From positions 1-64,000 of IMG/VR virus record IMGVR_UViG_3300027708_000025: a DNA stretch of 64,000 bases. One strand, 5' to 3'. Origin of the DNA: a virus. The position numbers and the translations under genes were made by a program. The notes beneath the pieces are model-generated. The model was not told the DNA's origin and ran no database searches. It saw only the letters and a list, made by a program, of their open reading frames with translations. This document shows positions 1-64,000 of the stretch, in pieces (the stretch's first letter is position 1; every line of letters starts with the position of its first letter).

Positions 1-689
1 AATTTAATTTCAAATTGTCCATCTTCAACTTCTTCAATGTAATAAACTTTAGTCGTGGCTGTAACTTCAACTAAATTGGCAACTTTTGAAAATGTTCGTG
101 TTGTGCTGTCTGTAGAAGAATTTAAAACGCTAACAGTCAATGTTGATGTGTCAACATTTTTATTTGGAATTAAAAATCTTTGATCTGGATCATTTAAATT
201 TACAGTATATCTTCTATTAATATATCGTCCTTCTCTGAGAGACATTGCGCTACTATAAACACCATTTGTTGCTGATACAATAACCGAACTTGTATTCAAG
301 AAGTTGTATGTTGTTCCGTCTACTGATCCCGTAAAAGATGTGTATGCAGGAATAGTTATGCTCACTGGAGAACTAGTAAGTGTCAATGTTGCAGTTCCAC
401 TAATAGATGCGGATGTAACTGAACGTGGCGTATAGTTTAGAGACTTGGCCAAGTTGACAACTGAATTTCTTTTTTGTGCTGTTGGCAAGAATGCCTCAGC
501 GGCTACCATGTTGAGGTAGAATGAATTGTAGTATGTGTTATATGCTAACAGGTCAAGCAGAACATTAAGTCCAGAACCTTCAAAGTTATAATCTCTGAAT
601 TGATCCTGTGCTTGCAGATAAGATTTAAAGTTAGTTTTGATTCCCTGAAAATCTAATGCATCTATTTTTAAATTATTGTCCGATGCCAT
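1..689 (-). CDS. gp6: Baseplate wedge subunit, T4 gp6-like (runs off the window edge)
   Basis: Hand translation from ATG 689: MASDNNLKIDALDFQGIKTNFKSYLQAQDQFRDYNFEGSGLNVLLDLLAYNTYYNSFYLNM..., the classic gp6 N-terminus; TAATG overlap with gp25. Confidence 0.93.
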   Translation of the reverse strand, partial: MASDNNLKIDALDFQGIKTNFKSYLQAQDQFRDYNFEGSGLNVLLDLLAYNTYYNSFYLNMVAAEAFLPTAQKRNSVVNLAKSLNYTPRSVTSASISGTATLTLTSSPVSITIPAYTSFTGSVDGTTYNFLNTSSVIVSATNGVYSSAMSLREGRYINRRYTVNLNDPDQRFLIPNKNVDTSTLTVSVLNSSTDSTTRTFSKVANLVEVTATTKVYYIEEVEDGQFEIK

Positions 690-1072
690 TATGCTGTCCT
701 TTTGACTGTTGTTTGTAAGTTTGCAATACCAGAGGCATTTTTAATTACATATTCTAATTTGATATCAAACCCGTCATCCGAATAATCTATCTTTATGTCT
801 CTTAGTGATATGCGTTTTTCATACTTTTCAATGTCTCTTCTAAGACTTTTTTTAAGTTCATACAATGTAAATGCGCCATTTCTAGAGAACAAATAATTTT
901 TAACGCTACTACCATAATCAGGCATGAACGGGCGTGAGCCTTTTGTCGTGTTAATTAAATTAGACAAAGAACGTCTAACTGCAACCTCATTTGTGATGGG
1001 ACGAACGTCACCAGTCACAGGATGAGGCGTGAAGTCTAATGGTAAATCTTTGTAAAAATTAATAGTAGCCAT
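689..1072 (-). CDS. gp25: Baseplate wedge subunit gp25
   Basis: YKDLPLDF-HPVTGD...GSRPFMPDYGS...YEKRI GPW/gp25 pattern; sits next to gp6. Confidence 0.92.
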   Translation of the reverse strand: MATINFYKDLPLDFTPHPVTGDVRPITNEVAVRRSLSNLINTTKGSRPFMPDYGSSVKNYLFSRNGAFTLYELKKSLRRDIEKYEKRISLRDIKIDYSDDGFDIKLEYVIKNASGIANLQTTVKRTA

Positions 1073-1094
1073 TTTTTTCTTTTATTTATGTCTG

Positions 1095-1271
1095 TTATTC
1101 TGCCGTTTTAGCGTCTTGAATTTCTTTTCTTCGTTCTTTAGCCGCTTTTGTAAACTCTGCTAATGCTTTTCTTGCTCTTGTTCCTGCGGCTTTATTTCCT
1201 TTGTTGTCGAATTTATCATTCTCTGCGAGATATGATTCAAATAAATTAACTAAGTTTTCGTGATTCGTCAT
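1095..1271 (-). CDS. Small basic histone H1-like (Hc1-family) protein, 58 aa
   Basis: Not in ORF track; MTNHENLVNLFESYLAENDKFDNKGNKAAGTRARKALAEFTKAAKERRKEIQDAKTAE; KGNKAAGTRARK motif; AAGGA RBS. Confidence 0.8.
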   Translation of the reverse strand: MTNHENLVNLFESYLAENDKFDNKGNKAAGTRARKALAEFTKAAKERRKEIQDAKTAE

Positions 1272-1291
1272 TATTATTTCCTTATAAAATG

Positions 1292-1320
1292 TTGACTTTT
1301 GCTTGACATAGTGCTATACT
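1292..1320 (+). promoter_or_regulatory. Sigma70-type promoter pointing antisense into gp5
   Basis: TTGACT-17 nt-TATACT with TG extended -10. Confidence 0.5.
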
Positions 1321-1338
1321 ACTGTGTAGCCTATGATT

Positions 1339-2265
1339 TTAACCTATACCTGTAGAAGTAACACCACCACCATTTTGTACTCCACCATGAACGTGAGTTC
1401 CAAGACTTGTAGTTCCTGTAGTTACAATCGGTGCAGTTACAGAAACCGCACCTGTTATTGGTCCAGCAACTTCTAATATTCCAGTCACACTAACTGAAGG
1501 TGCAGTAATTGTTGTTGTTGCTGATGATTGGAGATTCAATGTGCCAAGAAGCGCACGTACACTTGCGTATAGTCCAGCAGTTGCAGTAAATGCGCCACCA
1601 GCAGTAATAGAAGCAAGCCCTCCAGCAATAATACTTGTTGCTAAAGTTGATGTAGTCGTTATTGATTCTGTCGCTGTTAAATTGATGTTCTTTGCGTTTA
1701 AATTGATATCGCCATTTGACGCTTCAATTGAAATATCATTGGTTGGTGTATAGATTGAAATTTTTCCATCAGAATCTATATTGACTTTTGCGCCAGTTTT
1801 GTGTTGAATTAATATGTGCCCATTCGCTTCACCTGAAGATTGCGTGACAACTTCAATGATGTTGTTTCCAATCTCCCAACAAACTGTATTTGCAGAATTT
1901 TTTGAAGTAGTAACCCTAGCAAAGTTTCTAGTTAAATTGGGTGATGTGCCAAAATACTCTGAAGCATTTTGCGGAATTGCAGGAAGATAACCTAAAATTG
2001 CAGGCTCTTGTGCAGACATAGAATCTAAAAAGAAACCAAATACCCATTCACCAACTTTAGGACTTGCGTAAAGATTTGGTGTGTTTAGAGGGTGAATAGA
2101 TAACGCCCAAGGCAAGTCTTCAGTCGGAACTAAACTAGTTGCCTTTGCAGGATGATATCCAAAGCATCTTACTTTGCATCTGCCAAGCGTCAATGGATCG
2201 TTGATATCTTCAACAACTCCAATCCACCAAACAAATCCATCCTGCCCAATAAAATTTCTCATCAA
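1339..2265 (-). CDS. gp5: Baseplate central spike, gp5 OB-fold plus beta-helix, no lysozyme domain
   Basis: WWIGVVEDINDPLTLGRCKVRCFGYH...LPWA gp5 N-terminus; C-terminal HVHGGV. Confidence 0.88.
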   Translation of the reverse strand: MMRNFIGQDGFVWWIGVVEDINDPLTLGRCKVRCFGYHPAKATSLVPTEDLPWALSIHPLNTPNLYASPKVGEWVFGFFLDSMSAQEPAILGYLPAIPQNASEYFGTSPNLTRNFARVTTSKNSANTVCWEIGNNIIEVVTQSSGEANGHILIQHKTGAKVNIDSDGKISIYTPTNDISIEASNGDINLNAKNINLTATESITTTSTLATSIIAGGLASITAGGAFTATAGLYASVRALLGTLNLQSSATTTITAPSVSVTGILEVAGPITGAVSVTAPIVTTGTTSLGTHVHGGVQNGGGVTSTGIG

Positions 2266-2499
2266 TTATCCCATATGCTTAAAATACTGAATTTGTCTCT
2301 CTTGATCTGCAACCCATTCATCCGAAGGTTTACCCTCGCCTTTGTAGTAACGCAATGGCTTACCTGTTTTTTTAGAGACTAACGCCCACTTTCCGTCTAC
2401 TTGTTTAAGTGTCTCAATTAATTCTGGACCGTAAACTTCTTCTTCCCACTCTTCTTGTGAAAGTGTGGTGCCTTGTATAAATTCTTTAAATTTTTTCAT
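2266..2499 (-). CDS. Hypothetical protein, possible head-internal protein
   Basis: 77 aa; MKKFKEFI N-terminus. Confidence 0.6.
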   Translation of the reverse strand: MKKFKEFIQGTTLSQEEWEEEVYGPELIETLKQVDGKWALVSKKTGKPLRYYKGEGKPSDEWVADQERQIQYFKHMG

Positions 2500-3446
2500 A
2501 GCTTGTCTAATTCTGATGTATCTACTGCGCCTGGAGGAACATTGTCTTTAATCCAAGTCAGTAATTGTTTTTTTACATCAAGTTCTGTCTTTGCAGGTTT
2601 TCCTGGTTCTTTAAGAGTTAAGTATTTAAAGTCTTTGATAACAGGATTACCGTTTTTGTCTTTATATGGTTTATTTGTTTTTGGATCGACAATGAAAATT
2701 GTATTCGCTGGATTATTTAGAATGACGTAAACACCGCCTTGAACCGATGGTGGCATAGCTGTTGTCACTAAGTTATATACAGTCTGTGCGGCACCCGCAT
2801 GAGTAGCAAGTAAAATATCTTCTGGCACAACTCTTGCTCTTTTTTTGTTATTCATTATTGCAATCTGATAATTAGTCAGAACCCATGAAACGTGAATGTT
2901 TTTTGGTTCATATCCAGCATCAAACAGTTTTGGCAAAACATCTGTCATGTCTGAAACTTCTTTGAATGTGCTGTCAAAAATAAGATTTGGCAATTGACCC
3001 TTTTCAGCGCCAGCAAGCATTAAGTCTAATGTCTTGTTTTTTACGTCAGTTGCACGAATAAGAATATGTAAGATGTAAACATGCGTTGGAGTTTTTAAGT
3101 CCAACTGACCCATCTTTAAATTCTTGTCTATCAATTCTTTTTTGATAAGGTCTTTATCTTTATCGGAAATCTTGTCGCCATATTTGTCAAGCAAGTCTTG
3201 TGTCGTGAATTTACCAAGTGCATCTAGCTTTTGAAATGCAATCTTCAATTCGTCTACGTCACGTATTTTAAAATCAGACCCTTGCATAAAATGCTGAACG
3301 GCAAAACCTTTACCAGAACCCGCACCACCAGCAAGAAACACAATCTGCCCATACTTTGCGCCATTGTTATAAAGAATTTGTTTCTCTACAAGTTGACTTG
3401 CTTTGTAGTCTTTTAAATCTACATACTCTGAAAATTTAAGTTTCAT
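2496..3446 (-). CDS. P-loop kinase-like protein
   Basis: Walker A GGAGSGKG, LIFDST, R..R.R.VPE; start moved to MKLKFSEY (ATGA overlap). Confidence 0.7.
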   Translation of the reverse strand: MKLKFSEYVDLKDYKASQLVEKQILYNNGAKYGQIVFLAGGAGSGKGFAVQHFMQGSDFKIRDVDELKIAFQKLDALGKFTTQDLLDKYGDKISDKDKDLIKKELIDKNLKMGQLDLKTPTHVYILHILIRATDVKNKTLDLMLAGAEKGQLPNLIFDSTFKEVSDMTDVLPKLFDAGYEPKNIHVSWVLTNYQIAIMNNKKRARVVPEDILLATHAGAAQTVYNLVTTAMPPSVQGGVYVILNNPANTIFIVDPKTNKPYKDKNGNPVIKDFKYLTLKEPGKPAKTELDVKKQLLTWIKDNVPPGAVDTSELDKL

Positions 3447-4945
3447 GGTACTAAACCTTTTCTCCAATATCTGTTCACTATTGTTGTTGAATCTGTGCTG
3501 TCTTGATAACGTCTATTTGGTAATCTAGAATCTGCTGTTGGTGTTGCAACACCAGTATTGAAGTCATACGGAATAGTTGCTCTACCTAACTCTAAAGACT
3601 TTGAATACGAACCCAGTCCAATTTTGTGATGAACCGACATAACAAAATATTTACCCGAATAAATTTTATCGTTGGGTATACTTGGGTTTGTTGGGTCTGC
3701 TAATTTTTCAAATGCACTAGGAACAATGAAGTTCACAATATGCCCAACACCAATGTTATTCTTACCACCTTCAATCTCTATGCCAATTTGAAATAAGTTC
3801 TTAGTCAAATGTCCATAGATGTTATTTGATAACCACTCATCTCTATTTACAGAATCATTTAGTGAAGAGGTAATCAACTTTCTTCCTGGAGTTTGTCCAG
3901 CAATATCGTCATATCTTGAAAATATGTTTGAATCGTCAATCGTTTTAAATGAATAGAAATCAGTTGATTCATTCTGCCCGTTTGCATATGACAATTTTCT
4001 CATCGCATGAGTTCTTGATATTGCGTCAATTGATGTGATTGTTGTATTATACAGCCCCAATAGCATTGCATTCAAATGATTAAAATTTTCTCTTCTTTCA
4101 AACTTTAAAGTTCTTATTGTTGTGTCTTCTTTATTTGCTACAGTTTTTTGTGCAAATTTAATATTATGTATGCCATACTGTGCCGAATCTCTGATTAGTT
4201 TATTCAGACTGCCAAAATAATATGATGACGTAAATGGTTCATCTGTTATAGAATTTGTTGCAAATACGGGATTAAATCTTTCAAAGAACACATAGAAGTC
4301 GCCTTTTGCACATGCACGATGAGTCATTGCTTCAATCGCTTTATGTGGCATAAGTCCTGTAGAGATAAATGGTTTCTCTAATGTAATATTAGGGTCTTCT
4401 AAAATCAAATCATTTGCACCACCCATTTCAGAAAACATAGATGTTACTGCATGTCCAATAGACATGTTTTTGTAACTTTTAAACAAACACTTTTTAGTAG
4501 AATTGATGTAAGTTCTTGACGTAAATTGCAACTGATATACGCTATGCAAAGTTGTTTGATCTACTGTGCTTTCGCTAATCTTATGCACAACTAAATCTTG
4601 TCGCCAAATGATGACCTCACCATTTCCTGGCTTTGCAATTTTTAATCCAATTAATTCTCCACCACGCAATGCAAATTTCTCTAAACCACCACCAGAATCG
4701 TCAATGGTAATTACACCTTCAATACATGCAGAAAACATATCTTCAATAATTTCAATATCTCTAAATGCGCCCATCAAGTCTACCCTCTCACCGTATTGTG
4801 TGAGCAAAAAAACTTCTTTAACGTCAACGTCTGATCCAAAACCGGGAACAATTGACGGATCTTGCGATACTTTTATATCTGAAGTCTGCCCTATGTCAGG
4901 CGAAAATTTAGTAAACGCAGAAAAATTATTATTGGTGGTAGCCAT
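3443..4945 (-). CDS. Baseplate hub/tail protein (gp27-like)
   Basis: 500 aa; EDMFS..IEG.I.I.D N-terminus and SGKYFVMSVHH C-terminus; position beside gp53. Confidence 0.7.
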   Translation of the reverse strand: MATTNNNFSAFTKFSPDIGQTSDIKVSQDPSIVPGFGSDVDVKEVFLLTQYGERVDLMGAFRDIEIIEDMFSACIEGVITIDDSGGGLEKFALRGGELIGLKIAKPGNGEVIIWRQDLVVHKISESTVDQTTLHSVYQLQFTSRTYINSTKKCLFKSYKNMSIGHAVTSMFSEMGGANDLILEDPNITLEKPFISTGLMPHKAIEAMTHRACAKGDFYVFFERFNPVFATNSITDEPFTSSYYFGSLNKLIRDSAQYGIHNIKFAQKTVANKEDTTIRTLKFERRENFNHLNAMLLGLYNTTITSIDAISRTHAMRKLSYANGQNESTDFYSFKTIDDSNIFSRYDDIAGQTPGRKLITSSLNDSVNRDEWLSNNIYGHLTKNLFQIGIEIEGGKNNIGVGHIVNFIVPSAFEKLADPTNPSIPNDKIYSGKYFVMSVHHKIGLGSYSKSLELGRATIPYDFNTGVATPTADSRLPNRRYQDSTDSTTIVNRYWRKGLVP

Positions 4946-5475
4946 TAGGTAACAGGTTTCTTAGTAATAGAATTCAAATCAGAAGTAATTGCACTAATTA
5001 AACTTTTTCTAATAACTCTTATTTTTGATTTGTTAGAGTTAACTCGCAACTCATATTCATATTCTGTCTCGGATGTTCTAGCAGTTAATGCAAGACTATT
5101 ATAAGTTGTTTGGTCAATAATGTCTCCGCTTGCATCGTAATAATATTTTACAGTAGACATAGCTGACGTAAGACTACCATACTTTTCAATGATGTATGAT
5201 TCTAAGTCTACAGAATTTCTTGGCCAATCATCATACAAACTATGAATATCATTAGCAAGCATGATAATCCAATCGTAGTCTGTACTACCATAGAGTTTAT
5301 ATGATACGTAATCTGGACGCTCGCCATCTTGCACTTGATATGGTGAATATAGTATTCCTCTGTAGTTTTTTAAATAGTCTTTGACTTTTAAAGATGATGT
5401 GATATCAATTGCCGTAAGCGAATCGTAGGCATCAACTTTATAAGTTATCTTTGGATAGAATGTGTATATTGACAT
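4945..5475 (-). CDS. gp53: Baseplate wedge subunit gp53
   Basis: YQVQDGERPDYVSYKLYGSTDYDWIIMLANDI..YDDWP. Confidence 0.92.
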   Translation of the reverse strand: MSIYTFYPKITYKVDAYDSLTAIDITSSLKVKDYLKNYRGILYSPYQVQDGERPDYVSYKLYGSTDYDWIIMLANDIHSLYDDWPRNSVDLESYIIEKYGSLTSAMSTVKYYYDASGDIIDQTTYNSLALTARTSETEYEYELRVNSNKSKIRVIRKSLISAITSDLNSITKKPVT

Positions 5476-5477
5476 AA

Positions 5478-6536
5478 TTAGAAAATTGTTCTACCTGATG
5501 TATTGTGTTCTGCTGTTGCGTAATCTGCTGTAATCAATACGCTCTCTCTCAATGCAATCGTCATGTTAACCTCAGATGCAAAATATTCGCCGGCTGCGGA
5601 AGACGTAGGATTTGAAAGAAACACCATTTTGTTTTGTGCTCCATAATCTAAACCAACATTTTCAATCATACAAAAATCAGAAATAAACAATGAAACAATT
5701 TCGCTGTTTGTACCATTCTTTTTATAAAGAATTAATTCTAATTCGCACATGTCTGGATATCCAAATGTTAAAGGAGCCTTAGATGCTTCGGTAATTGCTG
5801 TGCCTTCATTTTCATTGAATGCATCTAAACCTACCTCAGTTAGTGCTAATTTTTTTTCTTCATCTGGCAACTTATTAATTTCATCCATTCGTTCTTGAGA
5901 TATTCCAGACTCGGCTAAAGCATTTTCATTAAATCCTGTTAATGAATCGTTTAAATTTCCTCTAGGTGAAGATGCTACACGAAATGTGTGAATAATATCA
6001 CGCATCGTTTTGGCTTCTTCGTAACTTGTAGGCTTCATATTAAACGGCAATTGAAATGATCTGAATCTAGGTCCTTGATAAATCAATTGCTGAAAACTGT
6101 TAAATAATTTTCTTGTCAAAAATTCTGCTTGAGATTTTCCTGATTGTCCTGCACTCGCAATATATCCAACGCCAGCGCCAAGCGCATTCATTAATCCTTT
6201 TTGAATAGCTTCTAAACCACTACCTTTGACTTTACCTAACAAATCTGTCATGTCTTTTAAAGTAGCATTACTAGTTTGTCCCGGAGTAATAGAACCAAAT
6301 ATACCTGTAGCTTCTTGATAGCTGTTGCTTAACTGTGTGCTAAACGTGCCTCCGAGTCGTATATAAATAGATGGCGCATCAGAATCTGCACCCGTTGCAT
6401 CATAGAATTTAAATCTAGCCATTGGAATAACAAATTCTGAGTGAGCAAAGTCGCTACCAAATATCAATTCAGTTTCTGGTCCAGATGGATATTGAAATCC
6501 AGAAGTTGTTACTGTAAATGGTTGTCTTGTTGCCAT
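5478..6536 (-). CDS. gp48: Baseplate tail-tube cap gp48-like
   Basis: YQGPRFRSFQLPFNMKPTSYEEA and FGYPD motifs; synteny. Confidence 0.8.
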   Translation of the reverse strand: MATRQPFTVTTSGFQYPSGPETELIFGSDFAHSEFVIPMARFKFYDATGADSDAPSIYIRLGGTFSTQLSNSYQEATGIFGSITPGQTSNATLKDMTDLLGKVKGSGLEAIQKGLMNALGAGVGYIASAGQSGKSQAEFLTRKLFNSFQQLIYQGPRFRSFQLPFNMKPTSYEEAKTMRDIIHTFRVASSPRGNLNDSLTGFNENALAESGISQERMDEINKLPDEEKKLALTEVGLDAFNENEGTAITEASKAPLTFGYPDMCELELILYKKNGTNSEIVSLFISDFCMIENVGLDYGAQNKMVFLSNPTSSAAGEYFASEVNMTIALRESVLITADYATAEHNTSGRTIF

Positions 6537-6572
6537 TTTGGCTTTCCCTTATATTAATTCATCATTCTATTT

Positions 6573-7016
6573 ATGTCATACAAAGGTAAATTTAAGCCTA
6601 AAAACTATCAAAAGTACAAAGGGAATCCAACAAATATTGTGTATCGAAGTTTGTTGGAAAGAAGATTCATGGTCTATTGTGATGAAACTCCTTCCATACT
6701 TGAGTGGTCTTCTGAAGAAATCGTTGTTCCTTATGTGTCTCCTGTTGACAATAGATATCATAGATACTTTGTTGACTTCTGGATGAAGTATAGAGACAAG
6801 AACGGAGAGATAAAATCTGTGCTAATTGAAGTCAAGCCAGACATACAAACACGCCCTCCTGTTAGAAAAAACACACCAGCAGGTAAACCAACCAGACGAT
6901 TCATCAATGAAGTAATGACATGGGGCGTCAATCAAGCAAAATGGGAAGCCGCAACAAAGTACTCAATTGAAAGAAATTGGGAATTTAAAATCATAACCGA
7001 TAAAGATTTGAGATAA
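6573..7016 (+). CDS. gp4: Head completion nuclease gp4
   Basis: YKGKFKPKNYQKYKG, YRSLLERRFM, WSSEE, RYFVDF, IEVKP. Confidence 0.95.
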   Translation: MSYKGKFKPKNYQKYKGNPTNIVYRSLLERRFMVYCDETPSILEWSSEEIVVPYVSPVDNRYHRYFVDFWMKYRDKNGEIKSVLIEVKPDIQTRPPVRKNTPAGKPTRRFINEVMTWGVNQAKWEAATKYSIERNWEFKIITDKDLR

Positions 7017-7023
7017 ATAGAAG

Positions 7024-7620
7024 ATGATATTTGATAACATACTCATTCAAGGCGCTAGACAAGGCATCATTCCTGCAAGAACAGTTGCGGCAAGGGATTG
7101 GTATAGGTCTGCGGCTGGCAAATTAATGTCGAACATAAGTCCTGGAGTCTTTGAGAAAAGAACCGATGAGGCAAGAAAAGTTTCGTCAATGGAATTTGGA
7201 TATATGTATGCATTTAAGTACGATCCAAAAACAAAAAAAGATTTGCCGTATTACGATACGTTTCCATTAATCTTTCCCGTGAGAATAGACTCTGATGGAT
7301 TCTTAGGGATCAACTTTCATTACTTGCCTCCAGTGCTACGTGCTAAATTAATGAATGCATTATATTCTACATTGACAAATAAAAAGTATGACGATACGAC
7401 AAAAGTTAGAATTTCATATTCTATTCTACAGTCTGCATCTAAGTACAGATACTTCAAACCAATGCTAAAAAAATACCTAAGAAGTCATGTTCGTTCTCAA
7501 TTCTTAGAAGTGCAAGTAAACGAATGGGACATTGCTATTTTTCTACCAACAGAGTCTTTCAGAAAAGCAGACACAGGGCGTGTTTGGGAAGAGTCACGCA
7601 AACAAATAGGAAGAACATAA
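7024..7620 (+). CDS. gp2: DNA end protector protein gp2
   Basis: YDPKTKKDLPYYDTFPLIF, GINFHYLPP. Confidence 0.95.
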   Translation: MIFDNILIQGARQGIIPARTVAARDWYRSAAGKLMSNISPGVFEKRTDEARKVSSMEFGYMYAFKYDPKTKKDLPYYDTFPLIFPVRIDSDGFLGINFHYLPPVLRAKLMNALYSTLTNKKYDDTTKVRISYSILQSASKYRYFKPMLKKYLRSHVRSQFLEVQVNEWDIAIFLPTESFRKADTGRVWEESRKQIGRT

Positions 7621-7621
7621 A

Positions 7622-8260
7622 ATGGCAACAACAGCACGGTTAGAAACAGTTACAATTACTGGGCAAATAGAAAATCCATTTAGTATATCCACGTTTAAAG
7701 ATGCTATAGGTAAACCAGTTCGTCCTAATTTATTTCGTGCTATATTGCGTGGATGGGATGATAATGAAGTTCTAGCCGCAACAATGGCTCAGTATGGAGT
7801 TTCAGATATTGACGATTTTGTTTTTAGATGCGAGAAAGCTGAATTACCTGGTCGTTCTATCGCTACGTCAGATGATACTGGCGGTGGTGGTCCTGCATTA
7901 AAACTTCCATACGATGTTACATACAATGATATTCAAATTTCAATTATATGTTCAGCAGATATGAAAGAGCGTGTATTCTTTGAATCTTGGATTGATTCTA
8001 TTGTTGGACCAGCCGGAGAAGCAAATGGTGCATCAGTAGGAGGTTTAGTTTCTTACTTTCAGGACTATGCTAGAGGCGTTACGCTAGAAGTTCAACAATT
8101 AGATGAAGCTGGCAAAGTGCTTATTTCATATCAACTAAATGATGTTTATCCTACAGTAATATCACCTATGAATGCGACATGGGAAGAAGTAAATTCGTAT
8201 CAGCGTTTTGGCGTTACATTATTCTATCGCTATCACAAATTTAAACTCAACAAATTTTAA
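7622..8260 (+). CDS. gp54: Baseplate tail-tube initiator gp54
   Basis: RPNLF, CEKAELPGRSI, VYPTVISPMNATW tube fold; follows gp2. Confidence 0.8.
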   Translation: MATTARLETVTITGQIENPFSISTFKDAIGKPVRPNLFRAILRGWDDNEVLAATMAQYGVSDIDDFVFRCEKAELPGRSIATSDDTGGGGPALKLPYDVTYNDIQISIICSADMKERVFFESWIDSIVGPAGEANGASVGGLVSYFQDYARGVTLEVQQLDEAGKVLISYQLNDVYPTVISPMNATWEEVNSYQRFGVTLFYRYHKFKLNKF

Positions 8261-8284
8261 TCATTACACCTTTGGAGGTATATC

Positions 8285-9022
8285 ATGGCTTTGCCTAAAA
8301 TTAACACACCTATCTTTGAATTGACTTTATCATCAACCGGTCAAGCAATACGATATCGCCCATTCTTAATGAAAGAGCAGAAGATTCTTTTGCTTGCACT
8401 AGAGAGTGGAGAAGCAAAATCAATTATGACAGCAGTAAAGCAAATTATTAATAATTGCGCTGTTAGTGAAGTTGACGTAGATAAGTTGCCGACATTTGAC
8501 TTAGAATATTTCTTTATGAGACTACGTGGTAAATCTATTGGTGAAACAGTAGATTTGCAATTGCGTCATCCTACAGGATTAAACACTAAAGAAGAAGAGT
8601 GTCAGCATGTAACTAAGTTCCCGTTTAACATCATGGAAGTTGAAGTTCAAAAAACTATCACTCATACAGACAAGATTACAATTGACGAAGATACAGGTTT
8701 AGGTATTAAGTTAAAATATCCAACGGCAGACTTTACTGAGATGAATACCGACAATATGAGTCAATTAGATGTTGCAGTCAAAATGCTAATTGCATGTATT
8801 GATTACATTTACGATAAAGATGAAGTATATAAGAAAGAAGACTCTACAGGAAAAGAATTAGAAGAATTTGTAGATAGTCTTTCACAAGAACAGTTTAAAA
8901 ATGTAATGAATTTCTTTGAAACCATGCCAAAGCTGAAGCACACTATTAATTGGAAGTGTACTGGTTGCGGTTGTGACGATGAAGTTACATTGGAGGGAAT
9001 GGGAAATTTTTTCGCATTGTGA
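8285..9022 (+). CDS. gp26: Baseplate hub subunit gp26
   Basis: MALPKINTP, YRPFLMKEQKILL, FDLEYFFMRLRGKSIGE, FFETMPKL. Confidence 0.93.
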   Translation: MALPKINTPIFELTLSSTGQAIRYRPFLMKEQKILLLALESGEAKSIMTAVKQIINNCAVSEVDVDKLPTFDLEYFFMRLRGKSIGETVDLQLRHPTGLNTKEEECQHVTKFPFNIMEVEVQKTITHTDKITIDEDTGLGIKLKYPTADFTEMNTDNMSQLDVAVKMLIACIDYIYDKDEVYKKEDSTGKELEEFVDSLSQEQFKNVMNFFETMPKLKHTINWKCTGCGCDDEVTLEGMGNFFAL

Positions 9023-9213
9023 TGGGGCATGATAGTTTAGCAAACTATTATAAGACTAATTTTGCATTAATGCAACATCATAAATACAGTTTAGGTGATT
9101 TGGAAGACATGATTCCTTTTGAGCGTGATATTTACATAATGCTATTAAGTCAACATATCGAAGAAGAAAATGACAGAATACAGCAACAAAATCAAGCGCA
9201 AAGAAGGGGTTGA
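9019..9213 (+). CDS. gp51: Baseplate hub assembly catalyst gp51
   Basis: YYKTNFALMQHHKYSL..LEDMIPFERDIY. Confidence 0.92.
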   Translation: MMGHDSLANYYKTNFALMQHHKYSLGDLEDMIPFERDIYIMLLSQHIEEENDRIQQQNQAQRRG

Positions 9214-9719
9214 TGGCAATGACTACAGAAAAAGAATATAACAAATTAACTGATAGTGAGAAGAAAAAAGAAGACTGGATGAACAGCAAATGGCGCCCAA
9301 TGATGGGTTGGGTCTATATGGCTACATGTACAGCAGACTTTGTGTTATTCCCTATCTTATGGAGTTTATTACAGAGTATTAGTCATGGCCAAGTAACTAG
9401 TCAATGGCAACCACTTACGTTGCAAGGTGCTGGACTATATCACATAGCAATGGGTGCTGTATTGGGTCTTGCGGCTTTTGGGCGTACACAAGAAAAACTA
9501 GCAGGAGCAAACAATGGCGGAATGCAACCCGTGGGTCAAAGCGTTACAACAACATATGGCTCGCCGTCAGCAGGAGGCTTTGATAGCAGTTCAGGCTTTG
9601 GAGCATCAACGACTGCACCCTCATCAAGTTGGGGAACAAATTCAATCTCAAAACCCGCAACCGGAAAAGCCGCAAAATTCGCAGACCCAAATCCAGACTC
9701 TGTGTTTGATAGAGGGTAA
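9210..9719 (+). CDS. 3TM holin-like membrane protein (GTA holin type)
   Basis: WRPMMGWVY...hydrophobic helices...LGLAAFGRTQEK. Confidence 0.65.
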   Translation: MMAMTTEKEYNKLTDSEKKKEDWMNSKWRPMMGWVYMATCTADFVLFPILWSLLQSISHGQVTSQWQPLTLQGAGLYHIAMGAVLGLAAFGRTQEKLAGANNGGMQPVGQSVTTTYGSPSAGGFDSSSGFGASTTAPSSSWGTNSISKPATGKAAKFADPNPDSVFDRG

Positions 9720-9726
9720 TTAGCAT

Positions 9727-12700
9727 ATGGCAACAATAGGCAATTACGGATCCGCACTAGGTAGCGCACTTAAACAGTCTGCTGGCGGTATAGTTAAAGG
9801 CTTTGGTTATGGACTCAAGGGAGCCGCACTCTCTGAGATGCCAGGACTTGTTGCCGGCTACGGCGCATTCTCTGCGCTACGCAAAAATGCAAATAGCATT
9901 GGACAAGCTAAAGCGGCTCTTGCACAGGGGTCTACAAATACTACTCCAGCATCTTCATCACCAGTAGGTGGTAATCCATTTGCACAAATGGTTCAACAGT
10001 TAGCACAGATTAATGCTAATACTGCTACTGCGGCTAATGTTGCAAGAGCATCAGCTAAAGCTGAACAATACAAAATGATGTTTGAAGAAGAGAAGGCTAG
10101 AGAACAAGCACAACAGAATCAAGCACTCATCGATGCAATTAAAAATTCAGGCATGGGTGGAGGCGGAGGTAAAGCTGGCGAAGCAGGTGCCGCAGCCGGT
10201 GGTGGATTATTAAGTAACATACTTGGAAATGCTTTAGGTGGAATGTTAGGCACAGTTGTTATGGGTGCATTGCTAGGACTTAGAAAAAGACTAGCCGCAT
10301 TCATCGCAGAGTTAGTATTATCTGCGGCATTGTTATTTGGTGGTGGAGGAAAATTAGGTAAAATTGCAGGCGCACTTGGGGTTGGTGCAAGAATTGCAGG
10401 TAAAGTTGGTTCTAGATTTATACCTTATGTGGGTTGGGCTTTACTAGCCGCAGACGTTGCTGAGGCGGCCACTGGTATGATGGGGTCTGGAAAAAAGGGT
10501 GCAAGTAAACCCAATGAACCAATGCAATATGATGCAATGGGCAACGCTACAGGTGCTGGTCCAGATACATCAGGCGAAGATAAAAAAGGTGATGCACGTT
10601 CACCAAAATCATTAACTGCACAAACAGGTGCAAATAAAACTTCAGGACTTTTATGGAGGGTTCCTCTCACAGTACCATATAGAGTTAGTAGTGAGTTTAA
10701 AGAAAAAAGTGCATTAAGAGGAGGCAGAGAACATGATGGTATCGATTTAGCAGTCGGTATGGGTAATTATGTTGTAGCCGCTGCCGATGGTATTCTTGTT
10801 CTAGTAAGTGAAAATAAAACTGCTGGAATATTTGCAATAGTAGACCACCGCAATGGAATGACTTCAGCGTATTGTCATCTATCTGCGGGTTTGACTCAAA
10901 AAGTTGGGCAGAATGTAAAGATTGGAGACGTTATTGGTTTTGTTGGTAGTACTGGCCACTCAACAGGACCACACTTACACTTCTCATTAAAGCGTGGCGG
11001 TAGCCCAGTTGATCCTAGAACCTTTATTAAATTCGGAGAAGGTAACAAAGAAACTGCGCCTGGCGCTCCAGCCACAGCACCAGGTGGTGCGCCTCAAGGT
11101 GATGCTAAACGTGGAAATTTTGATCCTAGAAAGGCTCAAGGTGTTCCTGGTTTTGCCGCACAAGCAAATAAAAAATTAGCAGAAAATGCAGTTACAGCAT
11201 ATTACAAAGCATTAAAAGAAGGTAAGACTGAAGAAGAAGCAACCGCAATTGCAACTAAAGTTGCTGGAGATAATCCTGTTGCAACGGATGCTATATCAAA
11301 ACTTTCTGCAAAACGTGTAGCGATACCAATACCAACAACACCATTAATTGAAATGGGTGATGCAAGTGTTGCAGAATCATATGCAAATAAACGTGACGTT
11401 GAAAACAATAAAAAAGAAGTCATTGAAAAATTAAAATCTATCAAAGAGAATACTGGTGTTACTGCAAAAGCAGTTAAAGACAATAGAATCAGTATGTCTA
11501 AAGGTAAATTTAAAACATCTGAGGATATATTAGCTAGAGTAAATAAACAATTTACTGATAGTTTACAAAGACAATTAACAAAAACAATCTCTGGCACTTT
11601 GATGAGTGCATTGTATCCAGGTGGATATAAAAACGTAAGTCAGAAAACAGCATCTGGACAAATGTATAGAGGTGAACAACTCAACAAGATGTTGGGTCTG
11701 ACGCCACAACTTACTAAACTTGGTACATCAATATTTGGTAAACAATATGGTCCTGCATTCGGACAAATCTTCAGTAAAGCCGCAACAGGCTATATGGAAG
11801 TTGGTGCTAGGTCTGTAGCACAAGGTATCTTTGGTTCAATGGGAATGAATTCCGACCAAGCAAATATTCTTGGTGGACAGATTTTAGGTAATCTTGCTAA
11901 AGGAACACAACAAGGTAAAGTAACTGCATTAGAACAAATTATCTATGGTGTGAGTGGAGGACAAGTTGCACTTGGACCTGAAACTATATTTGCAAAATAT
12001 GGTTTTGCATCGCCACAAGAAGGTATCAGTTACATGGCGAATGTATTGGGTTCAACCGCAATGGGACCTGTTGATAATGCGTTAGGAACTAGTCCACTTA
12101 ATATGCCTAACATGGATCCACGAATGAGAACCATGGGTGCGTTTGGTGGATACAATGGACAATATGGCAGTTCACCTACAGGAATGCCTTCAGCAGGAAC
12201 ATTGCAAGCGGCCGCACAGAATAATCCATATATGCAATTGAATAAAGATGGCATGGTTGTTCTTAAAGATAACGTACCACAATTAACAAAAGATACAGCA
12301 GACCAACTTAATGTAGCAAAACAAGCTGAAAAAGATGCACAACAAAGATTCTTAGATGCTGAAGGTGGTAGTACAGAAAGAGCCATTGCACAGAAAATGG
12401 TTAGTGAAGCACAATATGAACAGCAGATTTTAACTAATAGACTTCTTGCATCTAGAGCAACAACTGGTAGTGGAACAACTATTGGTGGTGGAGGTGCGGG
12501 TGGAGGCGGAGGATTCTTTAGTGGAGGCGGTCCTCTTGCTGAAGTTGGTAACATGGCTATTGACTTAGGTAAGTCTGCTATCACTCAAAAAGCTGTTCAA
12601 GCTATGGGTATTAAAAATCCATACATGGCTATGCTTGCATCTTTTGCAGTTAGCAAAGGATTATCATTCCTTGGTGGTAAAGCATTTGATATGTTTGCTG

Positions 12701-14094
12701 GTACTAGCGCAGGACAAAGTGTTACTGGCGCATTCTCTAGTGCAGGAAATACACTTAGTAATGCTTATGGAACATATGCACCATCATGGGCTGGTGGTTA
12801 TGATGCCGCAACAATGGCCGACTTGCAATTAGGTCAGCAAATGACAGCTAATGCGGCTGGAAGTGCTGGAAGTGCTGGAGCCGCAGGCGCCGCATCATCT
12901 ACTTCTTTTCTTCCAGGATTTGATTTTATGGATGCATTACCATATACGGCCTCCATCATAAAATTAGCACAAGGCGATATTAAAGGTGCGGCTGTAACTG
13001 CGGCCTTTACTTATATTGGATATGCAATTGGCGGACCTGTTGGAGGTTTTATTGGAAGTATTGTTGGAAGTTTATTTGGTGGAGGAAGTTCGCCCCCACA
13101 ACCAAATCCTCAAATCTGGCGTATCATTCGTGTTAAAGGAAATAATAACATCGCTGGTATTGCAGATTTGCAAGCGCCAAGAGAAGCAACGCCACAAGGT
13201 TGGGTAGAATTCGCAGATTCTCTAATTAGAGTAGCATTCAATGCAACTAAAGAAGCAGAAGTTCAAACAAAAGAACAATCTCCATTTGATTTTGTTATGT
13301 GTTCGATTGACAAAAATAGTGTGACGATTAGTTTGATAACGGGCGCACCATCTTCTGCTGGAAATGATTTGAACTTGGGTGCACCAGGAAAAGATTTCTC
13401 AGCGGGTGCGGCGGCATCACAAATTGTTAAACACGTTGCGGATGCATTCAAGGCCGCATATGCGGCTAAATCAGATGCTGTTGATAAAGCATCTAAATTA
13501 TTAAACTCTAAAACTTATGGTACTATATCAAAAGGTTTAATTAAAGAGTTAAGTACTGGCGCAAATAAAATTGATGTTACAAAAGAGCAAGGTGTGTTTG
13601 GTGCTACTGTTGCACAAGATGCAATCATTGCGGCTGGTTTAGCTAATAAACGTCAGGAGGCCACTTCTGGAGATGAGTATACTGCAGGAACTGATCCGAT
13701 GATTTATAGCATGAAAGAAGGTAAATATGTTGAGGCACCATTTACTGAAAAGATGGTAGACGTTACTGATGAGTATGGAAATGTATCTCAGGTTAAACGG
13801 AAAGTTTATGATACTACTGCATTGATGTATGATAAAAATGGAAAACTAATTTACGATACTAATAGTAATGGCATTGATATAGCAGATATTATCAGCGCAA
13901 CACCATCCAATTCTGCAACTATTATTACTGGTGGCAATGCGACTGGATCATCAAGCACACCCGTAACGGTTAATACTGTTGCTGATAACCGCCAGACAAA
14001 CAATCAGTCTGTTAACACATATTATGCAAACCTATTAAGCAAATCTAAAAATGCTATTAGAGATGCTAGTTTGAATACTGGATTGCCTGCATAA
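9727..14094 (+). CDS. Tape-measure/hub-like protein with M23 peptidase domain
   Basis: 1455 aa, Gly/Ala-rich; HDGIDLA and STGPHLHF zinc motifs; position after gp26/gp51. Confidence 0.75.
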   Translation: MATIGNYGSALGSALKQSAGGIVKGFGYGLKGAALSEMPGLVAGYGAFSALRKNANSIGQAKAALAQGSTNTTPASSSPVGGNPFAQMVQQLAQINANTATAANVARASAKAEQYKMMFEEEKAREQAQQNQALIDAIKNSGMGGGGGKAGEAGAAAGGGLLSNILGNALGGMLGTVVMGALLGLRKRLAAFIAELVLSAALLFGGGGKLGKIAGALGVGARIAGKVGSRFIPYVGWALLAADVAEAATGMMGSGKKGASKPNEPMQYDAMGNATGAGPDTSGEDKKGDARSPKSLTAQTGANKTSGLLWRVPLTVPYRVSSEFKEKSALRGGREHDGIDLAVGMGNYVVAAADGILVLVSENKTAGIFAIVDHRNGMTSAYCHLSAGLTQKVGQNVKIGDVIGFVGSTGHSTGPHLHFSLKRGGSPVDPRTFIKFGEGNKETAPGAPATAPGGAPQGDAKRGNFDPRKAQGVPGFAAQANKKLAENAVTAYYKALKEGKTEEEATAIATKVAGDNPVATDAISKLSAKRVAIPIPTTPLIEMGDASVAESYANKRDVENNKKEVIEKLKSIKENTGVTAKAVKDNRISMSKGKFKTSEDILARVNKQFTDSLQRQLTKTISGTLMSALYPGGYKNVSQKTASGQMYRGEQLNKMLGLTPQLTKLGTSIFGKQYGPAFGQIFSKAATGYMEVGARSVAQGIFGSMGMNSDQANILGGQILGNLAKGTQQGKVTALEQIIYGVSGGQVALGPETIFAKYGFASPQEGISYMANVLGSTAMGPVDNALGTSPLNMPNMDPRMRTMGAFGGYNGQYGSSPTGMPSAGTLQAAAQNNPYMQLNKDGMVVLKDNVPQLTKDTADQLNVAKQAEKDAQQRFLDAEGGSTERAIAQKMVSEAQYEQQILTNRLLASRATTGSGTTIGGGGAGGGGGFFSGGGPLAEVGNMAIDLGKSAITQKAVQAMGIKNPYMAMLASFAVSKGLSFLGGKAFDMFAGTSAGQSVTGAFSSAGNTLSNAYGTYAPSWAGGYDAATMADLQLGQQMTANAAGSAGSAGAAGAASSTSFLPGFDFMDALPYTASIIKLAQGDIKGAAVTAAFTYIGYAIGGPVGGFIGSIVGSLFGGGSSPPQPNPQIWRIIRVKGNNNIAGIADLQAPREATPQGWVEFADSLIRVAFNATKEAEVQTKEQSPFDFVMCSIDKNSVTISLITGAPSSAGNDLNLGAPGKDFSAGAAASQIVKHVADAFKAAYAAKSDAVDKASKLLNSKTYGTISKGLIKELSTGANKIDVTKEQGVFGATVAQDAIIAAGLANKRQEATSGDEYTAGTDPMIYSMKEGKYVEAPFTEKMVDVTDEYGNVSQVKRKVYDTTALMYDKNGKLIYDTNSNGIDIADIISATPSNSATIITGGNATGSSSTPVTVNTVADNRQTNNQSVNTYYANLLSKSKNAIRDASLNTGLPA

Positions 14095-14123
14095 AAAAAG
14101 GGGAAGCATTTTACTGCTTCCCC
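14092..14123 (-). terminator. Intrinsic terminator between convergent gp32 and tape-measure gene
   Basis: GGGGAAGCA-GTAAAA-TGCTTCCCC then T7 on minus strand. Confidence 0.85.
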
Positions 14124-14149
14124 AAAGTCACAAAGGAGATTACGAAATA

Positions 14150-15055
14150 TTAATCTTCAGCCAACTTCTCAAAATAACTCAAGTCTTCATCATCACTAAC
14201 TGAATCTGCAACTGTAGTCTTTGGCTTAGTTACTGCCTCAGGTTTAGCTGTAACTGGTACGTTAGGTTTAGTGGAGTAATAATTATCTCCAGCAGAACCA
14301 TCTTCAAGCCCAAGCACTTTGTTCAAACGTGCTTTCAATTCATCATAAGACTTGAAGTTCTTTTCGCTCAAGAATTCAGACAAGCTAAACTCTTGCTTCC
14401 AGATACGTTCTAGATCATCTTCATCGCCAGACAAAGGTGCTGGTGATTCAAACTCAGACTTATCATAGTTCTGATAACCTTCAACTTTACGAATCTTCAA
14501 CTTGAAGTTCGCACCTTCCCAAAGGTCAAATGGGTTGACAGGAGTTTCATCTTCAAACTCAGGATTCATCAAGTCATTCAACTTGTCAAAAATCTTCTTA
14601 CCGAATTTGAACAATTTAACTGTTCCATCATTGTCAGGATTCGCAGGATCCTTAACAATATAAACGTTTGCGATATACTGCAACTTACGCTTTTGCTTAC
14701 GTGCAATATCTTTGTTAGCATCAGAACCAGAGTTCCAAAGGATGCTATTGTGTTCAGACACAGGGTCTTTCTTGTTGAGTGTAGTCAACGAATTTTCAAT
14801 GTACCATCCACCAGGACCTTGGAATGAATGATTGAAAACTTGAACCCAAGGTACATCTTCGCCTGCTGGTGCGGGAAGAAAACGGATCGTTGCGAAACCG
14901 TTACCTGCTTTGTCTACTGTGGGTTTCCAGAATCGGAGGTCTTCATAAGACTTCTTACCTTCTTCTTTATTTGTGAGTTTGGAAACTGCGTCTGTGAGTT
15001 TTTCCAAATCTTTGGTGCGTGACTTTTTCAAATCTGCAAATGATGTTGATGCCAT
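14150..15055 (-). CDS. gp32: Single-stranded DNA-binding protein gp32
   Basis: DKAGNGFATIRFLPAP, HSFQGPGGWYIENSLTT, FDLWEGANFKLKIRKVEGYQNYDKSEF, acidic tail; start at MASTSF with RBS. Confidence 0.97.
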   Translation of the reverse strand: MASTSFADLKKSRTKDLEKLTDAVSKLTNKEEGKKSYEDLRFWKPTVDKAGNGFATIRFLPAPAGEDVPWVQVFNHSFQGPGGWYIENSLTTLNKKDPVSEHNSILWNSGSDANKDIARKQKRKLQYIANVYIVKDPANPDNDGTVKLFKFGKKIFDKLNDLMNPEFEDETPVNPFDLWEGANFKLKIRKVEGYQNYDKSEFESPAPLSGDEDDLERIWKQEFSLSEFLSEKNFKSYDELKARLNKVLGLEDGSAGDNYYSTKPNVPVTAKPEAVTKPKTTVADSVSDDEDLSYFEKLAED

Positions 15056-15132
15056 ATTAGTATTTCCTTGTATGTTAAGTATTAAATGTATGTTTTGCTT
15101 GTCCACTTTTATCATAATCTACTATAGTATAT

Positions 15133-15161
15133 AGTCTATCACAATTCTCTTTTTGTGTCAA
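15133..15161 (-). promoter_or_regulatory. Sigma70-type promoter for gp32
   Basis: TTGACA-17-TAGACT. Confidence 0.65.
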
Positions 15162-15199
15162 TAGACGGCAAACCTTTGATGGTTTACGCATTATTGCCA

Positions 15200-15796
15200 C
15201 TACGTCACTACTAACTCTCTTAGTGACTTTTTCATCCGTGCCGTATCGTAATTTAAAAAGGGCTGGTACTTTTTGCATAACTTGCTTACCTCTTTGTAGA
15301 TTGGATCATGTATCATTATATCATACCTTTTGACAAATTGCAATAGCGAATTAAGTATCGCAAGTGTCTCCAGACTGATTTCTTTTCTTAAGTATTTCTT
15401 TATGATTGGTGGATGATCTCCACCTTTAGCATTAAAAAATTCATTCAGTTCGGTTGCTGTCCAACCAGAGATAAAATCCATCTCATTCTTAAATACATAC
15501 GTCAACGATTCTTGTCTACGTTTCCATTCTTTGTAGCGTTCTTCACACTCTTCAGACAGAAGTTCACCGACCCACATTTTTGTGTCGTGCATAAAATTAG
15601 AAACTAAAAACTCTTCTAAGTAAGCATCTTTACGATTGCCAAGTTTAGCAAAAAAGATTTTGTCTTTACGTTTCAAAAAAGAATCGTAAGTGACATTGAC
15701 TTTCTTATTATACTTGAACCAATCGTAGCTGTCTAACGTAAAATGATTTTTAACTCCTAAGTAAACCTTGTATGCGTCTATAGCATCCATTTTCAT
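15200..15796 (-). CDS. gp59: Helicase loader gp59
   Basis: YLGVKNHFT..YDWFKYN, FLKRKDKIFFAKL, ISLETL; upstream of gp32. Confidence 0.9.
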   Translation of the reverse strand: MKMDAIDAYKVYLGVKNHFTLDSYDWFKYNKKVNVTYDSFLKRKDKIFFAKLGNRKDAYLEEFLVSNFMHDTKMWVGELLSEECEERYKEWKRRQESLTYVFKNEMDFISGWTATELNEFFNAKGGDHPPIIKKYLRKEISLETLAILNSLLQFVKRYDIMIHDPIYKEVSKLCKKYQPFLNYDTARMKKSLRELVVT

Positions 15797-16035
15797 CAGT
15801 CTTCAACCTCAAGAGGTAATCTAGCTTTCGGTGCAATCATCTTCAACTTCATTGCTTCGCCTTCAATGGAAGACTTCATGCGAGGTGTAACTAAAGATGC
15901 CGCAGTCTCAACTTCAATGTTTTTAATAGTGCAGTATTCAAGAATAGCATCAATCATTGTGATTGGATGCTTATCAAATTGAATCTTCTTAATTTCAGAT
16001 TCAAATTCTTTCTGAGTCAAAATATTAAGATTCAT
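15796..16035 (-). CDS. gp33: Late transcription coactivator gp33
   Basis: IDAILEYC..NIEVETAASLV..MKSSIEGEA..L; gp33-59-32 order. Confidence 0.85.
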   Translation of the reverse strand: MNLNILTQKEFESEIKKIQFDKHPITMIDAILEYCTIKNIEVETAASLVTPRMKSSIEGEAMKLKMIAPKARLPLEVED

Positions 16036-16216
16036 AGAATCGTACTGATGTAATTCTGCCGTTTTTGTAGTAGCCAAATTTAGTTTGCACCTTTGCTGGT
16101 TTTGCCGAACGAAAATTCAAATTAGTCATTTCGCTTTCAGACGCATAGTAGTGTGATGGATATCCATTCTTACGCTGATACGTTCTCATCTTAATTTCAG
16201 TCTTCATAATATTCAT
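16025..16216 (-). CDS. Hypothetical protein
   Basis: 63-aa ORF in operon. Confidence 0.5.
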   Translation of the reverse strand: MNIMKTEIKMRTYQRKNGYPSHYYASESEMTNLNFRSAKPAKVQTKFGYYKNGRITSVRFYES

Positions 16217-16233
16217 TTCAAAATTTCCTTTAA

Positions 16234-16743
16234 TTACAATCTATAAAAAATATGCCCCTCAATTTGAGCAATCCTATGCACTTTGTTAATCCATGCTGGT
16301 TTAACATCAATTGCATGAAAGTGTGTAGCACCTTCTAAGAGTTTAATTATATCACTACCTATTGATTTTGTCAATAATAATTTGGCAACTTCATATGATT
16401 CTTTCCAACGACTATTGTTAGCTGGTGGTGTGCTTGCTTGTTTACTATTGTACCAAGAAAACTGTTGTGATTCCGTGACAACATCACGAATGTTTTTTGG
16501 ATAACGTTTATCCTTTAGTCTGTTTAATGTCACTACGCCTACTGCAATTTTGCCGATGAGTGGTTGATTGCCTGCTTCGTGATAAATGTTCATTGCCATC
16601 CAATACAAGTCTGATTTACTTGAATCTTTTGGTGCAGTTGATGCTTCTGATAATTCTCTGAGTGTTGGTAATGCTGATGATGCATGTGACAGAGGTGTGA
16701 TTGATGATAGTACTAAAAATATTACTGCTAGTAATGCTCTCAT
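16234..16743 (-). CDS. SleB-like cell wall hydrolase with signal peptide
   Basis: NIYHEAGNQ, VTLNRL, QFSW, GATHFH, IEGHIFY. Confidence 0.9.
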   Translation of the reverse strand: MRALLAVIFLVLSSITPLSHASSALPTLRELSEASTAPKDSSKSDLYWMAMNIYHEAGNQPLIGKIAVGVVTLNRLKDKRYPKNIRDVVTESQQFSWYNSKQASTPPANNSRWKESYEVAKLLLTKSIGSDIIKLLEGATHFHAIDVKPAWINKVHRIAQIEGHIFYRL

Positions 16744-16798
16744 ATTTTTCCTTTCTTTTTTGAATGGAGGGATACATTGTACCCCTCCTGCAAACTAA

Positions 16799-17035
16799 TT
16801 ATGCGTTGTCAATAAACGCTTTTAATTCTTTTGCTTTCTTCAGTATGTCTTCTGAAGTTGGGAACTGAGGATTCTCTGGTCTGTTTGGTATCGTACTGCC
16901 CGTGTCTCTTGCGGCACTTGATTCAAACTCCCACTTCTCTCTAGTCCAATTTTGCTTTGCGTAATAGTCTTCCATTACGATGCCTTTCGCCATATCGAGA
17001 ATCTCAAGGCGAATTTCAAACGGTGTTTTACTCAT
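16799..17035 (-). CDS. Conserved T4-like hypothetical protein
   Basis: TPFEIRLEILDMAK...FPTSEDILKKAKELKAFI; strong GGAGG RBS. Confidence 0.75.
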   Translation of the reverse strand: MSKTPFEIRLEILDMAKGIVMEDYYAKQNWTREKWEFESSAARDTGSTIPNRPENPQFPTSEDILKKAKELKAFIDNA

Positions 17036-17092
17036 ATTTCCTCCTGTGTGTGTAATGAGTTGTGTAAAATACCCACATAATTGTTTAGTGGG

Positions 17093-18097
17093 TTAGTTAT
17101 TTAGCAATCTATTAAGAATTCTTGAATAATCTTGCCAAACGCTTTCCTTGCTGTATGCTTTATACAGAGGTTCTAGGGGTGCAGTACCATTTGCAATGAT
17201 TTGCCTGATGCTACTATTTTCAATTAAAACGCTAGGTTCTAAGTCCCAATAATTTCGCATCTGATGACTACGTGTTACTGCAATAGGGCGCCCTGACGCC
17301 AATGCATAATCTGGACTACTTGCGAGTCCACATCCATCTAGATAATCATAAAAATAACAGTTAATTGTATTTTGCGCTAACAAGTTAATAATCTGTTGAG
17401 TATCTAATAGATCATGTGTGATGATAACATCAATTCCTGGTTTTGTAATAATGCGTTTAACTTCTTCGGCTCTTGCAAGTGCATTACTTCCTTTACGCCC
17501 ATGAATCTGGTCTTCATAGAATCCAAAAGGAATGTGAAGTCTCAATGTTGCTTCATCGAATTCTTCTTGTACTTTGTGCGCTAGTCTAGCAATGCCTTTG
17601 TGTGGTGGACCAAACCCTTGAAATCCGATGATTGGTTTCTCAGGCTCAACATATGATACTGTTGGTTTTCCTGGAAGCAAACGATTTGTTGTGAACACAT
17701 GCTGTGTCTCTTTCACGCTAGGATCATCTGCAATAATGTATTCCCAACCATGATTGGATCTAGGCGAATATGAATCTGCAATTGATTGGCTCATGTCGTG
17801 CATGATTCGTAGGTGTTTAATGTGTGGAAATACATTTCTCAAATGTGGATGATCCATCCATGGAGTTGTTCCTGGTGCATAGTTATAAACGATTGCTTCA
17901 GGACTTAAAGATAGAATTGCGTCTTCTACTGTATTCATATTGTCTGCGTAAATCATCTTGAAATTAAATTCTGGATGTTCAAGTAATACTTTACCTGTAA
18001 CGTCACCCATCAATCCTATACCACAAGCGGCTTTAAATCCTAAAGTCTGTGTGACAAATAATATAGTACGTTTCATTTTATTGTTTTCCATTTTCAA
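17093..18097 (-). CDS. Glycosyltransferase-like protein
   Basis: CGI N-terminus, GFGPPHKG, SSPDYALASGRP; paralog of 19046..19972. Confidence 0.6.
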   Translation of the reverse strand: MKMENNKMKRTILFVTQTLGFKAACGIGLMGDVTGKVLLEHPEFNFKMIYADNMNTVEDAILSLSPEAIVYNYAPGTTPWMDHPHLRNVFPHIKHLRIMHDMSQSIADSYSPRSNHGWEYIIADDPSVKETQHVFTTNRLLPGKPTVSYVEPEKPIIGFQGFGPPHKGIARLAHKVQEEFDEATLRLHIPFGFYEDQIHGRKGSNALARAEEVKRIITKPGIDVIITHDLLDTQQIINLLAQNTINCYFYDYLDGCGLASSPDYALASGRPIAVTRSHQMRNYWDLEPSVLIENSSIRQIIANGTAPLEPLYKAYSKESVWQDYSRILNRLLNN

Positions 18098-19049
18098 CTT
18101 GAAAATTAATCCACCGATAGGTTTCTTTCAGTCCTTCTTTCAGATTTTGACTTGGGCGCCAATTTAATTTTTCTTCTATCAACTCATTGTTACTGTTACG
18201 CCCACGTACACCTGTTGGACCATCAATGTGTTTCTTGCGGATTGTTTTGCCTGCAATCTGTGCAACAAGATCAACTGTGTCGTTGATACTAATCATTTGA
18301 TCTGCACCGATGTTAACTGGACCATGAAACGTTTCACTATTCATCAAGTGTCTAACGCCTTCAATACAATCATCAATGTATAGAAAACTTCTAGTCTGTT
18401 CGCCATCACCCCAAATTTCAATTTCATCACCATCATTCGCTTTTGCAATCTTTCTGCAAACTGCGGCTGGAAACTTCTCTTTACCTCCGTCCCATGTACC
18501 ATATGGTCCAAAGATATTGTGAAATCTAGCAACTTTGTTTTGCATACCATGTTGACGATTGTATGCATGAAACAATCTTTCAGAGAATAACTTTTCCCAT
18601 CCATATTCAGAATCGGGATGTGCTGGATATGCACTTGATTCTCTGCAATCAGGATTTACATTTGATGATTGTAGTTCTTCATTGTATACACATGCGCTAC
18701 TGCTGAAGAATACTTTTTTGATGTTCATCTCTTTACATCTATGGAGAACATTCAAATTAATTGTTGCGCTATTGTGCATTACATCTGCATCATATAAATT
18801 TGTATTGATATAACCTGCACCACCCATGTCGGCAGCCAATTGATATACTTCATCAAATTGTTGGTCAATAACATTTTTTACTTCAGATTGTGAAGTTAAA
18901 TCTGCAAGTTGAAAATCATCTGCGTGACTATATTCATGTTCATGTAGTTTTTTATCTACGCCACGAACCCAATAGCCTTCTGATTTTAAACGCTTAACCA
19001 TGTGACCGCCAATGAAGCCACCAGCGCCTAGTACTAATGCAGTTTTCAT
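18078..19049 (-). CDS. NAD-dependent epimerase (GDP-mannose 3,5-epimerase-like)
   Basis: GAGGFIG, QLAADMGGAGYI, SSACVY, YGWEK. Confidence 0.9.
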   Translation of the reverse strand: MKTALVLGAGGFIGGHMVKRLKSEGYWVRGVDKKLHEHEYSHADDFQLADLTSQSEVKNVIDQQFDEVYQLAADMGGAGYINTNLYDADVMHNSATINLNVLHRCKEMNIKKVFFSSSACVYNEELQSSNVNPDCRESSAYPAHPDSEYGWEKLFSERLFHAYNRQHGMQNKVARFHNIFGPYGTWDGGKEKFPAAVCRKIAKANDGDEIEIWGDGEQTRSFLYIDDCIEGVRHLMNSETFHGPVNIGADQMISINDTVDLVAQIAGKTIRKKHIDGPTGVRGRNSNNELIEEKLNWRPSQNLKEGLKETYRWINFQVENGKQ

Positions 19050-19972
19050 TTGTCTAATAATCCTTCGTACAATGTCAATAATTTATTTGGATTCCAAGCA
19101 TCATAGAATTCTTGAAATGGTTCAATTCCACCAGCAACAATATCTTTGATTGAAGTTTTTGTCAAATCGTTGAAATCTCTTCTAGTATGTGATAAGAATG
19201 TAGAATCATTAACGCCAAAAGGTTTCTTTGATGCTAACGCACGATCTACTGATCCACTCACGCCAGGAACATTTGGTGTCTTATACCAATACAGATTAAT
19301 GTCGTTTTGATTTAACCACGTAATCAAATCTTTTTTATTGAAGAATTCTTGAGTCACATTGATTTGAACATTACTCTTAGCAAGTTTTCTACATGCACGT
19401 TCTAATGAATTTGAAAGCCCACCAGATGGATCAACATAAGCACCATTTGCTAAGTGAAGATTTAAAATAACATCTTCGCTAAATTGTTCGTTTATTAATC
19501 CGATGATTTGTTCTAGATTCTTTGTTACATTACTGATGCCACTTGTGCCAATCTTCAATACATCATTGGGTTTTGAATATTGAATGTTATCGTAGTATGA
19601 GATTGGAGGAACGCCAGCGTATTCATCTCCCGATGTTTCTTTTCTAGGGTCGGTAAAAATGTAAGAATTAATTCCAGTAAATTTATTAACGTGTTCATGC
19701 CCAACAATCGCTAATTGTTTAGTCTTTGTTGAATTTGCAATCGGTCTAGTGATACCATTGTTTAGCCAATTCAATGTAGATGGATGATGATTGTATATAA
19801 TAGCATATGGATCTATATCAGCCACTTGTTGATTAAATTCTCTATGTGAATCGGTAGCTAAAAATTCAAACTCATAGTTTTTAGATGTTTTTAAAATTTC
19901 ATATACAGAATCTGCATACTGATAGATACCGCATTCTTTAGTCGCACCAGTTACTAAAATTACTTTTTTCAT
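19046..19972 (-). CDS. Glycosyltransferase-like protein
   Basis: CGIYQY, GVSGSVDRALASKKP; paralog of 17093..18097. Confidence 0.6.
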   Translation of the reverse strand: MKKVILVTGATKECGIYQYADSVYEILKTSKNYEFEFLATDSHREFNQQVADIDPYAIIYNHHPSTLNWLNNGITRPIANSTKTKQLAIVGHEHVNKFTGINSYIFTDPRKETSGDEYAGVPPISYYDNIQYSKPNDVLKIGTSGISNVTKNLEQIIGLINEQFSEDVILNLHLANGAYVDPSGGLSNSLERACRKLAKSNVQINVTQEFFNKKDLITWLNQNDINLYWYKTPNVPGVSGSVDRALASKKPFGVNDSTFLSHTRRDFNDLTKTSIKDIVAGGIEPFQEFYDAWNPNKLLTLYEGLLDK

Positions 19973-20889
19973 GTTATATGTTTTGTAGGTTTTCTATTGG
20001 AAGAATATGTTGGTGTCAGAATTAAATCACTAATAATCTTAATTGCAACTTGATCGTCTATTGTATCACTAAAATATGAGTTTGTCAAATACTCACCTTC
20101 ACCCATCAAGCAATCACGCATCTTATGGCTAAAGCACATGAAGGTTTGTTCTGGATTGTTCATGTTTGTTTTAGTGTGTGCATACGTAAATGGACCACTA
20201 TTCTTGCCAACAATAAGTTTAGCAAATTGACTGATGTATCCGATTTGATTTAGATTGCCTGTTGGAGAACCAAAAATACTGTCGGTACAGTTTACGTTAT
20301 TTTTAGTAACGCCAATATCATGTGTGATTAGAAATGCATAATCTGGAAAACTAGATGATATCGAATCAATGATATTTTTCATATCACCCATGCTACTCTG
20401 TTCGCTTTGCTGAACACCATTACAAATAAGAATTAAATTCTTTGGAACAATTGTTCTTAGATATGAATCGCATTCTTTTAGATCAAAACGATACCAATCA
20501 ATCTTTGGTAGATAGAAGAAGTAATCGCCTTTCATTTCAATTTCTAATGCATTGAAAATCTCTTTCCACATCGTATGTAGACAATGAAAATTAGCATGAT
20601 CTTTTTCTTTTAAATGTTTACCAATCCAACAACCGACCCAAGTATTGATATATAATGTTTTGGAATCATTCTGCGAAACTGCTAAAGGCACAAACGTGCC
20701 AATAGCAGGAATCTCGTTAAGTGTTATATGCTTACAATTTAAATCCGAAACAATGTTTGCATGATTGTTGTGTGCATATAAGAATTCAACATTAGGGAAA
20801 CGGCTAATGATATCACGAACATATTCTTTGTTTATGAAACAGTCGCCGTTTCTCCATTGATTGAAGAAAACGATCTTGGTGAAATTCAT
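19969..20889 (-). CDS. Hypothetical protein, possibly a GT-B glycosyltransferase
   Basis: NGD near N-terminus and IVGKNSGP, similar to heptosyltransferase-like folds; sugar cluster context. Confidence 0.5.
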   Translation of the reverse strand: MNFTKIVFFNQWRNGDCFINKEYVRDIISRFPNVEFLYAHNNHANIVSDLNCKHITLNEIPAIGTFVPLAVSQNDSKTLYINTWVGCWIGKHLKEKDHANFHCLHTMWKEIFNALEIEMKGDYFFYLPKIDWYRFDLKECDSYLRTIVPKNLILICNGVQQSEQSSMGDMKNIIDSISSSFPDYAFLITHDIGVTKNNVNCTDSIFGSPTGNLNQIGYISQFAKLIVGKNSGPFTYAHTKTNMNNPEQTFMCFSHKMRDCLMGEGEYLTNSYFSDTIDDQVAIKIISDLILTPTYSSNRKPTKHIT

Positions 20890-22109
20890 TTTGAAATAAT
20901 TTCAAAGATTGGGCATGGAACAATAAATGAACCACCCGCATCTAAAAATGCTTTTTCTCTTGTTTGAAATTCGCTAATGAAGTGCCATGGAAGAACCAAA
21001 GCAAAGTCTGGATTTGCTTTACGCATTTCTTCTTCGCTAATAATTGGAATGTTTGTTCCAATTGTTTTATAACCAAACTTGTATGGGCTACGTTCTGCAA
21101 TAGCATTAATGTAAGTACCATCTAAACCAAAGTACTGTAGCAAAGTATTGCCTTTAGTGCTTGCGCCATAACCATAAACACTCTTACCTGAAGATTTTGC
21201 TTCTTCAATAAATGTAAGAACGTCAGTCCGTAAATCATCAAGCCTAACTTTGAATGCATCCCAAACTAAAGGACTTGAAATATCTAACACATTATTCTCA
21301 TACTCAAGAATAGTGTTTACACGATAGTCGCACACATCACGCAAAGGAGAAGTTCCAAAACTTGCAACGTTTGCTGTATCTTTTTGGAAGTAAACTCTGA
21401 AGCTACCACCATTCGTATCGTTCAAACTGCAATCAACAAGATTGAATCCATGTTGAGCAAACAACTTGCTGATACTCTTCAAGTCATAATAGTAAACGTG
21501 TTCGTGGCAGATATTATCAAACGCTAATTGATTGACCATCAAAGGTGTGTAACTCATCTGAAGAACAGCAACGCCATCATCGTCAAGAATGTCATACATG
21601 TCTTGCACAAATGGATGTGGATTGTCTAAGTCATAAAACATTGCAATGCAAGTAATAACTTTTGGTTTTTTATCTGCAAACTTTGTTTTCTTCCATGCAT
21701 CTTTGCTGAAGTAATCTTGTACGACAGTAGCAACTTTACTGCTTTCTGCATAGAAAGAATCGTCACATGGATCAATACCAACTTTGTTTAGATTGTCTGG
21801 TACTGCTTTCAATAAAGTGCCATCGTTACATGCAATGTCAAGCCAAATGTCATCATCTTTCAATTTAACTCTAGATGTGATTTCTTTAACAATGCCTTGA
21901 AGTTCAAGTGTCATGCTAGTATTGATTGCACTACGATACCAATACTTACCCCACATTGTAGATGCTGGTGCAACATCTTTCAATCGTGGTGCGCCTAACT
22001 CTTCATCAAGATACAAATCAAGACTGTACTTTTTACGTCCAGCCATTTCGCCGTCATCTTTGATAAAGTCGCTTACATAGTGATCGCCAAGTTCAAGTAG
22101 TTTTTTCAT
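20886..22109 (-). CDS. NDP-sugar C-methyltransferase
   Basis: DIACNDGTLL, FDNICHEHVYYY, YGASTKGNTLLQ, LVLPWHF. Confidence 0.85.
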   Translation of the reverse strand: MKKLLELGDHYVSDFIKDDGEMAGRKKYSLDLYLDEELGAPRLKDVAPASTMWGKYWYRSAINTSMTLELQGIVKEITSRVKLKDDDIWLDIACNDGTLLKAVPDNLNKVGIDPCDDSFYAESSKVATVVQDYFSKDAWKKTKFADKKPKVITCIAMFYDLDNPHPFVQDMYDILDDDGVAVLQMSYTPLMVNQLAFDNICHEHVYYYDLKSISKLFAQHGFNLVDCSLNDTNGGSFRVYFQKDTANVASFGTSPLRDVCDYRVNTILEYENNVLDISSPLVWDAFKVRLDDLRTDVLTFIEEAKSSGKSVYGYGASTKGNTLLQYFGLDGTYINAIAERSPYKFGYKTIGTNIPIISEEEMRKANPDFALVLPWHFISEFQTREKAFLDAGGSFIVPCPIFEIISK

Positions 22110-22110
22110 A

Positions 22111-22488
22111 TTATTCCTCATGTGATTTTTCTTCAACCAATTCTGAATTACAAAGAATATTTATTTCTTTTTTAATTCGGCTTCGTTCATCGTTTGTTTT
22201 ATATATCTTTCTAGCAACCTCAATGAAGTCGCCAGTAAATTGTTGAATCTTTTCATAGTGTCTAATGTCTTCTTCAAGAAACCATAAACGCAAATTGACT
22301 TCCATCAATTCTTGCTGGTGTTCTAGCACATCTTTTTGTATTGTAACATATTCAGAAATAGAAGTCAATGCATCATGTTCATGTTGAACATTGATTAATT
22401 TATTCTTATCTTTGATTTGATTTAACTTGATTTTAAGAATGGTGATCTTGTCTATCAACTCTCCAACACTTACTGGTATATAAATCAT
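22111..22488 (-). CDS. DUF6165-like protein
   Basis: VSVGELIDKITILKIK...LWFLEEDIR...NDERSRIKKEIN. Confidence 0.75.
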   Translation of the reverse strand: MIYIPVSVGELIDKITILKIKLNQIKDKNKLINVQHEHDALTSISEYVTIQKDVLEHQQELMEVNLRLWFLEEDIRHYEKIQQFTGDFIEVARKIYKTNDERSRIKKEINILCNSELVEEKSHEE

Positions 22489-23369
22489 TTTCTTTCAATG
22501 TCCTCTTCAATGCAATTTTCGCCATATTGAATTTCAATAACTCTTAACGGCTCATCTGTTTCATTGCAGAGTTTGTGCCATTGCTCTCTACTAATATGTA
22601 GACTTTCAAATTTATCGTAAGTCCCAACTAAGTCCATATCAGTACCAGCATTTAGTGTATAAACTGTAGCAGTACCTTCAGCAACAAACCAATGTTCTGA
22701 ACGATCTTTATGCCGTTGCATACTCAAACAAGTTTTAGCACCAACAGTTAATTCTTTAACTTTGATTTCTTTACCTTGTTCATGCAGTACTCTATAGTAA
22801 CCCCATGCTCTGGTAGTCTTGGGTGCTTTCCACTCTTCAAGAATCCATGAAGATGAATTCATTTTGTTATCACCACCAACAGAGAATACAAATTCTAAAT
22901 TGTCTTTGTATCGTATATCATCAAGCAATCCCATTTCAGGAATGTTTTCTGCTGTTCTATCTCCACCATTTGCAAAAATAATCTTTGCGCCAGGAAATGT
23001 TTGAGTTGATTGTTTGATTGCATTGATAGAATTATTTTCGTCATCATTAAATTCAATAACGTAATCTACCATCTCTAAATTCTTAATCAACTGAAAACGT
23101 TCATTCCAAGTATAGAACGAACGTCCTTTTTTTCTTTTCAACCAAGAATCGGAATTGATACCAACAACAAGTGTGTCGCCTAATGCTTTAGCCGCTTTGA
23201 AGTATGCAAGATGCCCTGAGTGAAGTGGATCAAATCCACCTGTAACTAGAACAACTCTTTTTTCTGGTGATCTGACTAAAACTCTAAAGTTTGGCGCTTG
23301 ACCAAATTCTCTAGCATAAATTGTTTTACCGCCATCTGGACTTTCATATACTACTTTAGGTGTTTCCAT
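22485..23369 (-). CDS. Cytidylyltransferase-like domain fused to mannose-6-phosphate isomerase cupin
   Basis: TGGFDPLHSGH (HxGH), FANGGDR, SMQRHKDRSEHW, IEIQYG..EEDIER. Confidence 0.85.
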   Translation of the reverse strand: METPKVVYESPDGGKTIYAREFGQAPNFRVLVRSPEKRVVLVTGGFDPLHSGHLAYFKAAKALGDTLVVGINSDSWLKRKKGRSFYTWNERFQLIKNLEMVDYVIEFNDDENNSINAIKQSTQTFPGAKIIFANGGDRTAENIPEMGLLDDIRYKDNLEFVFSVGGDNKMNSSSWILEEWKAPKTTRAWGYYRVLHEQGKEIKVKELTVGAKTCLSMQRHKDRSEHWFVAEGTATVYTLNAGTDMDLVGTYDKFESLHISREQWHKLCNETDEPLRVIEIQYGENCIEEDIERK

Positions 23370-24387
23370 TTTTCTGAATCCTCATTTCACTTTCGCACAT
23401 ATCAAACACCAAGTCTTTAAATGTATACTCTGGTGTCCAACCCAAAACAGTTTTTGCTTTAGTGCAATCACCAAAGATTGTTGGCACTTCTGCTGGACGA
23501 TAAAAGTCTTTGTTCACTTTGATGATAGTCTTACCAGTAGACTTATTGATACCGATTTCACTCAAACCTTCACCTCGCCATTCAATTTCAAATCCGAGAT
23601 ATGTCGCAACATCATTACAGAAGTCTTTTACTGAATGCTCTTCACCACTAGAGATTGCATAGTCATCCGGTTTGTCTTGTTGTAGAATCAACCACATCGC
23701 ACGAACGTAATCTTTAGCATGTCCCCAATCACGCCTTGCTGTTAGATTTCCTAGTTCTAGAATATCTTGCAAACCGAGATGAGTACGAATCATACCTAGT
23801 ACAATTTTGCGTGTAACAAATTCAGGACCTCTACGTGGGCTTTCGTGATTAAACAAAATACCATTGCATGAGAATAGATTAAAACTCTCACGATAGTTTA
23901 CTGTGATCCAATAGCCATACATCTTAGCAACAGCATAAGGTGAACGTGGATAGAATGGAGTGTTTTCTGTTTGTGGAGTTTCTTTTACCTTACCATACAA
24001 CTCACTGGTTGATGCTTGATAAAATTTGACTTGCTTTTCTTTAGACAATCGTTTGACTGCTTCAAGCAATTTGAGTACACCAATAGCGTTAACATCGCCA
24101 GTGTATGTTGGGCAATCATAACTTACGCTAACGTGACTTTGTGCGCCTAAGTTATAAACCTCATCTGGTCTTACTTTGAGAATAATACTTTCAAGATTGG
24201 CCGCATCTGTTAGATCGCTATAGTGAAATGTAATTTGGTCTTTGACATGGTTGATGTTTGCAGTATTGTTTCCTGTACTTGATCGGCGTACAAGACCATG
24301 CACATTATAACCCTTTTCAAGTAGAAGTTCTGCTAGATAACTTCCATCTTGTCCTGTAATACCTGTAATCAAGGCAGTTTTTTGCAT
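23356..24387 (-). CDS. gmd: GDP-mannose 4,6-dehydratase
   Basis: ALITGITGQDGSYLAELLL, YQASTSELYG, PRSPYAVAK, NHESPRRG. Confidence 0.96.
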   Translation of the reverse strand: MQKTALITGITGQDGSYLAELLLEKGYNVHGLVRRSSTGNNTANINHVKDQITFHYSDLTDAANLESIILKVRPDEVYNLGAQSHVSVSYDCPTYTGDVNAIGVLKLLEAVKRLSKEKQVKFYQASTSELYGKVKETPQTENTPFYPRSPYAVAKMYGYWITVNYRESFNLFSCNGILFNHESPRRGPEFVTRKIVLGMIRTHLGLQDILELGNLTARRDWGHAKDYVRAMWLILQQDKPDDYAISSGEEHSVKDFCNDVATYLGFEIEWRGEGLSEIGINKSTGKTIIKVNKDFYRPAEVPTIFGDCTKAKTVLGWTPEYTFKDLVFDMCESEMRIQKNGNT

Positions 24388-24417
24388 ATTATATCCATCC
24401 TATTTTATTGTGAAATC

Positions 24418-24741
24418 TGTGACAGGTTATTCTGTTACGAGGAAACCTGTCGAAACCCTAGTCAGCGTTTAGGCTGCCAATGCGAAACGTGAGTCGTTTG
24501 CGTTTACTTTTTTTTCTTCTTTTTACATCGTTGCTGATGTGCTGTCCACTCTGTTACTCTTTGCCCTGTCGAAACTATGCACCCCCATCAAAAGCATTCT
24601 TAATCTCCAGCATACTTGTGGCGATCAATCCACTTTCAACCTTCTCTGATCCTGCGTCCAGTTTAGAATACTTTTGGTGGAGGTGGGGGGATTCGCACCC
24701 CCGTCCAGAACCTGTTTCTCTTTGCTTCATACAGCAATAAC
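24418..24741 (-). ncRNA. ssrA: Circularly permuted two-piece tmRNA
   Basis: 3'-end piece (GACGGGGGTGCGAATCCCCCCACCTCCACCA, ends 24675) precedes the 5'-end piece starting GGGGGTG at 24586; G3-U70 pair; tag 24469-24501 reads ANDSRFALAA*. Confidence 0.93.
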
Positions 24742-24755
24742 TAACATTATAACGT

Positions 24756-24763
24756 TATTTATA
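24756..24763 (-). promoter_or_regulatory. T4-type late promoter upstream of tmRNA
   Basis: Exact TATAAATA. Confidence 0.7.
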
Positions 24764-24766
24764 CAA

Positions 24767-25435
24767 CTAGTCAATCAATACAGCATCATATGCTTCACGG
24801 TAAGATATAAAATCTTTGATGTAATCATTGCGCTTCTTAATGAACACTTGTGGATGTTCAGAGTCAACTGCTATCATAATTACAATTTGTGATACTGGTA
24901 TTCCAGTTCGCTCTTCATACATGACTGCATACGCAGAACATTGCATGAAGTATCCTTTAATCCAACTCTCTTCTTTTAACTTGCCTGAAGTCTTAAAGTC
25001 AATGATAGATAGCTTGCCATCATATTCTGCAATACAGTCAACTCTACCAGCAACTTTTAGATGATGAGAATACAAAGGAATCTCTAGCGCATGAATGTTG
25101 TTTACATGTTCATCTAATAAAGGTTGTAGAGACTTGAACATAGCAACAGAATCGGGCATTGTTTTACGTGCATAGTCTTCTTCGTTGTTCAAATAGTTTT
25201 CACAAATCTTGTGTACTCTAGTTCCACGGCTGGATGCTTTAGTTGAAATACGATTGGCTTCTTCTTCGCCCACACGTTTTCTCCATTCGAGGATTTTATC
25301 TTTGCCGTGCTGAGAGGTAATGGTAGTAACAGAGGGATATAGTAATCCCTCTGGTGTCTTGTAGAATCGTTTGCCGTTTACTGTCTCGGTTTCCAAATCA
25401 TAGTCAATGTCGCATCCAATGTGTTTAAAGTTCAC
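24767..25435 (-). CDS. PD-(D/E)XK exonuclease
   Basis: YPSVTT, RGTRVH, AGRVDCIAEYDGKLSIIDFKTS, YFMQCSAYA. Confidence 0.9.
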   Translation of the reverse strand: MNFKHIGCDIDYDLETETVNGKRFYKTPEGLLYPSVTTITSQHGKDKILEWRKRVGEEEANRISTKASSRGTRVHKICENYLNNEEDYARKTMPDSVAMFKSLQPLLDEHVNNIHALEIPLYSHHLKVAGRVDCIAEYDGKLSIIDFKTSGKLKEESWIKGYFMQCSAYAVMYEERTGIPVSQIVIMIAVDSEHPQVFIKKRNDYIKDFISYREAYDAVLID

Positions 25436-25464
25436 TTCGCATAATCCTGTAATATAATGATATT

Positions 25465-26280
25465 TTATTTAGCAGTCTCTATTCCATCTTCATATTGCAG
25501 TTTAGCAAGAATGTAATCTTTAACAAGGGAAGAACGAACAATGTCATGCACAGTAAACTCAATCTTTGTAAATGCATTCATATGATATGCAATGTCAAAG
25601 AATTTAAGAATACCCGATACATCGTTTCTTTTTTTGTTTAAGTCTGTTTGTCTATAGTCACCACACCAAATAATTTTAGAACGATATCCAACCCTTGTCA
25701 TAACGGTGTCAATTTCTTCATACGTCATGTTTTGCATTTCATCAACAATAATGATAGCATCATCAAATGACATACCACGAATGAATGATGTTGAAATGAA
25801 TTCTATGTGTCCTTGTTCTTCTAATCTATCCCATGCGTCTTTGCGACCAAACAATGTTTCACATATTTGACGATACGGTTGTTGATAGATTTCCATTTTC
25901 TCATTTACGTCACCTGGCAAATGTCCAATCTCTCGGGACTGAACAGCAGAACGTACTACGATAATTTTATCAAATGGATTTGATTTGTCCATTACTTCTT
26001 CAATTGCTTTGTATAGCGCACAGAATGTTTTACCTGTACCTGCTACACCGTGAAGTGCTACGAAATAATCTCCACGTTTGTATGCTTCAAAAAAGAGTTT
26101 TTGGTTTTCTGTTAAAGGTTGAAAAGTTTTTAAATCATCTAGTCTAAGTCTGAGTGTATTATTGACTGCTTTGAGTCTTGTTGTTGATGGGATTTCAAGT
26201 TCAGTATTCGCAGTTTTAACTGCGCTTGATTTTCTTGCCATTGAAGGAGCCTTTTTACTTGTTGTGTAATGTATCCCCAT
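25465..26280 (-). CDS. phoH: PhoH-like ATPase (start may be 26241)
   Basis: GVAGTGKT, IGHLPG, FIRGMSF, DEMQN, GDYRQTDL, DIVRS. Confidence 0.93.
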   Translation of the reverse strand: MGIHYTTSKKAPSMARKSSAVKTANTELEIPSTTRLKAVNNTLRLRLDDLKTFQPLTENQKLFFEAYKRGDYFVALHGVAGTGKTFCALYKAIEEVMDKSNPFDKIIVVRSAVQSREIGHLPGDVNEKMEIYQQPYRQICETLFGRKDAWDRLEEQGHIEFISTSFIRGMSFDDAIIIVDEMQNMTYEEIDTVMTRVGYRSKIIWCGDYRQTDLNKKRNDVSGILKFFDIAYHMNAFTKIEFTVHDIVRSSLVKDYILAKLQYEDGIETAK

Positions 26281-26282
26281 TA

Positions 26283-26519
26283 TTAGAACGTATTAACGTT
26301 TCCTAAAGGATGTGCTTCTTTAGCCTTTGCAAGGACTTCTCTAAATCCATTGTCTGGCTTCCGAATGCCCAATCTAATAGGATCACCTAATGATGGAGCG
26401 CCTAGCATAACAGATTCATATTGAGGATTCTGTTCAAGGAATTCCTCTCTATCAGCAATTTTAAAAAGTTTCTCAATTATTTCGCCGGTTTCACGATGGC
26501 GAAAGTTGTATGTTGGCAT
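26283..26519 (-). CDS. FmdB-like small protein
   Basis: MPTYNFR..ETGE...KPDNGFREVL; typical neighbour of phoH in T4-like phages. Confidence 0.65.
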   Translation of the reverse strand: MPTYNFRHRETGEIIEKLFKIADREEFLEQNPQYESVMLGAPSLGDPIRLGIRKPDNGFREVLAKAKEAHPLGNVNTF

Positions 26520-27066
26520 TCTTTACTCCGTATAAGAACCACTCTGGTGTTTCTCTGTTTTTCCATTTTGCAAATCTACTCTTATCATGTATATAGTAAT
26601 TTTGATACGAGCGAATAGAATCATTCGTTACTTTATATGTATCCGGCATTGCAGGAGTAGGTTCAGTAAAGATTCCTTTGGGAATATTTACTGGGTCCAA
26701 ATAGAGTACGTGCATCAACTTTTCACATGCATGTTTTTTACCATATCTATATGTATACTCTTGCAAAAGATAAAACCACATGCGATAAAGCCAACGATAA
26801 TTTTCTTTTGATTGTCTTACCCAAATATTAGACGGATGATTAACGTGACTTGCTTTATACAAAGTACTTTCAAACATTTCATTTTTCATGCGCCAACGTT
26901 GAATGTTACGATTATTAACAGTTTTATCAGTATATTGTTCACCGTCAAGCATACGATGTGCGGTAGACATGAGTTGTGCATACTCTACAATCATTTTAAC
27001 AACGTGTTTATCTAAGTGCATTTTAGCGCACGTTGATGGATCAGGATCAAGATAAAAAATGTTCAA
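26491..27066 (-). CDS. Pyrimidine-dimer DNA glycosylase family protein
   Basis: MNIFYLD..CA..HLDKHVVKMIVEYAQLMSTAH, HVNHPSNIW, EYTYRYGKKH. Confidence 0.75.
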   Translation of the reverse strand: MNIFYLDPDPSTCAKMHLDKHVVKMIVEYAQLMSTAHRMLDGEQYTDKTVNNRNIQRWRMKNEMFESTLYKASHVNHPSNIWVRQSKENYRWLYRMWFYLLQEYTYRYGKKHACEKLMHVLYLDPVNIPKGIFTEPTPAMPDTYKVTNDSIRSYQNYYIHDKSRFAKWKNRETPEWFLYGVKNANIQLSPS

Positions 27067-27488
27067 TCTAATTTCTCCACAAGTATTTTATCGCCTTGGT
27101 CTGTACCAAAAGACATATTATCATAGTATACACGAACAAGCCCCTTACGTGCAAGTGAAACACAGGTAATACATGCACCAAAGTAATTTACATTTTCGGT
27201 AATATCTTCAATACATTGGCTTGGCACACCTTCGGCACGGGATAACATTTCTGTCATCAATACAACATCTTCCATGCCGTCATTGAATTCACTATCACCT
27301 TCATCAATGATTTCCATTAATACTTGTAAATTTTCATCCGACAATTTTTTAAAGAATTTACCCAATGAAGTGTATGGATTTCTCATTAGCATTTTTGCTA
27401 CTGATTTTGTTACTGGTAAAAGTTTATTCGATCCAATAATTTTTTCCATGCAAGGATGTGAATTCTCAAAGTCAATGTCGTCTTTCAT
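27063..27488 (-). CDS. Hypothetical protein
   Basis: 141-aa ORF in operon. Confidence 0.65.
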   Translation of the reverse strand: MKDDIDFENSHPCMEKIIGSNKLLPVTKSVAKMLMRNPYTSLGKFFKKLSDENLQVLMEIIDEGDSEFNDGMEDVVLMTEMLSRAEGVPSQCIEDITENVNYFGACITCVSLARKGLVRVYYDNMSFGTDQGDKILVEKLD

Positions 27489-28352
27489 TTAAATCTCCAC
27501 GTATTTTAGTTTAAATTCATCAGCACGGTTTTCGTAATTAATATAACCACGTGGGTTGCAAACAACTCTAGTGCTACCAATCATATAGTCAAATTCTTCA
27601 TGTGTATGTCCATGAGTCCACAATTTAATTTGTGGATGATTCAAGATGAAATCATCTAAACGGCTACTGTATGCACCATTCATAATCAATTCGGTTTGAT
27701 ATCGTGGATGCGTAGATGCTTTGCTAGGTGCATGATGCCCAACAACAACATATTTACCAAGAGGCTCACTTATTACATTAATGTATTGTAACATTTTTTT
27801 GTGATCTTGTACAGTATCTTCTGGCGTGAATTTGGCAGGACGTTTATGAAACGTAGGAATCTGCGTACCTTCTTCATTCACATTGAATGTTTTGTACGAG
27901 ACCATTTCGGCACCGTTTTGAATAATACGAAAATCATTCATCATACCACGAATGTTGAACAGAGTAACAGGGTCTTGTGCATTCATGTCAGTCCACAATG
28001 TACCGCCAATAAATGTTACGTCATCAATTGTCACATGCTCTTTATCAAGGATGTGCAAGTTCTGAATGTGCCCAAGATAGTTTCGCAGAATTGTAAACGT
28101 TTCAGCATAGTCACCATTATAGTGTTCGTGATTGCCTGCAATGTAAATCACTTTAGGAAATTCAAATGTGCAACGTTTAAAGAAATCAACATAACGTTGA
28201 CTTTTACCATTCTCTATGATTCCATCAGATTCACGAAAATCAGATGCAACGCAAATATCGCCAGACAGTATTAATACTTCAGCGTTTTCTTCGTTCTTTA
28301 AAATTAGATCACCAAACTCTAGGTGAACATCGGATGCAATAGCAATTCTCAT
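27489..28352 (-). CDS. Calcineurin-like metallophosphoesterase
   Basis: SDVHLE, GD, GNHEHY, HHAP, HGHTH. Confidence 0.92.
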   Translation of the reverse strand: MRIAIASDVHLEFGDLILKNEENAEVLILSGDICVASDFRESDGIIENGKSQRYVDFFKRCTFEFPKVIYIAGNHEHYNGDYAETFTILRNYLGHIQNLHILDKEHVTIDDVTFIGGTLWTDMNAQDPVTLFNIRGMMNDFRIIQNGAEMVSYKTFNVNEEGTQIPTFHKRPAKFTPEDTVQDHKKMLQYINVISEPLGKYVVVGHHAPSKASTHPRYQTELIMNGAYSSRLDDFILNHPQIKLWTHGHTHEEFDYMIGSTRVVCNPRGYINYENRADEFKLKYVEI

Positions 28353-28360
28353 TTATACTC

Positions 28361-28876
28361 TCAATCTGTATGAGGTGGGAGAACATATTCTTCACAATAG
28401 AATTTTAGTTTACGAATAGTCTCATTTACATCTTTATGCAGTATAGCAATACCGCCAGCGGCTCCAAACGAATCAATCACATCTGGTGTGTCATCCACCA
28501 ATATGGTTGTGGATTTTGCGTATTCAGCTTTTAATTTACGCCCAGGTACAGTATTTATTTTAAATTCTATTCCACGTTCGCAAAGCCATTGTGTCTTTTG
28601 AATTGTCACTTCGGTATGATACTTCATTCCACCGCTTGAAGTTAACATTTCAATTTCAATGTTTGGTATAGTTCGCACGTAAGCAAGCAATTCTTGCCCG
28701 CCAGGATTCCAATCTAGTGTCGCAAAATTTTCACCTTCAATGAATTTAGTCCAGTTAGATGAAAAGTTTTTTCTGTCTCTAGATGAACCAGGACTTTCGT
28801 CAAACAATTCAAGATAGCGGTTTTCAAAAGAACACAAAACACCATCCATGTCTAGATACAATTTACTCACAGCCAT
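28361..28876 (-). CDS. HAD-family 5'(3')-deoxyribonucleotidase-like protein
   Basis: LDMDGVL, LVDD. Confidence 0.85.
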   Translation of the reverse strand: MAVSKLYLDMDGVLCSFENRYLELFDESPGSSRDRKNFSSNWTKFIEGENFATLDWNPGGQELLAYVRTIPNIEIEMLTSSGGMKYHTEVTIQKTQWLCERGIEFKINTVPGRKLKAEYAKSTTILVDDTPDVIDSFGAAGGIAILHKDVNETIRKLKFYCEEYVLPPHTD

Positions 28877-28985
28877 AGAACCAATCCAATGACTACGATA
28901 AACACAAAATATTCCATAAGAGTAAAGTTTATCATTAGTTTATGAAACCAAGTGTACTTCAATAATCTCTCATATATGGTAAGTT

Positions 28986-29144
28986 TCATTCTGACATTCT
29001 CGCAATTAAATTTTCTAAAACAGGCTCAATCTCAAAAACGGGAATGCTTGACATATACTGGACATATGTTACAACGTCAGTATCAGTCAAGCCTTGATCC
29101 CATGCTTCAAGGATGTATCGTTCTATTACATCACGGTCATCCAT
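28986..29144 (-). CDS. Hypothetical protein
   Basis: Start moved to MDDRD with GGAG RBS. Confidence 0.5.
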   Translation of the reverse strand: MDDRDVIERYILEAWDQGLTDTDVVTYVQYMSSIPVFEIEPVLENLIARMSE

Positions 29145-29160
29145 ACTACTCCATTCATTA

Positions 29161-29628
29161 TCATGTTCGAATATATGCTTCAGCAAATTGGCGGTCTTCA
29201 AAGTCCTCAACTTCTGTATCGATTTCATCTAACAGGTTGACAGGTTTCTTTGCGGAAGACTTTGCCATTGCAGACATGATTCCATCAAGAGAATCACCAG
29301 CACGAACAGGCACAGGAGTAACTTTCTTCGCTTTCACAGGCTTAGCCGCTTTCACAACGGGAGCCTTAGCAGTCTTAACTGCCTTCACTTTGGCAGGCTT
29401 TGCAACAGGTGCAGTACCAGCGCCAACGAGTTCATAGCTTACAACGGTGCGACCATCACGATTGGCACGAACAGCAAAGCCCGTGTTTTTCTTGATTTCC
29501 CACAGATAAGTAGAGAGTCGAGTCGCAACAATGCCATCAATCGCACGAATGGTGCTAACTGGAACTGGCGCATTAGCGGCTTGCAAAACTTCAAAAATCT
29601 TTGTGTATTGTTGAACAGATTTAGTCAT
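29161..29628 (-). CDS. Putative winged-helix DNA-binding protein with Lys/Ala-rich linker and acidic tail
   Basis: Helix-helix-helix-wing pattern at N-terminus; AKPAKVKAVK repeats; own promoter. Confidence 0.5.
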   Translation of the reverse strand: MTKSVQQYTKIFEVLQAANAPVPVSTIRAIDGIVATRLSTYLWEIKKNTGFAVRANRDGRTVVSYELVGAGTAPVAKPAKVKAVKTAKAPVVKAAKPVKAKKVTPVPVRAGDSLDGIMSAMAKSSAKKPVNLLDEIDTEVEDFEDRQFAEAYIRT

Positions 29629-29664
29629 AATATATTTCCTTAAAAAGAGTTAACTAAGAGATAC

Positions 29665-29693
29665 ATGGTAACACACCATGGGGTGTTTGTCAA
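29665..29693 (-). promoter_or_regulatory. Sigma70-type early promoter (no palindrome)
   Basis: TTGACA-17-TACCAT with TG. Confidence 0.6.
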
Positions 29694-30103
29694 GCGGTAA
29701 CAACAAAAGGTTTGTTCCATTTGCCAACGTTGATATGAGCATAGTAAGCGGTATCAAAATAATCTGTCATCGCATCGCTACGGTCATAATAATCACCAGA
29801 ATAAATCGCAGTAACGATTTTGGTCATTAGTTCTTTTGCTTTACCAGAATAATGATCCTGATAATAATAATGATTCACTTGGTCGTAACCACTTTTATTG
29901 GGTTGAAAACCACGTGCCACTTGATAAGAGTCACGCCCGCAAGTTTCATTAGCATTGGCAATAAAGTCAACGGGTGCGGACTTGATTGTGCATGTAATAG
30001 ATAAACTATCGCAACGCAGGGAATATTTAACGCCAGTACCTTTCAACGCCTTGTCAAGGTTTGCTTTGATAACCGCTTTGCGTTCTTGATTCATATAAGC
30101 CAT
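29690..30103 (-). CDS. Conserved phage hypothetical protein
   Basis: YDRSDAMTDYFDTAYYAHINVGKW C-terminal motif. Confidence 0.7.
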   Translation of the reverse strand: MAYMNQERKAVIKANLDKALKGTGVKYSLRCDSLSITCTIKSAPVDFIANANETCGRDSYQVARGFQPNKSGYDQVNHYYYQDHYSGKAKELMTKIVTAIYSGDYYDRSDAMTDYFDTAYYAHINVGKWNKPFVVTA

Positions 30104-30105
30104 GT

Positions 30106-30279
30106 TCAATTCACTCCATAAAAAATACAGTCTTCATCATACGAATACGATTCATACATCATCATATCGTGGTAAGCATTCATAGTATCACGGAATGCTT
30201 GGTAAGTCAAGTCAATTTCTTCTTCTTGTTGGGTTAAAGCAACAGTCTGTAATTCAACGTTTATCAAATCAATATTCAT
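30106..30279 (-). CDS. Small acidic hypothetical protein, 57 aa
   Basis: Hand-translated MNIDLINVELQ...; AAGGA RBS; first gene after promoter. Confidence 0.6.
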   Translation of the reverse strand: MNIDLINVELQTVALTQQEEEIDLTYQAFRDTMNAYHDMMMYESYSYDEDCIFYGVN

Positions 30280-30311
30280 AATTAGTCCTTAATCTCACAA
30301 CCAACACCTTA

Positions 30312-30372
30312 AGTATCGCATGAAAACCAGCACCTGTCAAGTCTTTTTTCGGTAATGTTGCAAAAAAACAAC
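30312..30372 (-). promoter_or_regulatory. Early promoter with upstream GTTG-N8-CAAC palindrome
   Basis: TTGACA-17-GATACT; palindrome 30357-30372. Confidence 0.75.
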
Positions 30373-30415
30373 GAGATTAGGGCGGTTTTGGGCGGTTTTT
30401 AGATATAAGTTGATG

Positions 30416-30733
30416 CTAGAGTACATCCGAACCCTCAGAGTCGCCCAAACGGCGGTCTAGGGCGTCTAAATCCTGCTTCAAACGGCTGTGGAAAGAGTCT
30501 TCTCCATCATCGCAACAAACCAGCCAATCGATCCTTTGCACATAAATTTGTGCCAATAAAATTGTCATTCGTGCAAGTTTAAATTTTTCAATAGTTTCTG
30601 GTGAATACTCATAACTTTTTCTGTCCCCGTATTCGTCCACTTCTTTGGAATCATTGTCTAGAATAATCTGTTCAATTTCATCTGCAATTTGTCCGAATTC
30701 ATATTGTTTGTATTGAAAATGTCCGCCACTCAT
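30416..30733 (-). CDS. Hypothetical protein
   Basis: MSGGHFQY...RIDWLVCCDDGEDSF. Confidence 0.7.
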   Translation of the reverse strand: MSGGHFQYKQYEFGQIADEIEQIILDNDSKEVDEYGDRKSYEYSPETIEKFKLARMTILLAQIYVQRIDWLVCCDDGEDSFHSRLKQDLDALDRRLGDSEGSDVL

Positions 30734-30857
30734 AATTATCTTCCTGTAACAAATCCCACAACAAAACCAAACGTTCGGATACACCAAACCTTGAAACGGA
30801 ATCTTTTGTTTATACCATTTCGTTTTGCATCATTGTATCGATTATGAAATATTGGAC

Positions 30858-31058
30858 TCACACGGTTCCTCCGTAGTACGGAATCAGCAGTTCTAAAGCG
30901 GCAATGATTTTGATGTTGTTTGCAACATCTTCTGGATGCAACCATTTTCCTTCTTTAAAATCTTCAAGTTCTTTTCGCAAATATTTTAATTGATCTTGCA
31001 TAGTCATCAAGGCAATTTTATCTGCGATATCATAGTCAAGTGTAAGTCCGCTACTCAT
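30858..31058 (-). CDS. Hypothetical protein
   Basis: 66-aa ORF in operon. Confidence 0.6.
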   Translation of the reverse strand: MSSGLTLDYDIADKIALMTMQDQLKYLRKELEDFKEGKWLHPEDVANNIKIIAALELLIPYYGGTV

Positions 31059-31383
31059 AATTCAACTCCATAAAGTTTGTTTCTAGTGGAAGAATTTCCA
31101 TCTCTAAAGTGTCTTTACTTTTCTCAATTAAATCTCCCAACACACCAGCGCCATATCCGCTACAACCATAGTAACTTTTATTGCAGGTATAAATTGAACC
31201 AGACGAACCTTCAAAATAATATGAACGTTCATCTTCTGTTATTTTAGTCACTCCAGAATTTAACTTCCAAGAATCACTACCAAGATAGCCGCCATACCAA
31301 CATGCAAAAATCCTGTAGTGGCATTCATTGTCTTTGTTAGTCAGTTTGACCATTAGCCATTTGTCTGGTGTGTAATCACTCAT
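31051..31383 (-). CDS. Conserved phage hypothetical protein
   Basis: YTPDKW...WYGGYLGSDSWKLNSG...GSSGS. Confidence 0.75.
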   Translation of the reverse strand: MSDYTPDKWLMVKLTNKDNECHYRIFACWYGGYLGSDSWKLNSGVTKITEDERSYYFEGSSGSIYTCNKSYYGCSGYGAGVLGDLIEKSKDTLEMEILPLETNFMELNYE

Positions 31384-31386
31384 CGT

Positions 31387-31596
31387 TTAACTCAAAAATG
31401 TTTTAGCAATTTTATCTGCACAATAATGTCCATCCTTGCCATTGTCGCCCATATCTTCACATATGTTTAGGCATTCCTGAATAATCAATTCAGCAAACTT
31501 TGATTCATATGCCTCCGTCCAGAAAGGCTCACCTTTGAAGTTATAGTCAGTATACTTTTCAGCCTGTTCAGCAAGTAGTTTAATTCGTTCGTTCAT
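31387..31596 (-). CDS. Hypothetical protein
   Basis: MNERIKLLAEQA...KFAELIIQEC pattern. Confidence 0.65.
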   Translation of the reverse strand: MNERIKLLAEQAEKYTDYNFKGEPFWTEAYESKFAELIIQECLNICEDMGDNGKDGHYCADKIAKTFLS

Positions 31597-31597
31597 A

Positions 31598-31804
31598 TTA
31601 ATACCCAAATGCCAATATACCACCTGCACCGCCCCATTCATTATTAGCGATACCCATTAATGCAACTGCAAAGATATCAATGGGTACAGCGTTATGAATA
31701 GGGTTTAAATCGATAATCTCTCCTTGGATATGGATTGATAACCACTCGGCAAAGATATCATGTACCCAAATACCGAATTCGTTTTGTATCATAATATCTT
31801 TCAT
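31598..31804 (-). CDS. Hypothetical protein
   Basis: 68-aa ORF in operon. Confidence 0.5.
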   Translation of the reverse strand: MKDIMIQNEFGIWVHDIFAEWLSIHIQGEIIDLNPIHNAVPIDIFAVALMGIANNEWGGAGGILAFGY

Positions 31805-32034
31805 GCGAATTCCTCAATGTCAAATTTAGCCATAACGATTTGACCTTTAACTTTCTTTGGGTAGTATTCTGGTGTTGTCATTGTCTCAGCAACAAGAATC
31901 TTACCAAGTGCGATCCATTCAACAAGTGACATTGAAATGTTAGTATACGCTTCAAGATATTCTTGGCATTCAGCAAACGATTTGAATTGCTTAGAGTCAA
32001 GTGTGTTTGTCAGTTTTGGTTTTGCGAGTAACAT
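31801..32034 (-). CDS. Hypothetical protein
   Basis: 77-aa ORF with RBS. Confidence 0.6.
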   Translation of the reverse strand: MLLAKPKLTNTLDSKQFKSFAECQEYLEAYTNISMSLVEWIALGKILVAETMTTPEYYPKKVKGQIVMAKFDIEEFA

Positions 32035-32037
32035 AAT

Positions 32038-32259
32038 TTATTCCTTATAAACAAGTGATGAGGTACCATCATATCGTGAAATATCTTCGTTCCATGAGGG
32101 TGGTTGTCCGCATTCAAAGTGCATCACATCACGCCCTTGAATGTCTTCTTCTATATTCAACATTTCAACTTCATCGGTGTAGTGCCAATCGTGGCACCAC
32201 TCACAATAAACTTTGAATCTGTCTTCTGCCATTTTTCGTTTGCTTTGAAAACCTGTCAT
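32038..32259 (-). CDS. Hypothetical protein with CxxC
   Basis: MTGFQSKR...CEWCHDWH. Confidence 0.6.
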   Translation of the reverse strand: MTGFQSKRKMAEDRFKVYCEWCHDWHYTDEVEMLNIEEDIQGRDVMHFECGQPPSWNEDISRYDGTSSLVYKE

Positions 32260-32261
32260 GT

Positions 32262-32696
32262 TCACTCCGCAGAAATTGGATCTAAACAAAATTGTGCAAA
32301 GTCTTCCCATGTGCCTTCAAACAAAGGCTCTTGGTCATATGGACTTTCGTCATATGGAAAATCGTGATACACAATCACTTTGTCTTTATACACATGATAT
32401 TCATAATCTTGGCTGTAGTCACGTCCAGTCATTGGCGCATAGATGTATATTCCACCAACACCATGTTTCAATTGAACAACCAATTGTGCGGCAAGACAAC
32501 CCATGCCATTGGCTTCAGCCGAATTTTTATCGCTATACCCATTGACTAGAGTTTTAGAATTCAAAAACTGAGCCAGTTCGTGCCCATGGCACGATGGATA
32601 TCCATCGTATTGACGATAGATACACATGATTGGTTCATTAGTTCCGTCATCGGAATTGGAACCATCGTACACAAAAGTTAAAGACCGAGTACCCAT
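32262..32696 (-). CDS. Conserved phage hypothetical protein
   Basis: MGTRS...YRQYDGYP..HG..L...NGMGCLAAQL. Confidence 0.75.
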   Translation of the reverse strand: MGTRSLTFVYDGSNSDDGTNEPIMCIYRQYDGYPSCHGHELAQFLNSKTLVNGYSDKNSAEANGMGCLAAQLVVQLKHGVGGIYIYAPMTGRDYSQDYEYHVYKDKVIVYHDFPYDESPYDQEPLFEGTWEDFAQFCLDPISAE

Positions 32697-32884
32697 TATG
32701 CATTCTCCTTTGCCATATCATAACCATTAATAAAATCAGCATTTGAAAACAACGTATCGTTCCAACGCTTCTCAACTATCACTTCAACCCATTCAACTGG
32801 ACAACCAACTTGCGCCGCAATGTCTTCACAAAGCATAACTGTGGTATCCAGCAATTCATTAATTTCAATTTCAATATCGCTCAT
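32696..32884 (-). CDS. Hypothetical protein
   Basis: 62-aa ORF, TAATG coupling. Confidence 0.55.
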   Translation of the reverse strand: MSDIEIEINELLDTTVMLCEDIAAQVGCPVEWVEVIVEKRWNDTLFSNADFINGYDMAKENA

Positions 32885-33048
32885 TATGCATCCTCACGCA
32901 TTGCACTAACACCAGTAAACATCAAAGCAAGTCCAGCAACAGCAAGTGCCATCTGGACAATCAAATCGGCATTGGGATTCACTTCAATGGTACCAACAGC
33001 ACCAAAGACAATCAGAAAACCGACAAGCATTCGAATAGAACCACGCAT
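32884..33048 (-). CDS. Small two-helix membrane protein, 54 aa
   Basis: Hand-translated MRGSIRMLVGFLIVFGAVG...; coupled to both neighbours. Confidence 0.6.
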   Translation of the reverse strand: MRGSIRMLVGFLIVFGAVGTIEVNPNADLIVQMALAVAGLALMFTGVSAMREDA

Positions 33049-33233
33049 TACCAACTCCTAACATTAAGTACTTCAATTTCAACAAATTCATCTTCAATAT
33101 CATCAGGTATTTGCTTTTCAACGGTATTAGCAAAATACACGGCGGCATCATTATTATCAAATGCCTTCAAATTGACCCAACCATTCTCAGGACCGAAACT
33201 CTTAACGATATAAACTTCCATTTTAATCTCCAA
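33048..33233 (-). CDS. Hypothetical protein
   Basis: First ORF after promoter. Confidence 0.55.
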   Translation of the reverse strand: MEIKMEVYIVKSFGPENGWVNLKAFDNNDAAVYFANTVEKQIPDDIEDEFVEIEVLNVRSW

Positions 33234-33250
33234 TCAACTGAACAAATTCT

Positions 33251-33311
33251 AGTATAGCACAATGGGAAAGAATGTCAACAACTATTTTTGATAGTGTTGT
33301 TTTTATGCTAC
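33251..33311 (-). promoter_or_regulatory. Repeated early promoter unit
   Basis: Palindrome variant, AAAATAGTTG, TTGACA-16-TATACT. Confidence 0.8.
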
Positions 33312-33515
33312 ACCAGCCATTTTGCTGTATATTGCTGGATAAACTGTTGCAATGGCTTTGGAAACTGTTGATTCTTTCTTACCATAAATCATAGCCACCA
33401 TTTGGATTTCAGTACTGACCGAACCATATCCACCACTCAAGTAAATTCCAGCTTTCATCTTTGCTAATTTAACAATCATTGTTTCGTATTTTAACATTTT
33501 TAACTCCTTTTTCAA
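33303..33515 (-). CDS. Hypothetical protein
   Basis: Single ORF between two promoter repeats. Confidence 0.6.
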   Translation of the reverse strand: MKKELKMLKYETMIVKLAKMKAGIYLSGGYGSVSTEIQMVAMIYGKKESTVSKAIATVYPAIYSKMAGVA

Positions 33516-33526
33516 TCTATGAATCT

Positions 33527-33587
33527 ATTATACCAAAGTGCGACTATATGTCAACAACTATTTTCAAGGCTGTTGTTTTCTTGCAAC
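33527..33587 (-). promoter_or_regulatory. Repeated early promoter unit
   Basis: GTTG-N8-CAAC, AAAATAGTTG, TTGACA-16-TATAAT. Confidence 0.82.
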
Positions 33588-33812
33588 ACCAGAAATTTGC
33601 CACAATTTTTCTTCACCTTCATAATCGTGTGCATAAACAGAAAGTTTTTGCCCATATACTTCAATAGTGCCCCAATTATCATAAACATTATACGGGTCTG
33701 GTTCTACAGTAACGTTCCGCATAATTTCACAATAACCATTTCGCCACGTAGGCAATTTCTGTTTAAAATACTTATCATTCTCACGCTGGATAATAAAGAT
33801 TTTAGATTTCAT
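33564..33812 (-). CDS. Hypothetical protein
   Basis: 82 aa; C-terminus encoded by the promoter palindrome. Confidence 0.6.
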   Translation of the reverse strand: MKSKIFIIQRENDKYFKQKLPTWRNGYCEIMRNVTVEPDPYNVYDNWGTIEVYGQKLSVYAHDYEGEEKLWQISGVARKQQP

Positions 33813-33844
33813 TTTATTTCACTTCAAAAAAAAGGGGGAAAACA

Positions 33845-34015
33845 TTACGCAACACAAGTCCGCCTAGCGGTAGGGCTAGTTTTCCCCTCAAGGATATTCT
33901 TTACAATTTTATCTGTCATAATTACACCACCATATGCACGGCGATAAATTTCAGCACATTCTTTAATTCCAAAAACTAAAACTTTACCAGTTGGCATGAG
34001 GAGGGTGTAATTCAT
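33845..34015 (-). CDS. Hypothetical protein, 56 aa
   Basis: Hand-translated MNYTLLMPTGKVLVFGIKECAEIYRRAYGG...; ATGA overlap. Confidence 0.55.
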   Translation of the reverse strand: MNYTLLMPTGKVLVFGIKECAEIYRRAYGGVIMTDKIVKNILEGKTSPTARRTCVA

Positions 34016-34212
34016 TTTAAAACAGTCACAATTTGAATTTGTAAACCTTTACGCACAGCAACCTTTAAAGTCACTCCGTATTTTTTACAAGTACGTTTAG
34101 GTAAATCCATTCCATAAGGAACAAGAAAATTGGTGCCGTTTGCCGCCTTCAGAAAAACAGCGGTGCTACGACCAACACGATTAAGAACAGAATTTTTAAA
34201 TGCTTTTTTCAT
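34012..34212 (-). CDS. Basic hypothetical protein
   Basis: 66-aa ORF in operon. Confidence 0.55.
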   Translation of the reverse strand: MKKAFKNSVLNRVGRSTAVFLKAANGTNFLVPYGMDLPKRTCKKYGVTLKVAVRKGLQIQIVTVLK

Positions 34213-34213
34213 T

Positions 34214-34963
34214 TTAAGCCGCCATCAAAATAAGAGTAGGATACTTTACAAAACCAGTGGTGTCTTTTTTAGCTTTGCCTTTTGCATACAAGCCAACCAC
34301 AACACCTTTGGGATCAAGGAAACGCAAATCGGATTCGTCACCATTGAAAACTGGCATACCCATATAAGTCTCAGGCATTGGCAAAGTTTTCTTAATACCG
34401 AACACGGTAGCAACATTATAACCTTGTTGAATTGCTTTTGTAACATCGGAATCATTGCCGTCAGCGGCAGAGAATGTCAAATGGTAGTTAGCGATATCAA
34501 CAACTTTACGACCAAGAACCTTGGTGTAATCATAGAATTGGACTTCAGGAAAAGCGGTGAACATGTTACGGAACAATTGACCGTTACGGACAACTTCATA
34601 CTTTTCAAACGCAAGGTCGGAAGTACCATTCAAACGAAACACGGGAACAAGGTTCATCCGTTTGCTTTGTTTAATTGCTAATTCAATATCAGCAACAAGC
34701 AAAGTCATAAAATAATTACGGGTTTCAAAAAACATTTTGGTTTTGCGAATACGTGCTTTTTGAATAACGTTAGTGGTCTCGCCACGCTTAAACATACCAC
34801 CACGACCAGCGGTATTCAAACAGGCGGAAGTACAACCAGCGGTACGTTTAGGGCAAGTTTCATAACCACTCAAGTTAGCTGGCGCAAGGTGCAGAATGTA
34901 GGTATTGTAACCTTGTGACATTCCTTTAAGAACCTTGGGATTTCCAGTAGATAGTAGTTTCAT
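34214..34963 (-). CDS. Phage GP88-like protein (Cys-containing)
   Basis: CP..TAGCTSACLNTAGRG, RLNGTSD, QFYDYTK, GDESDLRFLD. Confidence 0.75.
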   Translation of the reverse strand: MKLLSTGNPKVLKGMSQGYNTYILHLAPANLSGYETCPKRTAGCTSACLNTAGRGGMFKRGETTNVIQKARIRKTKMFFETRNYFMTLLVADIELAIKQSKRMNLVPVFRLNGTSDLAFEKYEVVRNGQLFRNMFTAFPEVQFYDYTKVLGRKVVDIANYHLTFSAADGNDSDVTKAIQQGYNVATVFGIKKTLPMPETYMGMPVFNGDESDLRFLDPKGVVVGLYAKGKAKKDTTGFVKYPTLILMAA

Positions 34964-34997
34964 AAATTTCCGTTTCTTTTCTTAATCTCTAGACTCT

Positions 34998-35058
34998 AGT
35001 ATATCACAGTCGGAACACATGTCAACAACTATTTTCAAGGTTGTTGTTTTTCTGCAAC
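34998..35058 (-). promoter_or_regulatory. Repeated early promoter unit
   Basis: GTTG-N8-CAAC, AAAATAGTTG, TTGACA-16-TATACT, then AGAGTCTAGAGATT. Confidence 0.85.
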
Positions 35059-35219
35059 TATTTTGCAGAATTCCACAGGTCACAATAGTACTTGGCATCC
35101 CGCCTGAGGTCACATGCGTCTACCACAAAGTCACCGTCCATGATGTACCAAACAGCCTTCTCTAGACCAGTCTTGGTCATCGTGTAGGATTTCTTGATAG
35201 TGTAAGTCGGTTTGTTCAT
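35058..35219 (-). CDS. Hypothetical protein, 53 aa
   Basis: Hand-translated MNKPTYTIKKSY...; single ORF between promoter repeats. Confidence 0.6.
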   Translation of the reverse strand: MNKPTYTIKKSYTMTKTGLEKAVWYIMDGDFVVDACDLRRDAKYYCDLWNSAK

Positions 35220-35239
35220 AATTTCAATCTCTAGACTCT

Positions 35240-35300
35240 AGTATAGCAGAATAGGTAAACATGTCAACAACTATTTTTAAAAATGTTGTAGAAAAACAAC
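35240..35300 (-). promoter_or_regulatory. Repeated early promoter unit
   Basis: GTTG-N8-CAAC, TTGACA-16-TATACT, then AGAGTCTAGAGATT. Confidence 0.85.
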
Positions 35301-35302
35301 GC

Positions 35303-35330
35303 AAAAAACCGCCTTGTGGGCGGTTTTTTT
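35303..35330. terminator. Bidirectional intrinsic terminator
   Basis: AAAAAACCGCC-ttgtg-GGCGGTTTTTT. Confidence 0.8.
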
Positions 35331-35384
35331 AGTCTTGGAGGGGTAAGAGTACAGTCTATAGCGGAAAGTCGCCCAAAAGCCTGA

Positions 35385-35801
35385 TTATGGTGTCACTTTA
35401 CGCCAGTTTTTAAGTGCTTTTTCTAAGTCCCTGAATGCTTCATCCTCTTCTGAGGTTGCAGGATCATAAGAATAACTTGTAGTACTTGGGTATTCAGTAT
35501 ATGTGCCGTATGTATTCACATCCATGTGGCGCTCGCCATCAAAATTAAATTCAAATTCATCCTGTTCTGGTTCTTCATCATCGCCTTCATCCCTAACACA
35601 ATCCCATACAGTTTGAAATTTTTCATACAATGTAGAATCAATATCATCAATCATGCCTTCTAGTGTGTAGATTGCAGATTGCAATACTTTAATGTCCACA
35701 TCATTCTCTGTACCAGCGACAAGAAGTTTAAATAGATTTTTAAATTCTCCAACCCGAATGATTGCAGATTCTAGTTCAGTTAATTCGTTCCAATGTTTCA
35801 T
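35385..35801 (-). CDS. Acidic hypothetical protein
   Basis: 138-aa ORF. Confidence 0.65.
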   Translation of the reverse strand: MKHWNELTELESAIIRVGEFKNLFKLLVAGTENDVDIKVLQSAIYTLEGMIDDIDSTLYEKFQTVWDCVRDEGDDEEPEQDEFEFNFDGERHMDVNTYGTYTEYPSTTSYSYDPATSEEDEAFRDLEKALKNWRKVTP

Positions 35802-35989
35802 AATGACTCCATATATTTGTTACGTTGCTGAATGTTCTGCGGTTGTTGTTCACGCACAGATTCTTTGATAGTGTTTTGAAATTTACTAACACTACTATCT
35901 ATAAGCATTGCTATTCCGGAAGTGCCCGCTGTTGCAAGAAAGATTCCAACAGCACACCCAAATAAAAATTTCATCATGCTATAATCCAA
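35798..35989 (-). CDS. Small membrane-anchored protein
   Basis: N-terminal hydrophobic segment. Confidence 0.55.
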   Translation of the reverse strand: MDYSMMKFLFGCAVGIFLATAGTSGIAMLIDSSVSKFQNTIKESVREQQPQNIQQRNKYMESL

Positions 35990-36282
35990 TCAATGTCATC
36001 ACGAATTTCTACAGATTCAGCACCATCATATTCGTGAATACGAAAAGCAGTACCGACAGGCAACCATTGAACTTTTAAATCACCTGCACCACCACAGTAT
36101 GTGTCTGGATATTTGGCTTCGCAATATTGTGTAATTGTTTCAGAATTTGTTCCGTCTTCAATCATCTCTACAATAGTTGGATCAAACAACAATTCTGAAT
36201 CAGAATTCCATGTTGACCAACCAGCACCAAATCCTGGAGATACAAGTACTGCAACTTTTCCATCACGAATAACTTTGTCCAT
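35974..36282 (-). CDS. Conserved phage hypothetical protein
   Basis: VAVLVSPGFGAGWSTWN...FRIHEYDGAE. Confidence 0.75.
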   Translation of the reverse strand: MDKVIRDGKVAVLVSPGFGAGWSTWNSDSELLFDPTIVEMIEDGTNSETITQYCEAKYPDTYCGGAGDLKVQWLPVGTAFRIHEYDGAESVEIRDDIDWIIA

Positions 36283-36893
36283 TAGTCCACCTTCATCGCA
36301 TTCAATTCATTAATTTTCTGTGTTTCAATCTTATCTGTTTGTTTATCTAACTCACGAAAAGATTTTGAAGAACGTAATTGTGCATAGAGTCCAGCATTAC
36401 GTTGAATCTCAGCAAGCATAATCTTGTTTGATTCGTCAGCAGAGAAACGCAAACGAACGAATGCTCTAAAACCACCATTCTCTTTAACTACCATAAAGTT
36501 TGTACGTTGCACACCAACTAAATTTACTTTAGCAACAATCAATCGTGTGGTACGTTCAATGTCAGCATTAGCAACACTTTTGCCAAGTACACCAGATTCA
36601 ACTGCAAAGTCTTTCATCATAGCACTAGTGTATGAAGAATAGTTAGATGCTAATTCACGTTTAGCAGACAACATTGCTTTGTCTACAGAGAACTGAAAAT
36701 CGTTTGAGTATTCAGTACCAACACCATAGATAGCAGAATCATCTTTCTTCGGCGCATCAGCATACCACTTAGGATAGTCAACTTCGTTACTAAACATTTT
36801 CGTTTCACTCACACTTGGACCATCTTTGATAGTACTACATGCACTCAATGAAATTACAAACGGCAATACTGCATAACATAAAAACTTTTCCAT
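36282..36893 (-). CDS. LPP20-like lipoprotein
   Basis: Lipobox LSAC; PKWY; KAMLSAKRELA. Confidence 0.7.
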   Translation of the reverse strand: MEKFLCYAVLPFVISLSACSTIKDGPSVSETKMFSNEVDYPKWYADAPKKDDSAIYGVGTEYSNDFQFSVDKAMLSAKRELASNYSSYTSAMMKDFAVESGVLGKSVANADIERTTRLIVAKVNLVGVQRTNFMVVKENGGFRAFVRLRFSADESNKIMLAEIQRNAGLYAQLRSSKSFRELDKQTDKIETQKINELNAMKVD

Positions 36894-36895
36894 GA

Positions 36896-37024
36896 TTATT
36901 TTCCTACATTCTTAATGTATTGACCTGCTTGATTCAAGTCTTGTCCAGCACCTTGCAGAGTGCCACCCACAGTACCACAGCCAGTTAAGACTACCAGTAC
37001 ACCCATAATAAAAAGAGACTTCAT
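36896..37024 (-). CDS. Entericidin-like small lipoprotein, 42 aa
   Basis: Not in ORF track; MKSLFIMGVLVVLTGCGTVGGTLQGAGQDLNQAGQYIKNVGK (lipobox LTGC, GAGQDL..AG). Confidence 0.75.
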   Translation of the reverse strand: MKSLFIMGVLVVLTGCGTVGGTLQGAGQDLNQAGQYIKNVGK

Positions 37025-37028
37025 TTCA

Positions 37029-37751
37029 CTACCTTTCAATGCTTACATGATGATTAATAACTTTCCGACTGTCAAAAGGAATATCCTTTACCAGCGAATC
37101 AAACTCCATTGTACTGTACTTATCTCTAAAAGTCAAATTCTTATCGGTAAACAAAAACACCAGCAACTCATTAGAATGACTTTTGCCGATTGGCAATTCA
37201 GCTTGCATTTTGTATCTAGTAGATGGAATTTGAATCTGTTTATTAATCTCCAGTACTTTGTCAGTATAGACTAATTGATACTGTTTGTCAACTAAGTTAA
37301 AAATACCAACGGTACCTGTAATCCCAGAGACAGCTTGAAACACAAATCGTTCTCCAACTTTAAGTTGATTCTTGCCATCAACATGGAATTTCATTGAATT
37401 GACAATTTTATGAACATCAACTTCAATGTCAACTTCACATACTTGTCTGTCTCTATTTGGGTAGATTTGTTTATCTTTTTTATAAACAGTTTTAATCTCA
37501 CCACTCACTTCAGTATAAAGAGTAGAAAGCACGGTACATTTCTCATCTTTACAATTTTCGTTTTGTGCGGCTTCAATCATTTCACCCACAAAATTTGTAA
37601 TTGCATTTTGTTTTGCTTTTTCTTCAGCAAGTCTACATGCAACATTTTCAGCAGTATCAGGACCGAATGAGTATTCACCAGTACCTTTTACACGTTCAGC
37701 ATATGCAAGGCTACTCGCACAAAGCAAAGTCATAAAAAATAATTTACGCAA
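37029..37751 (-). CDS. Secreted hypothetical protein
   Basis: Signal peptide; A.RLAEEKAKQNAI segment resembling FlgT/LPP20 N-domains. Confidence 0.6.
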   Translation of the reverse strand: MRKLFFMTLLCASSLAYAERVKGTGEYSFGPDTAENVACRLAEEKAKQNAITNFVGEMIEAAQNENCKDEKCTVLSTLYTEVSGEIKTVYKKDKQIYPNRDRQVCEVDIEVDVHKIVNSMKFHVDGKNQLKVGERFVFQAVSGITGTVGIFNLVDKQYQLVYTDKVLEINKQIQIPSTRYKMQAELPIGKSHSNELLVFLFTDKNLTFRDKYSTMEFDSLVKDIPFDSRKVINHHVSIER

Positions 37752-38214
37752 CTTTCAATCCTTTCAGTCTATCTGCCGCATAAGAAGCGGCAAATGCATT
37801 TGGTTTAACCATAGGCACAACATTACATGTTCCTTTGATGTAGCCAATTGCTTCGTTAATAACACAAGAACTACCATGCATTTCATTTGGATTAATATCC
37901 AAATGAACTTCAACATCTCGCCCCTCTAATACATCTGCAAGTTTGATATATAACTCAGAAAGTTTATATACCTCTGTCATCAGACGATATCTTGGACGAT
38001 TCACTTTTTGGTCATAGTCACGTTCACGCTGTACTTCACCAAACAATTTGCATCCATGTCTTCCGTCAATGTGAACTACAATAGCAAGAACATAATCTGC
38101 GTACCAAAGCCCACCAATGTTAAATCTTTCAGAATCACAACCAATATAGATTTTAGTATTAGGTGTTTGATCTTCTATGAATTGCCTCACCTCTTCTAAA
38201 TCTAATTTACGCAC
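37744..38214 (-). CDS. RNase H-like (YkuK family) protein
   Basis: IYIGCDS, RLMTEV, EVHLDIN, KPNAFAASYAAD. Confidence 0.85.
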   Translation of the reverse strand: MRKLDLEEVRQFIEDQTPNTKIYIGCDSERFNIGGLWYADYVLAIVVHIDGRHGCKLFGEVQRERDYDQKVNRPRYRLMTEVYKLSELYIKLADVLEGRDVEVHLDINPNEMHGSSCVINEAIGYIKGTCNVVPMVKPNAFAASYAADRLKGLKVA

Positions 38215-38233
38215 AACTTACTCCTTAAAAACC

Positions 38234-38308
38234 TGGTGGGCAGAGAGAGAATTGAACTCCCACTCAAGCGATTATGAGTCGCCTGCTTTACCATTAAGCT
38301 ACCTGCCC
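38234..38308 (-). tRNA. tRNA-Ile2(CAT)
   Basis: Cloverleaf, GGCGACTCATAATCGC arm as in bacterial ileX; CCA end. Confidence 0.85.
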
Positions 38309-38315
38309 TAAAACT

Positions 38316-38399
38316 TGGTATGAGAGGAGGGACTCGAACCCTCAATCCTTGCGGCGGGAGATTTTAAGTCTCCTGTGTATACCATTCCACCACTCTCAC
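38316..38399 (-). tRNA. tRNA-Leu(TAA)
   Basis: Cloverleaf with long variable arm; CCA. Confidence 0.93.
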
Positions 38400-38404
38400 A
38401 TAAC

Positions 38405-38481
38405 TGGCCTGACTGGAGGGATTCGAACCCCCGACCGACGGATTAGAAATCCGTTGCTCTATCCTACTGAGCTACAGTCAG
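38405..38481 (-). tRNA. tRNA-Arg(TCT)
   Basis: ACGGA-TTTCTAA-TCCGT; CCA. Confidence 0.93.
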
Positions 38482-38500
38482 AATTAATTTCTATACATGT

Positions 38501-38529
38501 AGTATAGTTTATATTGATTTGTGTGTCAA
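38501..38529 (-). promoter_or_regulatory. Sigma70-type promoter for the last three tRNAs and downstream operon
   Basis: TTGACA-17-TATACT. Confidence 0.7.
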
Positions 38530-38530
38530 G

Positions 38531-38604
38531 TGGAGCGGGGTAGGAGAATCGAACTCCTGACTTCAGTTTGGAAGACTGAGGTAATACCATTTTACGAACC
38601 CCGC
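38531..38604 (-). tRNA. tRNA-Gly(TCC)
   Basis: Cloverleaf; TCCA end. Confidence 0.93.
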
Positions 38605-38610
38605 ATTTTT

Positions 38611-38684
38611 TGGCATCTCCTGAGAGACTCGAACTCCCACTTACGGTTTTGGAGACCGCAGTACTGCCATTATACTAAGGAGAC
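38611..38684 (-). tRNA. tRNA-Trp(CCA)
   Basis: GCGGT-CTCCAAA-ACCGT; CCA. Confidence 0.92.
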
Positions 38685-38689
38685 ATTTG

Positions 38690-39223
38690 TTACGGATTCT
38701 TTGCAGAATGTGGTACATCAAACACGAATGTAATCCTGTCTACTGTACCATTGTTCCACGCAGAATGATATTTCTTATTGTCAAACCAGAAAAATGTTCC
38801 TGGTTCTATTTGTCTTTCTTCACCATCTACTTCATACAAGTAAGTGCCTTGCAATGATAAATGATATCTATCTCTTGTCTCATAATATGTACCATCGTCA
38901 ACGTGGCGACCAACACTATCGTTTGGATTTAATTTAAAGAAAGCGGCTCTTGAAGTTTGCGTAATGTCGTGCTTCTTAAGATACTTTCTCACTTCAGTAT
39001 ACTTATCATAAAGCGGTGTGCGTCTTTGCAAATCAGAATTTTTAGGATTCTCATCTGGACTACGAACCATCGCCATCACTAGAGGAAGAAACCCATACGG
39101 ATTCTTTTCCCCACCAATCTTAGAATAAGTAGAAACTGCTTGCCAATCTGTATCGTCAATCTGCCCTAGAATTTTACTTATGTCAATTCCAGTTTCAATG
39201 AATCTAAAATTACTCATCATCAT
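38690..39223 (-). CDS. Aspartyl/asparaginyl beta-hydroxylase-like 2OG-Fe(II) oxygenase
   Basis: HVD...RYHLSL...WFDNKKYHSAWN...RITFVFD. Confidence 0.85.
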   Translation of the reverse strand: MMMSNFRFIETGIDISKILGQIDDTDWQAVSTYSKIGGEKNPYGFLPLVMAMVRSPDENPKNSDLQRRTPLYDKYTEVRKYLKKHDITQTSRAAFFKLNPNDSVGRHVDDGTYYETRDRYHLSLQGTYLYEVDGEERQIEPGTFFWFDNKKYHSAWNNGTVDRITFVFDVPHSAKNP

Positions 39224-39869
39224 ATTCCATCAATTGCATACTTCCCGTATGCGGAAAATCGTATCTATCAAAGTGGTCAAAATTTGTTTTACCAATTGGC
39301 ATAATATTCACACCAACAATGATTCTATAATTGCAATCAGTAGGACTTGTTTGATGCGTTGCCCATGCGGGAAACATAACTAACGTACCTGCGACAAAAG
39401 GTAACTCTTCTTGAGACTTCAACATCAATTCATTTTTATCTGAAATTGCAGGTTGTATTACATATTTCTCTGCACCTAGATTTGGAAATACTGTTCCGCT
39501 TGCATTACCATCAGCATCAAACAAATGAAATGAACCACCCAAGAAACTATTCGCATGACTGTGCATGTGATGAAAGCCACCAGCTTTTTGTCTAGTCGCC
39601 CACATACTTGTAATCCCACACTCATCATAATAACCCATATCATCCATTGCATACTTACCACAACTGTGAATGAAGTCTGTTAACTTTTTAACTTTATCAT
39701 CTTTGTGTAAGTTTGCTCTAGTGATTTGAAGCCCATTCCTTTCACGTTCAGAAAGATATAGATTATCCTGTGCAAGATATCGCACTAAGAATTCTTGGTC
39801 ATTCTCAAAGTTTGGATAATGAAATCTCCAAACTGGTGTGTAGAATAGTTTATGTAATTCGACTTTCAT
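39210..39869 (-). CDS. Putative 2OG-Fe(II) oxygenase
   Basis: HSHANSFLGG, LVMFPAWATH, RIIVGVN. Confidence 0.8.
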   Translation of the reverse strand: MKVELHKLFYTPVWRFHYPNFENDQEFLVRYLAQDNLYLSERERNGLQITRANLHKDDKVKKLTDFIHSCGKYAMDDMGYYDECGITSMWATRQKAGGFHHMHSHANSFLGGSFHLFDADGNASGTVFPNLGAEKYVIQPAISDKNELMLKSQEELPFVAGTLVMFPAWATHQTSPTDCNYRIIVGVNIMPIGKTNFDHFDRYDFPHTGSMQLMEYDDE

Positions 39870-40045
39870 TTGTTTTCAAACTCATCATCATACAAACCCA
39901 TCTCTTGGCTGATACGAACCATTTCATCCAATGCGGCTTCTTGGCGTTTTTTTGCAAATGCTCTTTGCTCTTCTTCGGTTCCTAATTCATATCCTTTATC
40001 AGAATGAATCTCTTCGGCTGCCGCAATATTCTTTTTGTCTATCAT
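39866..40045 (-). CDS. Small hypothetical protein, 59 aa
   Basis: Hand-translated MIDKKNIAAA...ALDEMVRISQEMGLYDD; overlaps both neighbours. Confidence 0.6.
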   Translation of the reverse strand: MIDKKNIAAAEEIHSDKGYELGTEEEQRAFAKKRQEAALDEMVRISQEMGLYDDEFENK

Positions 40046-40515
40046 AAAATCACCCTATGATATTCGTAATTAACTGTATCTTCATTTTCTCTAAAAACAA
40101 CTGCACCATTACGCAAATGAAAACGTCTAGCCAATTCAGTCTTTGGACTTAGCGTAAGGTATCTTTGAATTTCTGGTTTGTTTTCTTTGATGTGACTAAC
40201 AGCATCAAAAATTAATGTACGACCGGCACCTGGAGCATAACTCCAAATGGTATAAAAAATTGCAACAATAGGTTCAGATGAAACTTGAAATAACTCTGTT
40301 TCTTTTGTTGGAATTTCTGTCTGATAACTTACGCATGTGATTGCTTTCACTTTGTCATCTGGATCACGCAACACAAAGATATCTTTGTTGTCGCCAACCC
40401 TATCAACATGTGGAATATGAGGGCGCACAGGATCCTCACTTAACATACTCATTACACTATCAGTAAAAGATTTTATTAGATATAACATTTTTTTATTCTC
40501 ATTTTTTATTCTCAC
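40042..40515 (-). CDS. Hypothetical protein, possible GNAT-like fold
   Basis: DPVRPHI, FYTIWSY.PGAGR, TLSPKT..A.RFHL.NGA. Confidence 0.65.
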   Translation of the reverse strand: MRIKNENKKMLYLIKSFTDSVMSMLSEDPVRPHIPHVDRVGDNKDIFVLRDPDDKVKAITCVSYQTEIPTKETELFQVSSEPIVAIFYTIWSYAPGAGRTLIFDAVSHIKENKPEIQRYLTLSPKTELARRFHLRNGAVVFRENEDTVNYEYHRVIL

Positions 40516-40528
40516 TTCTCTACATTAA

Positions 40529-40603
40529 TGGTGGAGGATGGGAGGATCGAACTCCCACTTCAGACTTGCAAAGCCCATGTGCTCCCATTATCACTAATCC
40601 CCC
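40529..40603 (-). tRNA. tRNA-Ala(TGC)
   Basis: G3-U70; TTTGCAA loop; CCA. Confidence 0.9.
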
Positions 40604-40605
40604 AT

Positions 40606-41130
40606 TTAACTCGGTGTTATGGTGTTAAACGAAATCACCGTTTTTCTTTTATGTCCTAAGTTTATAGGAGAACGATGCCACAAAGTTGCTGGCATCGTTA
40701 AAATATAACCTTCTTCGACATTAGGAATTACAATAGATTCTGTTTTTTGATTCCTAATTTGAGTCTTAACATCATCACTTGGTAACTCCAGATAATAAAC
40801 ATTTGTCCAATTTGCTGTGCCATGAACATGCCAACCATGAAAACTATTGTTATAGTACTGTTGAAACCAACAATTTAAATATCCAAATTGGGTAAATCCT
40901 AATTTTGAATATACATTTTTCATATGCTCAGTTAGAGAAGGACGTAAAATATTCCAATATTTTCTCTCGACATTCTCTTCAACATACCAATCAGTATTAG
41001 TAATTTTTTTGTCATCATTGATAAAAATTGACATACTATCAATGCTTTTGAGAAGAACATTTTTTAAATTGTCATGTTCTTCAAATTTAGATACCGCATA
41101 TGGACAGTCAATGTAATTGATATCAATCAT
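40606..41130 (-). CDS. Putative 2OG-Fe(II) oxygenase
   Basis: WFQQY, HGWHVH, VYYLELP, HRSP, KTVISFN. Confidence 0.8.
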   Translation of the reverse strand: MIDINYIDCPYAVSKFEEHDNLKNVLLKSIDSMSIFINDDKKITNTDWYVEENVERKYWNILRPSLTEHMKNVYSKLGFTQFGYLNCWFQQYYNNSFHGWHVHGTANWTNVYYLELPSDDVKTQIRNQKTESIVIPNVEEGYILTMPATLWHRSPINLGHKRKTVISFNTITPS

Positions 41131-41145
41131 TATTTTTCAATAAAT

Positions 41146-41349
41146 TTATTTTAGCATTTCTACAACTTCTTCTAGTGTCTCACTTACTTCCCATGTGCCA
41201 TGAGGAGGTCCATAAACAAATGTTACATCTTCAATTACTCCATCTTCACGGGTAACAGTATTTCTGTGTATCGTAACAATTAAATCTTTTCTGATTGAAA
41301 CTTTGTGTCCTCTAAACTCTGGACTTGAATTCGTTAGTGTTATAAACAT
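41146..41349 (-). CDS. FlbD-like small protein
   Basis: MFITLT...I.KDLIVTI...VSETLEEVVEML. Confidence 0.55.
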   Translation of the reverse strand: MFITLTNSSPEFRGHKVSIRKDLIVTIHRNTVTREDGVIEDVTFVYGPPHGTWEVSETLEEVVEMLK

Positions 41350-41375
41350 GATATTATCCTTTAAAATTATTAAAC

Positions 41376-41449
41376 TGGTCTCGGTAGCAGGAATCGAACC
41401 TACGCTCTATCGTCCCAAACGACAAGTGATACCATTTCACCATACCGAG
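41376..41449 (-). tRNA. tRNA-Pro(TGG)
   Basis: Cloverleaf; TTTGGGA loop; CCA. Confidence 0.9.
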
Positions 41450-41459
41450 TTATTTATAC

Positions 41460-41533
41460 TGGTGCCCCATGACAGAATCGAACTGCCGTTACCTGAGTAC
41501 AAAACAGGTGTTCTACCATTTAACTAATAGGGC
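41460..41533 (-). tRNA. tRNA-Thr(TGT)
   Basis: CCTGT-TTTGTAC-TCAGG; CCA. Confidence 0.85.
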
Positions 41534-41538
41534 GAAAC

Positions 41539-42282
41539 TTAAATTGCTTTCTCAATTATATTCTTAGCTAAATTATCCACATCGGCTCTTATGGTGCCTC
41601 CGAGAATAACAATTGCATACTGCTCACCATTCTTATGTACTATCATAACAAGACACTTACCAGCCGCATTCGTTGTGCCAGTTTTGGATACTTCAATGAT
41701 ATCAAATTTATTCATCAACTTCACGTTAGTGTTATTGACTGAAATGTGTTTTTCTTTATTCTTCTTATCTACAACAGTTAAATCGTATCTACTCAATGCT
41801 GATATCTCACGTATTTTATCATGTCTATACGCATCTGTCAACAAGACAACCAAGTCCCTTGCGGTACTGGTATTCCTTGCGCTTAGACCAGACGTATCAT
41901 CAAATTTTGTATTGTACATCTCTAGCGCAATTGCACGTTTATTCATTTGGTAAACTGTCCACAATTTACCGCCCATGCTTTCTGCTAATGCTTCTGCGGC
42001 TCTGTTGTCACTTTTGATTAACATTAAATTTAATAATTCTTCTCTAGTAAACTTATTGTGTGAATAAAACATTCCTTTGTATGGAACTTTCTCATTCAAT
42101 GGAACTCCACTTTCAATTATGACAAGTGCGGTCATCAATTTTGTAATGCTTGCTATTGGTCTTATTGTATCAATTTCAGAATCAACAATTGGATACTGTT
42201 TAGTGATATTGTATGTGTAGACTGTAATCGCACTAGCACTTAATGCCGACAGCAATACTAAAGATAAGATTATTTTTTTCAT
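41539..42282 (-). CDS. D-alanyl-D-alanine peptidase, S11 family (PBP7/PbpG-like)
   Basis: SITK, SDN, KTG motifs; signal peptide MKKIILSLVLL; start trimmed to avoid tRNA-Asn. Confidence 0.9.
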   Translation of the reverse strand: MKKIILSLVLLSALSASAITVYTYNITKQYPIVDSEIDTIRPIASITKLMTALVIIESGVPLNEKVPYKGMFYSHNKFTREELLNLMLIKSDNRAAEALAESMGGKLWTVYQMNKRAIALEMYNTKFDDTSGLSARNTSTARDLVVLLTDAYRHDKIREISALSRYDLTVVDKKNKEKHISVNNTNVKLMNKFDIIEVSKTGTTNAAGKCLVMIVHKNGEQYAIVILGGTIRADVDNLAKNIIEKAI

Positions 42283-42296
42283 ATGATTCTTTGTAA

Positions 42297-42371
42297 TGGC
42301 TCCAGAGGCAGGGATCGAACCTACGACCAATTGATTAACAGTCAACTGCACTACCGCTGTGCTACTCTGGA
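42297..42371 (-). tRNA. tRNA-Asn(GTT)
   Basis: Cloverleaf; CTGTTAA loop. Confidence 0.94.
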
Positions 42372-42379
42372 ATAGAAAA

Positions 42380-42455
42380 TGGTTGCGGGTGAAGGATTCG
42401 AACCTCCGTCCTTTAGGTTATGAGCCTAATAGTCTGACCTCTGACGTAACCCGCT
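42380..42455 (-). tRNA. tRNA-fMet(CAT), initiator-like
   Basis: 1:72 mismatch, GCGGG/CCCGC acceptor, CTCATAA loop. Confidence 0.85.
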
Positions 42456-42469
42456 ATAATATATATGTA

Positions 42470-42545
42470 TGGAGTGAGTGACAGGACTCGAACCTGCATT
42501 ATACGGACTTGCAAACCGTTGCCTAGCCTTTCAGCGCACACTCAC
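42470..42545 (-). tRNA. tRNA-Cys(GCA)
   Basis: TTGCAAG loop; U73 discriminator. Confidence 0.85.
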
Positions 42546-42552
42546 ATAAATT

Positions 42553-42680
42553 TGGCGCTCTACAGGATTCTCACCTGTTCACTGGAGACCCTATAATCAG
42601 GGTTTTTATCCCTCTACTGCCATGAATTGCGAATTCATCGTAGAACCCAAGTTGCGAACTTGGCGTGGAAATATCAGAGC
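42553..42680 (-). ncRNA. tRNA-like structured RNA of unknown class, 128 nt
   Basis: GCTCT/AGAGC closing stem plus GCCA end, T-arm-like hairpin, three extra hairpins. Confidence 0.65.
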
Positions 42681-42687
42681 ATAAACT

Positions 42688-42762
42688 TGGCGGTCTGTAG
42701 GAGAATCGAACTCCTGTAAGTGGATAGACAATCCACAGTAATAACCTCTATACGAACAGACC
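42688..42762 (-). tRNA. tRNA-Asp(GTC)
   Basis: GTGGA-TTGTCTA-TCCAC; CCA. Confidence 0.92.
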
Positions 42763-42768
42763 AAAACT

Positions 42769-42853
42769 TGGTGGAGATGATAGGGATCGAACCTATTGTG
42801 ACTTAAGTCGGAAGATTTACAGTCTCCTGCCATACCATTACGGCGGCATCTCC
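42769..42853 (-). tRNA. tRNA-Tyr(GTA)
   Basis: CTGTAAA loop; long variable arm. Confidence 0.93.
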
Positions 42854-42854
42854 A

Positions 42855-42980
42855 TGGTATTAGATTAGTTGACGCACTATTTGCTACGCTCAACGGAATT
42901 AGTGGCCACCTTACCGTTTATGTACGCAGTTACTCAGGCGTTACGATTGCCCATGGCTTACGTCAACTAATCTAATACCA
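42855..42980 (-). ncRNA. Structured RNA candidate closed by a 20-bp perfect stem
   Basis: Inverted repeat 42855-42874 / 42961-42980. Confidence 0.6.
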
Positions 42981-42981
42981 C

Positions 42982-43183
42982 ATTTAATTACACTGGATGA
43001 TTGACAAAAATAACAGTTTTGAACCTGCCCTACCATGTCGTCCATGGATTTGCTTGTCAACCACATTACAGACCAAGTTGTTCCAGCGTGATTCGCTCGT
43101 TCATGTAATCTAGAAGTGCCAGTCCGTCAACTGGTTCTCACTTGTTAAATTACCTACTGGCTTGGTAACCAATGTAATTAAAT
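42982..43183 (-). ncRNA. Multi-stem structured RNA candidate, about 200 nt
   Basis: 15-bp closing stem and four internal helices; mismatches become G-U on minus strand. Confidence 0.65.
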
Positions 43184-43184
43184 C

Positions 43185-43260
43185 TGGTACACCTAGGGGG
43201 AATCGAACCCCTCGTTTGCGCCTTGAAAGGGCGCCGTCCTAACCGTTAGACGATAGGTGC
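43185..43260 (-). tRNA. tRNA-Glu(TTC)
   Basis: GCGCC-CTTTCAA-GGCGC; CCA. Confidence 0.94.
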
Positions 43261-43265
43261 ATAAT

Positions 43266-43278
43266 TTTTTAAAGAACA
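43266..43278 (-). promoter_or_regulatory. boxA-like antitermination element
   Basis: TGTTCTTTAAAAA between promoter and tRNA-Glu. Confidence 0.7.
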
Positions 43279-43306
43279 TTTGATTGATTTCTCAATCTAT
43301 GAATAG

Positions 43307-43369
43307 AGTATAACACTCTAAACATTTCCTGTCAACAACTATTTTTGGTAACTGTTGTTTTTTATTAAC
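43307..43369 (-). promoter_or_regulatory. Repeated early promoter unit inside tRNA array
   Basis: Palindrome variant, AAAATAGTTG, TTGACA-17-TATACT. Confidence 0.8.
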
Positions 43370-43371
43370 AC

Positions 43372-43459
43372 TGGCAGAGAGTATGAGATTCGAACTCATG
43401 CACCGCTTTCGCAATGACAGTTTAGCAAACTGCTCCTTTAACCACTCAGGCAACTCTCT
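43372..43459 (-). tRNA. tRNA-Ser(GCT)
   Basis: TTGCTAA loop; long variable arm. Confidence 0.93.
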
Positions 43460-43462
43460 ATA

Positions 43463-43552
43463 TGGCGGAAGCGGTGAGATTCGAACTCACGGAACATTTC
43501 TGTTCGCTAGTTTTCAAGACTAGTGCCATAAACCGGACTCGACCACACTTCC
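43463..43552 (-). tRNA. tRNA-Ser(TGA)
   Basis: CTTGAAA loop; long variable arm. Confidence 0.94.
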
Positions 43553-43558
43553 ATAACT

Positions 43559-43633
43559 TGGTGCGCCCTGAGAGAATCAAACTCCCACTTCAACGTTCGT
43601 AGCGTTGTGTAATATTCATTTTACTAAAGGCGC
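43559..43633 (-). tRNA. tRNA-Arg(ACG)
   Basis: CAACG-CTACGAA-CGTTG; atypical D and T loops. Confidence 0.87.
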
Positions 43634-43644
43634 ATAAAAACATT

Positions 43645-43721
43645 TGGTGCCCTCTCTCAGATTCGAACTGAGACTTTACGGCTTCTAAGACCGATCTCTC
43701 TACCAATTGGAGTAAGAGGGC
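43645..43721 (-). tRNA. tRNA-Leu(TAG), short variable arm
   Basis: CTTAGAA loop; 77 nt. Confidence 0.85.
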
Positions 43722-43724
43722 ATT

Positions 43725-43798
43725 TGGTTCCCAGAGCAAGAATCGAACTTGCGATAAAGGCTTATCAAGCCTACGTTATACCATTTAACTATCCGGGA
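43725..43798 (-). tRNA. tRNA-Ile(GAT)
   Basis: TTGATAA loop; CCA. Confidence 0.9.
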
Positions 43799-43799
43799 T

Positions 43800-43958
43800 T
43801 AATTTCGATTTTCATCTCCCACTACTAACTATTGCTTCCCAATTTATCGTCCATTGGCACCCGTGGTAGGGCTTTCAATGCTCATCGGCCTTGCGTTCTA
43901 GCGCAAGTGATCCTTGGGATAGGACTGCTAGGCCTTAACTTGCCTAGCATCAAGTGAA
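43800..43958 (-). ncRNA. Structured RNA candidate, about 160 nt
   Basis: Four consecutive hairpins plus possible pseudoknot. Confidence 0.5.
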
Positions 43959-43959
43959 T

Positions 43960-44034
43960 TGGTACCTTGTGACAGGATCGAACTGCCGACCTTCTCCTTG
44001 TAAGGGAGACACTCTACCGCTGAGTTAACAAGGC
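43960..44034 (-). tRNA. tRNA-Val(TAC)
   Basis: TCTCC-CTTACAA-GGAGA; CCA. Confidence 0.94.
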
Positions 44035-44043
44035 AATTTTCTT

Positions 44044-44119
44044 TGGGGTGACCTATGGAATTCGAATCCATGCTATCGGAATCACAATCCGAGGTGCTAA
44101 CCGCTGACACTAAGGTCAC
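44044..44119 (-). tRNA. tRNA-His(GTG)
   Basis: TTGTGAT loop; C73; position -1 is T. Confidence 0.9.
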
Positions 44120-44131
44120 ACCAAAGAAAAC

Positions 44132-44206
44132 TGGTAGGGGCACCGAGAATTGAACTCGGATTTACTGGTTAAAAGCCAGCTACTCTAGCCGTTGAGTTAT
44201 ACCCCC
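44132..44206 (-). tRNA. tRNA-Lys(TTT)
   Basis: GCTGG-CTTTTAA-CCAGT; CCA. Confidence 0.92.
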
Positions 44207-44210
44207 AAAT

Positions 44211-44285
44211 TGGTGGTGACAGTTGGATTTGAACCAACGACCGATTGCGTATGAAGCAATTGCACTACCGCTGTGCTATGTCACC
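44211..44285 (-). tRNA. tRNA-Met(CAT), elongator
   Basis: ATTGC-TTCATAC-GCAAT; CCA. Confidence 0.88.
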
Positions 44286-44292
44286 TTTTATT

Positions 44293-44366
44293 TGGCAGAG
44301 GGTACAAGGATCGAACTTGTGCTAACAGAGTCAAAGTCTGGTGTGCTACCGCTACACTAACCCCCA
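44293..44366 (-). tRNA. tRNA-Gln(TTG)
   Basis: CTTTGAC loop; CCA; first tRNA of the array. Confidence 0.9.
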
Positions 44367-44388
44367 ACATAAAAAATATGGATGCAAA

Positions 44389-44401
44389 TTGTTAAAGAAC
44401 G
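44389..44401 (-). promoter_or_regulatory. rrn-type boxA antitermination element
   Basis: CGTTCTTTAACAA, 22 nt upstream of first tRNA. Confidence 0.8.
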
Positions 44402-44427
44402 TTTGTAATATATTCGATGATATACAC

Positions 44428-44464
44428 AAAGAAAAACCCCCTAGAGTTTTCAGTCTCTAGGGGG
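44428..44464 (-). terminator. Intrinsic terminator (attenuator) in front of tRNA array
   Basis: CCCCCTAGAG-ACTGAAAA-CTCTAGGGGG then TTTTTCTTT. Confidence 0.9.
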
Positions 44465-44516
44465 CTTGTCTTTGTATTCTCTTTGGACTTATGGTCCTCA
44501 GGTATAACAAGCCCCC
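44460..44516 (-). promoter_or_regulatory. Antiterminator helix, mutually exclusive with the terminator
   Basis: GGGGGCTTGT (44507-44516) pairs perfectly with ACAAGCCCCC (44460-44469), which includes half of the terminator 5' arm. Confidence 0.8.
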
Positions 44517-44614
44517 ATCACTGGTGCGTGGCAATCGGATTTCTCTGAGCGAGAAATACTCTGCCACGTAATCGGCATATAATTTCTTGTTGAGAGTTTC
44601 GATATTAAATTCAT
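44498..44614 (-). CDS. Putative attenuator leader peptide, 38 aa
   Basis: Not in ORF track; MNLISKLSTRNYMPITWQSISRSEKSDCHAPVMGACYT*; start 1 nt after upstream stop; 19 amino acids, no Phe. Confidence 0.78.
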   Translation of the reverse strand: MNLISKLSTRNYMPITWQSISRSEKSDCHAPVMGACYT

Positions 44615-44615
44615 T

Positions 44616-44897
44616 TTAGTTTACTGTTTCTTCGTTAAAAATATTAGACCATTTCTGGAGTTTTGCTTTCTTGTTTGCGGATGCTTTATCTACGTCATCA
44701 ATGTTAATGATACCTGTTTCAATCATCAACTGAATCATACAAAATAAATCACCAACTTCTTCTGTCAATCTGTCTCGGTTAGATGCACCATTGTGTTCAC
44801 CATCTAAACCAAATCTAAAAACTTTACTGATTGCCTGTGTCACTTCGGCACATTCTTCTTGTGCAATTAGTAAAACTTCTTTTTCAACACTATTCAT
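44616..44897 (-). CDS. MazG-like nucleotide pyrophosphohydrolase
   Basis: QEECAEVTQAISK...LTEEVGDL. Confidence 0.8.
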   Translation of the reverse strand: MNSVEKEVLLIAQEECAEVTQAISKVFRFGLDGEHNGASNRDRLTEEVGDLFCMIQLMIETGIINIDDVDKASANKKAKLQKWSNIFNEETVN

Positions 44898-44919
44898 TAT
44901 TTAACCTTTTAAATCACTT

Positions 44920-45222
44920 TTACGTATTCTGAATGAATTGCTTCACCAAGAATCGTTTCACTTCCCATGCGTTAGTCATTCGCACAGTTTTATCTTTACT
45001 GTTCAATCTATATGTAATATATAGCCTTTTTGGAGCAGAAATTACTACTGCACCAAATAATTTTTTATTGAGTCCAAATGGTACCACATAAGCATCACCG
45101 TTGTCAAGTTTTTTCTTGGCATACCCATTAGCACCTTTGATCTTGTCTAGTCCACCAAATCGAACTGTATCTAAAATTTCAACAGCCATCGATTGTCTTG
45201 GACCCATACCATCAATATACAT
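44920..45222 (-). CDS. Hypothetical protein
   Basis: Start moved to MYIDGM. Confidence 0.6.
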   Translation of the reverse strand: MYIDGMGPRQSMAVEILDTVRFGGLDKIKGANGYAKKKLDNGDAYVVPFGLNKKLFGAVVISAPKRLYITYRLNSKDKTVRMTNAWEVKRFLVKQFIQNT

Positions 45223-45355
45223 AATGTTCCTTGTACTTAGGTTCTCTCTTACGTTTGTCTTCAACCACACGCATACGATACTTAGGGCTACGCAAGTCCT
45301 TCGCTACCATGTTACGTGGTTTTGTTTTTGACAATTTAAAATTCAGGCTCTCCAT
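45212..45355 (-). CDS. Small basic protein, ArfA-like pattern
   Basis: RNMVAKDLRSPKYRMRVVEDKRK. Confidence 0.5.
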   Translation of the reverse strand: MESLNFKLSKTKPRNMVAKDLRSPKYRMRVVEDKRKREPKYKEHYVY

Positions 45356-45572
45356 AACTTCCATAATCCTCATCGGTTCCATATCCTGCTGAAGCCATAG
45401 CGGAATCAAAATCTCCGTCCATGCTATCATTATAATCTATATCTGAAAAATTTGCAAAAAAACCATCTACCAATTCTACTGGTATACTAAGCATTGTTGC
45501 AATCGTGAATTCATTGTAGCCTTGTAAATACAACTCTTCAATCTCCATAGCCAACTCGCTCATTTTACTCAT
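45336..45572 (-). CDS. Acidic hypothetical protein
   Basis: DGDFDSAMASAGYGTDEDYG motif. Confidence 0.65.
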   Translation of the reverse strand: MSKMSELAMEIEELYLQGYNEFTIATMLSIPVELVDGFFANFSDIDYNDSMDGDFDSAMASAGYGTDEDYGSYGEPEF

Positions 45573-45913
45573 GCTAGTTCCTTTTGTTTATCCAAAACTT
45601 GTTGATACGTCATTGTGGGTTCTTTGCTGGTGATAGCACCATCAAACTGTAACTGAGATTTCTCAAACCACGAAAGGTAATCGTCACTTTCCATAGACCA
45701 ATCAGTCATGTACTCACTAGAATAATCTGTATCAGTTTCAATACCACTCAATGCAAACTTCACAAACTCATTATAGTCTATGTTAAGGGGAACGTCAAGT
45801 ATCTTATACTCGGAACCGCCTTTTGCTTTCCAATACTGAGGGCACTCACCTTCACCATCCCAATCATGTGCGCCATAATTTTCGTGGTACTGAGTGCGGA
45901 TAACTATCATCAT
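45569..45913 (-). CDS. Conserved phage hypothetical protein
   Basis: TQYHENYGAHDWDGEGECPQYWKAKGG. Confidence 0.75.
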   Translation of the reverse strand: MMIVIRTQYHENYGAHDWDGEGECPQYWKAKGGSEYKILDVPLNIDYNEFVKFALSGIETDTDYSSEYMTDWSMESDDYLSWFEKSQLQFDGAITSKEPTMTYQQVLDKQKELA

Positions 45914-45924
45914 ATATTTATTCC

Positions 45925-46179
45925 TTAGCGAGGTGTAAAACCCAATTCAAATTCCATCATCAACATTTTTGCAATATTGATATACTGCCGTGCATCATTC
46001 AACGCACGTTCACTACCAGACTGCATCACTTCCTGTGCATCGGAAAGATAACTTGAAATCACCATGCCAGGACCAGAAAATTTGAAACTGATTGAATCTG
46101 TTACAGACTCAAGAATTTCGGATTTCTTAGCACCGTATGCTTGGATTTCCCAAAGGGTTTGTTCGTTTGCTGTTTTCAT
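45925..46179 (-). CDS. Hypothetical protein
   Basis: SYLSDAQE...ARQYINIAK; first gene after promoter. Confidence 0.65.
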   Translation of the reverse strand: MKTANEQTLWEIQAYGAKKSEILESVTDSISFKFSGPGMVISSYLSDAQEVMQSGSERALNDARQYINIAKMLMMEFELGFTPR

Positions 46180-46209
46180 TTCAATGTCCTTTATCAATCA
46201 ACAGACTCT

Positions 46210-46270
46210 AGTTTAACAGGTTGGGTGGATAAGTCAACAACTATTTTTGGTAGTGTTGTTATTCCGCAAC
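46210..46270 (-). promoter_or_regulatory. Repeated early promoter unit
   Basis: GTTG-N8-CAAC, AAAATAGTTG, TTGACT-16-TAAACT. Confidence 0.75.
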
Positions 46271-46441
46271 AGGTGCAAACATCTTGCGACCATCAACCAT
46301 GAACCGCTCGAATGCTTCCATAGTCTTTTCAGAGTAAATCATCTTACCATACTTCTGGATATCTTGCAACAACTCCAAGAAACCCATACCTAAAAATTCA
46401 CGCTCTTTATTCAGAATACCAATTGCTGTTTCGATTTTCAT
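46259..46441 (-). CDS. Hypothetical protein
   Basis: Start MKIETA; stop inside promoter palindrome. Confidence 0.6.
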   Translation of the reverse strand: MKIETAIGILNKEREFLGMGFLELLQDIQKYGKMIYSEKTMEAFERFMVDGRKMFAPVAE

Positions 46442-46442
46442 A

Positions 46443-46679
46443 TTAAGCACCATAAAAGTCAGAAGTAAAACCACAAGTATTGTAGACACATTCACGAACT
46501 GTAGTGTCCATCGCTTCACCAAATTTGTTGTAATCATTTTTGGCTAACATGTTGAGACACTTGTAAGTTTCTGGCCATGTCAGGTTCATTGTTACTGCGG
46601 CAACAACAATACCGTGAACGGCTAAGTTGCCAACTTCGCTAAACATTCCGTAAGATATATCATGTGTCAATGTAGTCAT
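46443..46679 (-). CDS. Hypothetical protein
   Basis: YGMFSEVGN.AV...EAMDTTVRECVY. Confidence 0.65.
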   Translation of the reverse strand: MTTLTHDISYGMFSEVGNLAVHGIVVAAVTMNLTWPETYKCLNMLAKNDYNKFGEAMDTTVRECVYNTCGFTSDFYGA

Positions 46680-46688
46680 TTTATTTCC

Positions 46689-46958
46689 TTAAATCAAATC
46701 AATTTGAACTTGTGTACCAACTTGGCTGGTATTGTAACTTGTCATACCAAGACCAGTGGGAACTAACGCACCATCTTTTTGCGCCATGTAACGCATGTAA
46801 GACAAACGGAGCAAAGCATCATTAGCCGCTTGTGAATGGGTGTATGTAGCAAACACACTAGCAACACCAGCAACGGTGGTGTAGACACCAATTCCGTCAA
46901 ACATCACACGAATTTTTTGTGAATTCTTGAAGCCCTGAATGTAAGTCTTTGTACGCAT
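46689..46958 (-). CDS. Hypothetical protein
   Basis: Start MRTKTY with RBS. Confidence 0.6.
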   Translation of the reverse strand: MRTKTYIQGFKNSQKIRVMFDGIGVYTTVAGVASVFATYTHSQAANDALLRLSYMRYMAQKDGALVPTGLGMTSYNTSQVGTQVQIDLI

Positions 46959-46994
46959 TTCAAATTTCCTTTTCTTTTTCAATCTCTAGACTCT

Positions 46995-47055
46995 AGTATA
47001 ACAGAATCGGCATACTTGTCAACAACTATTTTCGATTCTGTTGTATTTTTGCAAC
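46995..47055 (-). promoter_or_regulatory. Repeated early promoter unit
   Basis: GTTG-N8-CAAC, AAAATAGTTG, TTGACA-16-TATACT, then AGAGTCTAGAGATT. Confidence 0.85.
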
Positions 47056-47070
47056 TGAATACTTTGGTAT

Positions 47071-47409
47071 TCAACAAGCACCAGTCCAACGAACGTTTTG
47101 GAAAGTCCGTGCCATCGTGTTTCCACGGGCAAAATTCTTAGCAGGACTTGCCCAACCAGCGGCTTTCAAAATGTCGCCTTTGGTGAACTTGCCCATGTCA
47201 CGGAGACACACAAAGGAATGAACGGAACGACCGCTACCTTTGCGACCACTAATCACTTTAATATATTTTGATCCAACTTCGAATGTCAGACCATCGCAAA
47301 AATCTTGCGCCATTGCCTTTTGGTTTTCGGAGGGTGTTGCACCTTGCCACTTGATGTAGTCAGCTTTGATGCATTCGAGGTATTCGTTAAATCCGTCAAT
47401 CATTTTCAT
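47071..47409 (-). CDS. Conserved phage hypothetical protein
   Basis: GSKYIKV...SVHSFV...GDILKAAGWASPAKNFARGN. Confidence 0.75.
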   Translation of the reverse strand: MKMIDGFNEYLECIKADYIKWQGATPSENQKAMAQDFCDGLTFEVGSKYIKVISGRKGSGRSVHSFVCLRDMGKFTKGDILKAAGWASPAKNFARGNTMARTFQNVRWTGAC

Positions 47410-47421
47410 TTCCTTTATCAA

Positions 47422-47502
47422 TTAACCGAGGGTCTTAACAGAACCACTAACAGCGGCACCGAACAAAACCATTACTGCAAAAATCATCAAAACTGTAAGC
47501 AT
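47422..47502 (-). CDS. 26-aa hydrophobic peptide
   Basis: MLTVLMIFAVMVLFGAAVSGSVKTLG; AGGAGA RBS directly after promoter. Confidence 0.5.
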   Translation of the reverse strand: MLTVLMIFAVMVLFGAAVSGSVKTLG

Positions 47503-47538
47503 TTAAATCTCCTATTAATCTCACTCGCTACAGAATCT

Positions 47539-47617
47539 ATTATACATGGTTTGGTGGGTACGTCAACGGTTATTTTCACTTTGTGCAAAAATACAACACT
47601 TGTGGGGAAAAAACAAC
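47539..47617 (-). promoter_or_regulatory. Early promoter with two degenerate palindromes
   Basis: TTGACG-16-TATAAT. Confidence 0.7.
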
Positions 47618-47703
47618 AGCCCTAGAACCGGTTTTGGGCGGTTTTTAAGGCTGTGGAGGGGTGTCAGTACACCGAACGGTCTACGCCGTCCCAGACGGCG
47701 GTT

Positions 47704-48306
47704 TTAGGCGTCTTCTATTTCATCTTCCTCGTTTTGCGGCAAGTCTTCGCCACGTTCCAGTCGGTGTGTATCGCACAATGTTGAAATCCATCCGTAGTTA
47801 TTTGAACGACCAGGATTACCACACACTTCACATGTGCGATATGACATGGACTCAGCCATGCTAATCATTCCACTAATCACATCGTTATAACCATTTGTGT
47901 AGAATCGCAATCCGCCAAACTTCTCTTTCACTTGACTTGCTGTGATGTATGGTATGTATGGAGGAACTTCTTTGAACTCTGCGTTTTCAATTGCTTTATT
48001 TGCCCATTCAATTCCAAAACTATCGGGTTCTGATTTATTACCAAAGGTGAAATGCATTTGAAGTGGACGTATGTCGCCAGCCAATGCACGTTTCAATGCA
48101 CGATTAAATCGTAATGCTCTTGCACGGGTTTTACGTTTTTGATCTACATGATGTTGAATGTTTCCACACAATACATCAACGATGTTGTACCAACCATCAC
48201 CACAATCAAAACCCCAACACATAGCAGTATGTGTCATCGGTGCATGACGATACTTAAAAATCTTTGGGTACTTTGCAACTAGTGCTTCATCCAATTCATT
48301 TTTCAT
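47704..48306 (-). CDS. Conserved phage hypothetical protein with C-terminal zinc ribbon
   Basis: CGDGW...QVKEKFGGLRFY...CEVCG...TLCDTH. Confidence 0.75.
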   Translation of the reverse strand: MKNELDEALVAKYPKIFKYRHAPMTHTAMCWGFDCGDGWYNIVDVLCGNIQHHVDQKRKTRARALRFNRALKRALAGDIRPLQMHFTFGNKSEPDSFGIEWANKAIENAEFKEVPPYIPYITASQVKEKFGGLRFYTNGYNDVISGMISMAESMSYRTCEVCGNPGRSNNYGWISTLCDTHRLERGEDLPQNEEDEIEDA

Positions 48307-48309
48307 AAT

Positions 48310-48918
48310 TTACTCACAAAATTTTAAAATACTAGGCGAACTCATTATACGATTTGAATATGAATTTCTTTGACGATCCGATTCATATATCTGATCGAAA
48401 TTTAACAAAGGCAAATTATCAAAACGGTTTATATATTCTAAAGTATATCGTTCTTCAACAGTACGCACATGTGATTTTAGTGAAACAGTTTTACAATCTT
48501 TAGGTGGAAGAGTAATGCTAACCCATCTTTGACATTGAGGATACAATGGCGGAGAAAAATGTTCAAAATACATTTTAGATTTTTTTATTTCTAATTTGTT
48601 TTCCTTTGACAATTTATCCATATTGAGAGGTTCTTCAAGTAACGTGGACAAATATGCATTGTGATCCAAGAGTCTTTTTTGTAAATGTTTTTTTCTCACT
48701 CCATTCCAAGTTTTTCTATTTTTTATATCGTGGTATGATCCACACGCCATACCAATATAGAATGTGTCTTCTAATTCAAAAGGCATAACATCTTTGTCTG
48801 GTTTATCTTCACCAAAGTAATAAGCATATATTCCCTCGCTTATACAGTCCATACGATCATATGCGTTAGACCATGAAAACCAGCCTAAATGTTCTCCAGT
48901 ATCAATACTCAAAATCAT
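48310..48918 (-). CDS. Hypothetical protein, GIY-YIG-like
   Basis: GIYAY...FYIGMA...KRLLDH. Confidence 0.5.
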   Translation of the reverse strand: MILSIDTGEHLGWFSWSNAYDRMDCISEGIYAYYFGEDKPDKDVMPFELEDTFYIGMACGSYHDIKNRKTWNGVRKKHLQKRLLDHNAYLSTLLEEPLNMDKLSKENKLEIKKSKMYFEHFSPPLYPQCQRWVSITLPPKDCKTVSLKSHVRTVEERYTLEYINRFDNLPLLNFDQIYESDRQRNSYSNRIMSSPSILKFCE

Positions 48919-48932
48919 AATATATTACTCAG

Positions 48933-49121
48933 TTATTTTAATTCATCAAATTCTTCAAATTCGTCCCAATCATCTTCTTTAAGATTTTGTGGGTCGATAA
49001 ACTTTGTTTGGTGCTTGAACTTATCTTTTTGTTTTTTAGATTCGTTCAACTTCGGTTTCCTTGCTCTATCCTCGTCTTCATAGAAGTCACGGAAACTGGA
49101 ATATTTCTTTGTCTTTGCCAT
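48933..49121 (-). CDS. Small charged hypothetical protein
   Basis: 62 aa with RBS. Confidence 0.55.
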   Translation of the reverse strand: MAKTKKYSSFRDFYEDEDRARKPKLNESKKQKDKFKHQTKFIDPQNLKEDDWDEFEEFDELK

Positions 49122-49125
49122 TTTG

Positions 49126-49569
49126 TTACTCTGATTCTCCCTGCAAGATTTCAGGCAATGCTTCTTCGATGAGTTTTCGATTGATGCCTTTGTACGTAAG
49201 TTTTTTATCTTTCATCATCAAAACTAGTTTAGCCTCTTCTGGAGAAACTGTTTCAAGAACCTCAATAAAAATTGATTCACGTTTGATGGGATTCAAAGTA
49301 CTACCTTTTAGAAAATACTGAAACTTTCTCAATTCTTTTGGAAGACGATTGTGTCCCCAATTACCTGGAGTTTCCATAGGTTTGTATGGAGGTACTCCAG
49401 CTGGTAATTCAAATACAATGTTTTTGTGAAACGTGTATTGCAACACCGTTTTCAATTCTGGTGTCAAGTTTGCAATCTGCTTTAATGAGTTTGCTTTTTT
49501 AGCCGCCGGTAATTCTGCAACATGTTGTAGCAACTCGGGCAAAGTCATCTTACTAATATCAATAGCCAT
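49126..49569 (-). CDS. Conserved T4-like hypothetical protein
   Basis: LPAGVPPYKP, KRESIFIEVLE, EAKLVLMMKDKKL; follows rnh. Confidence 0.75.
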   Translation of the reverse strand: MAIDISKMTLPELLQHVAELPAAKKANSLKQIANLTPELKTVLQYTFHKNIVFELPAGVPPYKPMETPGNWGHNRLPKELRKFQYFLKGSTLNPIKRESIFIEVLETVSPEEAKLVLMMKDKKLTYKGINRKLIEEALPEILQGESE

Positions 49570-49570
49570 T

Positions 49571-50437
49571 TTAAAATTCCTGTATATGTTCCATCAACTG
49601 CTTCATGCGGTTTTGGATAAAATAGTTAAGTAGTTTTTCCCTACCACGTTTAGGGGTATTTTCATAGGCATCAAGAATCTTCTCTTGATACTCAGTCGGA
49701 ATCTTAGATAGGTCAATCAGTAATTCGTTTCGTTTGTAATTACGCCACATCACATCATCACAAAAAGACCTTGGTTCTTCTTCTAACCACTTATTTAGCT
49801 TTTTCTCAGTTACAGGTTTTTGTCTGGCTTCTACGACAAATGTATCATCGGAAGACATGAAATTGGGAATGCCATCACTTCTGTCGCCTCGAATAATGTG
49901 TTCTTTCAGAAAGGCTTCTGGATTGTTAGTACGCAAGAACTTCTTACCCATTGGGCTATACTGTTCTACATTAGCGAACTTCTGCAATTGCATAAAGTCT
50001 TTGTCGCTAGACAGAATCAGAATCTTTTCGGTAGTACTGTTCTTAAGCGGAACACCGAACTTGTGTGTCAACGTAGCAATAACATCATCGGCTTCTGTCT
50101 TATCAACTTGAATCACTTTGTACGGAAAGTATTCTTTGATTTCGTCACGCACTTTGTTTAGCGTTTCAAAAATTAAATTCCAATTAAACGGAGATGCCTC
50201 TCTGTCTTTCTTACGACCAGCTTTGTAGTATGGAAAGTAATCACGGCGCCAATACTTTTTGTCATCGCAACAGATAACAATGTCACCATAGTCATCTTTG
50301 AATTTCATATTGTACATGCGAATGCTATTCAGCACCATATGCCGTACCATATTTTCATCAATTACATTTGATGCATTTGAATTTATCTGCATCATCAGAT
50401 TGGAAATCATCACTTGATTCAAGTCAATCAAAATCAT
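49571..50437 (-). CDS. rnh: T4-type RNase H / 5'-3' exonuclease
   Basis: YWRRDYFPYYKAGRK, EADDVIA, SSDKDFMQLQ, GDRSDGIPN. Confidence 0.95.
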   Translation of the reverse strand: MILIDLNQVMISNLMMQINSNASNVIDENMVRHMVLNSIRMYNMKFKDDYGDIVICCDDKKYWRRDYFPYYKAGRKKDREASPFNWNLIFETLNKVRDEIKEYFPYKVIQVDKTEADDVIATLTHKFGVPLKNSTTEKILILSSDKDFMQLQKFANVEQYSPMGKKFLRTNNPEAFLKEHIIRGDRSDGIPNFMSSDDTFVVEARQKPVTEKKLNKWLEEEPRSFCDDVMWRNYKRNELLIDLSKIPTEYQEKILDAYENTPKRGREKLLNYFIQNRMKQLMEHIQEF

Positions 50438-50446
50438 TTTATATTC

Positions 50447-50629
50447 TCAATAGTTCTGAACAATCCAACTGGATAGTTCCTTGACTCTGGATTCAAGCAC
50501 CGAGATTGCGGTATGAATATTTCCAGTATCATGTTCTTCTATTCGACTCTTCAAGATTTCAATTTCATCTTGAAGTGCCTCACAATGACTAACACGATCA
50601 TGCACCTCACTTGTAGTAACGATTGCCAT
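50447..50629 (-). CDS. Hypothetical protein
   Basis: HDTGNIHTAISVLESRV. Confidence 0.6.
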   Translation of the reverse strand: MAIVTTSEVHDRVSHCEALQDEIEILKSRIEEHDTGNIHTAISVLESRVKELSSWIVQNY

Positions 50630-50639
50630 ACAGTCTTTC

Positions 50640-51758
50640 TTAATTTATTAATCTAACAATAATTGTATCAGAGTTAATGCGCCCTGTCAACTCGGAAGGC
50701 TTGGTAGACAATCCATCTAACAATTTTTTCAATACGATCTTACCACCATCAAGTACTTGTTTAATAGTCACTTCAGGTTTACGCAAACGTTTGCCAATGG
50801 ATGTTTCAGCATTGAAGTTTTGAATTGTTGTACCTTTGATTGTCAGACCTTTTGCATTGTCAGCATTGTACATACCAAGCAATTTTGTTTTGGTATTGTA
50901 CAACCACACTTGATTTGCACCAATAATCTTTTCAGGTAGAACACTCTTTAAATTCAACTCAGCGAAATCTTTCATGTATTGCACTTTAGCGGCAATCACA
51001 CTTGCAGGTTTCTCTTTTACTTTACGTGCTTTACGTGTAGGTTTCTTTTCTGCACCACGATTTGTTTCAGCAACAATCGCATCGTAGAATTCTTTAATCT
51101 TACGCAATTGTACTTTACTGAAATTAGAATATGCCTCTTTGATATCAGCATCGGATGTATTCATAACGTCTTCAAATTCTTTAGAACGTTTAATGAACAC
51201 TTCACACATTTTTTTCTGCACAACGGAAGATAATTCTTTACCTTTTAGATATGATTCCATGTCTGGTGCAAACTTACATCCACCAGCAATAAACTCATCA
51301 ACAAGTCCTTCAATCTCTCCGACTTCTTCCGATGCCTTTTCACGAATTCTGTCTTGAATAGACACGATTGGTGCAGTTGATGCAACAATAGGTGCTTTTG
51401 TTTTTTTGGTTTTCTTTGCGGTCTCAATGACAGTTTTAAACTCTTTGACAAAGAAATTTTTGAATGTGTCGGATGGATTATATCCCATGCACATCATACG
51501 TGCTACCCAACCAAGTTGTACTGGAATAGATGCGTCACTTGATGCGACTAAAGAAATTTCTTCCTTTGATCGACCAATGCTAGCCATGTATTCGACAACA
51601 AATGTTTTTGCTTGCTTGCTATCACAAAAATAATTATACCAATTCAATGCACGAATTTCAGCAACCTTAAGATTACTGATTTCATCTTGATTGGTCCAAG
51701 AAGGTTCTGTGCCAAAGGCTTGTGCGTCAGCGCCAGGATTGATCTTGGAAAATTTCAT
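50640..51758 (-). CDS. Conserved T4-like hypothetical protein
   Basis: 372 aa; ALNWYNY, SIQDRI, KGTTI, KRLRKP, TGRIN. Confidence 0.75.
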   Translation of the reverse strand: MKFSKINPGADAQAFGTEPSWTNQDEISNLKVAEIRALNWYNYFCDSKQAKTFVVEYMASIGRSKEEISLVASSDASIPVQLGWVARMMCMGYNPSDTFKNFFVKEFKTVIETAKKTKKTKAPIVASTAPIVSIQDRIREKASEEVGEIEGLVDEFIAGGCKFAPDMESYLKGKELSSVVQKKMCEVFIKRSKEFEDVMNTSDADIKEAYSNFSKVQLRKIKEFYDAIVAETNRGAEKKPTRKARKVKEKPASVIAAKVQYMKDFAELNLKSVLPEKIIGANQVWLYNTKTKLLGMYNADNAKGLTIKGTTIQNFNAETSIGKRLRKPEVTIKQVLDGGKIVLKKLLDGLSTKPSELTGRINSDTIIVRLIN

Positions 51759-51761
51759 AAT

Positions 51762-52094
51762 TTATTCACCTATTGTAAATGATACAGATTTAACAGAATC
51801 GTAACGGAAAGAACGCCATTCGTTTTTCTCTAAGTCAACCACAGAGATTGCCTCGTCAGTTGAAGTATTGCGAACACGTTCGGTTTTCTTTTCGTATGTT
51901 GGGATTGCAGATTCCTGCAATGTGCATTTCATAGTACGCATTGTACCATCTTTTTTCAGAAAGTCAACAGTCACAGGACCAAATTTGAGGTGGCTAACAA
52001 GCCACTTGCGAAATGCTTTTTGTTCTTTTGGCGTAGTTGTTGAATAATTAAAAGTTGTCATATCAAAGTTCTCCATGTTAAAAATGTCTTCCAT
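51762..52094 (-). CDS. WYL-like SH3-fold protein
   Basis: VTVDFLKKDGTMRTMKCTL...DLEKNEWRSFRYD. Confidence 0.75.
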   Translation of the reverse strand: MEDIFNMENFDMTTFNYSTTTPKEQKAFRKWLVSHLKFGPVTVDFLKKDGTMRTMKCTLQESAIPTYEKKTERVRNTSTDEAISVVDLEKNEWRSFRYDSVKSVSFTIGE

Positions 52095-52105
52095 TCAATG
52101 TCTCT

Positions 52106-52134
52106 AGTATACTCATAATCCAATCAATTGTCAA
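52106..52134 (-). promoter_or_regulatory. Sigma70-type promoter
   Basis: TTGACA-17-TATACT. Confidence 0.7.
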
Positions 52135-52137
52135 GTT

Positions 52138-52404
52138 TTATTCTCGGGTTTCGTTTTGAAATTGTTTTTCCATTTTTACTTCACTATACAAATAATCGTA
52201 TAGTTCTTTAATACCGCCAATGTATTTTGCATCGTGATATATGTGAGGAACAAAATTAGTTTCTGGAACTAATATCCTCAATTGTTCTATTGAATAATCT
52301 TGACCCAATATGAATAATTTATATTGGCGTCTACAGACTGTCAACAGCGTTTCAACTTTATTGGTTGTTCTGCTTCCCTCTGCACCATAAACATAATACG
52401 TCAT
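52138..52404 (-). CDS. Glutaredoxin-fold protein lacking CxxC
   Basis: VPHIY...YIGG..EL; SRTT in place of CxxC. Confidence 0.6.
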   Translation of the reverse strand: MTYYVYGAEGSRTTNKVETLLTVCRRQYKLFILGQDYSIEQLRILVPETNFVPHIYHDAKYIGGIKELYDYLYSEVKMEKQFQNETRE

Positions 52405-52805
52405 GGGGCATTATACACCTGCACAAATTCACTTGGTTCATTATTTAAAATTGCAGTTTTAAGTGTACCCTTAAAATCATATGTTACTTGATATCCTTTG
52501 ACAACACTTTGATATACTTGCTCATTGACAAGTTTACATATAGGGGTTGAAAGCGGAGGCGTCATACCCAAGACTAGAGTATTAGTTCCTGGTCCCGAAT
52601 AGTGTGTTATTCCATATTGTTTTTGACAATAATTTTTTGTAGTCATGTACGGTACCTTTTCTATAATAGGTTTCACATTTATCACTTTTGCCATATAGTA
52701 GCCGTCTTTGATTGACGAATCTTCTACAAGAACAACTCCAGCTTGTGCAAAATTACACAAAAATAAAGTTGTCACTATACTATGTAGCGTACATGTTTTT
52801 TTCAT
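52401..52805 (-). CDS. Secreted YcfJ-like protein
   Basis: Signal peptide; AKVINVKPI..C..C..GYQVTYDFKG. Confidence 0.6.
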   Translation of the reverse strand: MKKTCTLHSIVTTLFLCNFAQAGVVLVEDSSIKDGYYMAKVINVKPIIEKVPYMTTKNYCQKQYGITHYSGPGTNTLVLGMTPPLSTPICKLVNEQVYQSVVKGYQVTYDFKGTLKTAILNNEPSEFVQVYNAP

Positions 52806-52808
52806 AGT

Positions 52809-53168
52809 TTATTCTACAGCATAAACTTTCGTTACTGTCTTGATTCTAATTGCATTACCAGGATCGTAATTCATTTTAACTGTACGAATTTGTCCTTGAT
52901 ATTCAAATGTCACATTGAATGCAGTAACATTATAGCGAAACTCTCTGTCACTATATGTTACACATTTTTGTTGTTGCGTTTGAACGGGCGCACCCGCACC
53001 TTCAATTGGTTCAACGTTGGTACATGACATTCTAGGCATTGAAATTGCTTTCATACTTCCAATTGGATCAACTTTAATGACTTGCACAATTTGATAATTA
53101 ACAATATCATCGGCAAATGCACATGTTGCAATTAATGCAGTAACTGCAACCGCTAAGATTCTTTTCAT
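52809..53168 (-). CDS. Secreted YcfJ-like protein (paralog)
   Basis: Signal peptide; VIKVDPI..C..C..FNVTFEYQG..MNYDPG. Confidence 0.6.
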   Translation of the reverse strand: MKRILAVAVTALIATCAFADDIVNYQIVQVIKVDPIGSMKAISMPRMSCTNVEPIEGAGAPVQTQQQKCVTYSDREFRYNVTAFNVTFEYQGQIRTVKMNYDPGNAIRIKTVTKVYAVE

Positions 53169-53377
53169 TGTTTACTTCCTTTCATTACTCCACCAACTGC
53201 AATAGTCAACCAAGTAATTGCAGAAATAGTTTCCATACTAACTGGAATATTAGTTCCGAAAATTACATTGATTGACATGATGGTAAAAATTGAACCAATC
53301 GCAACCGCAGTTACAATGGCAAATAATATACCAAAAAATAATGCAAGATTATCGGTTTTGAAATTTGTCATAAGCAC
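53165..53377 (-). CDS. Small membrane protein
   Basis: Two hydrophobic segments. Confidence 0.6.
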   Translation of the reverse strand: MLMTNFKTDNLALFFGILFAIVTAVAIGSIFTIMSINVIFGTNIPVSMETISAITWLTIAVGGVMKGSKQ

Positions 53378-53397
53378 TCCTATATGTTACTTTAAAC

Positions 53398-53426
53398 AGT
53401 ATAACACACCATATATGGCATGTCAA
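53398..53426 (-). promoter_or_regulatory. Sigma70-type promoter
   Basis: TTGACA-17-TATACT. Confidence 0.7.
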
Positions 53427-53740
53427 AATGTATTCAAAGATGGTTCAAACTCGGCAATCAATTCTCGTTCACGTTGGTGTGCGGGTTTACGCCCACGAAT
53501 CACTTCAAGGACTTCATATTGCCATGCGGCACCAGCCAACTCACGCAATGCATTACACATTGCCCAGTTTTTGTTTTCGCACTTCGCACGACTCACATGT
53601 TTTTGCCAACGGATTTTGACCGAACGGACGTAGGCTTGTCCCTGTGCAACAGTCAAGCCAACATATGAATCGCCAGTATCTACACATGTAACTTTATACA
53701 GCACATGGTTTCTGTCGGATCGTTTCTTTCTCAATGTCAT
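53423..53740 (-). CDS. Stand-alone GIY-YIG nuclease-domain protein
   Basis: VLYKV...SYVGLT...RWQKH...RERELI..P.LN. Confidence 0.75.
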   Translation of the reverse strand: MTLRKKRSDRNHVLYKVTCVDTGDSYVGLTVAQGQAYVRSVKIRWQKHVSRAKCENKNWAMCNALRELAGAAWQYEVLEVIRGRKPAHQRERELIAEFEPSLNTF

Positions 53741-53746
53741 ATGACT

Positions 53747-53806
53747 AGTATACCACAATGGGACAGCAAGTCAAGGGTTATTTTGGCTTTGTTGCTCAAA
53801 AACAAC
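53747..53806 (-). promoter_or_regulatory. Repeated early promoter unit
   Basis: GTTG-N8-CAAC; TTGACT-16-TATACT. Confidence 0.75.
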
Positions 53807-53878
53807 AAAATCCGCCTCTGATAATTGCCGAAAACTTGGTTTACCATAAATATGTTGACACATTAGAAGGAGGTTGTC

Positions 53879-54619
53879 GTGGTAACAAAAAAAGTTATAG
53901 CAAAGCCAGCAACAAAAAAAGCAACACCTGTTAAAAAGGCACCAGTAAAAAGAACAGTTAAAAAAGTATCACCTGCACCAGCATCAGTAATTAGTGTTGA
54001 TGTGAGTGGTGCTACAAAATCCGCATCGTCAATGTTAGATAAAGCTATTGATCTAATTAAGTGGGTTGATACACCTTTTAAATTGTTTGAAGTAATCTTA
54101 CTTGCAAGTGTATTCTTTTTTGGATACTTTGCATGGGATAGTAGAACAGTTATTCTAAATGCAATTACTCAGTCAAGTAAAGTAACTAATCTCAAAGAAG
54201 TAAATCATCTTATTCCTGTTGCTGTTACTCTACAAAAAGATTTGGAGGCTGTATCTGTTGTAGTACACAAAGCAAGTTTAGTAGTTAATACAAGAACAAC
54301 AATGTTGGCCTTCGGTGCTAAAGGCAGAGACAACTCTTTAGACGGATTAATTTCTAGTTTGTTTAATAAAGATCCTGGCCGTAATGCCGCAATTATTGGT
54401 ATGCTTAACGGAGAGGTTATTTGCGATAAACTAGATGTAACTAGTAAGTCCTCAGAGTGGGAAGCCAAGCAAGGTGCTACATTTATTTGTCGTGGTGGTA
54501 TTCCTCCAGAGATTGGAGACTTTGATGGATATGTTGCAGTTGGTTTTAAAACAGAACCCGCAGACTTAAATGTAGTGAAAACTAGAATTAATCTAGCATC
54601 TTCTGAAATGTCACGATGA
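53879..54619 (+). CDS. Single-pass membrane protein, possible T4 gpT-like holin
   Basis: Basic N-terminus, one TM helix, C-terminal domain with two Cys; GGAGG RBS; CATAAATA upstream. Confidence 0.45.
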   Translation: MVTKKVIAKPATKKATPVKKAPVKRTVKKVSPAPASVISVDVSGATKSASSMLDKAIDLIKWVDTPFKLFEVILLASVFFFGYFAWDSRTVILNAITQSSKVTNLKEVNHLIPVAVTLQKDLEAVSVVVHKASLVVNTRTTMLAFGAKGRDNSLDGLISSLFNKDPGRNAAIIGMLNGEVICDKLDVTSKSSEWEAKQGATFICRGGIPPEIGDFDGYVAVGFKTEPADLNVVKTRINLASSEMSR

Positions 54620-54957
54620 AATGGATAATAGCATTTATATTATCATTTCTGAGTATATCAAGTTTAAGTGAACAATGTGATGATTGCATAGGCAATATTG
54701 TTGCTACAGATACCAACACCTGTTTGGTATCTAATTTTTATAAAATTGCATATTCAATACATGATCCCGGATTACGACATCAACAATTATCATCATGGTT
54801 AACAACAAATGGAAACAAGTGTGACAGTAAACAACTTGTTATAATTTGGAATCGTCTTGCCGAATGGGGTGGTGCATCCGACTCAGCAGAATTGCGAGGG
54901 AAACTTCTTTATTATTTTTCTAGGGCTGAGGAAAGAGAACGAAAAGAAAAATCATAA
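54616..54957 (+). CDS. Secreted Cys-containing protein
   Basis: Signal peptide; four Cys. Confidence 0.55.
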   Translation: MKWIIAFILSFLSISSLSEQCDDCIGNIVATDTNTCLVSNFYKIAYSIHDPGLRHQQLSSWLTTNGNKCDSKQLVIIWNRLAEWGGASDSAELRGKLLYYFSRAEERERKEKS

Positions 54958-55190
54958 TGGACGGAATAACATGGTTTCCGATAGTACCACCAAGTTACTC
55001 AAATGTAGATGGCATATTAGCCGATGTTCATGCGAAAAAAAATGAACAAAAGTGGGAAGAATACAATAAACAATTAATTGAAAAAATACATCTTAGAGAT
55101 TATTTGTATGATTTGTATTCAAAAAGATCACATGAGAATCACATACGCATGGAAATATACAATGTCAGCACTATAGATTTTTACGTTTAA
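54957..55190 (+). CDS. Hypothetical protein
   Basis: 77 aa, TAATG coupling. Confidence 0.55.
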   Translation: MDGITWFPIVPPSYSNVDGILADVHAKKNEQKWEEYNKQLIEKIHLRDYLYDLYSKRSHENHIRMEIYNVSTIDFYV

Positions 55191-55195
55191 TTAAA

Positions 55196-55969
55196 ATGGA
55201 TCCAATCACACTATTTGCCATGGCTAATGCCGCTGTGTCAGCGGTTAAAAAAGGATGCCAACTATACAAAGATATTAAAGGTGCGGCTGGTGATATTAAA
55301 GCAGTACTCAAAGATTTAGATGAACAATTTCATAACAATCATAAAGACAAGCCAGCAACAATTACGCAACGTAATGCTTACATAGGAGAAAAAAATCGTG
55401 TTATAGAATTAAACAAACGTGATGGTGAAACTGTTGGCATCTATACAGAAATTGGAAATCATCTTGGCACATACTATGATAACTTAAATAAATGCATGGC
55501 TATCTTTGCAGAAGAAGAACGTAGAAGTAAAGAGGAGTTATATGAAGGTGATGACAGTTTAGGTAAACGTGCGTTACAGCGTGTTCTGATGAAAAAACAA
55601 TTGGAACAAATGGGGACCGAATTACGTGAATTGATGGTGTATCAAAGCCCACCTGAGTTAGGTGCTTTGTATACTGAAGTAGAAGAGATGATGAAAGTTA
55701 TGGGTAAAGAACAAAAAATACTTATGACAATTAAGATGAGAGCAGAAGAAGTGCAATCAAAAAGAAGAGCCGCACAGATGAAACAGTTAAGGCAAGATGC
55801 TATAATAGGTCTGGTTATTTTAATAGTAATATTTACTATGGGCGCAATGTTTATGTGGGTTGCATACGATAGACAACAAAAATATCCTCAATACGGTGAT
55901 GAGTTATTTCCTAAGAGTGAACGTCAACGACAGCGAGAAAGAGAACCAAAGGTATATATAGGCAGATAA
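55196..55969 (+). CDS. Helical protein with C-terminal TM segment
   Basis: MDPITLFAMA...; coiled-coil-like body; TM near C-terminus. Confidence 0.65.
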   Translation: MDPITLFAMANAAVSAVKKGCQLYKDIKGAAGDIKAVLKDLDEQFHNNHKDKPATITQRNAYIGEKNRVIELNKRDGETVGIYTEIGNHLGTYYDNLNKCMAIFAEEERRSKEELYEGDDSLGKRALQRVLMKKQLEQMGTELRELMVYQSPPELGALYTEVEEMMKVMGKEQKILMTIKMRAEEVQSKRRAAQMKQLRQDAIIGLVILIVIFTMGAMFMWVAYDRQQKYPQYGDELFPKSERQRQREREPKVYIGR

Positions 55970-55977
55970 CAGCGCAT

Positions 55978-56280
55978 TTATTTTGGCGCTGGTTTTCTTC
56001 TCTTAGGTGCAGTAACTGCTTTAGCAGGCTGTTGCTTTTGCCTATTGGGTTTAGCAATAGCCGCAGGAGGATTCTTAGTCCATGCTTGTTCTTTTGCTGG
56101 CGCAGATGTTGCTTCTGCTACTGGTGTTGTGGCTGGTGTAACTTGAACCGTAGCAGTTATTGACTCTGTAGTTTCTTTGATGTTTTTAACTGCAACATCT
56201 ACCACAGTCAAAGGAACTTCTTGAGTTGCCTCTACTGCTGGTTTGCTATTTGTGAAAAATTCTTTAATTTTTTTAAACAT
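55978..56280 (-). CDS. Low-complexity Ala/Thr/Lys-rich protein
   Basis: 100 aa, downstream of endolysin. Confidence 0.55.
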   Translation of the reverse strand: MFKKIKEFFTNSKPAVEATQEVPLTVVDVAVKNIKETTESITATVQVTPATTPVAEATSAPAKEQAWTKNPPAAIAKPNRQKQQPAKAVTAPKRRKPAPK

Positions 56281-56293
56281 GATTATCGCCCTT

Positions 56294-56914
56294 TTAAGTT
56301 AAAATTTCAATCGCATGATTGTAATGATTGATTCTGTCTTCTAAGCCAATGAACCCACCATTGATTCGTTTTGTCATTGTCTTCATATCTCCAATATCTG
56401 CTAGTTCATTTAGTCTAGCGGCAGACCAAAACCAACAAGCAGAGTGAGTAGCATACTCTGTTTCAAGTAACAAATCAGGATTCTCAACTAACACATTGCT
56501 TTCAAACAATGATTGCGAACACTTAGTGTAATTGTTCTTTCCTGTAATCTGTACAATGCCTCTACCACGAAAGTACCAACCTTCTCCAGATGCTTCATCT
56601 CCATTGCCCATACGATTAGCATATACACGATTAGCAATCATTTCTGGTCTACGTTCATATAACTTTGCTTGGGCTTCAGTAGGAAAGTATTTCTTAAATG
56701 TGCCAACTAAACCTTTAGCAGAGTAATTCAAATTCTCTTGCATCAAAGTAAAGCCACCAGACTCATGTCCACATTGTGCCATGAATGCCGCAACTCTATG
56801 CGGTGTATCTATATCGTATTCTGGCAATATATTCAGTAAATTATTATACCATTCGTCAAAGTTTTTTACTTTAGGTATCAACTGTCTTACTGCATCTTCC
56901 GTAAAAAAGTCCAT
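56294..56914 (-). CDS. GH19 (chitinase-like) endolysin
   Basis: AAFMAQCGHESGGF, ENLNYS, FRGRGIVQITGKNNY, TKRINGG. Confidence 0.92.
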   Translation of the reverse strand: MDFFTEDAVRQLIPKVKNFDEWYNNLLNILPEYDIDTPHRVAAFMAQCGHESGGFTLMQENLNYSAKGLVGTFKKYFPTEAQAKLYERRPEMIANRVYANRMGNGDEASGEGWYFRGRGIVQITGKNNYTKCSQSLFESNVLVENPDLLLETEYATHSACWFWSAARLNELADIGDMKTMTKRINGGFIGLEDRINHYNHAIEILT

Positions 56915-56955
56915 TGCTATCTCCTATGATTATCATAGGAGTATTTAGCATAGAA

Positions 56956-57627
56956 TTAATCCCAAAGTGCTTGATAGTATTTGCCGAATAGTTTAAAGCC
57001 ATTTTGAATACGATCTTCAACAACTTTCATACCTTCATAATCACACTTGTATGTGTGATTCGGACCATCTTCTAATTTGAACATTTTAGCTTTGCCGTTT
57101 TCATACCACTCACAAGCAACTGATTTATGATCCATAACACCGCTACGATATGCTTCTTCCCACTCTTTATTGATGTGATGTTCAAAAGCAAAAATCATTT
57201 CATCCATGACCCAATCCCAACGCTTGAAATGATTATCATCGGTGTCCCATTCATTTTCTTTTGTTGGTGCTGAAGTAGACTTTAATTCTTCTGGCACATC
57301 TTCATCATCAACAAAAGGCGCACCATGCTTTTTATCTTTCAACTGTTTCAACATAGGCAAAGCAATTTGACCGAGAGTGTGATCCATAGACCAAGTATCC
57401 CAATAGTCAATCTTCACATAGTCAATCTTAGGATCAAAAAAATCTGCAACTTTTGCCATAACTTTACAGATAGGATCTAAACGATTAACCCACTTTTCGT
57501 AAGGTGCATCAGGTTTATCTTCAAGATTGTAAAAGATGCTATCATCTTTTTCCCAAAAGCAAACAAACTTTAGAATGTGATATGGGGAAAGCCAATGATG
57601 CTTGTAATTGTTGATGTATACTTTCAT
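56956..57627 (-). CDS. Conserved phage hypothetical protein
   Basis: DTWSMDHTL...HGAP...WDWVMDEMIFAF...GFKLFGKYYQALWD. Confidence 0.75.
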   Translation of the reverse strand: MKVYINNYKHHWLSPYHILKFVCFWEKDDSIFYNLEDKPDAPYEKWVNRLDPICKVMAKVADFFDPKIDYVKIDYWDTWSMDHTLGQIALPMLKQLKDKKHGAPFVDDEDVPEELKSTSAPTKENEWDTDDNHFKRWDWVMDEMIFAFEHHINKEWEEAYRSGVMDHKSVACEWYENGKAKMFKLEDGPNHTYKCDYEGMKVVEDRIQNGFKLFGKYYQALWD

Positions 57628-57947
57628 GCTATAGTTGATTTTCTAGTGTAAATGTATGGATGCGGGTTAGGACGATCACGAATTGTTTCGCCAGATATAA
57701 ATGGATCATCATTATGTAGTTGCCCAAATTCTTTCTCCATATAATATCTTCCCATTGCTTTAATACATTGATCCATCAAACTATTAGAACCAGATGAATC
57801 ATCTTCTGCCCAAAAACAAATTGGCGATCTACCCCAAGTCCGATACTGCATTACATCATGGAAAATCTTTCTATGTTTTTTGTTGCCAGGGTCAAACGTT
57901 TCATGCGGTCTGCCGAATTGTTGAATCTTGCTCATTGCTACTTTCAC
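57624..57947 (-). CDS. Hypothetical protein
   Basis: 107-aa ORF. Confidence 0.6.
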   Translation of the reverse strand: MKVAMSKIQQFGRPHETFDPGNKKHRKIFHDVMQYRTWGRSPICFWAEDDSSGSNSLMDQCIKAMGRYYMEKEFGQLHNDDPFISGETIRDRPNPHPYIYTRKSTIA

Positions 57948-58057
57948 TTTCTATCATAATTAAAAGACGTTTTGATTCTCTACTAATCTCAGAGGTTACT
58001 GCCCATCCAAATCCTTCGGGATGCAATAACTCTTTTAGAAAATGTACAACTTCATTT

Positions 58058-58291
58058 TCAGTTTTCGTTTTCATTCGTCACCTTCACAAATTGACTAGAG
58101 ACTGCATAGTCTTCAGGCAATCTTTCTACGATCTTTGTAAAATCATATGAACTTGGATAATGCCTTAGAACACCATATGCACGTTGACGAATGTACTTTG
58201 GAACTTTAGGCGTTATTTTGGGGTTCAACAAATCTAAAAGCATTTGATGCCCACATCGTAACGCACGATATCTTTCATCAGGTAGCGTCAT
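58058..58291 (-). CDS. Conserved phage hypothetical protein
   Basis: MTLPDERYRAL...TPKVPKYIRQRA..LRHYP. Confidence 0.7.
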   Translation of the reverse strand: MTLPDERYRALRCGHQMLLDLLNPKITPKVPKYIRQRAYGVLRHYPSSYDFTKIVERLPEDYAVSSQFVKVTNENEN

Positions 58292-58763
58292 AATTATTCT
58301 CCCGAATATGTTCTTCCATTGTTGTGAAAAACGTTTTAACTTTCAATTCATCATTCCATACTCTTGCGTAGTCATTGTCTTTATCGCACAATGCAAGTGC
58401 TTCTTCTTTAGTCACGACACGATGTGACACGATAGTTTCGCCTAAGTGTTCTTGCGAAAATTCTTTGGCTTCTTCTAGTGTAACTGTATCAAGTGCCCAA
58501 TCTGTTTTGTCTTTACCGTATTGGTCTGTGCCAACAGGTACTTCTACCATGTATCGTTGACGAAACATAGATACAGTTTCAACAAGCACCCATTGTGTTT
58601 CAATTTTCTTCATAGTCCAACTTCCATCTTTATTGTCAATCCATTCAAGACTATCACCAGTTTGCCAACCAGTTCCTTCTAGTATATCATCATTCAATGG
58701 AAGAATCAAGTCACCTGTCTCAGGATCTTCTTGCAATTCTATAGTCCAAGTTTTGTTTTCCAT
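58278..58763 (-). CDS. AbrB/SpoVT-like domain protein
   Basis: DPETGDLILPL...GWQTGDSLEWIDNKDGSW. Confidence 0.6.
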   Translation of the reverse strand: MENKTWTIELQEDPETGDLILPLNDDILEGTGWQTGDSLEWIDNKDGSWTMKKIETQWVLVETVSMFRQRYMVEVPVGTDQYGKDKTDWALDTVTLEEAKEFSQEHLGETIVSHRVVTKEEALALCDKDNDYARVWNDELKVKTFFTTMEEHIRENNYDAT

Positions 58764-58788
58764 GTTTACTCCTTAAACGAATACATTC

Positions 58789-58817
58789 ATTATAACTCAA
58801 GTTTTATGGAAAGTCAA
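58789..58817 (-). promoter_or_regulatory. Sigma70-type promoter
   Basis: TTGACT-17-TATAAT. Confidence 0.65.
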
Positions 58818-59107
58818 ACGGTAAGCATCCTCACTAGTCCTATGGTATCAATTGTAGTCAACAGTAGATAGTTAGCCAACATGCCAAAAGATTTCCTAGT
58901 CCAAGAAGCCCAAGCATACAAAGCACAGCCAGTGATCCAAACGGGATAAAGAGCAAGAAGCGGAGGGTTTGGGACTGTGATTGCCATAGTAATACTGCAA
59001 CCAACACTAATAGCCCAAGCAAGCAACTCAATAAAAAAGCGAATCCTGTTAGACTTAAAGTCATCTTTTATCCATTCTATAGTAGGGCGAAACAAATCAA
59101 TAATCAT
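58814..59107 (-). CDS. Small multi-pass membrane protein
   Basis: Three hydrophobic segments. Confidence 0.65.
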   Translation of the reverse strand: MIIDLFRPTIEWIKDDFKSNRIRFFIELLAWAISVGCSITMAITVPNPPLLALYPVWITGCALYAWASWTRKSFGMLANYLLLTTIDTIGLVRMLTV

Positions 59108-59111
59108 AAAA

Positions 59112-59930
59112 CTAATCCAAGTTAAACAAATCAGGATGCGTCTTTGCAAAATACAATCTTAATAAATTCCAATGTTCAAAAAGTTCTTGTGATTGTCGTT
59201 CGACAATCATGCGCTTGATACCATACAATGATTCTAATACTTTGCTAAAATCATTAATTTGATTTTGATACACGCTATAATCGTATGGCTGACTATAGAC
59301 TTTATATTCTTTCATTTGAAGAAACGTAGAGAATAGTCGTTCAACAATAAACGGAAACATATTCAGATTTGGGTCTCTGCTATAGTTTGCGCTACCATGA
59401 TAAATTTCTGCATCTTCACCAGTTAATTCTTCAAGATGTTTTTTAATATCTTTTAAGAATGCAATGTATTCTATCCAAAATGCTTTTGTTGCAACAAAGT
59501 AACTGCAATAGCAAGTTGAATCTGTCATTACATTATCAAGTGCATTGGTATCATAGCCACCGGCAATAAATGCAGAACGAACAACTTGTTTAATTCCTGG
59601 ATGAAAATAATCACCTTGTTCCCACACGTTCGCAGTTAGTGCATTCTGTACTCTAGCATGATTGAAAATGTAAACATCAAATCCTTCATTTTCATCAATA
59701 GCATCTTTGATTACGTTAGCTTCATAACGCATCTTGCTTTGCCACCGAGGACCAAACACACCCCATGCGTCTAAGTCATCTGCAAAGCCTTCGTCAATGA
59801 TACGATTGAACGAATGAAACTCACGCAACTCTGGATGTTCATTTGAAGTATTATCAAATGGTGTTAACAAAGAATCAACTAAAGCAATCTGTCTGTCTTC
59901 AAAACAAATCTGAAAAATCTTATAGTTCAA
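59112..59930 (-). CDS. Glycosyltransferase-like hypothetical protein
   Basis: IFQI..PFDNTSN..LRE, YCSYFVA, PFIVERLFS. Confidence 0.55.
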   Translation of the reverse strand: MNYKIFQICFEDRQIALVDSLLTPFDNTSNEHPELREFHSFNRIIDEGFADDLDAWGVFGPRWQSKMRYEANVIKDAIDENEGFDVYIFNHARVQNALTANVWEQGDYFHPGIKQVVRSAFIAGGYDTNALDNVMTDSTCYCSYFVATKAFWIEYIAFLKDIKKHLEELTGEDAEIYHGSANYSRDPNLNMFPFIVERLFSTFLQMKEYKVYSQPYDYSVYQNQINDFSKVLESLYGIKRMIVERQSQELFEHWNLLRLYFAKTHPDLFNLD

Positions 59931-60637
59931 TCTGATACCCTCGCTCCATTTGGCGCAATGTTTCCTTCTACACCAAGTTTACCAATGTTCTCAATCAGTA
60001 TGGGATCAAGATGATGAAACAATAAATGTTCAATATCAATATACCCCTTTGCGTTCAATCGCTCTGTCATATGATTAAACATGTCAGTATAAAGGTCTCT
60101 AACGTATGGAAGCAAGAATGCATCAAAACTCCACAAACGACTCATATATTGTAGTGATACACCACCTGTGATTTCTTGTCTGAATTGACTTGTGAATGGA
60201 CCACGAACAATAATTTTATCTACCGCTTGCATGTGTTTATCATAATTGAAATCATCATTCAATATATAACGCCCACTCATCTTAAAGATACGTTTATACT
60301 TTTCACGCCAACCATCGTCAATAGCTTTATCAAAGAAAGAACCATACATAATAATTTCAATCATGTTCTTAACAATGTCGTGATTAGGAACTTGTTGAAG
60401 TTGTTGAATGTTTTCAGCATCAGAAAAAGTATAAAATCTATCAATGTATTGTGATAGTATCTCACGTTCTTTTTCTGTGATATCTTCATAGCCACCATCT
60501 AGTACAATGATATCTGCATCACATTTGTTTCTAATAGACTTACATGTTTCAATAGTTTGTTCAAGTCTTGTTTGAGTATCATACACACCATGCTTTGCAT
60601 GAATTGCTGACGATACTAAAAATACACCATCACTCAT
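59927..60637 (-). CDS. Glycosyltransferase-like hypothetical protein
   Basis: RLEQTIET..SIR, IFKMSGRY.L, DIEH. Confidence 0.55.
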   Translation of the reverse strand: MSDGVFLVSSAIHAKHGVYDTQTRLEQTIETCKSIRNKCDADIIVLDGGYEDITEKEREILSQYIDRFYTFSDAENIQQLQQVPNHDIVKNMIEIIMYGSFFDKAIDDGWREKYKRIFKMSGRYILNDDFNYDKHMQAVDKIIVRGPFTSQFRQEITGGVSLQYMSRLWSFDAFLLPYVRDLYTDMFNHMTERLNAKGYIDIEHLLFHHLDPILIENIGKLGVEGNIAPNGARVSD

Positions 60638-61286
60638 TTGTCTTCCTCACTTTTTTAACGGGCGCCTTCTTAGGCACAGGTTTGGCTCTAGGCTTTTTAG
60701 GCGCAGATGCTTTCATTATATCTTCACCACGTTTATTTAAACGTTTGAATACTTCTTCGGGATCCATCCAAATGTCTTTATTCTCTAACATGGATTTGAT
60801 TTCATCGTCTGTTAAGAATCCAGAATAGACACTTCGCATGAATTTATCTGACCACTTGCGTTCATACATGATATTATCATACATTTCACCACCCTTGCCG
60901 ATAGTGCCACCAGAGTAATTGTGAAACATGAACATGGAGTTTTCTGATATTTCAAAACCATCTGCGGCTAAGAATATCATTGTTGCGGCTGACATACATG
61001 CACCTTCTACTGATGCAATGATGTTTGCTTGAGACTCTGCCATAACACGCATCAACTGCACAGCAGTAAATAAATTACCACCAGGAGAATTGATGTGAAT
61101 TTTAATTATGTCAGTTTCATTTGCGTTTCTAATAACTTCAAACCACTCTACGTATTCATTAGGCGAATTTAATTCGCCACACAAATATAGTGTGTGTAAT
61201 TGTCCAATTATTTTTGGTTGTCTAGGTTTTTTGTCATCATCTAGACCAAACAACGAACTAAGTTTTTCTTCTTCCATGATTATCAC
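60630..61286 (-). CDS. clpP: ClpP-like serine protease
   Basis: HINSPGG, CMSAATMIFL, FMFHNYSG. Confidence 0.88.
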   Translation of the reverse strand: MIIMEEEKLSSLFGLDDDKKPRQPKIIGQLHTLYLCGELNSPNEYVEWFEVIRNANETDIIKIHINSPGGNLFTAVQLMRVMAESQANIIASVEGACMSAATMIFLAADGFEISENSMFMFHNYSGGTIGKGGEMYDNIMYERKWSDKFMRSVYSGFLTDDEIKSMLENKDIWMDPEEVFKRLNKRGEDIMKASAPKKPRAKPVPKKAPVKKVRKTNE

Positions 61287-61303
61287 TTTCTATTATAATA
61301 TAG

Positions 61304-61332
61304 AGTATACTCTACTTTGTTTCGGATGTCAA
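61304..61332 (-). promoter_or_regulatory. Sigma70-type promoter for clpP
   Basis: TTGACA-17-TATACT. Confidence 0.65.
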
Positions 61333-61881
61333 CTTGTCAACCCCATATTTGCATAACCAATATGCATCAATTAAGTCGGAAGAAGGATTCCATTGCTTCT
61401 CAGTCATATGTAGTTCGTCTTTTAAACGAATGTCATTAAATTCCTCAAAGACTTCTTGCATTCGTTCTTTATTTGCATTACCTTTACCAGTAGCATATTT
61501 CTTAAGTACTGTTGGTGGTATCTCTGTACACTCTACGGCAAACAACCATAGTCTGTATTTTAGAATACCAGCATTCTCGGCAATGTTAAACACTCTGCCT
61601 TTTGATCCCATGGAATAACCTTCTAGGAATACATGGCAGTCTTTATCTGTTTCTAACAATCTGTCAATGAAGAAATTTGAAATACCATCGTATCGCAATA
61701 CGTCAGTCATTCCTTCGTGGTCAAAAAATCTACCTGTTATATTTTTAAATTGCACATCGTATTTTCTAGATTGAGTCAGAAAATAAAAATGACACTTTTC
61801 AAAACTAAACTCACCATCTTCATCATCAAATACACACATTGCAGGACATGTTAGAGAATAATCTACTCCTGCGATAATCAT
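61312..61881 (-). CDS. RuvC-like endonuclease
   Basis: GVDYSLTCPA, LEGYSMGS, KKYATGKGNANK, DLIDAY. Confidence 0.85.
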   Translation of the reverse strand: MIIAGVDYSLTCPAMCVFDDEDGEFSFEKCHFYFLTQSRKYDVQFKNITGRFFDHEGMTDVLRYDGISNFFIDRLLETDKDCHVFLEGYSMGSKGRVFNIAENAGILKYRLWLFAVECTEIPPTVLKKYATGKGNANKERMQEVFEEFNDIRLKDELHMTEKQWNPSSDLIDAYWLCKYGVDKLTSETK

Positions 61882-62090
61882 CTATCGTCTTCCGAGGACC
61901 ATTCATCATCTTCTATTAATTTGTCCCAATCCTCATCTGTCCAATCTTCGTCTTTTTCTGAAATTGTTTCTTCGGTTATTGTTGAACCGCAGTATGCACA
62001 ATTTGTTGGTGTTGTTTTATCTCCGCCTACTAATGGAGTTACTGAATATTCAGCCTCGCATGTGTCGCAGAATACGTTATATGTTGTCAT
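61878..62090 (-). CDS. Small zinc-ribbon protein with acidic tail
   Basis: CDTC...CAYCG. Confidence 0.7.
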   Translation of the reverse strand: MTTYNVFCDTCEAEYSVTPLVGGDKTTPTNCAYCGSTITEETISEKDEDWTDEDWDKLIEDDEWSSEDDR

Positions 62091-62098
62091 TTTTCTCC

Positions 62099-62722
62099 TT
62101 ATTCGTACATTACCGTACTTGTGCTTCCAAGTGCCCATTTTGCGTCAGTCTCTACAGACCAACGCTTTGTTGCTACTTTGAAATCAGGAACTTTTAATTC
62201 CTTGGGGTTGCTACTAGGTTCTAAAATCAGCATTCTATTGTTCGGCTGTGCCGCAAACTGACCATTGTCACATTTAATAAAGTTATAAGATTTATGGTCT
62301 TCAATATCTTCGCTGAATCCCGTATCTAGTATATTGAAATCTGGATGTGCAGAATCGACAGTAAACAAGTACTCGCCGTATCTCCAGTCACCAGCCTTAC
62401 TTTTAAATTTACATTTTTGAGATTGCAACTGCGCTTTTTTAATTACAGTAATGTCATATGATAAACAATCCCACAATTGTAAATGATCTAAAGGCATTTC
62501 TTCTGTTATTTTTTTCCAACAGAATGCGTGTAAAGGCAACTTGTCGTATAGTGCGCCGTATTCATTTAAATATGCTTCTATACGAAATGCTTGTCCCCTC
62601 AAACTCTTTATACTTATCCACCAGCAAGGAACTAATTCTCCGTGACCTTTTTCAAAGTCATAGAGAAATTCTTTGCGTACAAAGCATTTAACTGCGGGAA
62701 GATTTGCTACTATGTGTGCCAT
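62099..62722 (-). CDS. Conserved phage hypothetical protein
   Basis: GALYDKLPLHAF, LQLWDC, EDHKS, NGQFAAQPNNR. Confidence 0.75.
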   Translation of the reverse strand: MAHIVANLPAVKCFVRKEFLYDFEKGHGELVPCWWISIKSLRGQAFRIEAYLNEYGALYDKLPLHAFCWKKITEEMPLDHLQLWDCLSYDITVIKKAQLQSQKCKFKSKAGDWRYGEYLFTVDSAHPDFNILDTGFSEDIEDHKSYNFIKCDNGQFAAQPNNRMLILEPSSNPKELKVPDFKVATKRWSVETDAKWALGSTSTVMYE

Positions 62723-62725
62723 GTT

Positions 62726-62875
62726 TTACCAATGCCTTATAACGCCTGCTATAATAAACAGGTTCGTTATTATATAGCAAAACACAATACATGTTCTGAT
62801 GATTGCAACTTTGTCCGACTCTTTGTCACATGTACTAGATTTGTGTCCTAGTGCTTTTGCCCACAGCCGCCACAT
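62726..62875 (-). CDS. Small membrane protein, 49 aa
   Basis: Hand-translated MWRLWAKALG...ITNLFIIAGVIRHW. Confidence 0.65.
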   Translation of the reverse strand: MWRLWAKALGHKSSTCDKESDKVAIIRTCIVFCYIITNLFIIAGVIRHW

Positions 62876-62877
62876 GG

Positions 62878-63174
62878 TTATTGAGTGCAAGTTCTTTCAC
62901 GATAGATTCTTCCATCGGATTGTTGAATTTCTTTCCAATCAGTACACACTTGAGGTGACTGTTGAATTATAACAGGCTGTTGCTGAACATATATTGGTTG
63001 CTGTTGAACATATATGGGTTGTTGTCGTGCGATTTCGTACCCAATGACACCACCTATAATTGTAGGTCCAATCCAACTGTATGGTCTAAGTCCATAACCG
63101 TGATGATAACCATGGTGCTGTGCAAATGATGAAGCAGACACCATTAACAAAAATACAGTTAATATTTTTTTCAT
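62878..63174 (-). CDS. Secreted Gln/Pro-repeat protein
   Basis: Signal peptide; QQPIYV repeats. Confidence 0.65.
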   Translation of the reverse strand: MKKILTVFLLMVSASSFAQHHGYHHGYGLRPYSWIGPTIIGGVIGYEIARQQPIYVQQQPIYVQQQPVIIQQSPQVCTDWKEIQQSDGRIYRERTCTQ

Positions 63175-63186
63175 TTGTTAATCCTT

Positions 63187-63987
63187 TTATCCACACTTTT
63201 TACGTTTAACATTAGTTAGTGCACCAAAATCAACTGGCCATTCTTGACCAGGTTCTAACTCTTTTGCTTTAGATGGAAATAAGTACTTTACACCAGCTTG
63301 TTTTTCTATTTCTGAGATTGGCACACGATATACACGCATGTCATTTCCGAGATTTGGATATGGTGGTACATGCGGAAATTTCCATCCAGCAACCTCATGT
63401 GTTGTATTATTGATTACAATTTTATAATAACCATGTGGAACAACAACACCATTCCCAATTGTTTTATCACCAGCACCATAAAATGCACCAACGTATATAG
63501 TAAAAGGTTGATTTAGCTGAACTGCCCAACCACGAACAGAAGTTTCGAGTAATTTCCAAACACCACGATTTAGTGAACCTGCTTGTGGATACATGTTTGT
63601 CATTAGGAAAGATTCATATTCAACTTGAACATCCCAAGACAAATCACCATCTGGTGCCGCATGACCTTTGTCGTAACCCGTGCCAACATAATCATCTGGA
63701 CGTGGACCATTAGGTACTGATTGATCTGCAACAAATGCATTAGTACGTGCTACACAACCCAATGCATTCGGAGGAGTTAATTCGTATGTTACAAACTTTG
63801 GAATCTTTGCTTGTTCATCATATCCAACAAGATATGCTTCTCTGCAAATTGGCTGAACATTTTGCACAACAGGGAATCCATAAGGCGCATGAACCGCACA
63901 TGCTTGAGGTGATAAAGGCGCACGTTGAGTCCATGCAAATGCATTAAATGATAATAAGATGAATAACGATACTAATATTTTTTTCAT
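63187..63987 (-). CDS. Secreted DNA/RNA non-specific endonuclease (NucA family)
   Basis: Signal peptide; GYDKGHAAP, SFLMTNMYPQ, LNRGVW..LE. Confidence 0.92.
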   Translation of the reverse strand: MKKILVSLFILLSFNAFAWTQRAPLSPQACAVHAPYGFPVVQNVQPICREAYLVGYDEQAKIPKFVTYELTPPNALGCVARTNAFVADQSVPNGPRPDDYVGTGYDKGHAAPDGDLSWDVQVEYESFLMTNMYPQAGSLNRGVWKLLETSVRGWAVQLNQPFTIYVGAFYGAGDKTIGNGVVVPHGYYKIVINNTTHEVAGWKFPHVPPYPNLGNDMRVYRVPISEIEKQAGVKYLFPSKAKELEPGQEWPVDFGALTNVKRKKCG

Positions 63988-64000
63988 GCCGCTTTCCCCC

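Follow-up and report, generated by a model that had tools for sequence, protein, structure and literature searches.

The 64,000-nucleotide stretch of DNA analyzed here (the window), part of the complete 150-kb genome of an uncultured T4-like phage, carries a short leader open reading frame (ORF) and an intrinsic terminator ahead of its tRNA genes. Judged from sequence and folding, this element is likely a ribosome-dependent transcription attenuator that senses tRNA supply, in which slow decoding of a near-complete codon set would lead to transcription of the phage tRNAs. An initial annotation had read the locus as a leader that responds to almost all tRNAs and gates a terminator before the tRNA genes; reading frame, amino acid coverage, isoacceptor usage, covariation and modelled ribosome masking all agree with that core reading. 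Sequence comparison with related loci indicates that the element is real, conserved and very probably functional.

The phage's capsid protein is 75% identical to that of Stenotrophomonas phage DLP6 and 73% identical to that of Methylophilales phage Melnitz. Its genome encodes another ribosome-rescue function, a two-piece (permuted) tmRNA of betaproteobacterial type (window 24411-24788, minus strand), and the type of this tmRNA suggests a betaproteobacterial host. The layout of the initial annotation, a 38-codon ORF followed by a 10-bp complementarity, a terminator, a boxA and a tRNA gene, holds in every element and position (Table 1), and its counts of distinct codons and amino acids in the leader are borne out. 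For Leu, Ser, Arg and Ile the leader draws on two codon boxes each, and its internal Met13 is invariant. The leader ORF begins 1 nt after the TAA of the MazG-like gene (44618-44616), an abutment that probably reflects translational coupling. The nearest strong promoter candidate upstream is inferred to be the source of a transcript that would run through small ORFs into the leader; between this promoter and the attenuator terminator, the only terminator-like site on the same strand is a weak 5-pair hairpin (44577-44562) within the leader. A second copy of the leader element was not found elsewhere in the phage genome.

Table 1 Features of the attenuator and tRNA region in the window, and the two-block region of a related jumbo phage.
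Feature	Coordinates	Strand	Remarks
Sigma70-type promoter candidate	45770..45798	(-)	11/12 consensus match; nearest strong one upstream
Second upstream sigma70-type promoter candidate	45457-45429	(-)	10/12 consensus match
MazG-like NTP pyrophosphohydrolase gene	44616..44897	(-)	93 aa; PHROG 4856, E 1.8e-24
Leader ORF, 38 codons	44498..44614	(-)	19 amino acids, Phe absent; 31 distinct codons
Hairpin in leader, codons 16-29	44527..44568	(-)	MFE; outer TGGC/GCCA helix invariant in family
Antiterminator 5' strand (region 2), GGGGGCTTGT	44507..44516	(-)	third base of codon 33 to codon 36
Small GGAC/GTCC hairpin	44485..44497	(-)	directly after stop, within antiterminator loop; loop length differs among relatives
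Antiterminator 3' strand (region 3), ACAAGCCCCC	44460..44469	(-)	shared with terminator 5' arm
Intrinsic terminator	44428..44467	(-)	10-13 bp stem, 8-nt loop, U-tract from 44436
Short promoter-less spacer	44402..44427	(-)	most relatives: ~90-nt allele with TTGACA..TATACT promoter
rRNA-type boxA (Nus antitermination signal)	44389..44401	(-)	ahead of first tRNA; conserved in relatives
tRNA block 1	43372..44366	(-)	Gln, Met, Lys, His, Val, Ile, Leu, Arg, Ser, Ser
Internal sigma70 promoter and second boxA	43266..43335	(-)	11/12, extended -10; drives Glu-onward tRNAs
Remaining 14 tRNAs	38234..43260	(-)	downstream of internal promoter
Jumbo phage G001, two-block region	G001:C1 16824-21640 and 29672-33900		L352, L353, L159; also L111, L167

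Region 2, GGGGGCTTGT (44516-44507), is perfectly complementary to region 3, ACAAGCCCCC (44469-44460), which lies 28 nt beyond the leader stop, and the 2:3 duplex reaches -22.8 kcal/mol. The competing terminator stem (44464-44455/44446-44437, extendable to 13 pairs) has -22.6 kcal/mol and a core that is invariant in the family, and the attenuator region folds far more stably than shuffled sequences (z -6.5). We modelled the nascent RNA, with the terminator 3' arm still unmade, as the initial annotation had suggested, with and without a ribosome footprint. With the ribosomal A site at codons 2-29 the antiterminator forms (P 1.0), at codons 30-31 it forms partially, and from codon 32 on it is abolished (0) and the terminator takes over (P 1.0), so that a mid-leader stall yields the antiterminator and a ribosome at the end of the leader yields the terminator. 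The initial annotation had cautioned that stalls at the last His, Ala, Val and Gly codons may still block the antiterminator: in the modelled masking this applies to Val32 and Gly34, which are probably not sensed, Ala30 is borderline, and His29 is sensed after all. The ribosome-free nascent RNA also forms the antiterminator (P 1.0). Because there is no 1:2 protector, the untranslated leader predicts read-through, and the default state of the switch is probably on. In the full transcript at equilibrium the terminator is still favoured under a mid-leader stall (P about 0.8); the decision must therefore be kinetic. The hairpin within the leader, which neither includes region 2 nor pairs with the antiterminator strand, is a candidate RNA polymerase pause hairpin. 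Across 34 loci modelled in the same manner, a mid-leader stall gave an antiterminator probability of at least 0.76 in 32, and a ribosome at the stop abolished the antiterminator in 24, did so partly in 4 and did not in 6; in these 6 loci, which have longer tails, a ribosome at the stop is already past the antiterminator core.

In the mechanism that we propose, ribosomes finishing the MazG-like gene would re-initiate on the leader, and RNA polymerase would possibly wait at the in-leader hairpin. Prompt decoding would bring the ribosome to codon 31-32, from where it would cover region 2 until it reached the stop; the terminator would form and transcription would end near 44430. Scarce, cleaved or uncharged tRNA would leave the ribosome lagging at codons up to about 29-30, or absent, upon which regions 2 and 3 would pair first and polymerase would read through. 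After read-through, boxA and Nus factors would protect the untranslated tRNA transcript, and the new phage tRNA would restore decoding and thereby close a negative feedback loop. In the hisL attenuator, slow decoding of any codon placed in the leader relieves attenuation, and the effect depends on position (PMC4046918). The delay at a single hungry codon may be too brief compared with that at the tandem codons of trpL and hisL.

We compared the window locus with 19 close relatives in IMG/VR (73-100% nucleotide identity), collected by MazG linkage and by nucleotide similarity and pattern searches; a further 27 metagenome loci were found, many of them from the same samples. The leader frame is open in all 19, with its stop about 30-36 nt before the terminator, and none of them keeps the terminator and loses the frame, the pattern that the initial annotation had named as contrary to its reading. 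At least 6 distinct indels occur in the leader ORF of these relatives, all of 3 or 6 nt, and the spacer after the leader stop varies freely (26, 30, 32 or 33 nt). The stop of the MazG-like gene and the leader start stay adjacent or overlapping (TAA-A-ATG, TAATG or ATGA). All 20 amino acids are present in 11 of the 19 leaders, and Trp-Gln and Gly-Ala-Cys residues are invariant within the family. Covariation of the 2:3 helix within the family is uninformative, the antiterminator and terminator cores being invariant. In L010 and L088, a family-A leader is followed by a mosaic array, in which the tail beyond tRNA-Val has the gene order of a different phage group.

To obtain an unbiased set, we fetched arrays from more distant phages by a promoter-plus-boxA pattern that takes no account of leader content, and searched them for an ORF of 20-55 codons that uses 17 or more amino acids and whose end is separated by 20-45 nt from a terminator that has an antiterminator duplex. 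The codon-diverse short ORF with antiterminator that the initial annotation had proposed to look for upstream of related tRNA arrays was found in 39 of the 48 arrays with enough upstream DNA. All 20 amino acids occur in 33, a tally that is slightly generous since the best start was taken for each ORF. Four of the nine remaining arrays have an attenuator and escaped the filter: three of them have short leaders matched to their block, and one has a leader with 17 amino acids. When a terminator-only pattern was used, such an ORF preceded 4 of 7 tRNA-linked terminators versus 2 of 98 others (Fisher P 1e-4). About eight groups can be distinguished among the leaders; their peptides have little similarity, and the groups may nonetheless share an ancestor. 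Amino acid coverage, a 22-43-nt gap and the pairing are kept throughout. Across the groups, changes in region 2 are accompanied by changes in region 3 and in the terminator 3' arm, as the initial annotation had anticipated; the covariation rests on this comparison across families that may share an ancestor, in which cognate 2:3 duplexes are strongest, at a mean of -20.4 kcal/mol, with -12.5 when strands from different families are paired and -5.5 when windows upstream are used. In many leader groups a TATAAT -10 box precedes the ATG by 7-8 nt, which puts the ATG at the expected transcription start, as in a leaderless mRNA; other leaders have Shine-Dalgarno-like sites upstream.

Codon diversity of the window leader alone is weak evidence, and significance is reached only across relatives. 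Its 31 distinct codons compare with a shuffle mean of 28.2 (P 0.12), and we rejected this count (31 of 38) as stand-alone evidence. Its 19 amino acids give P 0.04-0.08 against shuffles and 0.014-0.02 against phage genes, and the sensed part, with 16 amino acids, gives P 0.13-0.2. For the relatives, a fixed test of the last 30 codons was weaker for long leaders, and we replaced it by taking the start that a promoter, a Shine-Dalgarno site or an overlap with the preceding stop indicated. A codon other than the initiator was counted as sensed if it lay 10 nt or more ahead of region 2. On this basis, amino acid diversity of the sensed codons exceeds the null in the 8 leader groups (combined P 1e-9 against the proteome and 1e-7 against shuffles, from group medians). 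Three leaders, in groups that include C and D, fit all 20 amino acids in 28 or in 30-31 codons. Of the cases in which a leader has Leu, Ser, Arg or Ile at least twice, 27 of 30 draw on both tRNA boxes when one leader is taken per group, versus 18-19 expected (P 1e-4 to 5e-4), and 93 of 102 do so when every leader is counted. Since both isoacceptor boxes are sampled, selection apparently acts on the tRNAs called rather than on the peptide, and synonymous choice in the leaders appears to reflect tRNA species rather than peptide function.

These patterns bear on whether the switch could be thrown by a phage or host protein, by an arrest peptide in the exit tunnel (of the tnaC/speFL type), or by the leader RNA or peptide acting in trans. 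The conserved hairpin within the leader and a conserved small ORF after the terminator in one family could be read in this sense. We consider it very improbable, as the families have no peptide motif in common, the synonymous-codon patterns point to tRNAs and no Rfam family is matched at its threshold; moreover, tnaC-like stalling at the stop would favour termination here.

Leader content also follows the tRNA cargo. Codon 23 is Phe in most close relatives, Ser in the window genome and in L006 and L212, and Leu in L098, L220 and L227. The Phe-to-Ser and Phe-to-Leu alleles both accompany arrays without tRNA-Phe, a gene that was found nowhere in the window phage genome, and none of the Phe-containing leaders whose array is visible at that position goes without tRNA-Phe. 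Two loci are counterexamples: L010 has a leader without Phe (codon 23 is Ile) and yet a rearranged array that includes tRNA-Phe, and the leader of L212 keeps Cys and Asn codons with tRNA-Cys and tRNA-Asn both missing. The sequences are no more than suggestive of a Phe codon lost along with tRNA-Phe, in two or three events. The jumbo phage G001 (285 kb) has two tRNA blocks, each with its own attenuator, and the amino acids are divided between the two leaders according to block. Block 1 supplies Gly, Glu, Leu, Asp, Met, Ala, Val, Thr, Pro and Asn tRNAs; in its 21-codon leader, 18 of the 20 non-initiator codons belong to the block, and of the block's 9 amino acids other than Met the leader covers 8 (P 0.004). 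The second block supplies Ser, Trp, Met, Arg, Cys, Lys, His, Phe, Gln, Ile and Leu tRNAs, together with a Tyr-type tRNA read by eye; its 38-codon leader contains all twelve block amino acids and neither Asp nor Glu, and Gly, Ala and Pro are confined to its last five codons. In the megaphage LR756504.1 (636 kb), a leader of 29 codons with abundant Leu, Ser and Cys (L365:7888-7977:+, in the element L365:7888-8320) stands before Leu, Leu, Ser, Cys, Ser, Ser, Leu and Leu tRNAs. On this comparison, the window's form, with one array and all amino acids, reads as the limiting case of a general design.

We put at slightly better than even the chance that the element is a programmable, autonomous tRNA homeostat, whose leader would serve as a checklist of the encoded tRNAs and which any shortage, including cleavage by an anticodon nuclease, would switch on. 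If true, this would be a counter-defence sensor that responds to what many unrelated defence systems bring about, and not to any one protein. The element might also sense general ribosome speed or transcription-translation coupling, as perturbed by ribosome damage, antibiotics, toxins or host shut-off, with the mixed codons providing an average. The read-through predicted for the untranslated state and the short delays expected from single codons are compatible with such a sensor, and uORFs such as toiL sense several ribosome-targeting drugs, according to work cited in PMC12360218. However, averaging requires neither all 20 amino acids nor both isoacceptor boxes, and it leaves unexplained the loss of Phe with tRNA-Phe and the partitioning of leaders by tRNA block, which makes a pure speed sensor improbable. 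Sensing of tRNA supply, the reading that we favour, overlaps with sensing of ribosome speed, and the element probably responds to both.

The reach of the switch depends on the promoters downstream. The window genome has 24 tRNAs, all on the minus strand from 44366 to 38234, that cover 19 amino acids; the first is tRNA-Gln, starting at 44366. No match above 9/12 to the sigma70 promoter consensus lies between the terminator and 43335, and no T4 late promoters were found at the array head. The tRNAs after block 1 have consensus sigma70 promoters at 43335, 41841 and 38529, the first of which would drive the tRNAs from Glu onward without the attenuator. Because block 1 has no promoter in the window genome and in several relatives, it needs read-through. 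The initial annotation's statement that termination keeps the tRNAs off thus stands for the first ten, which have no promoter of their own, and not for the other 14. In the window genome, the switch would be the sole gate for the first ten tRNAs and would add to promoter-driven transcription of the rest. In 33 of 42 family rows, a second promoter (TTGACA..TATACT) lies between terminator and boxA, and in most relatives the switch would usually be a booster on top of this promoter rather than a gate. The promoter-less spacer allele occurs also in L002, L004, L013, L214, L215, L224 and L235. An assembly artefact behind the missing promoter was rejected, as the same allele comes from several independent samples. 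L007 has a leader identical to that of the window and yet a promoter-bearing spacer; that the two spacer alleles (window 44427-44402 and L007:3475-3570) join identical leaders suggests recombination between alleles. The boxA fits a function in Nus-mediated protection of the untranslated transcript, by analogy with the boxA of rrn operons (PMC12360218).

The downstream promoters of the relatives are one argument for an ordinary terminator of the MazG operon, placed after a small-protein gene, with the tRNAs on their own promoters and the complementarity incidental or vestigial. A strong promoter follows the terminator in most relatives, some leader residues (Trp-Gln and Gly-Ala-Cys) are invariant in the family, and L304 has the same terminator type and promoter without a leader. 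Set against these points, control terminators do not have such ORFs and duplexes, the peptides differ across families and yet coverage, gap and pairing are kept, and the promoter-less block 1 has to be reached by read-through. We therefore regard an ordinary terminator as highly unlikely and retain attenuation by tRNA supply.

Two non-coding stretches on the minus strand lie within the array. One is a G+C-richer spacer of ~160 nt between tRNA-Val and tRNA-Ile (43959-43799), without an Rfam match. The other is a long stretch with inverted repeats directly after tRNA-Glu (43184-42854), without an Rfam match at the gathering threshold.

The window element resembles the leaders of amino acid operons (trpL, hisL, pheL, leuL, the multivalent thrL and the ilvGMEDA leader) in its short ORF and its alternative antiterminator and intrinsic terminator, in termination when the ribosome is at the leader end and read-through when it lags (here modelled), and in sensed codons that match what the operon supplies. 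It differs from them in its location in a phage and its cargo of tRNA genes, in calling 17-20 amino acids once or twice each, with no runs, instead of 1-3 repeatedly, in carrying a boxA after the terminator and often a second promoter, and in having no 1:2 protector, so that its untranslated default is predicted to be on where that of his is off (PMC4046918). In sequence and folding, the element thus has an open leader ORF, an intrinsic terminator and a mutually exclusive antiterminator within ribosome reach; it has neither the 1:2 protector nor control codons clustered for one to three amino acids. The Rfam His_leader model gave a sub-threshold 28.5 bits (cut-off 49; E 0.04). Because two defining features and an Rfam match are missing, we file the element as a variant, not a member, of the trp/his/thr/ilv class.

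Closer in output is E. coli pheST, where a leader-peptide attenuator lets the supply of charged tRNA control part of the translation machinery; pheST senses one amino acid and yields a synthetase, whereas the window element senses many and yields tRNAs. T-box riboswitches are antiterminator/terminator switches that bind one uncharged tRNA directly and need no translation. The window element is likewise an antiterminator/terminator switch set by tRNA status, and no Rfam match to the T-box architecture (stem I with specifier loop, T-box antiterminator bulge) was obtained for it even at E 10. Arrest-peptide attenuators such as tnaC and speFL rely on a conserved stalling motif and on Rho, whereas leaders of the window class have differing peptides and an intrinsic terminator. 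Efficient translation leading to termination and slow translation to expression is also the logic of the mgtL, corL and mgtM leaders, the toiL uORFs and the tufB leader (PMC12360218). Those act via Rho and sense Mg2+, drugs or EF-Tu (PMC12360218); the window element has an intrinsic terminator and a leader that mirrors the tRNA set.

Phage tRNAs counter tRNA-depleting defences by replacing cleaved or depleted host tRNA (PMC10264068), a theme shared by two further papers (PMC11555353 and PMC11464382). The purpose of the switch is likely such replacement. Terms for promoter or attenuator occur neither in PMC10264068 nor in a survey of viral tRNA clusters (PMC6409571), and searches of the open literature, which leaves subscription journals largely outside coverage, found no description of an attenuator on phage tRNA genes. 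The role of phage tRNA arrays has been debated for 50 years, between codon compensation and replacement of depleted or cleaved host tRNAs; an array that is raised upon slow decoding would, if true, be direct evidence from regulatory wiring for replacement. It would also carry attenuation beyond amino acid operons to tRNA genes and widen the set of sensed amino acids from 1-3 to all 20. The element is common among the related uncultured phages that we sampled (39 of 48 arrays), with leaders too short for routine annotation. A reporter of roughly 250 nt would suffice to address the question, and the element would be a ready-made biosensor for tRNA stress.

Searches with blastn and tblastn returned no cultured phage with a homologous leader, and the attenuator is absent from the examined stretches of the arrays of six cultured phages (DLP6, PA5oct, XG4, PHB04, AsFcp_1 and BUCT-ZZ01), of which DLP6 is the nearest by capsid protein. 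A family-specific terminator pattern, a narrow test that leaves bacterial versions possible, had one match in GTDB genomes, an ordinary terminator without a leader.

Several related loci vary around the array head. In L304 (2100-2330), the same terminator type and a promoter precede the tRNAs without a leader ORF, and the gene upstream ends in a sequence complementary to the terminator arm, a possible relic or variant. L128 has an array with a stop-codon-reading tRNA (TTA anticodon), in which no attenuator was detected. Non-coding motifs, GGAAACGAGGTCC and AAACGGGCGG, are conserved before the tRNAs in L150:4780-5160, L274:9650-10060 and L278:6310-6666, and also in L352 and L199, and this stretch is possibly an undescribed RNA. 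A conserved ORF of ~55 aa lies after the attenuator terminator and ahead of the non-coding stretch in L150, L274, L278 and L199, and is absent in L352. In DLP6 (KU682439.2), a hammerhead-like core (CTGATGA...GAAAC; L361 about 1020-1060) and a tmRNA-like stretch, both unannotated and recognized by eye, lie upstream of the tRNA array.

Follow-up and report, generated by a model that had tools for sequence, protein, structure and literature searches.

A putative attenuator leader with broad amino-acid coverage ahead of a phage tRNA array

Introduction

Ribosome-dependent leader-peptide attenuation is a known type of switch. The classical leaders (trpL, hisL, pheL, thrL and ilvGMEDA) carry runs of regulatory codons and use a 1:2 anti-antiterminator hairpin. 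They are short, translated leaders ahead of genes for biosynthetic enzymes, and their transcripts form alternative antiterminator and terminator hairpins, with the ribosome that terminates at the stop codon masking the antiterminator strand.

The closest known case to the locus described here is the whiB7 upstream open reading frame (uORF) of mycobacteria, where efficient translation leads to termination and stalled translation leads to read-through (PMC10274678). Another uORF, toiL, found at topAI-yjhQ in E. coli, is described in the abstract of its report as sensing ribosome-targeting antibiotics and regulating a toxin-antitoxin transcript (PMC12121999).

The locus compared with these systems is a short open reading frame (ORF) ahead of the tRNA genes of a phage. 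It shares with the classical leaders the short reading frame, whose translation is predicted, as well as alternative antiterminator and terminator hairpins and a stop codon at which a terminating ribosome would mask the antiterminator strand. Unlike them it has about one codon per amino acid, no 1:2 pairing was found in it, and the genes behind it are tRNA genes instead of biosynthetic enzymes. The likeness to whiB7 is closer: both have a short uORF, an intrinsic terminator and an antiterminator, and a broad-composition leader serving as a general sensor of decoding is the same logic that is proposed here for the phage leader.

The two differ in that there is no sequence relation between them and in that the phage output is a tRNA array, whereas the whiB7 output is a transcription factor. 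The phage leaders are also more compact and more complete (for 23 of them, 34-40 codons suffice to include all 20 amino acids), while complete coverage across families is not claimed for whiB7, and the uORF of M. tuberculosis lacks several amino acids. By this comparison the phage leader would be an analogue of the whiB7-type uORFs, not a member. With toiL it shares a response, proposed or shown, to stalling from many causes; the abstract of the toiL report describes neither an all-amino-acid composition nor a tRNA output (PMC12121999). A literature search found no published account of phage tRNA genes being controlled by a leader peptide.

Genome context and tRNA array

The window, the whole 64,000-nucleotide stretch of DNA that was analysed, comes from a complete phage genome of 150,107 bp, of which it forms the first 64 kb. 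The genome has direct terminal repeats, a CheckV completeness of 100 and 37% G+C. When the region was searched with blastn against cultured phage records it matched only tRNA fragments, and no close cultured relative was found. On the minus strand the order is a MazG-like gene, a 38-codon ORF, a terminator, a boxA-like motif and tRNA-Gln, the first tRNA. The MazG-like gene (44616-44897, minus strand) encodes a nucleoside triphosphate pyrophosphohydrolase by its matches to Pfam MazG (E 5e-6) and PHROG 4856 (E 1.8e-24). A single base separates its TAA stop from the ATG of the leader, and in the relative L015 the stop and the start overlap, a spacing that suggests translational coupling.

ARAGORN finds 24 tRNAs serving 19 amino acids between 38234 and 44366 on the minus strand, three of them with a CAT anticodon, and the Rfam tRNA model recovers the same 24 positions. 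The first block (43372-44366, minus strand) holds Gln, Met, Lys, His, Val, Ile, Leu, Arg, Ser and Ser. It sits directly behind the putative attenuator, and promoter scans detected no promoter of its own. The remainder of the array (38234-43260, minus strand) has internal TTGACA-17-TATACT promoters, for example the one at 43335-43307 (minus strand), which lies upstream of tRNA-Glu and is followed by the 17-nt element GATTGAGAAATCAATCA.

Just upstream of the first tRNA the alignment shows the boxA-like motif CGTTCTTTAACAA (44389-44401, minus strand). Most relatives have a sigma-70-type promoter between the terminator and this motif. It is absent in the window: a piece of about 67 nt that bears the promoter is missing from the window, L002, L004 and L013 (44402-44433, minus strand, compared with L006, L007 and L012). 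The first ten tRNAs of the window would thus depend on read-through.

Several observations concern such arrays in general. The TTGACA-17-TATACT promoter, the 17-nt element and a boxA-like TGTTCTTTAA form a cassette that heads many tRNA blocks; it is found in the window at 43307-43335 and 43278-43300 (both minus strand) and in many freshwater phage contigs (loci L094-L165). In IMG/VR, 36 of 73 matches to the 17-mer are located 40-80 nt before a tRNA. At L150, L199, L237 and L251 the promoter, the 17-mer cassette and the tRNA block come directly after a protein gene, and the leader ORF and terminator are absent from these four arrays, so the attenuator would be optional.

Near-identical phages differ by single tRNA genes (Cys and Asn between L082/L007 and the window, Asn between L092 and L093), and in the same pairs the genes inserted between the tRNAs differ too. 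The arrays therefore appear to turn over fast and look mosaic. Some related arrays contain unusual tRNAs according to ARAGORN: in L205 (array after 5576) one with anticodon TTA, matching the stop codon UAA, along with an Ile(TAT), and in L286 (G001:C1:39500-50800) one whose anticodon (ATAC) has four bases. The window also holds a tmRNA gene (24378-24788, minus strand), which scores 119.8 bits with the Rfam permuted (two-piece) tmRNA model and 100.5 bits with the beta-proteobacterial one; its tag peptide according to ARAGORN is ANDSRFALAA.

Leader ORF content in the window

The leader ORF (44498-44614, minus strand) has 38 codons and a TGA stop, and its translation uses 19 amino acids and 31 distinct codons. 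It matches no Pfam or PHROG family. The initial annotation had described it as lacking only Phe and as lying ahead of an array that covers the same 19 amino acids, and the translation and ARAGORN bear this out, with 24 tRNAs and no tRNA-Phe. A tRNA-Phe elsewhere would have weakened that match, but ARAGORN and the Rfam tRNA model detect none, whether in the window or across the entire 150-kb genome.

The codon content is also as it had been reported. Both boxes of each split family are present (Leu TTA and CTC, Ile ATA and ATT, Arg AGA and CGC, Ser TCN and AGT), together with all four TCN codons (TCG, TCA, TCT and TCC) and three Thr codons (ACA, ACG and ACC). The G/C-ending codons are indeed unusual: the GC3 of the leader is 0.45, compared with 0.27 in the long ORFs of the genome, and its codon usage is flat or slightly over-dispersed, unlike the A/T-ending bias of the genome. 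Among the codons that had been listed as unusual, CAG, GAG and GGG belong to the ORF hairpin or to the antiterminator strand described below, so RNA structure explains some of the G/C-ending codons.

How unusual this diversity is depends on the null. Under the codon usage of the phage genes, the probability of at least 19 amino acids is 0.026, of at least 31 codons 0.006, and of exactly 19 with only Phe missing 0.0007. Compared with stop-free dinucleotide shuffles of its own sequence, the coverage of the leader has P = 0.14. The genome has 219 real ORFs of 33-43 codons; 5 of them also reach 19 amino acids, and three of those five are in the tRNA region. For the window alone the diversity is thus only mildly unusual, and suggestive (P about 0.03 to 0.14, by null).

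One of the five ORFs just counted, an antisense ORF of 43 codons, overlaps the leader (44417-44548, plus strand) and has 19 amino acids and 34 distinct codons, so this base-balanced stretch yields diverse ORFs in more than one frame. Across the leader DNAs, the other frames give 13-19 amino acids and 0-6 stop codons.

RNA anatomy

Three structures were found in the RNA. The most upstream is a hairpin within the ORF (codons 16-29; 44527-44568, minus strand), seen in the folds and the alignment. Its stems are invariant within type 1, the leader type of the window, and a mid-ORF hairpin is visible by eye in other families. It is a candidate RNA polymerase pause or synchronising hairpin. Codon 23 (TCA, Ser; 44546-44548, minus strand) lies in its loop and so is free to vary at the RNA level; the alignments show TTT (Phe) at this codon in the majority of type-1 relatives, with CTT or ATT elsewhere.

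The antiterminator is formed by a 5' strand, segment 2 (GGGGGCTTGT; 44507-44516, minus strand), which is leader codons 33-36, and a 3' strand, segment 3 (ACAAGCCCCC; 44460-44469, minus strand), which overlaps the 5' arm of the terminator. Both were located by duplex and fold prediction. In the window the duplex of segments 2 and 3 has an energy of -22.8 kcal/mol, compared with -10.7 +/- 2.8 for shuffles. The complementarity is better than that of shuffles (P <= 0.016) in 10 of 11 variants of differing sequence, and in every family, although both strands have changed, they are still complementary, as in L043 (GAGGCTTTTTG and CAAAAAGCCTC) and L098 (GGGGTTTTG and CAAAACCCC). Compensatory change was judged by this complementarity between families, since the stems are invariant within type 1 and a count of covariation in the alignment is uninformative there.

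The third structure is a strong intrinsic terminator (44428-44467, minus strand), about 40 nt downstream of segment 2, with a G+C-rich stem of 10-13 bp, an 8-nt loop and a T-run; the stem arms are at 44455-44464 and 44437-44446. The full RNA folds into the terminator (-67.9 kcal/mol, z -7.1), and an RNA that ends before the 3' arm of the terminator folds into the ORF hairpin and the antiterminator (-50.5 kcal/mol, z -5.3). In that nascent-RNA fold there is no 1:2 anti-antiterminator pairing, and segment 2 has no upstream partner.

The stop codon of the window's leader starts 6 nt past the 10-nt core of segment 2; in the relatives the position of the stop ranges from 10 nt ahead of the end of the duplex-defined segment 2 to 22 nt past it. 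By this geometry the stop seems to be placed for a terminating ribosome to cover the antiterminator strand. The leader has no codon run or enrichment for one amino acid, and most amino acids occur once or twice.

Other RNA elements were considered. A small hairpin after the stop (44485-44497) was excluded from the model since it is not kept in L015. The Rfam His_leader model (RF00514) scores 28.5 bits at 44428-44527, with a threshold of 49 and an E-value of 0.68, and the locus is not a member of that family. The T-box covariance model has no match at E <= 1 between 20000 and 50000.

Four lake or freshwater metatranscriptome studies yielded RNA-library contigs across the leader and MazG, one of which spans 44424 to 44642 without a difference. 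As contigs that give no ends, strand or level, they are a weak hint of leader expression. In one run contigs end at 44455, which may reflect assembly breaks at the inverted repeat.

Relatives and amino-acid coverage

A scan with the MazG protein gave 80 loci, 15 of which have the order MazG, ORF, terminator and tRNA. The leader frame is open in all 15, and in most of them it has all 20 amino acids in 37-39 codons, with TTT at codon 23. The peptides of L015 and L016 are only about 58% identical, and each has all 20 amino acids. A search for the 17-nt element added further array heads, and a motif of one leader family added 45 loci. Three more scans added little: the leader-peptide scan of IMG/VR gave one additional contig only, the metagenome scan for the 17-nt element gave mostly chance matches (93 of 120 loci without a tRNA and only 10 array heads), and the type-4 pattern scan gave no loci beyond those already found.

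Leaders were called by a rule that is blind to composition: of the ORFs that run through the antiterminator strand and stop short of the terminator, the longest was taken. The rule yielded 47 distinct leaders, 34-56 codons in length with a median of 38, which fall into at least seven sequence families from freshwater phages. The families share little sequence, and they share a common layout: a short ORF whose last codons are the antiterminator strand, then the terminator, then the tRNAs.

In the families that are not linked to MazG, the leader follows no gene, and promoter-like hexamers can be seen by eye upstream. By eye, L095 and L106 also have AGGA or GGAG motifs 7-9 nt upstream of the start. 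In the type-5 family (L099, L131 and others) the leader ATG comes about 6 nt downstream of a TATAAT hexamer, which may mean that the leader mRNA of this type is leaderless; other type-5 members have TTG or GTG as the start codon.

Amino-acid coverage is high throughout this set. All 20 amino acids occur in 26 of the 47 leaders, 19 in 15 leaders, 18 in five and 17 in one. Under a flat amino-acid composition 1.5 complete leaders would be expected, and the mean coverage is 19.4 compared with an expected 17.1. No more than 40 codons are needed by 23 of the 26 complete leaders. The first 22 leaders were each compared with dinucleotide shuffles, and all are above their own shuffle mean (mean z +1.7). 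Identity between families is limited to 6-9 of the 34-40 residues, yet 19-20 amino acids are retained, and random replacement at the changed sites restores the observed coverage with P about 0.001.

With near-total sequence turnover and coverage kept, shared ancestry is not the explanation. Complete amino-acid coverage is thus a selected trait of these leader ORFs, and the leader of the window is a family member that has lost one amino acid. The significance of the coverage comes from the relatives and not from the window alone.

The initial annotation had proposed that selection acts on codon identity and not on the peptide. The preference for content over peptide sequence is supported by the same figures. 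The codon-level part is weaker. Both boxes of Leu, Arg, Ser and Ile are used 68 times in 22 leaders, compared with 50 +/- 3.8 under uniform synonymous choice, but the excess is modest when one leader is taken per family (21 vs 15.7, P = 0.005; with alternative picks 20 vs 16.1, P = 0.06). The number of distinct codons in the leaders is slightly above the uniform null.

Leader content and tRNA content

It had also been suggested that the leader mirrors the tRNA array, and that leader amino-acid sets in relatives would track their tRNA gene sets. Among the relatives a suggestive pattern of this kind was seen for Phe only, with one exception, and not for the other amino acids.

The Phe codon and tRNA-Phe are both absent in the window's clade (the window, L007/L082 and L081). 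Both are also absent in L089, which has a different substitution at codon 23 and in which tRNA-Phe is missing at the syntenic place; the array of L089 is cut after 11 tRNAs. The unrelated clade of L098, L141 and L155 lacks both as well, and its sister L111 has both. This makes two or three clades of joint absence. The two are jointly present in seven lineages, and in no case among the relatives does an array that lacks tRNA-Phe follow a leader with Phe. The exception is L010/L091, where tRNA-Phe is present and the Phe codon absent. Counted by lineage, a one-sided Fisher test (hand calculation) gives P of about 0.02 to 0.07, a range that depends on whether the two type-1 clades are taken as independent, and these genomes show clear mosaicism.

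For Asn, Cys, Gly, Tyr, Lys, His and Val the leader does not track the array. Codons are kept even though the tRNA is absent for Asn (L092, L109 and L111), Cys and Asn (L082), Gly (L155) and Tyr (L291), and leaders without Lys, Cys, His or Val precede arrays that have those tRNAs.

A tentative explanation of the missing Phe codon is relaxed selection after loss of tRNA-Phe, since the phage would then be unable to repair the shortage. A broader reading is possible, if doubtful: the arrays would be under homeostatic feedback by an all-amino-acid leader that monitors the decoding of every codon family together, and the roster of the leader would co-evolve with the roster of tRNAs, with Phe dropped from both together.

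Discussion

The ORF is probably the leader peptide of a ribosome-dependent transcription attenuator ahead of the phage tRNA genes. What the sequences show directly is the anatomy of the region, the fact that it is conserved, the compensatory changes and the coverage of amino acids. From these we infer that the ORF is translated, which way the switch works and what physiological signal it responds to, which together suggest the following model.

When no ribosome is on the last codons, the antiterminator would fold in the nascent RNA and the polymerase would continue into the tRNA genes. When a ribosome sits at the stop codon it would mask segment 2, the terminator would form and transcription would end. 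With about one codon per amino acid and no runs, a shortage of any charged tRNA would stall the ribosome early. An early stall would in turn raise transcription of the tRNA genes, which would amount to feedback on overall decoding capacity.

The missing 1:2 pairing bears on this model in two ways. A stall anywhere in the ORF should give read-through, which fits the sampling of all amino acids. Unlike in trp, the absence of translation would then also mean read-through, which is an unusual default and counts against the model. In most relatives a strong promoter follows the terminator, so there the attenuator would control only part of the tRNA transcription.

The locus can be read in other ways. 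The terminator might simply end the MazG operon, with the short ORF being incidental or an ordinary small gene whose diversity comes from a base-balanced, structured sequence. The window by itself sits comfortably with this, as its coverage has P = 0.14 against its own composition and about 2% of the ORFs of the same size in the genome reach 19 amino acids, three of those five being in the tRNA region. So does the separate tRNA promoter that follows the terminator in most relatives. It is unlikely, however, when the families are taken together: the ORF is open and ends at segment 2 in every one of them despite sequence turnover, 26 of 47 leaders are complete where 1.5 are expected, and other frames of the same DNA reach only 13-19 amino acids with 0-6 stops. 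The complementarity of segments 2 and 3 is also kept by compensatory change, and in the other families the leader follows no gene, with promoter-like hexamers (by eye) in front of it.

The locus might also be a switch made of RNA only, whose state depends on a protein, a small RNA or, in the manner of a T-box, an uncharged tRNA, with the reading frame as a by-product. The stems are the most conserved nucleotides within type 1 and the peptide is poorly conserved between families, both of which speak for such a switch. Yet no T-box or other Rfam family matches at E <= 1 except the sub-threshold His_leader, and a by-product frame is not expected to stay open for at least 34 codons in all 47 variants in an AT-rich genome, nor to end beside segment 2 or carry all 20 amino acids, which makes this reading quite improbable. 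The conserved frame and its plausible start signal could instead mean that the function lies in the peptide, for example as a small regulator or a toxin-like product, with the downstream hairpins forming only the 3' end of the transcript; leader peptides that act in trans are known, peTrpL being one. This is very improbable, as the peptide has no Pfam or PHROG match, only 6-9 residues are common between families, and conservation concerns composition and where the stop lies with respect to the RNA structure.

The attenuator reading is thus preferred. What is new is a set of attenuator leaders, selected to contain every amino acid, that lie ahead of phage tRNA arrays and whose function we infer. 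If it holds, these would be the clearest natural leader peptides selected for full amino-acid coverage and not for sequence or for one amino acid. The element would be simple, testable and cis-acting, and it could find use in the laboratory as a compact, general reporter of stress on translation. If the leader and tRNA rosters do co-evolve, the attenuator would report only those shortages that the phage can repair.

The roles of phage tRNA genes are debated, and include matching of codon usage, compensation for decay of host tRNAs and countering of defences that cleave tRNAs. A sensor that raises phage tRNAs on any slow codon would, if true, be direct evidence that these arrays serve to keep translation running.
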